Origin: a virus
Taxonomy: Duplodnaviria > Heunggongvirae > Uroviricota > Caudoviricetes
Length of the DNA: 7,678 nt
Strand: one strand, 5' to 3'
Virus record (IMG/VR): IMGVR_UViG_3300029417_000062
Span: 1 to 7,678 of that record
Shown: in pieces, positions 1 through 7,678 of the stretch
Layout: every line of letters starts with the position of its first letter
Numbering within the stretch: the first letter of the stretch is position 1
The notes under the pieces: model-generated
Seen by the model: the letters and a program-made list of their open reading frames with translations, nothing else
What the model was told of the DNA's origin: nothing
Databases searched by the model: none
Made by a program: the position numbers and the translations under genes

Positions 1-505
1 GCTTAAGCTCCGGATACATGGCGTTAACTTCTGGCATTTTCATCAACGCTTCAACGATATGTCCGTCGAATGTTGCCATGTCTTCCTGCAACAATTCCTG
101 TGCGCTAATAACCATATCAACGGTGATGTTTTCACATGTGTCGAACTTAACCATGACAGCGTTCTGTACTTCAGGGGCCAGCTTGTCAAAAGTGACGTTC
201 ATCGGATCGGATTCAGTCTCAACCGGGACAAAAGAAGCAGACTCCTCATCCCAGCGGTTTTCCTGCATATATTCAGCATCCCATGAATCGAGGGCAGGGC
301 GGGGTATGCCAGGTTTATCCTCGCAGACAATAAATTTATAAGCGCAGTCCTGAGCAGCCGGATAATGTTCCAGGAATTGCCAGTGAAATTTTGCTCGAGC
401 ACGGCGTTCGTCGCCAGCTTCAATGGCTGTGGCTACAGCCACAGCGCCTTCTTCCCTTGTTGCCAGTTCGTCAGGAATAGCGGCGCAAATAAAGACTTTA
501 CTCAT
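1..505 (-). CDS. Hypothetical prophage protein, partial (168 codons in window; gene runs off the window start). Sits where ydfE lies downstream of ydfD in the Qin dicB operon.
   Basis: Minus-strand ATG at 505..503 (MSKVFICAAIPDELATREEG...), preceded by GAGG about 10 nt upstream. Frame stays open to position 1 with no stop. Acidic, protein-like composition. The ydfE assignment is by position only, from memory. Confidence 0.6.
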   Translation of the reverse strand, partial: MSKVFICAAIPDELATREEGAVAVATAIEAGDERRARAKFHWQFLEHYPAAQDCAYKFIVCEDKPGIPRPALDSWDAEYMQENRWDEESASFVPVETESDPMNVTFDKLAPEVQNAVMVKFDTCENITVDMVISAQELLQEDMATFDGHIVEALMKMPEVNAMYPELK

Positions 506-598
506 TTTGTTTTAACCTCATGACAGATTTAAGGATGAACAAATCCCTGCCATTGCTGGCATATAAGAATGAAACCGGATATTTATTACGGAACTGTT

Positions 599-790
599 TT
601 AAAGACCTGCCGGGATTTCGATATTATACTGGTGAATAACTTTATCGACCGGGTAACAGTTACCGGGAATTTTCTGTTCGGTTGCTGCAGTCATACACTC
701 CTGCATTGTCCTGTGAACACTGACTGCAATATCAACTGGCTCTCCGGAAACAAGAAAAACTGTCAGAACAAGCGCAAATGCTGAATTCAT
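599..790 (-). CDS. ydfD: YdfD-like small protein (63 aa) with N-terminal hydrophobic segment; prophage lysis/toxic membrane protein
   Basis: ATG at 790..788 overlaps the dicB stop (789..787) in an ATGA arrangement. Product MNSAFALVLTVFLVSGEPVD... has a signal/TM-like N-terminus. Length and position match my memory of Qin YdfD. The six-frame track shows a longer ORF (599..844) whose upstream extension lies inside dicB. Confidence 0.75.
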   Translation of the reverse strand: MNSAFALVLTVFLVSGEPVDIAVSVHRTMQECMTAATEQKIPGNCYPVDKVIHQYNIEIPAGL

Positions 791-975
791 TGTGCACATC
801 CTTTTGGCATCAGACGTAAACGAGCCAGCATTGAAACAATGCATATTTTATTTAATAGCTCCCGTTCTTGTTTTCTCTTGTTAATGGCATCTTCAGTAAA
901 TACAGGGTTACTGATAGTGACACCAATTTCAAAACAACCTTCAGACGTATTAACGTTTGGTAATAACGTTTTCAT
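787..975 (-). CDS. dicB: DicB cell-division inhibitor (62 aa; acts through MinC in K-12)
   Basis: ATG at 975..973 with GAGGA 7 nt upstream. Product MKTLLPNVNTSEGCFEIGVTISNPVFTEDAINKRKQERELLNKICIVSMLARLRLMPKGCAQ matches my recollection of DicB in length and sequence. Lies downstream of dicF and upstream of ydfD as in Qin. Confidence 0.8.
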   Translation of the reverse strand: MKTLLPNVNTSEGCFEIGVTISNPVFTEDAINKRKQERELLNKICIVSMLARLRLMPKGCAQ

Positions 976-1145
976 TATCGCGTCCTCAACAATGAATTTT
1001 GTGATGCAGTGCCTGGTGCCTCCAGGTGACGTTAACCAGTTAACAATTAACGCCGGATACAGAGAATCCACCCATAACACTGTTTTTGGTTTTAACTGTT
1101 CCGCGTGCGCTTAGCCGCATTCACCGCATCACAAAATTCACTTTA

Positions 1146-1203
1146 AAAACGGCGGCAGAGCAGTCACGGAGTAAAACTGATACCGCCAAACGTCACCAGA
1201 AAA
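1146..1203 (-). ncRNA. dicF: DicF small RNA (53-nt core 1203..1151 plus U-tract)
   Basis: Reverse complement of 1151..1203 reads TTTCTGGTGACGTTTGGCGGTATCAGTTTTACTCCGTGACTGCTCTGCCGCC, followed by GTTTTT. This matches the DicF sequence as I remember it, including the GGCGG...CCGCC terminator stem. Position between the ydfB/C region and dicB is the canonical one. Confidence 0.85.
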
Positions 1204-1461
1204 TTGATAACAGAGGGCGTTGCAGCGGGGTTGTCGCTTAAGCGTATGGTCAACCTGACAACTCGGTGTCCTCAACGGGGAAGGAATAACCCCGCCATAC
1301 TTACCGCCGCGCCATTTCGCGGGTTGCCACAACCGGAAGCGCACGGTCGAATTAAATTTGACGACACCGTACAGTGAGACGAACTTCGCCGTGCGCTTTC
1401 GTGTTGTGTGCCTGCTTTTAACCACGTCAGGCGAGGTGGTATCCTTAAAATCACCACAGTT

Positions 1462-2037
1462 TTAAGGATTCATTAAGCAATGTCGCAACCACCAATAAAT
1501 CCGCTTAAGAACATGAAAATTGATTACTGGTATAAAGCGCTTACAGTTGTTGGCGCTGCGTTGTTTGTCTTTAATGGAACGTCTTTTTTTGACAGATATC
1601 CCGTTGTTCCATTGGTTTTTTTGTCCTCCGGCATCTTTTTTATTGGTTTGGGGGAGTGGATTAATCACCCTCTCAAAGTGAGATTTATTGGTCCTGGAGT
1701 TTGGACTCGTGGATATAATCGTTCTTCGTGCGCACTCGGTATCATCTTCGACATACTTGGTTGTTTCCTGATTGTTACAGGAGTCGTCAAGTTCTTCTGA
1801 TGTAAAACCGCAAATGGGGCACGTAACGGGAATTTTGAAAAGCGTTTCTCCGGGTTCCAGAACAAAATTTTCTGCGGTCTGATTTTGCTTCTCATATTTG
1901 TGCTCCGCGTCATTGTGAGAGCGCATTCTTATTCTGAGTGCCTGTTTAAACTCACTGAAGCTGAGAGCTTCTTCGCCTTCGGCAAGGCCTTCGAAGTATT
2001 CTTCGTAAGCCTTTTCCATGATTGTGTCGAAATCCAT
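1462..2037 (-). CDS. Hypothetical protein, 191 aa; acidic N-terminal region with a YdfB-like start and a CPxCG motif. The C-terminal half is low-complexity and may be read-through.
   Basis: ATG at 2037..2035 with AGGTGA 5 nt upstream, one nt after the ydfA stop (tight coupling). The first ~85 residues look like real protein (MDFDTIMEKAYEEYFEGLAEGEEALSFSEFKQALRIRMRS...PVTCPICGF). Residues after ~90 are N/K/R/S-rich and lie codon-aligned antisense to the plus ORF 1480..1800, so part of this ORF may be an antisense artefact. In K-12 this interval is annotated as two short genes (ydfB, ydfC). Confidence 0.5.
   Translation of the reverse strand: MDFDTIMEKAYEEYFEGLAEGEEALSFSEFKQALRIRMRSHNDAEHKYEKQNQTAENFVLEPGETLFKIPVTCPICGFTSEELDDSCNNQETTKYVEDDTECARRTIISTSPNSRTNKSHFERVINPLPQTNKKDAGGQKNQWNNGISVKKRRSIKDKQRSANNCKRFIPVINFHVLKRIYWWLRHCLMNP
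1480..1800 (+). CDS. Candidate small membrane protein (106 aa, about 3 predicted TM helices), encoded antisense to the 3' half of the 191-aa minus ORF
   Basis: ATG at 1480 with AAGGA 11 nt upstream. Three clean hydrophobic segments (ALTVVGAALFVF, VVPLVFLSSGIFFIGLG, CALGIIFDILGCFLIVTGVV). Its codons are exactly aligned with the opposite-strand ORF, so one of the two is probably spurious. Confidence 0.3.
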   Translation: MSQPPINPLKNMKIDYWYKALTVVGAALFVFNGTSFFDRYPVVPLVFLSSGIFFIGLGEWINHPLKVRFIGPGVWTRGYNRSSCALGIIFDILGCFLIVTGVVKFF

Positions 2038-2038
2038 A

Positions 2039-2194
2039 TCACTCACCTGAGTTTCTTTCCAGCCAGCGACGGGCACCATTTTCGGTTTTAAACGTTTTGC
2101 TTTTGGTATACGTCATTGCGGTGAACGTGCCGTCCTGGTTTGGAAACACGCCGTACACCAGAGATTCGTTGTTGCCAAGATCGATAGTATCCAT
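2039..2194 (-). CDS. ydfA: YdfA-like small protein (51 aa), first gene of the DicA-repressed leftward operon
   Basis: ATG at 2194..2192 with GAGG 5 nt upstream. Product MDTIDLGNNESLVYGVFPNQDGTFTAMTYTKSKTFKTENGARRWLERNSGE. Length and position next to dicA match Qin ydfA from memory. The track ORF 2039..2350 extends upstream through the promoter region and is not credible beyond this ATG. Confidence 0.75.
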   Translation of the reverse strand: MDTIDLGNNESLVYGVFPNQDGTFTAMTYTKSKTFKTENGARRWLERNSGE

Positions 2195-2270
2195 GCTGAC
2201 CTCATTTCCCCTTAACGCCGGGGTAGCGGAACTGTTTGCTGAGAACACCGTGCGGTGTGTTGATGGAGGT

Positions 2271-2348
2271 AATTTAGTTTTCTCATTATTTTTCGTCAAG
2301 GCTTTTTGATGAGAAAACTCAAGTATTGGCGCAAGATAAAGCCAATAC
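2271..2348 (-). promoter_or_regulatory. Candidate leftward (dicB-operon) promoter with operator-like inverted repeats
   Basis: On the minus strand: -35 TTGACG (2299..2294), 17-bp spacer, -10 TAAATT (2276..2271). A perfect 10-bp inverted repeat AGTTTTCTCA (2276-2285) / TGAGAAAACT (2310-2319) straddles the -35. A second 8-bp inverted repeat GTATTGGC (2323-2330) / GCCAATAC (2341-2348) lies beside it. Confidence 0.4.
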
Positions 2349-2386
2349 ATTGAAATGTAAGGCTTTAAAATTTTGTGAAGGGATGA

Positions 2387-2794
2387 TTATTGATGCTTGT
2401 TGCGTTTGCGAGCCTCTAATAGCTCGGTGAACAGGCGATTAAAATTCTCAACGCGGGCGCGGAGTTCGCTGAGTTGTGCTTGTTGCTCTGATTTAGGAAG
2501 TGCGCGATACAAACGCAGCATCTCTAACTCATCTTCCGATAAGTCTAAGGCACTATCGAGTGAAACAGGGGGAGCTGGTGTTTTGTCCTCGTCGCCAAAC
2601 AGTATCCAGGTTGGTGAACATTGCAATACCTCGGCGAGGCGATGCAAATTTTGCCCGCGCGGGGCTGTATGGTCACTTTCCCATAATGAAATTGATGAGC
2701 CAGATACGCCAGCAGCTTTGCTTAAACCGTTTTGACTTAAACCTACCTGCTTACGTCTTTCTCTAATGCGTTGACCTAAAGTTTTCTCGTTCAT
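2387..2794 (-). CDS. dicA: DicA-like HTH (XRE-family) prophage repressor, 135 aa
   Basis: Product MNEKTLGQRIRERRKQVGLSQNGLSKAAGVSGSSISLWE...VLQCSPTWILFGDEDK... has an N-terminal HTH and the VLQCSPTWILFGDEDK block I recall from DicA. Divergent from the Cro-like gene. Start chosen at ATG 2794..2792 (135 aa); the track ORF uses an ATG 17 codons upstream (2845), which lies in the operator region. Confidence 0.9.
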   Translation of the reverse strand: MNEKTLGQRIRERRKQVGLSQNGLSKAAGVSGSSISLWESDHTAPRGQNLHRLAEVLQCSPTWILFGDEDKTPAPPVSLDSALDLSEDELEMLRLYRALPKSEQQAQLSELRARVENFNRLFTELLEARKRNKHQ

Positions 2795-2871
2795 ATTTAG
2801 ATATCTTAATAACCCTTGACTTGAGATTCCTTGAGTGATTAGCATTGAGAAAACTCAATACTGGAGGTGCG
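2795..2871. promoter_or_regulatory. Divergent dicA/dicC control region (immunity switch) with operator-like repeats and a candidate rightward promoter
   Basis: -35 TTGACT (2816-2821), 18-bp spacer, -10 TAGCAT (2840-2845). Operator-like TTGAGAAAACTCAATACTGG at 2845-2864, and TTGAG repeated at 2821, 2831 and 2845. SD GGAGG at 2863-2867 precedes the dicC ATG at 2872. No evident SD for dicA. Confidence 0.5.
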
Positions 2872-3099
2872 ATGTTTAAATCAGACGTAATTAATTTTTA
2901 CGGTACGAAAGCCAAAGTAGCGAAAGCTGCTGGCGTTGACCCATCTGCTGTTTCTCAATGGCAAGAGCTGGTTCCTGAAGGTCGCGCGATGCGTCTACAG
3001 GAGGCATCTGGCGGCGAGCTTCTGTATGATCCCAAGGTTTATGACGAATATCGTAAGACGAAGCGGGCGGGGCGGTTGAACAATGAAAATCACTCCTGA
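2872..3099 (+). CDS. dicC: DicC-like (Cro-type) small DNA-binding regulator, 75 aa
   Basis: ATG at 2872 with GGAGG 4 nt upstream. Product MFKSDVINFYGTKAKVAKAAGVDPSAVSQWQELVPEGRAMRLQEASGGELLYDPKVYDEYRKTKRAGRLNNENHS; the C-terminal half matches my recollection of DicC. Divergent from the repressor. The track ORF starts at TTG 2845, inside the operator, which is unlikely. Confidence 0.85.
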   Translation: MFKSDVINFYGTKAKVAKAAGVDPSAVSQWQELVPEGRAMRLQEASGGELLYDPKVYDEYRKTKRAGRLNNENHS

Positions 3100-3604
3100 A
3101 CAGGCTCGTGAGGCTCTGGATGCCTGGATATGTCGACCAGGAATGACACAGGAGCAGGCGACGATATTAATCACTGAAGCATTCTGGGCTTTGAAAGAGC
3201 GCCCGAACATCGATGTTCAGCGTGTCACAGATGAAGGTGGCGCGGTTGATCAGCGAGCGCTTGGCGTTAATCGAGTGAAGATATTCGAACGCTGGAAGGC
3301 TATCGACACCAGGGATAAGCGTGAAAAGTTCACGGCGCTAGTGCCTGCAATTATGGAGGCTATCCGGATTAATGATTTCAGGTTGTATCGTGAAATTAGT
3401 GACGGAAAAAGCATCACGTACATGATCGCCGGGTTAAACAAAGAATATGGCGATGTGGTGGAGTCCGGACTGCTTTTTGCTGATCCTGCCGTAGTGGATC
3501 GTGAAACTGACGAACTTATAGAAAAAGCAATTGCTTTCAAACTTGCGTATCGACAGCAATACCAACAAAAAGCTGGATGGAATTATGAGCCTTCTTTTTG
3601 CTGA
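3083..3604 (+). CDS. YdaT-family prophage protein (173 aa), second gene of the rightward immunity/replication operon
   Basis: ATG at 3083 overlaps the dicC 3' end by 17 nt. Position after the Cro-like gene and the motif ...FTALVPAIMEAI... resemble Rac YdaT (from memory). Confidence 0.75.
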   Translation: MKITPEQAREALDAWICRPGMTQEQATILITEAFWALKERPNIDVQRVTDEGGAVDQRALGVNRVKIFERWKAIDTRDKREKFTALVPAIMEAIRINDFRLYREISDGKSITYMIAGLNKEYGDVVESGLLFADPAVVDRETDELIEKAIAFKLAYRQQYQQKAGWNYEPSFC

Positions 3605-4550
3605 ACGCCCACTGGTTATAAACACACAGCTTGCGATGAAGATTGGCTTAAATGAAGCCATTGTGTTGCAGCAGTTGCATTACTGGTTGAGAGATACCAA
3701 TTCCGGCATGGAATGTGATGGTGTTCGCTGGATTTACAACACAACGGAACAATGGCTGGAACAGTTCCCATTCTGGTCAGAGTCAACGTTAAAGCGCGCG
3801 TTTGCAAGTCTGAAAACGCTGGGGCTTTTGCGTTGTGAAAAGCTCAATAAATCAAAGCGCGATATGACCAATTTCTACACGATTAACTATGGAAGCGAGC
3901 TTTTAGATGATGGCAAATTGAGCGAATCCATCGGTTCAAAATGCGCCGCTCCATCAGGTCAAAATGACACGATGGAAGAGGTCAAAATGAAACGCTCCAT
4001 TGGTTCAAAACGACCCAATGTCATCGGGTCAAAATGGCCCGATGATCCTACAGAGAATACAACAGAGATTACTACAGAGAATAAAAACACTTTTCGTCCG
4101 GAAGCTTCGCAACCGGACCCGCAGACGGCTGAACAGGATTTTTTAATCCGGCACCCTGGCGCAGTTGTGTTTAGTGCGAAAAAACGCCAGTGGGGTAGCC
4201 AGGAGGATCTGGCGTGTGCGCAGTGGATATGGGGGCGGATCGTGGGTCTCTACGAACAGGCCGCCAGTGATGATGGCGAGATCATGCGACCAAAAGAGCC
4301 TAACTGGACTGTCTGGGCCAATGATGTGCGCACAATGCGGATGCTGGATGGCAGAAGCCACAGACAAATTTGTGAAATGTTTGGTCGGGTACAGCGGGAT
4401 CCATTCTGGGTAAAAAACATCATGAGCCCGTCAAAGCTCCGCGAAAAATGGGACGAACTGGTCATCCGCCTGGGGCGTTCACCTGTACAGCGTTGTGTTA
4501 ATCATATTTCTGAACCGGATACAGAAATTCCGCCTGGTTTCAGAGGATAA
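3585..4550 (+). CDS. Lambda O-like replication initiator (321 aa) with the origin (iterons) inside its coding sequence
   Basis: C-terminal block TVWANDVRTMRMLDGRSHRQICEMFGRVQRDPFWVKNIMSPSKLREKWDELVI resembles the lambda O C-terminus as I recall it (AGWANDIRLMRERDGRNHRDMCVLFRWACQDNFWSGNVLSPAKLRDKWTQLEI). An iteron array sits mid-gene. Start ambiguous: ATG 3585 (chosen, overlaps the ydaT end) versus TTG 3531 used by the track. Confidence 0.85.
   Translation: MSLLFAERPLVINTQLAMKIGLNEAIVLQQLHYWLRDTNSGMECDGVRWIYNTTEQWLEQFPFWSESTLKRAFASLKTLGLLRCEKLNKSKRDMTNFYTINYGSELLDDGKLSESIGSKCAAPSGQNDTMEEVKMKRSIGSKRPNVIGSKWPDDPTENTTEITTENKNTFRPEASQPDPQTAEQDFLIRHPGAVVFSAKKRQWGSQEDLACAQWIWGRIVGLYEQAASDDGEIMRPKEPNWTVWANDVRTMRMLDGRSHRQICEMFGRVQRDPFWVKNIMSPSKLREKWDELVIRLGRSPVQRCVNHISEPDTEIPPGFRG
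3928..4096. repeat. Candidate phage replication origin: five direct iterons (about 22-25 bp period) followed by an A-rich tract
   Basis: Units start near 3928, 3951, 3974, 3997 and 4021, with core GGT(T)CAAAA(T/C)G, similar to the TCAAAACG core of lambda ori iterons. Followed by a purine/A-rich tract 4047-4096 (ACAGAGAATACAACAGAGATTACTACAGAGAATAAAAACAC). Confidence 0.6.
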
Positions 4551-4590
4551 GTTTTGATTTCAGGTCATGAGGTAATTTTAAGGGGGACTT

Positions 4591-4992
4591 GTGGCAAAAG
4601 TTTTTACACAAGAAGAGCGGGAAAAAATTAAAGGGCAGGTGGTGGAACTCGTGCGCCAGAGCGGTCGTGAGACGTTACGGCAACTGGAAGCTAAAACAGG
4701 TGCGACTAGATATCTGATGAGCGTTCTTGCCAGAGAGCTGGTAGCCAGTGGCGATGTATACAACTCCGGCTACGGGTTATTCCCGTCTGAACAGGCGCGT
4801 AAGGACTGGCAAAACGCCCGCAAAAAACTCTCGAGGGCAAAGGTGAAGAAAACAGCTGTGGTTGATCCGGACCTTATCTGGTCGTTACCTGATGGAGAAA
4901 TACGTCGCTACGACAGTCGCCTAAACATAATCTGTCGCGAGTGCCGGATGAGTGAAGTTATGCAGCGCATACTGGCATTTTATCAGGGATAA
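4591..4992 (+). CDS. Hypothetical protein, 133 aa, possible HTH/winged-helix; occupies the position where a helicase loader (P/DnaC-like) would be expected
   Basis: GTG start at 4591 with AGGGGG 4 nt upstream. Coherent protein-like ORF (MAKVFTQEEREKIKGQVVELVRQSGRETLRQLEAKTGATRYLMSVLARELV...). No similarity to lambda P that I can recognise. Confidence 0.6.
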   Translation: MAKVFTQEEREKIKGQVVELVRQSGRETLRQLEAKTGATRYLMSVLARELVASGDVYNSGYGLFPSEQARKDWQNARKKLSRAKVKKTAVVDPDLIWSLPDGEIRRYDSRLNIICRECRMSEVMQRILAFYQG

Positions 4993-5088
4993 TGTTAGGT
5001 ATTTTAGACGTTACTAGATTAAAAAGCATTAGTTCAGGAGTGAATTGACATTCTCATTTTTCATGGCACAGGGTAGATCTGGCGTGGT

Positions 5089-5114
5089 TGTCCGCTTTGT
5101 GCCAAAAGCGGACA
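5089..5114. terminator. Hairpin between convergent genes; possible bidirectional terminator
   Basis: Perfect 10-bp stem TGTCCGCTTT (5089-5098) / AAAGCGGACA (5105-5114) with a 6-nt loop. Flanking U-tracts are weak on both strands, so terminator function is uncertain. Confidence 0.3.
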
Positions 5115-5210
5115 TCGAATAATTTCAGCAGCACTCAACCTTATTAACCAAATCGCCTCAACTCATATGGACATGCATCCGGAAGTGCCAACTTCGTAAA
5201 CTTATTCACT

Positions 5211-6591
5211 TTAAGTCTGAGCCTCACTCTCTTGGCCATAAGTGGCTTGCCAGTATCTCGCCGTAGGGTTCATTAGAATGTGCAATACAAGCCACCATGC
5301 AAAAATGCAGGGAGGTTGATTGTAGTAACCGGCAGGCACATATCCGTGAGCTAGTTGATTTCGTAAATCACCATAGATTTTATCTACCAGTAAGGCCTGA
5401 AGATTGCCAATTATGTCTACGCCGAAAGCTTCAATAATCAGTGGATTATCTAGTAATCCCTTGAGTCCATTTCGCTCTTGCGAACCGTCCCCGTGAAGCT
5501 GCGATGGTTCCTCACCTTTAATTTTAGCCACATATCTCAGACTATTTTCGATCTGGGGAATCAACACGTGGCATGCCGTCATAAAATCTCCATTGAAACC
5601 GCAAACCATACCCTTGATGAAAAACTCTTCATGCCCAAACGGGATGAAGGGATGATTGATGAACATATCGCGAAAAAACGCCTCCGAGATTGGATATTTC
5701 ATTGTGATCTCATCTGTAGCAGGAATAATTTGCCCAGCTACTGCCAACTCATGGTCGATACGCATTCTCGTCATCATTATGGGCCAAATAACTGCCCCAT
5801 TTGCATCATCAATCCCCAATCCTGCGGGTATGCGAGCAAGTGTCATTCCCTCATGATCAATATGTGTTGATCCAAACATCCAAGCTATGCTGTTGGCCTT
5901 TTGTTCTATTGCTTGAGCCTTAAGTCTCTCAATGCTGGTTGGCCGACAGACCAGCATCGCAAGTCTGAAAACCATATCAAACATATCTCTTCCGACTACC
6001 CGACTCTTGGCTTGATGGACAATCTCACTAATATCTTGAGGGGGAGACTGAAGGATAGACATCTGGTGACGGGATTCGATTTGGTAATCACGCATTTCTT
6101 CATACAGCGCAAGACGTTCTATTCGGGTTCCTGGAATATTAGCCAGTGCTTCAATAGCATTCTGCATGCAGGCTGCCGAAATCATACCGCCATCTTGGAA
6201 TTTTGACTCTTCCAGATGTGTATCGGCAAGAAGCCGCCAGAATTCAAACTGTGTATCTCTGTCACAGCACCTATTCGCAATCGTGATTGCGGTTTTACAG
6301 GCATCGACGGCAAATGAAAATAATTTTTGAGCCAGATAGTTTTTTGTCAGAAACAGGAGTTCCTGGGCAATAAAAGATGGCTCACTCACTTTACAGTCGA
6401 TATCGAGTTGCAGGAGTCGCAGCGGATAAGGTGAATCGCCTTGTTCTCTGGTACGTTCATACTCTGCTAGTAGATGTGCCGAAAGCTGATCAAATTCATC
6501 CCTGAAATCAGTATTCTTTCGAAAAAAACAACACAGCCTAAGCGCACGCTCTAGGCGTTCTAAAGCACTAACCCACGTCCCTTGCGATGTC
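5211..6591 (-). CDS. C-terminal portion (about 460 codons) of a large protein with a HEPN-like Rx4HxY motif; 5' end interrupted by the IS. Candidate abortive-infection/toxin RNase.
   Basis: Continuous minus-strand ORF ending at 5211. RNQLAHGY is encoded at 5340..5363 (R 5361-5363, H 5346-5348), about 45 residues from the C-terminus, and fits the HEPN Rx4-6H / HepT-type Rx4HxY signature. The six-frame ORF (5211..6776, 521 aa) takes its first 61 codons from IS sequence. No in-frame ATG occurs in the first ~136 native codons, so the native N-terminus is missing. Confidence 0.6.
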
Positions 6592-6633
6592 TGAACCGCC
6601 CCGGGTTTCCTGGAGAGTGTTTTATCTGTGAAC
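6592..6633. repeat. IS terminal inverted repeat region (orfB-proximal end)
   Basis: Begins with 5'-TG and lies immediately beyond the orfB stop (6634), as expected for an IS3-family end. The other end is outside the window, so the pairing cannot be confirmed. Confidence 0.5.
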
Positions 6634-7524
6634 TCAGGCTGCCAGATCATCGTTTCCGATGGAAGCATAATAAGCTTTTTCTGCTTCTGCCGGAGGAGTA
6701 TGGCCCAGCCTTTCCAGCAATCGTCGATTGTTATACCAGTCCACCCACGTGAGTGTGGCCAGTTCCACTTCTGCACGGTTTTTCCAGCTCTTACGGTGTA
6801 TTACCTCCGCTTTGTAAAGACCATTGATGCTCTCCGCCATCGCGTTGTCATACGAGTCGCCTGTACTTCCTGTTGATGCCAGTAATCCGGCTTCCTTAAG
6901 CCGCTGTGTGTAGGCCAGCGATACATACTGAGAACCTTTATCACTGTGATGGACCGTGCCGGACGGTCGACGGGCCCATAACGCCTGCTCCAGTGCATCC
7001 AGCACGAATGTCGTTTCCATGGACGATGAGACCCGCCACCCCACGATGTATCCGGCAAACACATCAATGATGAACGCCACATAGACGAAGCCCCGCCATG
7101 TGCTGACGTAAGTAAAATCAGCCACCCACAGCTGGTCAGGTCGTTCTGCCACGAACTGACGGTTTACGCGGTCGCCTGCGGCAACGGCTTTCCGGCTGAT
7201 GGTCGTACGGACCTTTTTACCCCGGAGAACACCGGCAAGTCCCATAACCGCCATGAGACGTGCCACAGTGCATCTGGCCACTCTGATACCTTCCCGTAAC
7301 AACTGACGCCAGACTTTACGCACACCGTATACCTTGTGATTTTCATCGTATACGCGCTGTATCTCTTTCTTCAGCCAGTCATCGCGCTGCGCACGGGCAC
7401 TGCGTTTATCCGGATGATGTCGCTGTTGCTGACAGTGGTAATACGTTGACGGGGCAATATGCAGTTCGCTGCATAGCGGTCCGACCCCGTACTGCTCACG
7501 CAGCTTATCCAGCAGTGGCATCAT
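6634..7524 (-). CDS. IS3-family transposase OrfB (DDE integrase-like catalytic domain), 296 aa
   Basis: Product [22 protein letters not shown]... contains D (WVADFTYV), D (HHSDKGSQY) and E ([15 protein letters not shown]) motifs. The start overlaps the orfA stop in the -1 frame. Confidence 0.9.
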
Positions 7525-7678
7525 TTTTTCCAGAGGCGGTCGAACTCCGCCTTCGCAAAATAAGCGGAAGCCTGGCGAAGGATATCGTTACTGCGGCGCA
7601 GTTCACGATTTTCACGTTCCAGCTCTTTCAGACGCTGACGTTCAGCGGTGGTGAGCCCGCCATCACCGCCTCCGGTAT
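7521..7678 (-). CDS. IS3-family transposase OrfA, C-terminal 52 codons (partial; 5' end outside window)
   Basis: Minus-strand frame reads ...[51 protein letters not shown] (leucine-zipper-like), stop at 7523..7521, overlapping the orfB ATG (7524..7522). Confidence 0.85.

What the first reader, a model, noticed from the sequence alone, without database searches (positions are those of the whole stretch)
1462..2037. Codon-aligned antisense ORF pair: 191-aa minus ORF versus 106-aa plus-strand membrane-protein ORF
The minus ORF has a convincing N-terminal region of about 85 residues, but a low-complexity N/K/R-rich C-terminal half. The plus ORF (1480..1800) on the opposite strand encodes three clean hydrophobic helices and has its own SD. 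In K-12 this interval is annotated as two short genes (ydfB, ydfC) with a long gap before dicF. The true coding content here is unresolved and could include an unannotated small membrane protein.
Basis: seen in the sequence. Interest (0 to 1): 0.5.

Follow-up and report, generated by a model that had tools for sequence, protein, structure and literature searches.

The report
Prophage membrane gene inside antisense ORF
The 106-codon plus-strand ORF is a real, conserved small membrane-protein gene sitting in the 'sieB' exclusion-gene slot of a lambdoid prophage, and the longer opposite-strand ORF is a real early gene whose tail simply reads, without stop codons, across it.

Summary
Both ORFs exist as described and share codon register. 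Across 1480-1800 only the plus frame is under amino-acid purifying selection: dN/dS is 0.03-0.23, against 1.2-2.5 in the minus frame for close pairs. The plus protein belongs to an uncharacterised ~100-110 aa three-helix membrane family (489 clusters, no Pfam model). Its start is preceded by a conserved structured element. That element matches 32 of 35 bases in the 3' domain of the published P22 sas antisense RNA. The same element lies upstream of sieB in P22 and lambda, and upstream of at least 23 other small cargo families in the same prophage slot. So the plus ORF is a cargo gene of the sieB/sas slot, oriented against the early-left (dicBF) operon. The minus ORF is also real up to residue ~79. 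It is a chimera of the YdfB N-terminus and a conserved CPxCG knuckle domain. Its 112-residue tail has no sequence constraint of its own. Even so, embedded lineages avoid the three plus-frame codons that would create antisense stops (10/224 versus 124/548, p=6e-11), so the frame is kept open. An exclusion or abortive-infection role is inferred from position only.

The parts
1480..1800 (+). 106-aa three-helix inner-membrane protein gene, the cargo of the sieB-type slot. Invariant family motifs are W17-Y18-K19, G56xGEWxNHP64, G87 and G94.
   Evidence: Plus-frame dN/dS is 0.03-0.23, with substitutions concentrated at plus codon position 3.
1462..2037 (-). 191-aa early-left operon ORF. It starts 1 nt after the ydfA stop and ends inside the sas-like hairpin.
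   Evidence: It is a chimera made of the three sub-parts listed below.
1936..2037 (-). YdfB-homologous N-terminal 34 codons of the minus ORF.
   Evidence: Window 2265-1937 is 99.4% identical to K-12 DNA, and similarity stops at 1937. It matches phrog_2061.
1801..1935 (-). Module-specific, non-overlapped part of the minus ORF. It ends in the conserved knuckle GE.(I/L)(F/C).IP..CP(I/V)CGF, with CPICGF at 1804-1821.
   Evidence: The codon alignment shows synonymous third-position variation across lineages. Population SNPs between 1801 and 2037 are 7 synonymous, 4 non-synonymous and 1 stop.
1462..1800 (-). 112-codon tail of the minus ORF, antisense to the whole plus gene. It is open but not constrained in sequence.
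   Evidence: Minus-frame dN/dS is 1.2-2.5 for close pairs. Identity between deep lineages is about what the plus-frame constraint alone predicts. Stop-complement codons are avoided.
1408..1445 (-). Conserved scaffold of a sas-like antisense RNA. It holds two interleaved helices: GCCTG 1410-1414 with CAGGC 1428-1432, and ACCAC 1421-1425 with GTGGT 1436-1440.
   Evidence: It is invariant across lineages whose coding dS is saturated. It matches 32 of 35 bases in the 3' domain of the sequenced P22 sas RNA (using the sequence in PMC13397905). The inner pair of the second helix covaries.
1443..1467 (-). Covarying hairpin (CCTTAAAA / TTTTAAGG). It overlaps the plus SD and the minus stop codon (TAA, 1464-1462).
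   Evidence: Sixty unique homologous sequences give 24 different arm pairs, with 345 Watson-Crick pairs and 18 wobble or A-C pairs.
1437..1445 (+). Putative extended -10 promoter element (TGgTATCCT) for the plus gene. This is inferred.
   Evidence: TAT.CT is present in every cassette recovered whose ATG lies 27-39 nt downstream, though GTGGTAT was part of the search pattern. P22 and lambda have GTGGTTCT here instead, and P22's mapped sieB promoter lies further downstream. The generic promoter scan did not call it.
1464..1468 (+). Shine-Dalgarno sequence AAGGA of the plus gene.
   Evidence: The position is conserved at the 3' arm of the hairpin in all cassettes.
2039..2194 (-). ydfA (DUF1391), the gene upstream of the minus ORF in the same operon.
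1150..1201 (-). DicF sRNA, downstream in the same early-left operon.
   Evidence: Rfam RF00039, 72.5 bits.

Best explanation
Both strands of 1462-2037 are coding, but unequally. SHOWN: the plus ORF (1480-1800) is a bona fide gene for a conserved 106-aa three-helix membrane protein. SHOWN: it occupies the slot that sieB occupies in P22 and lambda. That slot lies next to the immunity repressor, points against the early-left operon, and is directly preceded by a conserved structured element. The element is homologous to the 3' domain of the P22 sas antisense RNA. INFERRED: the gene is expressed from the prophage through an extended -10 at 1437-1445 and acts as a membrane-located exclusion or abortive-infection cargo. 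When the early-left (dicBF-type) operon is transcribed, a sas-like RNA covering its SD and start codon shuts off or re-programmes its translation. SHOWN: the minus ORF is a real early-left gene through residue ~79 (YdfB N-terminus fused to a CPxCG knuckle domain). In relatives that carry sieB, this domain is followed by a separate C-terminal region that overlaps sieB by only ~40 nt. Here that region is replaced by whatever the antisense of the cargo encodes. SHOWN: the resulting tail has no amino-acid constraint of its own, yet the frame is kept free of stops. INFERRED: ribosomes translate through the antisense cargo up to the sas-like element. Selection acts on uninterrupted translation or on having a long hydrophilic tail, for example to avoid Rho polarity on the sas-like RNA and on dicF/dicB. 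It does not act on the tail's sequence.
For: Plus gene:
- tblastn finds distant homologs only for the plus frame (mEp390 38%, Bcep176 gp33 47%).
- 60 database proteins of ~100-110 aa match it. A profile search finds 489 clusters at 50% identity. The 29 genome loci span several proteobacterial classes and other phyla.
- Differences by plus codon position are, for example, 11/7/35, and plus dN/dS is 0.03-0.23.
- The structure model is confident.

Slot and sas:
- The element is conserved upstream of the gene in lineages with saturated dS.
- At least 120 viral contigs carry it. In those with enough flanking DNA it lies upstream of small ORFs falling into 23 cargo families. They sit beside a CI-like repressor and are opposed to the flanking early-left genes.
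- The same element lies upstream of sieB in P22, lambda and L395/L396.
- It lies inside the RNA-seq-defined P22 sas RNA.
- The hairpin shows covariation.

Minus gene:
- The knuckle motif shows a synonymous-variation pattern, and the SNP spectrum fits coding.
- The domain family includes sieB-associated proteins with a distinct C-terminal region.

Open tail:
- Six embedded lineages, five of them enteric (E. coli-type, Escherichia sp., a 58%-identity type, Yersinia, Pantoea, mEp390), have 0/87 stop-complement codons against 53/243 A-ending codons in four-fold boxes (p=2.5e-8).
- Non-embedded family members have 117/411 against 211/828 (p=0.27).
- All 14 embedded lineages together have 10/224 against 124/548 (p=5.7e-11).
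- Co-directional family members carry 3-16 antisense stops.
- Minus-frame identity is about what plus-only constraint predicts.
Against: - No expression data exist for either ORF in this prophage.
- The simple promoter scan found no sigma-70 site upstream of the plus gene, and the -35 is poor.
- The plus protein has no similarity to SieB (no PF14163 hit) or to any PADLOC model. Fold searches gave only generic helical-bundle matches. Its function therefore rests on position alone.
- Many family members lie outside prophages.
- Against the anti-polarity idea: untranslated stretches of 260-480 nt follow the minus ORF anyway.
- Some lineages end the ORF 33-129 nt short of the cargo start, and most other cargo families have antisense stops.
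- The strand on which the element functions is inferred from P22 sas and from helix geometry. G-U versus A-C counts do not decide it (7 versus 11).
Confidence: 0.7

Rival explanations
1. Only the plus gene is functional. The minus ORF beyond the knuckle domain is an untranslated or irrelevant read-through, and its openness is a by-product of the plus gene's codon usage, that is, a classic shadow ORF in the codon-aligned antisense frame.
For: Minus-frame dN/dS exceeds 1 in the overlap. There is no extra amino-acid conservation. The tail composition is exactly the mirror of hydrophobic codons. PGAP sometimes drops the ORF. One nonsense allele in the tail and one in the N-terminal part occur in the population.
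Against: Stop-complement codons are specifically missing, while other A-ending codons are used normally in the same genes. The depletion is confined to lineages where the gene is embedded antisense to an operon. The upstream knuckle domain is under purifying selection and has no stop of its own, so ribosomes must run into the tail.
Confidence: 0.17
2. The pair is truly dual-coding. The 112-residue basic tail is itself a functional domain of the minus protein, for example a nucleic-acid-binding or disordered tail attached to a zinc knuckle. Its composition, not its sequence, is under selection.
For: The frame is kept open over ~110 codons in most embedded lineages. The tail is always hydrophilic and basic. 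Relatives with sieB carry an arginine-rich C-terminal region (RRERRNRTR). A second cargo type, a 66-aa zinc ribbon, is also fully covered by an open antisense frame.
Against: There is no detectable amino-acid constraint beyond what the plus frame imposes. Tail length varies, and the tail is truncated in some lineages. The composition arises automatically from the antisense of a membrane protein.
Confidence: 0.1
3. The minus ORF is the only real gene, and the plus ORF is a chance antisense ORF.
For: PGAP and PHROGs (phrog_35040) treat the minus ORF as the gene. mEp390_039 is annotated on that strand.
Against: Substitutions pile up at plus codon position 3. Plus dN/dS is 0.03-0.23 against minus values above 1. 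Plus homologs of constant length occur in organisms where the antisense frame carries 3-16 stops. The model is confident, and a conserved SD and leader cassette precedes the start.
Confidence: 0.02

Closest known systems
P22 / lambda sieB locus with the sas antisense RNA (Ranade & Poteete 1993, as cited in PMC12197685 and PMC7067206; sas sequence in PMC13397905)
   Same: The genomic slot and orientation are the same: next to the immunity repressor and convergent with the first early-left gene. The conserved element lies upstream of the gene in both, and the window matches 32 of 35 bases of the sas 3' domain. An equivalent hairpin follows the element. In both cases the cargo is a hydrophobic protein presumed to be expressed from the prophage.
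   Different: The cargo protein is unrelated to SieB: 106 aa against 166-192 aa, with no PF14163 match. The leader is much shorter, 38 nt from element to ATG against 74 nt in P22. The mapped P22 promoter position therefore cannot apply. No Esc-like internal product is demonstrated. In P22 and lambda the N-position gene does not overlap sieB, whereas here the early-left ORF covers the whole cargo.
E. coli K-12 Qin ydfB / ydfC (dicBF operon)
   Same: The operon is the same (dicA-like repressor, ydfA..., dicF, dicB, ydfD). The first 34 codons of the minus ORF are ydfB.
   Different: K-12 ydfB ends 8 codons after the shared part. K-12 ydfC is unrelated to window 1420-1936. K-12 has no plus-strand cargo and only a degenerate copy of the element.
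Antisense overlapping gene pairs proposed in bacteria, such as the EHEC nog1, laoB, asa and pop reports (recalled from memory, not checked here)
   Same: A protein-coding ORF is fully embedded antisense in another ORF, in the codon-aligned frame.
   Different: Here the embedded (shorter) ORF is the conserved, constrained one. The covering ORF's overlapped part shows frame maintenance without sequence constraint. The evidence here is comparative, not Ribo-seq.
Type I toxin-antitoxin modules (small membrane protein plus cis-antisense RNA over the translation start)
   Same: A small hydrophobic protein has its SD and start covered by a structured antisense RNA.
   Different: The protein is about twice the usual toxin length. 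It has conserved polar motifs and a beta hairpin. Toxicity is untested. The antisense RNA is homologous to sas, not to known type I antitoxins, and no Rfam match was found.

Membership tests
SieB protein family (Pfam PF14163) | Sequence match to the SieB profile | tested here: not met
   A Pfam scan of the plus protein at E<=1 gave no SieB hit. True SieB proteins in the same slot do carry PF14163.
sieB-slot cargo (positional class) | Gene lies beside the immunity repressor, is oriented against the early-left operon, and is preceded by the sas-type element | tested here: met
   The window order is dicA-like repressor, ydfA and the minus ORF on the minus strand, and the cargo on the plus strand. 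The same layout with CI/S24 repressors appears.
sieB-slot cargo (positional class) | Confers superinfection exclusion or abortive infection from the prophage | not testable with these tools
   This needs phage challenge of strains expressing the 106-aa protein.
sas-like cis-antisense RNA | Sequence and structure homology to P22 sas | tested here: met
   The window matches 32 of 35 bases of the sas 3' domain. The element lies inside the 127-nt sas read cluster mapped to P22. The hairpin covaries, and the inner pair of helix 2 covaries.
sas-like cis-antisense RNA | Complementary to the 5' UTR and start codon of the slot gene | tested here: met
   The element and hairpin end 12 nt before the plus ATG. 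In P22, sas runs from 2 nt beyond the sieB ATG through the element. An RNA of equal extent here would cover 1404-1482.
sas-like cis-antisense RNA | A discrete stable RNA is produced and switches translation | not testable with these tools
   There are no transcript data for this prophage, and no Rfam family exists.
YdfB (K-12 b1572) | Full-length similarity to the 42-aa protein | tested here: not met
   Only residues 1-34 are shared, and DNA similarity stops at window 1937.
Functional dual-coding antisense gene pair | Purifying selection on the amino-acid sequence in both frames of the overlap | tested here: not met
   Plus dN/dS is 0.03-0.23, and minus dN/dS is 1.2-2.5 for close pairs and 0.57-0.79 at saturation. 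Minus identity is about the null expectation.
Functional dual-coding antisense gene pair | Both reading frames maintained open beyond chance | tested here: met
   Stop-complement codons are 0/87, or 10/224 over all embedded lineages, against 22-23% A-ending codons in the control boxes.
Class I holin | Three transmembrane segments, ~100 aa, encoded in the lysis cassette next to an endolysin | tested here: not met
   The size and the three helices fit, but the gene lies in the immunity and early region, not a lysis module. There was no holin match with meaningful score.

The most novel reading that the evidence does not exclude
The sieB position of lambdoid prophages is a general cassette slot. 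A conserved sas-type RNA scaffold, plus an extended -10, a hairpin and an SD, drives and counter-regulates at least 23 unrelated families of small uncharacterised cargo proteins, this 3-TM family among them. When a cargo is inserted against the early-left operon, selection purges antisense stop codons from it. The operon's first ORF can then be translated straight across it. This would be frame maintenance without sequence constraint, a distinct and testable category of overlapping gene that may serve to prevent Rho polarity on the self-immunity RNA.
Probability: 0.35. Interest if true: 0.8.

Novelty: new variant of a known kind. Interest (0 to 1): 0.62.

Why it matters
- It resolves an annotation conflict that affects at least 793 complete E. 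coli genomes. PGAP annotated either the 191-aa minus ORF or only a 'ydfB fragment' in the three genomes inspected, and PHROGs has a family built on the minus ORF. The conserved gene is on the other strand.
- It defines an uncharacterised membrane-protein family (489 clusters) with sharply conserved polar motifs.
- It places that family in a slot whose known occupant is a superinfection-exclusion gene. This gives a direct functional hypothesis.
- It extends the P22 sas/sieB paradigm to a cassette system with many unknown cargos. These are obvious candidates for prophage-encoded defence or host-modulating genes.
- It gives comparative evidence for selection on an open antisense frame without selection on its product. 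That bears on the long-running argument about whether long antisense ORFs in bacteria are genes.

Tried and rejected
- Pfam, NCBIfam, PHROGs and PADLOC scans gave nothing for the plus protein. For the minus ORF, Pfam, NCBIfam and PADLOC gave nothing, and PHROGs returned only families of unknown function: phrog_35040 and the ydfB phrog_2061.
- Rfam at gathering and at E<=10 found no family for the element.
- The simple promoter and terminator scan found nothing relevant.
- RNAalifold on a MAFFT alignment recovered only the first helix, because the variable hairpin is out of register. I therefore counted hairpin arms directly.
- I considered that the CA-rich loop and GTTGTGTG flank might mark an AgvB-type anti-sRNA. 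I rejected this because those RNAs lie at the PR' moron site. The Pas sRNA preprint was also irrelevant.
- I considered nutL/boxB or HK022 put-like antiterminator RNA. I rejected this on position (downstream of the first early gene, not upstream) and on loop size.
- I considered a zinc ribbon for the minus protein, but no conserved second Cys pair exists.
- Shallow population SNPs inside the overlap were too few to discriminate the frames.
- The primary sas paper (Genes Dev 1993) is not held. Statements about how sas is made rest on secondary sources and on memory.
- A literature search found no paper naming this ORF or describing the slot as a hotspot.

Full report
**Context.** The window is the early region of a Qin/DicB-type lambdoid prophage of E. 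coli.
- On the minus strand lie ydfD (DUF1482), dicB, the DicF sRNA (1150-1201), the ORF in question, ydfA (DUF1391) and a DicA-like repressor.
- On the plus strand lie cro, ydaT-like and O-like genes.
- The 701-bp interval is at least 80% covered in 793 of 5426 complete E. coli genomes.
- Most other genomes share only window 1937-2100, which is ydfA plus the first 34 codons of ydfB.

**Observation.** Both ORFs are present and codon-aligned.
- PGAP annotates the 191-aa minus ORF in one genome (WP_000344958.1).
- In near-identical genomes where both ORFs are intact, PGAP annotates only a 'ydfB partial pseudogene'.
- The plus ORF exists in databases as 'hypothetical protein'. It has no Pfam, NCBIfam, PHROG or PADLOC family. 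The minus ORF does have a PHROG family.

**Which frame is coding in the overlap?** The plus frame.
- tblastn against phages finds distant relatives only for the plus protein. These are mEp390 (38%, on the strand opposite to the annotated mEp390_039) and Burkholderia phage Bcep176 gp33 (47%, annotated on the matching strand).
- Protein searches give a family of ~100-110 aa proteins in Yersinia, Pantoea, Herminiimonas, Reinekea, Pseudomonas, Shewanella, Arcobacter, Desulfobulbaceae and others. Motifs W17-Y18-K19 and G56xGEWxNHP64 are invariant. A profile search finds 489 clusters at 50% identity.
- Seven gap-free 106-codon enteric sequences were compared pairwise. Differences fall on plus codon position 3 (for example 11/7/35). 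Nei-Gojobori dN/dS is 0.03-0.23 in the plus frame and 1.2-2.5 in the minus frame for close pairs.
- For lineages with saturated dS, minus-frame identity (0.29-0.40) is barely above what plus-protein constraint alone predicts (0.29-0.34).
- AlphaFold2 gives a confident three-helix plus beta-hairpin model. It has no specific structural neighbour.

**The minus ORF is nevertheless real in its 5' part.**
- Between 1801 and 2037, population SNPs are 7 synonymous, 4 non-synonymous and 1 stop.
- The ~20 codons just before the overlap encode GE.(I/L)(F/C).IP..CP(I/V)CGF. The motif is conserved from E. coli to Yersinia with synonymous third-position changes.
- A related P.G....P.Y..CPxCG domain precedes the overlap in other lineages, including a Roseateles prophage.
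- Comparison with K-12 shows that window 1420-1936 replaces the K-12 ydfB 3' end and ydfC. The 191-aa protein is therefore YdfB(1-34) fused to this knuckle module.
- A profile search shows that the knuckle domain also occurs in 81-96 aa proteins with a distinct C-terminal region (...ELVRRERRNRTRLEK...). These are encoded right after CI and overlap a convergent sieB by only ~40 nt.
- In the window type, that C-terminal region is replaced by the antisense of the cargo.

**The open tail is more than chance.**
- The aligned antisense frame has no stop in six embedded lineages: window type, Escherichia sp. (84%), a 58% type, Yersinia (51%), Pantoea and mEp390.
- Within these genes TTA/CTA/TCA make up 0/87 Leu and TCN-Ser codons. 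A-ending codons in other four-fold boxes are 53/243 (Fisher p=2.5e-8).
- In 22 other family members the figures are 117/411 against 211/828 (p=0.27).
- Adding eight more embedded lineages gives 10/224 against 124/548 (p=5.7e-11).
- Family members that are co-directional with their neighbours carry 3-16 antisense stops. Those embedded against an operon are the open ones.
- mEp390 shows the same open frame although the pair sits in the early-right operon and has no sas element.
- The frame is therefore maintained, but its product is not.

**What the plus gene is attached to.**
- A ~45-nt element just upstream of the start (1408-1445) is invariant among lineages whose coding dS is saturated. It is followed by a hairpin whose 3' arm runs into the SD.
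- A pattern scan found it in at least 120 viral contigs.
- In those with enough flanking DNA it lies 27-39 nt upstream of the ATG of small ORFs (58-163 aa) that fall into 23 unrelated families. They sit in the same place: beside a CI-like repressor and opposed to the early-left genes. Ten representative cargos have no Pfam family apart from weak, sub-threshold zinc-ribbon matches for two.
- Every one of 60 unique sequences has the hairpin, with 24 different arm pairs.
- The inner pair of the second helix covaries as C-G, A-T and T-A.
- The same element lies upstream of sieB in L395/L396, in P22 (29,650-29,684, just before the annotated sieB promoter and start site) and in lambda, where sieB is convergent with N.
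- The P22 sas antisense RNA, as sequenced in PMC13397905, maps to this stretch. It contains the element as its 3' domain, and the window matches 32 of 35 bases.
- sas is described as a cis-antisense RNA that switches sieB translation between SieB and Esc (PMC12197685, PMC7067206).
- The plus ORF is thus a non-SieB cargo in the sieB/sas slot.
- All short-leader cassettes recovered read GTGGTAT.CT, an extended -10. GTGGTAT was part of the search pattern. P22 and lambda read GTGGTTCT and use a promoter further downstream. A plus TSS near 1452 is therefore my inference.

**Mechanism, and how far it is shown.**
- Shown: the plus gene is conserved and constrained.
- Shown: slot and element homology with sieB/sas.
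- Shown: the minus 5' domain is constrained.
- Shown: the minus tail is unconstrained but stop-free.
- Inferred: prophage expression and an exclusion or abortive-infection role for the membrane protein. This rests on position only.
- Inferred: repression by a sas-like RNA made when the early-left operon fires.
- Inferred: translation through the antisense cargo is what selection preserves, possibly to keep Rho off the transcript until the sas-like RNA, dicF and dicB are made.
- Weakening the last point: long untranslated stretches follow the ORF anyway, some lineages stop 33-129 nt early, and most other cargo families are not covered by an open frame.

**Verdict.** The locus is a new variant of a known system, the sieB/sas slot. 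It carries an uncharacterised cargo family and an unusual, statistically supported, stop-free antisense read-through.

Noticed in passing
window 5211-6776 (-): A 521-aa ORF matches the PADLOC candidate defence model PDC-S39 (E=1e-81). It lies between the replication module and an IS element.
   Followed up: no
window 6634-7524 (-) and 7450-7566 (-): An IS3-family transposase ORF is present, with an Rfam ALIL frameshift pseudoknot (RF01497, 120 bits).
   Followed up: no
L277-L394 (viral contigs), e.g. L364, L374, L370, L289, L295, L298: The sas-type element precedes at least 23 unrelated families of small cargo ORFs in the sieB slot. Ten representatives have no Pfam family, apart from weak sub-threshold zinc-ribbon matches for two. 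This looks like an unexplored accessory-gene hotspot.
   Followed up: partly
L371/L349 and L383/L287: A 66-aa four-Cys zinc-ribbon cargo in the same slot is also completely covered by a stop-free, codon-aligned antisense ORF of 118-126 aa. In L371/L349 that ORF starts with the MSTSANRK...C.SCG knuckle domain.
   Followed up: partly
L395 3001-3276 and L396 3001-3246: The N-position protein of sieB-carrying relatives joins the knuckle domain to an arginine-rich stretch (RRERRNRTR). The stretch is reminiscent of the N-protein ARM, a resemblance I recall from memory and did not test.
   Followed up: no
L005 2456-2911 (mEp390_039); phrog_35040: The mEp390 annotation and a PHROG family rest on the operon-sense ORF, whose larger part is the antisense of the conserved membrane protein. 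The conserved gene itself is unannotated there.
   Followed up: yes
window 1513-1515 (Met12 of the plus ORF): An in-frame internal ATG (MKIDYWYK) is conserved in all enteric 106-aa members, while non-enteric members have Leu there. By analogy with SieB/Esc it could be an alternative start used when the sas-like RNA blocks the first one. This is speculation.
   Followed up: no
L035 (Shigella flexneri CP182557): The copy of the plus gene is heavily frameshifted and interrupted by stops, so it is a pseudogene. P0058 and P0066 are similar decayed variants.
   Followed up: no
L025-L027 (Arcobacter sp. NZ_CP182343): Three identical copies of a family member occur at distant chromosomal sites, which suggests a repeated mobile element.
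   Followed up: no
L123/L124 (P0067, P0068, P0070): In some prophages the minus ORF has no stop after the cargo. It continues in frame through the sas-like element into a ydfC homolog, giving 245-271 aa gene calls.
   Followed up: partly

Follow-up and report, generated by a model that had tools for sequence, protein, structure and literature searches.

The locus described here raises the question of whether a set of repeats, embedded in the replication initiator gene of a lambdoid E. coli prophage, constitutes the replication origin of the phage or serves some other role, as regulatory binding sites, as a junction for recombination or as coding sequence for a repetitive peptide. The stretch of DNA that was analysed (7,678 nucleotides, hereafter the window) represents the immunity and replication region of such a prophage, and its positions 3500-4600 show 97% identity to phages HannyBb, mEp460_ev081 and PhiR42_1. 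As developed below from sequence comparison and structure prediction, positions 3906-4118 are very probably the vegetative replication origin of the prophage, placed where its own initiator gene codes for the linker.

The immunity and replication genes include a cI-like repressor gene on the minus strand (2387-2845) and, on the plus strand, a P22-Cro-like gene (2845-3099), a YdaT/CII-like gene (3083-3604), the replication initiator gene (3585-4550, an open reading frame of 321 codons whose start is that annotated in HannyBb) and a DUF977/Ren-like gene (4591-4992), the latter lying directly 3′ of the initiator gene. As in lambda, the initiator gene is found in a cro/cII-like/initiator operon. 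Unlike in lambda, it is not followed by a P gene: no P-type or DnaC-type helicase loader gene was found downstream of it, either in the window or in the intact phage HannyBb. DnaA boxes were not found near the origin region, the sole match with one mismatch being located at 5524, and a scan of positions 2700-5300 for promoters and terminators revealed nothing notable in the origin region.

A repeat search within the initiator gene identified a 23-nt unit in five copies, which start at 3929, 3952, 3975, 3998 and 4022 (spacing 23/23/23/24). These are iteron 1 (CATCGGTTCAAAATGCGCCGCTC, 3929-3951, core 3937-3943), iteron 2 (CATCAGGTCAAAATGACACGATG, 3952-3974, core 3960-3966), iteron 3 (GAAGAGGTCAAAATGAAACGCTC, 3975-3997, core 3983-3989), iteron 4 (CATTGGTTCAAAACGACCCAATG, 3998-4020, core 4006-4012) and iteron 5 (CATCGGGTCAAAATGGCCCGATG, 4022-4044), which is the best palindrome of the set, with 18 of its 23 positions self-complementary. 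An earlier note on this DNA had described five direct repeats in the initiator gene with a spacing of 22-25 bp. The five copies are indeed present, between 3929 and 4044, but the measured spacing is tighter, at 23-24 nt, and they do not make up the whole array: a sixth, degenerate copy, iteron 0 (GATGATGGCAAATTGAGCGAATC), lies in register at 3906-3928 and includes the in-register site ATGGCAAATTGAGCG, and each unit is itself palindromic, with the consensus rGGT-CAAAATG-ACCy. In relatives such as loci L090, L092 and L093, the position of iteron 0 is occupied by a good sixth copy. The motif GGTCAAAAYG, with at most one mismatch, has five matches in 3934-4036 and a single one elsewhere, against 1.35 expected in the whole window. 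Identity at a lag of 23 nt over 92 nt is 0.63, compared with 0.452 ± 0.015 (maximum 0.50) in 200 Markov simulations, and this lag-23 repeat is the strongest periodic signal of the window. The first main repeat (3929) begins at codon 116 of the initiator gene and the six units, at 23-24 nt (3906-4044), cover amino acids 108-154, between a winged helix-turn-helix (wHTH) domain and the protein's C-terminal domain.

Repeats located in coding DNA could also reflect a repetitive peptide, here a flexible IGSK/TExT linker selected as protein and with no function as DNA. The protein does read SIGSK...SIGSK..VIGSK and TENTTEITTENK. However, the five iterons are found in reading frames 2, 1, 0, 2 and 2. 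As 23 is not a multiple of 3, '(S/V)IGSK' is encoded by only three of the five, while the other two encode unrelated peptides; the IGSK-like peptide which had been attributed to the repeats as a group is therefore a property of three copies, the remaining two being out of frame. This spread over three frames indicates selection on the DNA rather than on the peptide, and the iteron units of homologs also fall in all frames. In addition, the units are DNA palindromes which show symmetric covariation among relatives (see below), and the segment encoded by the repeats (amino acids 112-179), which lies between the wHTH domain and the helical C-domain, is predicted to be disordered (AF2 pLDDT 23-42). 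In an analogous initiator, pSK41 Rep, the central linker encoded by the origin is dispensable as protein (PMC5703833).

The DNA downstream of the iterons bears on the same point. The earlier note had reported an 'A-rich tract' after the repeats. This holds for base composition, since the GC content of 4048-4094 is 0.30 compared with 0.47 for the window, but the tract is in fact more ordered: it holds three tandem 12-mers, ACAGAGAnTAC, at 4050-4085 (ACAGAGAATACA, ACAGAGATTACT and ACAGAGAATAAA; TRF period 12). We presume that this A-rich, low-stability tract (4048-4094) is the DNA-unwinding element. It includes the 45-bp stretch with the lowest stability in the gene (dG -51.9 compared with -63.5 ± 3.9), at the 99.5th percentile of the window, although the AT content of 4048-4094 is no more than moderate (70%) and the window has several intergenic stretches of equal instability.

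Codon usage within the 12-mers was compared over 55 non-identical loci. Glu codons GAG and GAA occur in a ratio of 124:13 inside the motif against 501:567 elsewhere in the genes (p 1e-24), and Thr codons ACA+ACT and ACC+ACG in a ratio of 215:7 inside against 439:505 elsewhere (p 6e-52), p-values which, like the shuffle counts given below, overstate independence because the loci are phylogenetically related. The synonymous sites of the 12-mers are thus nearly frozen, which argues that the motif is constrained as DNA. In most lineages the 12-mers are nevertheless in frame, as a peptide-level explanation would have it: 162 of 176 motif copies share one reading frame, in which they read as T-E-x-T, while several lineages have their first copy 11 nt upstream, in a frame that gives R-D-Y. 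Given this near-uniform frame, some peptide-level constraint may act on the 12-mers. As a general explanation, a repetitive peptide was rejected on the basis of the iteron frames, the palindromy of the units, the synonymous sites and the predicted disorder, and we consider it extremely improbable.

The 12-mer tract is followed by an imperfect and weak palindrome read from the sequence, GTCCGG-N11-CCGGAC (4096-4118), the predicted counterpart of the palindrome that lambda ori has to the right of its AT-rich region. Among relatives, 44% of 70 loci have a perfect stem of 6 bp or more after the 12-mers, compared with 6% of control windows, and the arms covary from one relative to another (GGTTGC/GCAACC, GGTTTC/GAAACC, GGTTCC/GGAACC and GGCTCA/TGAGCC). 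Two loci, L126 and L097, in which the N-domain of this family is combined with a lambda-like C-domain, carry CGTCCGAGAATTCTGACGAATCCCCGGAC after the 12-mers. This nearly reproduces the palindrome of lambda ori, CGTCAGAGAATTCTGGCGAATCCTCTGAC, and ties the right half of the N-domain family's origin to a mapped origin.

The initiator protein matches PHROG 391 'replication initiation O-like' (phrog_391, E 3e-92) and is named 'hypothetical protein' in RefSeq. Its gene is present in 1846 of 5426 complete E. coli genomes. Pfam provides no family for the protein or for 26 diverse homologs, none of which matches PF04492 (Phage_rep_O). The N-terminal domain (amino acids 1-111; 3585-3917, plus strand) is a predicted wHTH domain and is presumed to bind the iterons. 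Its AF2 model (pLDDT 81-94) has the topology H-H-E-E-H-H-E-E and, in a Foldseek search of the PDB using the full-length model, matches wHTH regulators and the plasmid Rep N-domains 4pql and 5kbj, described by the tool as 'N-terminal domain of DNA binding protein' and 'Rep-DNA complex' respectively. The probability of these fold matches is ~1 but their E values are weak (0.07-0.5), so that the fold, though consistent with wHTH, was taken as supporting evidence only.

Similarity to lambda O is found in the other half of the protein. The C-terminal helical domain (4125-4472, plus strand; AF2 helices at amino acids 183-296) is homologous to that of lambda O: in BLASTP, window residues 147-294 align with residues 135-270 of O with 34% identity over 148 amino acids (E 3e-27). 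Searches with Pfam, NCBIfam and hhalign revealed no detectable similarity between the N-domain and lambda O, a 26-sequence N-domain profile compared by hhalign with O residues 1-116 yielding a probability of 0.1. The term 'O-like', which the earlier note had used for the entire initiator, therefore applies to the C-domain only, and by its N-domain the protein falls outside the O family. The location proposed for the repeats, in a linker between the N- and C-terminal domains, is in agreement with a domain junction after residue 111 followed by the disordered segment.

The same plan is found in relatives. The phage homologs in mEp460_4F5 (70% protein identity), Klebsiella phage vB_VIPKPNMC05 (51%) and Pantoea phage AH07 (39%) have 23-nt repeats at the matching place, followed by the same 12-mers, and the iteron core of AH07 differs (GGGCAAATTGCCC). 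The repeats are thus conserved in homologous initiator genes, one of the points on which the earlier note had staked its proposal. A scan with an N-domain alignment, using one genome per species, provided about 80 loci from Enterobacterales, Pseudomonas, Acinetobacter, Psychrobacter, Comamonas, Hydrogenimonas, Bacillaceae, Lactobacillaceae, Staphylococcus, Clostridia and others; this diversity came from genome contigs, a scan of viral contigs with a single N-domain having returned near-identical E. coli prophages only. By tblastn the N-domain was located in 139 phage records, including Vibrio, Staphylococcus, Bacillus and Listeria phages, and it is kept from Enterobacterales to Firmicutes. Among the approximately 80 loci, the best periodicity directly after the N-domain is 22-24 nt in nearly all proteobacterial members and in several Firmicutes.

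The periodic signal of these members comes from three to six palindromes of the form NNNN-CAAWWTG-NNNN, about 23 nt apart, whose arms vary with the lineage: GGT/ACC in E. coli, Citrobacter and Xenorhabdus, GGG/CCC or GTG/CAC in Pantoea, Pseudomonas and Acinetobacter, GGA/TCC in Mixta, GAT/ATC in Limosilactobacillus and CGA/TCG in Psychrobacter. In 28 of 31 lineage consensus sequences, the two half-sites have complementary bases next to the core, a number reached in 0 of 2000 shuffles, and all four types of pair are used (T/A 11, G/C 11, A/T 4 and C/G 2). Such symmetric flank changes would be the signature expected of a dimer co-evolving with its site. CAGAGAnTAC repeats (2-5 copies, 11-12 nt apart) are found after the iterons in bacteria as different as Limosilactobacillus, Hydrogenimonas, Paenalcaligenes and Cellulosilyticum. 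The plan that recurs across the approximately 80 loci, from Enterobacterales to Lactobacillaceae, is one of iteron palindromes, then constrained CAGAGAnTAC repeats and then, usually, a palindrome.

Dyad-symmetric sites which co-evolve with a wHTH domain indicate binding sites and not origin firing as such. The iterons might accordingly be initiator-binding sites used mainly for autoregulation or copy control, by a transcriptional roadblock within the initiator's gene or by handcuffing, with replication starting elsewhere in the phage, and two publications (PMC3349717 and PMC6090056) describe the iterons of plasmids and of lambda as being regulatory as well. A pure operator, however, would need neither the conserved low-stability repeat tract, which always lies next to the sites, nor the palindrome which usually follows. 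Moreover, the right half of the region in L126 and L097 is similar in sequence to the mapped lambda ori, and the window includes no other repeat array of comparable strength. We consider it very improbable that the iterons are mainly regulatory.

A different question is raised by the C-domains. The Klebsiella and Pantoea phage homologs retain the N-domain, the iterons and the 12-mers and have a different C-domain which begins directly after the 12-mers. This is of the Phg_2220_C type, which is also found in 10 of the 26 diverse members. Such module swapping fits the origin model. It could also mean that the 12-mers and palindrome are mainly a module-junction sequence which promotes homologous recombination between N-domain/iteron modules and C-domains: the type of C-domain (lambda-O-like or Phg_2220_C-type) switches right after the 12-mers, and of the whole gene megablast still detects nothing but the 12-mer stretch in the Pantoea phage AH07. 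On the other hand, the motif is kept across Proteobacteria, Firmicutes and Campylobacterota, phyla between which recent DNA exchange is unlikely, with fully diverged flanks; it is repeated in tandem 2-5 times in a fixed 11/12-nt register, and it coincides with the stability minimum. A main role as a junction is, in our view, very improbable. Roles in unwinding and as a junction are mutually compatible.

The origin proposed for 3906-4118 can be compared with several known systems. In the annotated lambda record, codon 117 of O is where the four ori iterons begin, while the array of the window starts at codon 116. The lambda iteron, tCCCT-CAAAACG-AGGGa (spacing 20/24/23), has in common with that of the window a central CAAAAYG between palindromic arms, and in lambda ori an A-rich tract and then a palindrome are found after the iterons; in the window an A-rich tract follows likewise, and after it a weak, imperfect palindrome as the putative counterpart. 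The likeness to lambda ori drawn in the earlier note, of an array within the initiator gene with an A-rich tract downstream, is thus well founded. Iterons, A-rich tract and palindrome are established parts of lambdoid origins (PMC7466680). The origins of lambda and of the Stx phages 933W and P27, both of these Stx phages with six iterons, resemble that of the window in being found in the central part of the initiator gene and in having 4-6 dyad-symmetric iterons with a spacing of ~20-24 bp. In contrast to lambda, the iteron arms of the window are GGT/ACC and not CCCT/AGGG, its A-rich tract is an ordered array of 3 × 12-mers and its initiator, unlike O, ends in a DnaT-like tail.

RepA_N plasmids of Gram-positive bacteria, such as that encoding pSK41 Rep, resemble the window in having origin repeats which are central in the initiator gene and encode a linker. 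In pSK41 Rep an N-terminal wHTH domain of ~120 amino acids binds four Rep boxes that lie centrally in rep, while the RepA_N C-domain, specific to the host, brings in replication proteins of that host (PMC5703833). Unlike these plasmid initiators, that of the window belongs to a phage and has a different C-domain; the RepA_N Pfam domain was not matched by the window protein or by its 26 homologs, and the fold likeness to 4pql and 5kbj is weak. The window initiator is not a member of the RepA_N family.

In E. coli oriC and in iteron plasmids such as RK2, the DNA-unwinding elements include tandem AT-rich 13-mers. The 12-mers of the window are similar to these in that, as tandem AT-rich units of 11-13 nt, they lie beside an array of initiator-binding sites and at a stability minimum; they differ in that ACAGAGAnTAC is unrelated in sequence, is located in coding DNA and is conserved across phyla. 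Overall, the window origin is best filed under a known kind, that of iteron origins embedded in the initiator gene, with an initiator family that has no curated name. The embedded arrangement is an expected one; the initiator family itself is very common and unnamed, with an origin layout that is conserved across bacterial phyla. No paper on the origin of this initiator family was found in a literature search whose scope did not extend to reviews in subscription journals, so that a prior description is possible.

These features can be assembled into a model for initiation. Dimers of the winged-helix N-domain would bind the six palindromic iterons, rGGT-CAAAATG-ACCy. With iterons phased every 23 bp and a central A-tract in each, we propose that the array would build a nucleoprotein complex in which the DNA is bent or wrapped, as a counterpart of the lambda O-some. 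The resulting strain would be released by melting of the adjacent A-rich ACAGAGAnTAC 12-mer array, and the lambda-O-like C-domain, together with the DnaT-like tail, would then recruit the host helicase-loading machinery.

The tail in question is a C-terminal stretch of 20 residues (RCVNHISEPDTEIPPGFRG; 4488-4547, plus strand) which mimics the C-terminus of host DnaT. Using phmmer against the PDB DnaT chains 2ru8, 6aep and 9zbt, it aligns with DnaT residues 160-179, and the same positions (160-179) of the NCBIfam DnaT model match it. This suggests that the initiator may recruit a host partner of DnaT through its tail, which would explain the absent loader gene. A 2026 structure paper on the preprimosome describes docking of the DnaT C-terminal domain on PriA and does not address residues 160-179. 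About a third of the complete genomes of E. coli contain the N-domain, which is also present in phages of Staphylococcus, Bacillus, Vibrio and Pseudomonas. A broader reading, which we advance tentatively and regard as possible though rather unlikely in its entirety, would be that initiators with this N-domain form a large superfamily of phage proteins which is as yet unnamed, that some conserved part of the initiator recognises the sequence-specific, phylum-spanning CAGAGAnTAC element in its single-stranded or melting form, in a manner comparable to DnaA-trios or plasmid 13-mers, and that enterobacterial members dispense with a P-type loader by means of a copy of the DnaT tail, which would give them direct access to the PriA/DnaT primosome route of the host for DnaB loading.

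For a replication module that is among the commonest in E. coli prophages, the data provide a testable candidate origin of approximately 215 bp (3906-4118); the initiator of this module is a 'hypothetical protein' in RefSeq. They also provide a recognition rule (a wHTH N-domain, NNNN-CAAWWTG-NNNN every 23 nt, CAGAGAnTAC repeats and usually a palindrome) by which origins can be located in phages of many phyla. Symmetric changes of the flanks of the iterons form a natural series for the study of initiator-iteron specificity and of phage replicon incompatibility, and the frozen synonymous sites call for caution in codon-based analyses and in the recoding of such genes.

Some minor observations concern the end of the protein. 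The last 20 residues of the initiator nearly duplicate those at the C-terminus of E. coli DnaT, an ending that is absent from lambda O, which has P. Enterobacterial homologs retain a DnaT-like tail whatever the C-domain that they carry.

The replication initiator encoded in this prophage (321 aa; 3585-4550, plus strand) ends in a tail, RCVNHISEPDTEIPPGFRG (aa 302-321; window 4488-4547), to which sequence comparison shows the last 20 residues of the host DnaT to be near-identical. This DnaT-like tail is kept in the enterobacterial initiator homologs regardless of the type of their C-terminal domain, lambda-O-like as here or Phg_2220_C-type as in the Klebsiella and Pantoea relatives. No gene for a P/DnaC-type helicase loader follows the initiator gene. 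As judged from its sequence, the tail may represent a form of mimicry by which the host primosome is hijacked.

At its other end, the initiator gene overlaps a YdaT/CII-like gene (3083-3604) by 20 nt. In some database entries of 448 aa (P0002-P0004) both reading frames are fused into a single protein carrying PF06254; these are probably the result of frameshifts or annotation artefacts.

Among the loci encoding the initiator N-terminal domain, that of Limosilactobacillus ingluviei (L143:1835-1950) includes two iteron subtypes, GGATCAAAATGATCC and GGATCAAATCGATCC, which alternate with a spacing of 22/23 nt; together they make up a super-repeat of 45 nt, with 90% self-identity. The taxon labels of such loci, obtained from a scan of one genome per species, must be treated with care because several look like binning or contamination artefacts: the N-domains at L086 (Veillonella MAG), L087 (Bacillota MAG) and L134 (Collinsella MAG) are 100% identical to that of E. 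coli, and those at L145 and L147, labelled as the actinomycetes Nocardioides and Micromonospora, are similar to that of the Staphylococcus caprae locus L135.

The prophage also includes a dicBF-type cell-division inhibitor locus, as does Qin, as indicated by a full-length Rfam match to the DicF antisense sRNA (1150-1201, minus strand; 72.5 bits for a gathering score of 48). Directly beyond the replication module, a gene on the opposite strand (5211-6776, minus) has a product of 521 aa that contains DUF4209 and matches PDC-S39, one of the candidate defence families in PADLOC, at E 1e-81. Its location and orientation, and the insertion sequence which it adjoins, suggest that it is an inserted defence "moron". 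This insertion sequence interrupts the prophage at 6634-7566 (minus strand) and carries an IS3-family transposase reading frame (296 aa) with, upstream of it, an ALIL frameshift pseudoknot (7450-7566; 120 bits).

What the first reader, a model, noticed from the sequence alone, without database searches (positions are those of the whole stretch)
5211..6591. Large convergent gene with C-terminal HEPN-like Rx4HxY motif, a candidate uncharacterised abortive-infection/toxin effector
An ORF of at least 460 codons runs opposite to the phage early-right operon, a typical moron/defence position. Its C-terminal ~110 residues read like a HEPN RNase domain, with RNQLAHGY (Rx4HxY, encoded at 5340..5363) close to the C-terminus. 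I could not match the upstream ~390 residues to any family I recognise (no Walker motifs, no RT motif). It may be the effector of a poorly characterised prophage-borne defence or toxin system; its N-terminal part and any partner gene lie beyond the IS and outside this window.
Basis: partly seen in the sequence, partly recalled or inferred. Interest (0 to 1): 0.75.

Follow-up and report, generated by a model that had tools for sequence, protein, structure and literature searches.

The report
IS-broken prophage HEPN defence-candidate gene
This is the 3' three-quarters of a prophage gene for a 595-residue predicted RNase (helical-repeat body plus C-terminal HEPN domain) already catalogued as an untested anti-phage defence candidate, and in this genome it has been split by an insertion sequence, so it is catalogued rather than new.

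Summary
A minus-strand ORF ends at 5211 and runs to an IS629/IS1203-type element that starts at 6592. RNQLAHGY is encoded at exactly 5340-5363.

IS-free alleles (e.g. E. coli 118UI, 100% identical) give a 595-aa protein, WP_000340970.1. Its parts are DUF7380, a TPR-like helical solenoid and DUF4209. The window keeps residues 137-595. The 1,310-bp IS sits after nt 410 with a 3-bp duplication, and the 5' fragment lies just beyond it, followed by hokD. There is no partner gene.

The HEPN call is right:
- R546 and H551 are invariant across 49 homologues down to about 25% identity.

None of this is new. DUF4209 was assigned to the HEPN superfamily in 2013 (the "C6orf70" family). The whole protein matches PADLOC candidate PDC-S39 (E 8e-103). 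DefensePredictor lists this protein cluster as a predicted defence gene. Distant homologues occupy the P2 old/tin hotspot. I found no experimental test.

Best reading: a stand-alone, sensor-fused HEPN RNase for abortive infection, inactivated here by the IS. Interest is low to moderate.

The parts
5211..6591 (-). 3' portion (stop codon, codons 137-595 and 1 nt of codon 136) of the 595-codon DUF7380/DUF4209 (PADLOC PDC-S39) gene, cut off from its 5' end by an IS
   Evidence: ORF. 100% identical to the intact gene of E. coli 118UI, WP_000340970.1. PDC-S39 E 8e-103 over nearly the full length.
5214..5813 (-). C-terminal HEPN domain region (residues 396-595); the Pfam DUF4209 match covers residues 484-573 (5280-5549)
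5340..5363 (-). RNQLAHGY: predicted catalytic R-x4-H motif (R546 = 5361-5363, H551 = 5346-5348, G552 = 5343-5345)
   Evidence: R546, H551 and G552 are invariant in 49 sequences down to about 25% identity. R and H are also kept in the P2-phage homologues.
5535..5555 (-). Second conserved block, Q482-I-E484-N-S486-L-R488 ('PQxENSxR'), in the long helix before the beta-hairpin of the HEPN domain
   Evidence: Q482, E484, S486 and R488 are invariant in alignment A1. One P2 homologue deviates, with EGMVR.
6063..6590 (-). Retained part (residues 137-312) of the TPR-like alpha-helical solenoid (full extent about residues 119-312)
6589..6591 (.). One copy of the 3-bp target-site duplication (GAC on the gene strand)
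   Evidence: In CP164011.1 the 5' fragment ends at gene nt 410 and the 3' fragment starts at nt 408. The two flank a 1,310-bp element.
6592..7678 (-). IS629/IS1203-type IS3-family element, same orientation as the gene, running off the window end (full length 1,310 bp). Contains orfB at 6634-7524 and the frameshift pseudoknot at 7450-7566.
   Evidence: Terminal inverted repeat at 6592. rve, HTH_21 and rve_3 domains. ALIL pseudoknot, 120 bits. RefSeq names matching copies 'IS3-like element IS1203 family transposase'.
5211..6668 (-). Chimeric ORF (485 aa from the ATG at 6668; 479 aa from the ATG at 6650) that starts in the IS end and reads in frame into the truncated gene. Annotated as a protein in public assemblies; expression unknown.
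   Evidence: Exact products are on record in GCA_005388865.1, in an ENA metagenome and in CP164011.1. No obvious Shine-Dalgarno sequence upstream of either ATG.

Best explanation
The feature is a pseudogenised copy of a prophage cargo gene.

Shown:
- The intact gene encodes a 595-aa cytoplasmic protein with three parts: an N-terminal DUF7380 domain, a TPR-like helical solenoid, and a single C-terminal HEPN domain of the DUF4209/'C6orf70' family.
- The HEPN domain carries an invariant R-[NH]-x3-H-G motif.
- In this genome an IS629-type element inserted after nt 410. It separates residues 1-136 from the rest, and those residues include a nearly invariant A-R-x-x-D motif.
- In Enterobacteria the gene is a single-gene unit with no conserved partner.

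Inferred:
- The intact protein is a stand-alone abortive-infection sensor-effector.
- The DUF7380/TPR body holds the HEPN domain inactive until it binds a phage-derived trigger.
- Two protomers then pair their HEPN domains to form the composite R-x4-H active site that HEPN RNases need.
- The resulting metal-independent RNase cuts cellular and phage RNA (tRNA, rRNA or mRNA) and stops translation before the phage completes its cycle.
- The interrupted copy in this window is most likely non-functional.
For: Identity and architecture:
- 100% DNA identity to the intact allele.
- Pfam DUF7380 (2e-34) and DUF4209 (3e-8).
- PADLOC PDC-S39, E 8e-103, covering 539 of 595 residues.

HEPN:
- The DUF4209 = C6orf70 family is listed with the R-x4-6-H motif conserved ('Yes') and predicted to be catalytically active, 'fused to TPR' (PMC3710099).
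- R546, H551 and G552 are invariant.

Solenoid.

Defence context:
- Cargo slot of a Qin-like prophage between the DUF977 gene and hokD.
- A different lambdoid cargo slot in Enterobacter kobei, and an IS/CBASS island in Oleispira.
- Small islets between housekeeping genes in V. cholerae and Pseudomonas.
- Distant full-length homologues between gpA and gpQ of a P2-like phage, and in P2-EC46.
- 'DUF4209' listed among P2-locus systems in Rousset 2022 Table S5.
- DefensePredictor log-odds of 4.3-8.1 for E. coli DUF4209 proteins, including a member of this 90% cluster.

Distribution: patchy, 149 of 5,426 complete E. coli genomes, all at least 99% identical.

IS insertion: 1,310 bp with a 3-bp duplication; the 5' fragment is present beyond it.

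Lost conserved residues: A104, R105, D108, A124 and Y128.
Against: - No experiment on this family was found. PDC-S39 appears only in inventories. It is absent from DefensePredictor's table of cloned systems and from Rousset's table of evaluated systems, and from two studies that tested other PDC candidates.
- Dimerisation, the trigger and the RNA target are inference from other HEPN systems.
- No terminator or promoter consensus was found in the 4900-5300 gap.
- Several neighbourhoods contain no recognisable defence gene.
- The truncated frame is still intact and could in principle be translated from IS-internal ATGs.
Confidence: 0.6

Rival explanations
1. It is an addiction or toxin module that stabilises the mobile element rather than an anti-phage system. 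The HEPN RNase is a toxin held in check in cis by its own N-terminal body, or by a labile factor. Its benefit is to the prophage or islet, not to host immunity.
For: The structurally closest solved proteins are HEPN toxins of HEPN/MNT toxin-antitoxin pairs. In E. coli the gene sits next to hokD, a type I toxin. In cyanobacteria it is embedded in toxin-antitoxin-like modules, with PIN downstream and once Phd/YefM upstream.
Against: No MNT or other antitoxin gene is adjacent in the enterobacterial, Vibrio, Pseudomonas or Oleispira loci. Toxin-antitoxin and abortive-infection roles are not mutually exclusive. Placement in the P2 old/tin hotspot and the DefensePredictor scores favour defence.
Confidence: 0.15
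2. It serves the prophage's own biology, for example RNA processing during induction, exclusion of rival prophages only, or a counter-defence role. It would not be a general host abortive-infection system.
For: It is found in lambdoid and P2-like prophages at early or late cargo positions. It is transcribed opposite to the early-right operon, as lysogen-expressed cargo genes ('morons') are.
Against: Many family members lie in non-phage islets between housekeeping genes. The family is large and taxonomically broad: 7,422 representatives at 50% identity.
Confidence: 0.1
3. The HEPN domain is non-catalytic, a ligand-binding or regulatory module as in MtlR or the kanamycin-nucleotidyltransferase C-terminal domain. 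The protein would then be a scaffold or regulator.
Against: R and H of the R-x4-H motif are invariant over about 25% identity divergence, together with an invariant Q/E/S/R block. The family is listed with the R-x4-6-H motif conserved ('Yes') and is predicted to be catalytically active. Non-catalytic HEPN families typically lose the motif (established knowledge of the superfamily).
Confidence: 0.08
4. The truncated copy in this window is still expressed as an IS-gene chimera (479-485 aa). It would retain, or have deregulated, HEPN activity.
For: The frame is open from IS-internal ATGs at 6668 and 6650 through the junction. The IS transposase is co-oriented, so read-through transcription is possible. 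The 3' part has no mutations relative to intact alleles.
Against: There is no recognisable Shine-Dalgarno sequence before either ATG. Conserved N-terminal residues are lost. Zero divergence is equally explained by a recent insertion. Other strains carry independent disruptions, consistent with plain decay.
Confidence: 0.05

Closest known systems
PADLOC phage-defence candidate PDC-S39 (DUF7380 + DUF4209 single-gene candidate)
   Same: Full-length HMM match, E 8e-103, residues 43-581 of 595. Single-gene organisation. The P2-hotspot homologues match the same models.
   Different: Nothing structural. The copy in the window is interrupted by an IS. The PDC label is a computational candidate, and I found no validation.
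C6orf70/ERMARD-type HEPN family (Pfam PF13910 DUF4209; Anantharaman et al. 2013)
   Same: Pfam hit above the gathering score, conserved R-x4-H, fusion to TPR-like repeats as described for the bacterial members.
   Different: The eukaryotic members are described as ER-membrane proteins with a transmembrane helix. This protein has no Walker motif and no convincing transmembrane segment. The 2013 paper reports R-M-related operons for bacterial members, and none was seen in the loci sampled here.
HEPN toxins of HEPN/MNT type II/VII toxin-antitoxin systems (e.g. PDB 7ae2, 5yep, 8xdj)
   Different: Those are proteins of about 130-140 aa neutralised by an adjacent MNT nucleotidyltransferase. Here the HEPN domain is the tail of a 595-aa protein and no MNT gene is nearby.
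Sensor-fused single-protein HEPN defence systems (e.g. DefensePredictor DS-11, CBS+HEPN; AbiJ and AbiD/F-type Abi proteins)
   Same: One polypeptide combining a putative sensing or regulatory domain with one HEPN nuclease domain. DS-11 loses defence when HEPN catalytic residues are mutated (PMC13092281). DefensePredictor's remote-homology column gives AbiJ C-terminal domain as the nearest known hit for E. coli DUF4209 proteins (probability 62-73%, query coverage about 0.2).
   Different: Different sensor domains (DUF7380/TPR-like versus CBS or AbiJ N-terminal domains). Homology is only at HEPN-superfamily level. This family has not been tested.
Csm6/Csx1 CRISPR-associated HEPN RNases
   Different: No CARF domain and no CRISPR association. 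The sensor here is a helical solenoid.

Membership tests
HEPN superfamily | All-alpha, four-helix up-and-down bundle fold | tested here: met
HEPN superfamily | Conserved R-x4-6-H motif at the start of the last core helix | tested here: met
   R546 and H551 are invariant in 49 of 49 sequences, and R and H are kept in the two P2-phage homologues. The motif lies in short helix 545-551, just before the terminal long helix.
HEPN superfamily | Metal-independent endoribonuclease activity through a composite active site formed by two HEPN domains | not testable with these tools
   Only one HEPN domain is seen per chain. No multimer prediction or biochemistry was available.
Pfam PF13910 (DUF4209 / 'EMARD_N'; C6orf70 HEPN family) | HMM score above the gathering threshold | tested here: met
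   34.0-37.7 bits against a cutoff of 22.3, covering profile positions 1-88 of 89.
Pfam PF24098 (DUF7380) | HMM score above the gathering threshold | tested here: met
   Intact allele: 119.3 bits against a cutoff of 27, residues 4-166. The window copy keeps only the tail of this domain: 13.4 bits, below the cutoff.
PADLOC PDC-S39 | Full-length match to the PDC-S39 HMMs as a single-gene unit | tested here: met
   E 8.4e-103 and 2.6e-102. No conserved neighbour in enterobacterial, Vibrio or Pseudomonas loci.
Validated anti-phage defence system / abortive infection | Experimentally shown reduction of phage plating, and infection-triggered growth arrest | not testable with these tools
   No report found.
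HEPN/MNT toxin-antitoxin system | Adjacent minimal nucleotidyltransferase (MNT) antitoxin gene | tested here: not met
   No nucleotidyltransferase-family gene flanks the gene in any of the loci examined.
STAND/NLR-like (AVAST-type) TPR sensors | Central P-loop NTPase (Walker A and B) | tested here: not met
   No Walker A or B pattern. No NTPase Pfam hit even at E up to 10.
IS3 family, IS629/IS1203 type (the interrupting element) | About 1.3 kb, terminal inverted repeats, orfA/orfB with a -1 frameshift pseudoknot, DDE (rve) transposase, 3-bp target duplication | tested here: met
   1,310 bp with a 3-bp duplication and inverted repeats. rve domains. ALIL pseudoknot, 120 bits. RefSeq annotation 'IS1203 family'.

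The most novel reading that the evidence does not exclude
The DUF7380-TPR-HEPN (PDC-S39) family is a genuine, widespread stand-alone phage sensor-RNase. Its HEPN module is the bacterial counterpart of eukaryotic ERMARD/C6orf70. That would add another immune-type module shared between bacteria and eukaryotes, with a new kind of NTPase-free solenoid sensor. A less likely add-on is that the IS-generated N-terminal truncation leaves a deregulated, still-translated nuclease.
Probability: 0.45. Interest if true: 0.55.

Novelty: already known. Interest (0 to 1): 0.3.

Why it matters
The family is large: 7,422 representatives at 50% identity, nearly all about 600 aa. It is carried by prophages and islets in Enterobacteria, Vibrio, Pseudomonas and cyanobacteria, and three independent computational approaches flag it as defensive. 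No experiment was found. An intact, near-identical allele sits in the standard strain E. coli ATCC 25922, so the prediction could be tested directly. A positive result would add a single-protein, NTPase-free solenoid-plus-HEPN immune sensor, and it would give a functional handle on the eukaryotic ERMARD HEPN domain. The copy in this window adds little by itself. It is an IS-inactivated allele, useful mainly as an example of how such cargo genes are knocked out.

Tried and rejected
- Literal translation of 5211-6591 gave stops because the range is 1 nt out of frame. This was resolved with the ORF list.
- A profile search of PDB sequences found only marginal TPR hits (E at least 0.02).
- NCBIfam gave no hit. 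PHROGs gave only families of unknown function.
- No complete RefSeq E. coli genome has this IS junction. The first look-up, with the 521-aa GTG-start ORF, found nothing. Alternative ATG starts found the source contigs.
- Literature searches for DUF7380, WP_000340970, P2-EC46 and ERMARD+HEPN returned nothing.
- A partner gene was considered and rejected for the enterobacterial clade. The V. cholerae downstream 160-aa ORF has no family hit and is unrelated to the cyanobacterial PIN partner.
- HEPN/MNT and STAND/NLR membership were considered and rejected (no MNT gene, no P-loop).
- No consensus promoter or terminator was found in the convergent gap.

Full report
**1. What is in the sequence**

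The window is the early region of a Qin-like lambdoid prophage of E. coli. It contains:
- a DicA/cI-like HTH repressor gene (2387-2845, minus strand);
- a rightward operon of a cro-like gene, a YdaT-family gene, a replication-like gene and a DUF977 gene (2845-4992, plus strand).

Converging on this operon is a minus-strand ORF whose stop codon is at 5211-5213. Comparison with an IS-free allele shows that the authentic gene sequence ends at 6591. The terminal inverted repeat of an IS3-family element (TGAACCGCCCCGGG...) begins at 6592.

The finding's coordinates are therefore exact for the gene/IS junction. They are 1 nt out of frame, which explains the stops.

The window retains the stop codon, 459 sense codons (residues 137-595) and one base of codon 136. 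An open frame of this length has a chance probability of about 2.6e-10.

**2. The intact gene and the insertion**

Window 5000-6591 is 100% identical to E. coli 118UI (NZ_CP032515.1). There the gene is 1,788 nt and encodes WP_000340970.1, 595 aa, annotated "DUF4209 domain-containing protein". It lies between the DUF977 gene and hokD/rem. From my own knowledge of K-12, this is the slot that holds relBE-flxA in the Qin prophage.

The window is 100% identical to a draft contig (GCA_005388865.1) and 99.97% identical to the complete genome CP164011.1. In CP164011.1:
- the 5' fragment of the gene (nt 1-410) lies immediately on the other side of a 1,310-bp element;
- the element is flanked by a 3-bp duplication (GAC);
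- hokD and rem follow.

This is a simple transposition into the gene.

The element has rve-type transposase domains, the IS3-family ALIL frameshift pseudoknot (120 bits) and RefSeq labels of "IS1203 family". Calling it IS629-type rests on my recognition of its terminal sequence and transposase.

None of 5,426 complete RefSeq E. coli genomes has this junction.

**3. What the protein is**

Family assignments:
- Pfam assigns DUF7380 to residues 4-166 (2e-34) and DUF4209 to residues 484-573 (3e-8, above the gathering score).
- PADLOC's candidate family PDC-S39 matches residues 43-581 at E 8e-103.
- NCBIfam has nothing, and PHROGs has only families of unknown function.

An AlphaFold2 model built on 49 homologues is confident (mean pLDDT 89.6). 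It shows:
- a small N-terminal alpha/beta region;
- a C-terminal helical domain.

There is no Walker motif and no convincing transmembrane segment.

**4. Testing the HEPN claim**

R-x4-H alone is not evidence. Shuffled versions of this protein contain 0.95 such motifs on average, and the real protein has a second one at residue 411 that is not conserved. Three things make the 546-551 motif meaningful.

(i) Conservation. R546, H551 and G552 are invariant across 49 sequences that diverge to about 25% identity, together with a Q482/E484/S486/R488 block. R and H also persist in two about 23%-identical P2-phage homologues.

- HEPN toxins 7ae2, 5yep and 8xdj;
- AF0298 and YutE;
- Csm6;
- the HEPN domain of AbiA;
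- Las1, MtlR and RnlA;
- the kanamycin-nucleotidyltransferase C-terminal domain.

(iii) Literature. Anantharaman et al. 2013 had already placed DUF4209 in the HEPN superfamily as the "C6orf70 family". They list its R-x4-6-H motif as conserved ('Yes') and predict it to be catalytically active, "fused to TPR", with bacterial members and a eukaryotic branch traceable to LECA (PMC3710099).

The invariant residue after H is G552.

**5. Is it a defence gene?**

Nothing I found tests this experimentally. The computational and contextual evidence is consistent.

*Predictions:*
- PADLOC lists the family as candidate PDC-S39. It appears only in inventories. Two studies that tested other PDC candidates did not include it.
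- DefensePredictor's tables list E. coli DUF4209 proteins as "predicted novel defense gene", with log-odds of 4.3-8.1. One of these, WP_001429192.1, is a member of this protein's 90% cluster.
- None of these proteins appears in DefensePredictor's table of cloned systems.

*P2 hotspot:*
- Distant full-length family members sit between gpA and gpQ of a P2-like phage. From my own knowledge this is the old/tin cargo hotspot. Another is ORF612 of P2-EC46.
- Rousset et al. 2022 list "DUF4209" among P2-locus systems (Table S5) but not among the systems they evaluated.

*Other contexts:*
- a different lambdoid cargo slot in Enterobacter kobei;
- an IS/group-II-intron/CBASS island in Oleispira;
- small islets between housekeeping genes in V. 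cholerae and Pseudomonas.

*Distribution:*
- The gene is patchy in E. coli: 149 of 5,426 complete genomes, all chromosomal and at least 99% identical, including ATCC 25922.
- The 90% cluster also includes Enterobacter and Klebsiella members.
- The family as a whole is large: 7,422 representatives at 50% identity with E up to 1e-3, and the top 150 are all full-length matches of about 600 aa.

**6. Mechanism**

Shown: the domain architecture, the HEPN fold, the invariant motif, single-gene organisation in the enterobacterial clade, and disruption by the IS.

Inferred from what is established for HEPN RNases (a composite active site formed by two R-x4-6-H motifs, and sensor-domain control as in Csm6 or the CBS-HEPN system DS-11):
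- The DUF7380/TPR body senses a phage product or holds the nuclease off.
- Activation lets two HEPN domains pair.
- RNA cleavage arrests translation, giving abortive infection.

I put about 0.95 on the identity and architecture statements and about 0.55 on the defence-RNase mechanism.

The copy in this window lacks residues 1-136, including the nearly invariant A104, R105, D108, A124 and Y128. The first in-frame ATG of authentic sequence is at residue 272. Public annotations- or 485-aa chimeras starting at ATGs inside the IS end, but neither ATG has an obvious ribosome-binding site. I regard this copy as a recent pseudogene.

Independent knock-outs exist elsewhere:
- an IS1203-type insertion at another site and in the opposite orientation in strain 720632;
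- a deletion in strain A10.

**7. Rivals**

- A prophage or islet addiction toxin. The structural neighbours are toxin-antitoxin toxins, hokD is next door, and the cyanobacterial loci are toxin-antitoxin-like.
- A phage-serving function.
- A non-catalytic HEPN regulator.
- An active chimeric truncation.

Each is scored in the rivals section. None is excluded by experiment. The non-catalytic reading is disfavoured by the invariant catalytic-type residues.

**8. Comparison with the known, and novelty**

The protein is a member of Pfam DUF4209 and DUF7380 and of PADLOC PDC-S39. Its sequence is already in RefSeq. It is not a HEPN/MNT toxin (no MNT neighbour), and it is not a STAND/NLR-type sensor (no NTPase).

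I therefore rate the feature as already known in the catalogue sense, though not experimentally. Interest is low to moderate (0.3). Most of that interest lies in the fact that a large, easily testable family remains untested.

Noticed in passing
window 1150-1201 (-): DicF antisense sRNA (Rfam RF00039, 72.5 bits). It lies upstream of dicB and ydfD (about 599-975, minus strand), as expected for a Qin-like prophage.
   Followed up: partly
window 7450-7566 (-): ALIL pseudoknot (RF01497, 120 bits), the programmed -1 frameshift signal of the IS3-family element. The IS runs off the window end at 7678.
   Followed up: partly
L014:10926-11348, L015:10321-10755, L017:3688-6330: In the cyanobacterial clade a PIN-domain (VapC-like) gene follows the DUF4209 gene directly. 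It overlaps by 4 bp in Trichocoleus and Nostoc, and the two PIN proteins are 73% identical. In one metagenomic locus a Phd/YefM antitoxin gene precedes it, so the big gene sits inside a toxin-antitoxin-like module. This holds in 3 of 3 informative loci. It is absent from the enterobacterial, Vibrio and Pseudomonas loci.
   Followed up: partly
L010:4041-5972 (phage vB_EcoM-569R9) and L011:220-2058 (P2-EC46 ORF612): About 23%-identical, full-length PDC-S39 homologues are carried by P2-like phages. In the complete phage the gene lies between gpA and gpQ (the old/tin cargo hotspot). One of them has EGMVR instead of the otherwise invariant ENSxR block.
   Followed up: partly
L018:2340-5440 (E. coli 720632) and L019:4091-4576 (E. 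coli A10): Independent inactivations of the same gene. One is a second IS1203-type insertion at a different site and in the opposite orientation, inside the HEPN-coding part. The other is a deletion removing the 3' part along with the prophage immunity and replication region.
   Followed up: partly
L012:16964-19782 (Oleispira antarctica): A CBASS-like cluster (Cap15-type effectors, CD-NTase, mCpol) lies about 6 kb from the DUF4209 gene. The region is full of IS4 and IS66 transposases and group II intron reverse transcriptases.
   Followed up: no
window 5211-6668 (-): Public assemblies annotate the IS-gene chimera as a 485- or 479-aa 'DUF4209' protein starting at ATGs inside the IS end. Database entries of these lengths are artefacts of the insertion, not natural isoforms.
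   Followed up: yes
window 3083-3604 (+) and 4591-4992 (+): The early-right operon carries a YdaT-family 'toxin' homologue (Pfam 1.2e-5) and a DUF977 protein (6e-27). The 339-aa ORF between them (3531-4550) has no significant Pfam family.
   Followed up: no
H71, NZ_CP009072.1 3486765-3488145 (E. coli ATCC 25922): The widely used reference strain ATCC 25922 carries an uninterrupted allele, 99.8% identical over the window's 1,381 nt. It is a convenient source for experiments.
   Followed up: no

What the first reader, a model, noticed from the sequence alone, without database searches (positions are those of the whole stretch)
6592..6776. IS629-like insertion truncates the HEPN gene and creates an in-frame chimeric ORF
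The IS end (TGAACCGCC...) begins at 6592, in the middle of the open reading frame. The frame stays open for 61 further codons into the IS and starts at an ATG at 6776 that overlaps the 3' end of orfB. The gene may therefore be inactivated, or it may be expressed as an N-terminally altered fusion from IS-derived signals. Insertion into a putative toxin/defence gene could reflect selection to silence it.
Basis: partly seen in the sequence, partly recalled or inferred. Interest (0 to 1): 0.5.

Follow-up and report, generated by a model that had tools for sequence, protein, structure and literature searches.

The report
IS629-like insertion splits prophage HEPN gene
A common E. coli jumping gene (an IS629-like insertion sequence) has landed inside a prophage-borne candidate anti-phage gene and cut off its first 136 codons; the "chimeric" reading frame is most likely a by-product of that ordinary gene knock-out.

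Summary
The right end of a 1310-bp IS3-family element, closest to IS629, starts at 6592. The minus-strand frame of the downstream gene stays open 61 codons into the IS and overlaps the end of orfB. One detail is wrong: the codon at 6776 is GTG, not ATG. In-frame ATGs lie at 6668 and 6650.

Intact alleles, 100% identical over window 2-6591, encode a 595-aa protein. It has a DUF7380 domain, helical repeats and a C-terminal DUF4209/HEPN domain, and it matches PADLOC candidate defence system PDC-S39 (E 8e-103).

A complete genome with the same allele shows a simple insertion with a 3-bp target duplication (GAC). The upstream piece there is a 152-aa ORF. The cut removes conserved residues, including invariant Y128. 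The chimeric frame is the only open frame of the three that read out of this IS end, so it is a 1-in-3 accident. I found no promoter and no above-background ribosome-binding site for it.

Four other IS types hit the same gene elsewhere. That is about what neutral decay of prophage DNA predicts, so selection to silence the gene is untested.

Verdict: an ordinary IS-insertion pseudogene, of low interest.

The parts
5211..6591 (-). Surviving 3' fragment of the interrupted gene: the last 2 nt of codon 136, codons 137-595 and the stop. It holds the helical-repeat region and the C-terminal DUF4209/HEPN domain.
   Evidence: 100% identical to the intact allele L001 5312..6692. Pfam DUF4209 at E 2.5e-8. 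The intact protein matches PADLOC PDC-S39 at E 8e-103.
5214..5801 (-). HEPN-fold domain (residues 400-595 of the intact protein).
5346..5363 (-). RNQLAH, the Rx4H HEPN catalytic-type motif (R546...H551 of the intact protein).
   Evidence: Read directly from the sequence. R546 and H551 are invariant in 47 homologues down to 25% identity.
6589..6591 (.). GTC (GAC on the gene strand): the copy of the 3-bp target-site duplication next to the right IS end.
   Evidence: In L005 the two flanks overlap by 3 bp relative to the intact allele. GAC is present at both IS ends.
6592..6618 (-). Right terminal inverted repeat (IRR) of the IS. It begins TGAACCGCCCCGGG and matches IRL at 24 of 27 positions.
   Evidence: IRL and IRR compared in the complete copy, L005 8750..10059.
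6592..7678 (-). 1087 nt of a 1310-bp IS3-family element, IS629-like. The window is cut off inside orfA. The transposase genes run in the same direction as the interrupted gene.
   Evidence: Only 2 mismatches to the full copy in L005. 100% identical to a copy that PGAP labels 'IS629 family' over 795 nt, and about 96% identical to IS1203 copies.
6634..7524 (-). IS orfB, the DDE (rve) transposase domain, 296 codons.
   Evidence: Pfam rve at E 8e-28 and HTH_21. NCBIfam transpos_IS3 at E 1e-93.
7450..7566 (-). ALIL pseudoknot, the programmed -1 frameshift element between orfA and orfB.
   Evidence: Rfam RF01497, 120.2 bits, E 1.3e-31.
7521..7678 (-). 3' part of IS orfA. The start codon lies outside the window.
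   Evidence: Mapped from the L005 gene calls through the window-to-L005 alignment.
6592..6776 (-). IS-derived 5' extension of the chimeric ORF: 61 codons plus 2 nt. Possible starts are GTG 6776, ATG 6668 and ATG 6650.
   Evidence: Public callers chose ATG 6668 (485 aa) or ATG 6650 (479 aa). There is no evidence that any of these starts is used.

Best explanation
A 1310-bp IS3-family insertion sequence closest to IS629 transposed into a 595-aa single-gene candidate anti-phage defence gene. The breakpoint is after nt 410 of the gene, which falls inside codon 137. The gene encodes DUF7380, TPR-like helical repeats and a C-terminal DUF4209/HEPN domain, matches PADLOC PDC-S39, and sits on a Qin/Rac-like cryptic lambdoid prophage of E. 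coli.

The event was a simple insertion that duplicated 3 bp (GAC). It split the gene into two pieces:
- a 152-aa N-terminal ORF, outside this window, made of 136 native codons followed by 16 altered codons that run across the junction into the IS;
- a 3' fragment with native codons 137-595.

The 3' fragment has lost its promoter, its start codon and conserved parts of the N-terminal domain. It is most likely a non-functional pseudogene.

The 521-codon chimeric ORF exists only because the gene's frame happens to coincide with the single frame that is open through the right end of this IS. The allele is inherited in an E. coli lineage and has not yet accumulated any further mutation.

Shown: the insertion point, the target duplication, the IS identity, the intact architecture and the HEPN fold. 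Inferred: loss of function and lack of expression of the 3' fragment.
For: - Intact allele: 595 aa, and 100% identical to window 2-6591.
- Complete genome CP164011.1 (L005) has N-fragment, 1310-bp IS and C-fragment in order, with a 3-bp overlap that marks the target duplication.
- In GCA_005388865.1 both junctions lie at contig ends.
- The exact 152-aa N-fragment, including its IS-derived tail, occurs on 27 contigs and in 31 index blocks, including several ENA metagenome assemblies.
- IS family.
- Domains: DUF7380 at residues 4-166 and DUF4209 at 484-573. PDC-S39 at E 8e-103.
- The break at 136/137 lies inside DUF7380, at the end of helix 119-137 in a model with pLDDT 89.9.
- The cut removes invariant Y128 and the nearly invariant A104, R105, D108, W111, A124 and S131.
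- Only one of three outward frames is open.
- No sigma-70-like promoter and no terminator on the minus strand near the junction.
- Shine-Dalgarno duplex energies of the three IS-internal starts are -1.9 to -3.9 kcal/mol. The background is -2.2 +/- 2.5.
Against: - No expression data exist.
- The IS is co-directional with the gene, and I found no convincing terminator between orfB and the junction. Read-through transcripts from the native promoter or the weak IS promoter could therefore reach the fragment.
- ATG 6650 lies 12 nt upstream of the orfB stop, so ribosomes might re-initiate there.
- The HEPN domain and its Rx4H motif are intact, and the fragment is still 100% identical to intact alleles. 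Residual activity cannot be excluded.
Confidence: 0.88

Rival explanations
1. Adaptive silencing. The defence or toxin gene is costly or self-toxic, and IS insertions that inactivate it are favoured by selection. That would explain why this allele persists and why the gene is hit repeatedly.
For: Five independent IS alleles exist in this 1788-nt gene:
- an IS2-type end at nt 333/334 (L019);
- the IS629-like element at nt 410 (this window);
- an 83%-related IS3-family element at nt 1239-1244 (L006);
- IS4 at nt 1306-1317 (L007);
- an IS66-family element at nt 1543-1555 (L020, at least 22 contigs).

The window's allele is seen in many samples. Copies of the same IS also sit in hipA and in an ABC-three-component gene in other genomes.
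Against: - Only 2 of 153 carriers among complete genomes have an IS inside the gene, about 1.3%.
- By my own rough estimate, a genome with tens of IS copies in 5 Mb would hit a neutral 1.8-kb target about 1% of the time, so the rate looks neutral.
- The other alleles come from a collection of billions of sequences, where rare neutral events are expected to turn up.
- 146 or more complete genomes keep an uninterrupted copy at 99% identity or higher.
- No length-matched control gene was counted.
Confidence: 0.2
2. Functional chimera. The 3' fragment is transcribed by read-through from the IS or the native promoter and translated from an IS-internal start (ATG 6668, ATG 6650 or GTG 6776). This would give an N-terminally altered HEPN protein that keeps activity, or gains deregulated activity.
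For: - The ORF is open and in frame.
- The IS is co-directional with the gene.
- There is no strong terminator after orfB.
- The HEPN domain and its motif are intact.
- Gene callers annotate it as a CDS.
- An IS2 insertion in DEC9A creates a similar chimera.
Against: - The open frame is a 1/3 accident.
- Ribosome-binding sites are at background level.
- There is no junction promoter.
- The cut removes invariant and nearly invariant residues, and it breaks a helix inside a continuous helical-repeat array. The remnant probably does not fold or regulate as the native protein does.
- A deregulated HEPN RNase would be toxic and unlikely to persist in a lineage.
Confidence: 0.07
3. Assembly artefact. 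The junction is a mis-join at a repeated IS rather than a true insertion.
For: IS629-like copies are very abundant: 4264 of 5426 complete genomes have matches. They often break or mis-join short-read assemblies. No complete RefSeq E. coli genome holds this junction.
Against: - The same junction is present in a closed 5.15-Mb chromosome (CP164011.1), with both flanks collinear with the intact locus and a clean 3-bp target duplication.
- The left junction was recovered independently in more than 20 contigs from different samples. The right junction was recovered in two further assemblies, one genome and one metagenome.
Confidence: 0.01

Closest known systems
IS629 / IS1203 / IS3411 group of the IS3 family (insertional gene inactivation in E. 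coli and Shigella)
   Same: - 1310 bp, with TG...CA termini and imperfect inverted repeats of about 27 bp.
- orfA and orfB with an ALIL -1 frameshift pseudoknot.
- An rve (DDE) transposase.
- A 3-bp target duplication.
- 100% identical over 795 nt to a copy that PGAP labels 'IS629 family', and about 96% identical to IS1203 copies of O157 and O111.
   Different: Nothing unusual. It is about 4% diverged from the O157-type IS1203/IS629. The exact ISfinder name could not be checked here.
PADLOC PDC-S39 (single-gene phage defence candidate) / bacterial C6orf70-ERMARD-type HEPN family (Pfam DUF4209; Anantharaman et al. 2013, PMC3710099)
   Same: - The intact allele matches both PDC-S39 profiles nearly end to end (E about 1e-102).
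- It has DUF4209 with an invariant Rx4H motif, a HEPN fold, and TPR-like repeats as described for that family.
- A distant homologue sits between gpA and gpQ of a P2-like phage. From my own knowledge, that position is the P2 anti-phage hotspot.
   Different: The copy in this window lacks residues 1-136 and its native start. PDC-S39 itself is only a candidate: I found no experimental test of defence or RNase activity in the searchable literature.
IS-generated hybrid genes and promoters (IS-driven activation or fusion of neighbouring genes)
   Same: An IS end abuts a coding sequence in frame, so an ORF spans the junction.
   Different: Known activating cases rely on an outward promoter, or on a -35 box in the IS end paired with a -10 box in the flank. 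No such pair was found at this junction, and translation signals are at background level.

Membership tests
IS3 family (IS629-like) | DDE (rve) transposase made from orfA and orfB by programmed -1 frameshifting | tested here: met
   Pfam rve and HTH_21. NCBIfam transpos_IS3 at E 1e-93. ALIL pseudoknot at 120 bits, spanning the orfA/orfB overlap.
IS3 family (IS629-like) | Terminal inverted repeats ending 5'-TG...CA-3', and an element length of about 1.2-1.5 kb | tested here: met
   IRL and IRR are TGAACCGCCCCGGG..., matching at 24 of 27 positions. The full copy in L005 is 1310 bp. Only the IRR is inside the window.
IS3 family (IS629-like) | Short (3-4 bp) direct target-site duplication | tested here: met
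   3-bp GAC at both ends in L005, present once in the intact allele.
IS3 family (IS629-like) | At least 95% identity to the ISfinder IS629 reference (the iso-form criterion) | not testable with these tools
   No ISfinder reference is available here. As a proxy, the element is 100% identical over 795 nt to a PGAP 'IS629 family' copy and 96% identical to PGAP 'IS1203' copies.
HEPN superfamily | Conserved Rx4-6H motif | tested here: met
   RNQLAH at window 5346-5363(-). R546 and H551 are invariant in 47 homologues.
HEPN superfamily | All-alpha HEPN helical-bundle fold | tested here: met
HEPN superfamily | Metal-independent endoribonuclease activity | not testable with these tools
   This needs biochemistry.
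PADLOC PDC-S39 / DUF7380+DUF4209 architecture | Full-length match to the family profile, with N-terminal DUF7380 and C-terminal DUF4209 | tested here: not met
   The intact allele meets it. The ORF in this window keeps only DUF4209, and DUF7380 is no longer detected. This copy is therefore a truncated remnant of a member, not an intact member.
PADLOC PDC-S39 / DUF7380+DUF4209 architecture | Demonstrated anti-phage activity | not tested
   It has candidate status only. No experimental paper was found.

The most novel reading that the evidence does not exclude
The IS insertion might not be a dead end. It could act as a switch on a costly prophage HEPN defence gene in either of two ways:
- the N-terminally truncated HEPN protein is produced at low level from read-through transcripts and IS-internal start codons, and has deregulated or altered activity;
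- the insertion is a reversible OFF state, restored by IEE-promoted precise excision of IS629-type elements (PMC9330008).

Under either reading, the five independent IS alleles would reflect selection rather than drift.
Probability: 0.07. Interest if true: 0.5.

Novelty: already known. Interest (0 to 1): 0.17.

Why it matters
The main value is for annotation. Public records call the two halves separate genes, labelling them "DUF7380 domain-containing protein" and "DUF4209 domain-containing protein". One record even calls the chimeric ORF "ISSfl4 transposase OrfC". They should be one IS-disrupted pseudogene.

Defence-system scanners would still detect the truncated C-terminal copy through its DUF4209 domain. 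They should not score it as a complete, functional PDC-S39.

There is also a modest biological point. This untested HEPN candidate defence gene exists in natural intact alleles and in several independently disrupted ones. That gives ready-made isogenic-like material for testing whether PDC-S39 defends against phage and whether it carries a cost.

Tried and rejected
- Exact junction search in one-genome-per-species genome contigs and in IMG/VR: no hits. This says little, because the allele is strain-specific.
- Junction megablast against complete RefSeq E. coli: no genome spans it.
- Look-up of the 521-aa GTG-start product: not on record. The ATG-start versions were found.
- SCU-482 first looked like an IS5 disruption of the gene. 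The IS5 is intergenic and the gene is intact.
- The source name 'ISSfl4 transposase OrfC' for the chimeric ORF is a misannotation. ISSfl4 is a 2.6-kb element, and I judge it unrelated.
- Promoter and terminator scan: nothing above the shuffled expectation, and nothing at the junction on the gene strand.
- Literature searches for DUF7380 and for ERMARD+HEPN: nothing.
- I could not do a rigorous test for an excess of IS hits against neighbouring genes. The search tools list at most 60 records per query.

Full report
**1. The observation**

The window is E. coli prophage DNA. TGAACCGCCCCGGG... begins at 6592.

Upstream of it, on the minus strand, lies a 296-codon orfB at 6634..7524. It hits Pfam rve and HTH_21 and NCBIfam transpos_IS3 at E 1e-93. 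An ALIL -1 frameshift pseudoknot lies at 7450..7566, Rfam 120 bits. The window ends inside orfA, so only the right end of the IS is present.

The minus-strand ORF 5211..6776 has 521 codons. Its first 61 codons plus 2 nt (6592-6776) are IS sequence, and they overlap the last 143 nt of orfB in another frame.

The codon at 6776 is GTG, not ATG. The in-frame ATGs are at 6668 and 6650. The frame is actually open for 69 codons, back to a TAA at 6801-6803.

**2. What was interrupted**

Megablast of the flank found the same gene at 99% identity or higher in 153 of 5426 complete E. coli genomes.

In strain MSB1_7C (L001) the gene is an uninterrupted 1788-nt CDS, WP_000340970.1, 595 aa. Window 2-6591 is 100% identical to L001 103-6692. 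The sequences diverge exactly at 6591/6592: the intact allele continues ...GATGTC|ATAATAGC....

The native coding sequence runs a further 407 nt beyond the insertion point. The IS therefore sits after nt 410 of the gene, between residues T136 and S137.

**3. The whole insertion**

The 479-aa and 485-aa ATG-start versions of the chimeric ORF are on record. The closed chromosome CP164011.1 (L005) carries, in order:
- a 152-aa N-terminal ORF with DUF7380;
- a 1310-bp IS;
- the 3' fragment.

Its flanks align to the intact locus with a 3-bp overlap. That overlap is a GAC target-site duplication on the gene strand, read as GTC at window 6589-6591.

IRL and IRR match at 24 of 27 positions and have TG...CA termini. 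The transposase genes run in the same direction as the interrupted gene.

The window differs from L005 at only two positions, both in orfA.

The 152-aa N-fragment, with its IS-encoded tail, can only arise from this insertion. It is recorded on 27 contigs and in 31 index blocks, including several ENA metagenome assemblies. The allele is therefore inherited in a circulating lineage and is not an assembly artefact.

The IS is 100% identical over 795 nt to a copy that PGAP labels 'IS629 family'. It is about 96% identical to IS1203 copies. Relatives occur in 4264 of 5426 complete genomes.

**4. What the gene is**

- The intact protein has DUF7380 at residues 4-166 and DUF4209 at residues 484-573.
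- It matches both PADLOC PDC-S39 profiles almost end to end, E 8e-103. PDC-S39 is a single-gene phage defence candidate. I found no experimental test of it.
- Anantharaman et al. 2013 place DUF4209 in the C6orf70 family of HEPN domains. They describe catalytically active bacterial members and fusions to TPR repeats (PMC3710099).
- Homologues of about 590-650 aa with the same architecture occur in Enterobacteriaceae, Vibrio, Aeromonas, Shewanella, Pseudomonas and cyanobacteria.
- In an alignment of 47 homologues, down to 25% identity, R546 and H551 (RNQLAH, window 5346-5363) are invariant. So are Q482, E484, S486 and R488.
- The full-length AlphaFold model (pLDDT 89.9) shows a small N-terminal alpha/beta region, a long helical-repeat array and a C-terminal helical domain.
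- Whole-model Foldseek and PDB profile searches found only weak TPR-like matches.

Context also fits an accessory or defence gene:
- The window carries DicF, plus dicB, ydfD, ydfA, cI/cro-like genes, YdaT and DUF977.
- In intact loci the gene sits next to hokD and rem. From my own knowledge, this is a Qin/Rac-like cryptic prophage and the slot is a variable one.
- A 24%-identical DUF4209 protein lies between gpA and gpQ of a P2-like phage. From my own knowledge, that is the P2 anti-phage hotspot.

**5. Consequence of the insertion**

The break lies inside DUF7380, at the end of helix 119-137 of a continuous helical array. It removes invariant Y128 and the nearly invariant A104, R105, D108, W111, A124 and S131. 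It also removes the native start codon and promoter. In the 521-aa chimeric ORF only DUF4209 is still detected.

Expression signals for the remnant are unconvincing:
- There is no sigma-70-like site on the gene strand at or near the junction. Scan hits in the region do not exceed the shuffled expectation.
- Anti-Shine-Dalgarno duplex energies for GTG 6776, ATG 6668 and ATG 6650 are -3.9, -1.9 and -3.5 kcal/mol. The window background is -2.2 +/- 2.5.

The chimeric frame is not remarkable in itself. Of the three frames reading out through the IRR, exactly one is open, for 69 codons, and it contains GTG, ATG and ATG. One same-orientation insertion in three would create such an ORF. An IS2-type insertion at nt 333/334 in strain DEC9A does the same.

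What cannot be excluded is low-level read-through from the native or IS promoter. There is no convincing terminator after orfB. Ribosomes might also re-initiate near the orfB stop. Both points are inference, not observation.

**6. Selection to silence?**

I found five independent IS alleles in this gene:

| IS | Position in gene (nt) | Source |
|---|---|---|
| IS2-type | 333/334 | L019 |
| IS629-like | 410 | this window |
| IS3-family element, 83% related | 1239-1244, opposite orientation | L006 |
| IS4 | 1306-1317 | L007 |
| IS66-family | about 1543-1555 | L020, 22 contigs |

This looks suggestive, but it is not evidence of selection:
- Among complete genomes only 2 of 153 carriers have an IS in the gene.
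- That is roughly what a neutral 1.8-kb target would collect in genomes with tens of IS copies (my estimate).
- The remaining alleles come from a very large sequence collection, where rare events are expected.
- No control gene could be counted with the tools available.

The 3' fragment is still identical to intact alleles, so the insertion is recent. That gives no signal of either decay or constraint.

IS629-type elements can be excised precisely with the help of IEE (PMC9330008). In principle the knock-out is therefore reversible. That was not tested here.

**7. Verdict**

The most likely reading is a routine IS-insertion pseudogene of a catalogued but unvalidated candidate defence gene. The chimeric ORF is a by-product. 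Claims of fusion expression or adaptive silencing are not supported by anything found here.

Novelty is low and interest is low. The practical use is correcting annotation. The natural intact and disrupted alleles could also be used to test PDC-S39.

Noticed in passing
window 1150-1201 (-): DicF antisense sRNA (Rfam RF00039, 72.5 bits). Its neighbours are dicB, ydfD, ydfA, cI/cro-like, YdaT and DUF977 genes. The window is a Qin/Rac-like cryptic lambdoid prophage. In L005 it lies next to a 339-aa zinc-ADH gene (rspB-like, from my own knowledge).
   Followed up: partly
L013 2192-3700 (ENA ERZ27310226 k141_153161): This contig has the same insertion allele, but the IS copy itself appears interrupted within orfB by a group II intron ORF (RVT_1 + GIIM, 502 aa). 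That would be a nested mobile-element insertion.
   Followed up: no
L005 8750-8804 (outside the window; left IS junction): The 152-aa N-terminal fragment reads into IRL and stops only 5 nt before the orfA start codon. Translation from the native gene's start could therefore be coupled to transposase translation.
   Followed up: no
L019 (DEC9A), L006 (JNEC-KY174), L007 (FDAARGOS_1290), L020 (LM996836.1): Four further independent IS insertions in the same 1788-nt gene: IS2-type, another IS3-family element, IS4 and an IS66-family element. The IS2 allele also creates an in-frame chimeric ORF (P0128, 493 aa).
   Followed up: partly
GDB38244.1 (L003 36-1493): The 485-aa chimeric ORF is named 'ISSfl4 transposase OrfC' by its source record. 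This is a misannotation. RefSeq records annotate the two halves of IS-split alleles as separate DUF7380 and DUF4209 proteins rather than as one pseudogene.
   Followed up: partly
L023 2541-4472 (phage vB_EcoM-569R9, ON470601.1); also AM157366.1 (P2-EC46): A distant DUF4209 homologue (about 24% identity, 643 aa) lies between gpA and gpQ of P2-like phages. That is the position of the P2 tin/old anti-phage hotspot.
   Followed up: partly
H142 (NZ_CP136993.2) and H141 (NZ_CP160112.1): Copies of this IS at 100% identity are annotated as lying in hipA (a toxin) and in an ABC-three-component system gene in other E. coli genomes.
   Followed up: no
window 7659 and 7671: These are the only two differences between the window and CP164011.1 over 7677 nt, and both lie in IS orfA. 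They may reflect a different IS copy or variant, or the collapse of IS copies during assembly.
   Followed up: no
L008 1168-2148 (SCU-482): An IS5 is inserted in the 218-bp spacer between DUF977 and the 3' end of the intact DUF4209 gene. This is another IS in the same small region, but it does not disrupt the gene.
   Followed up: yes
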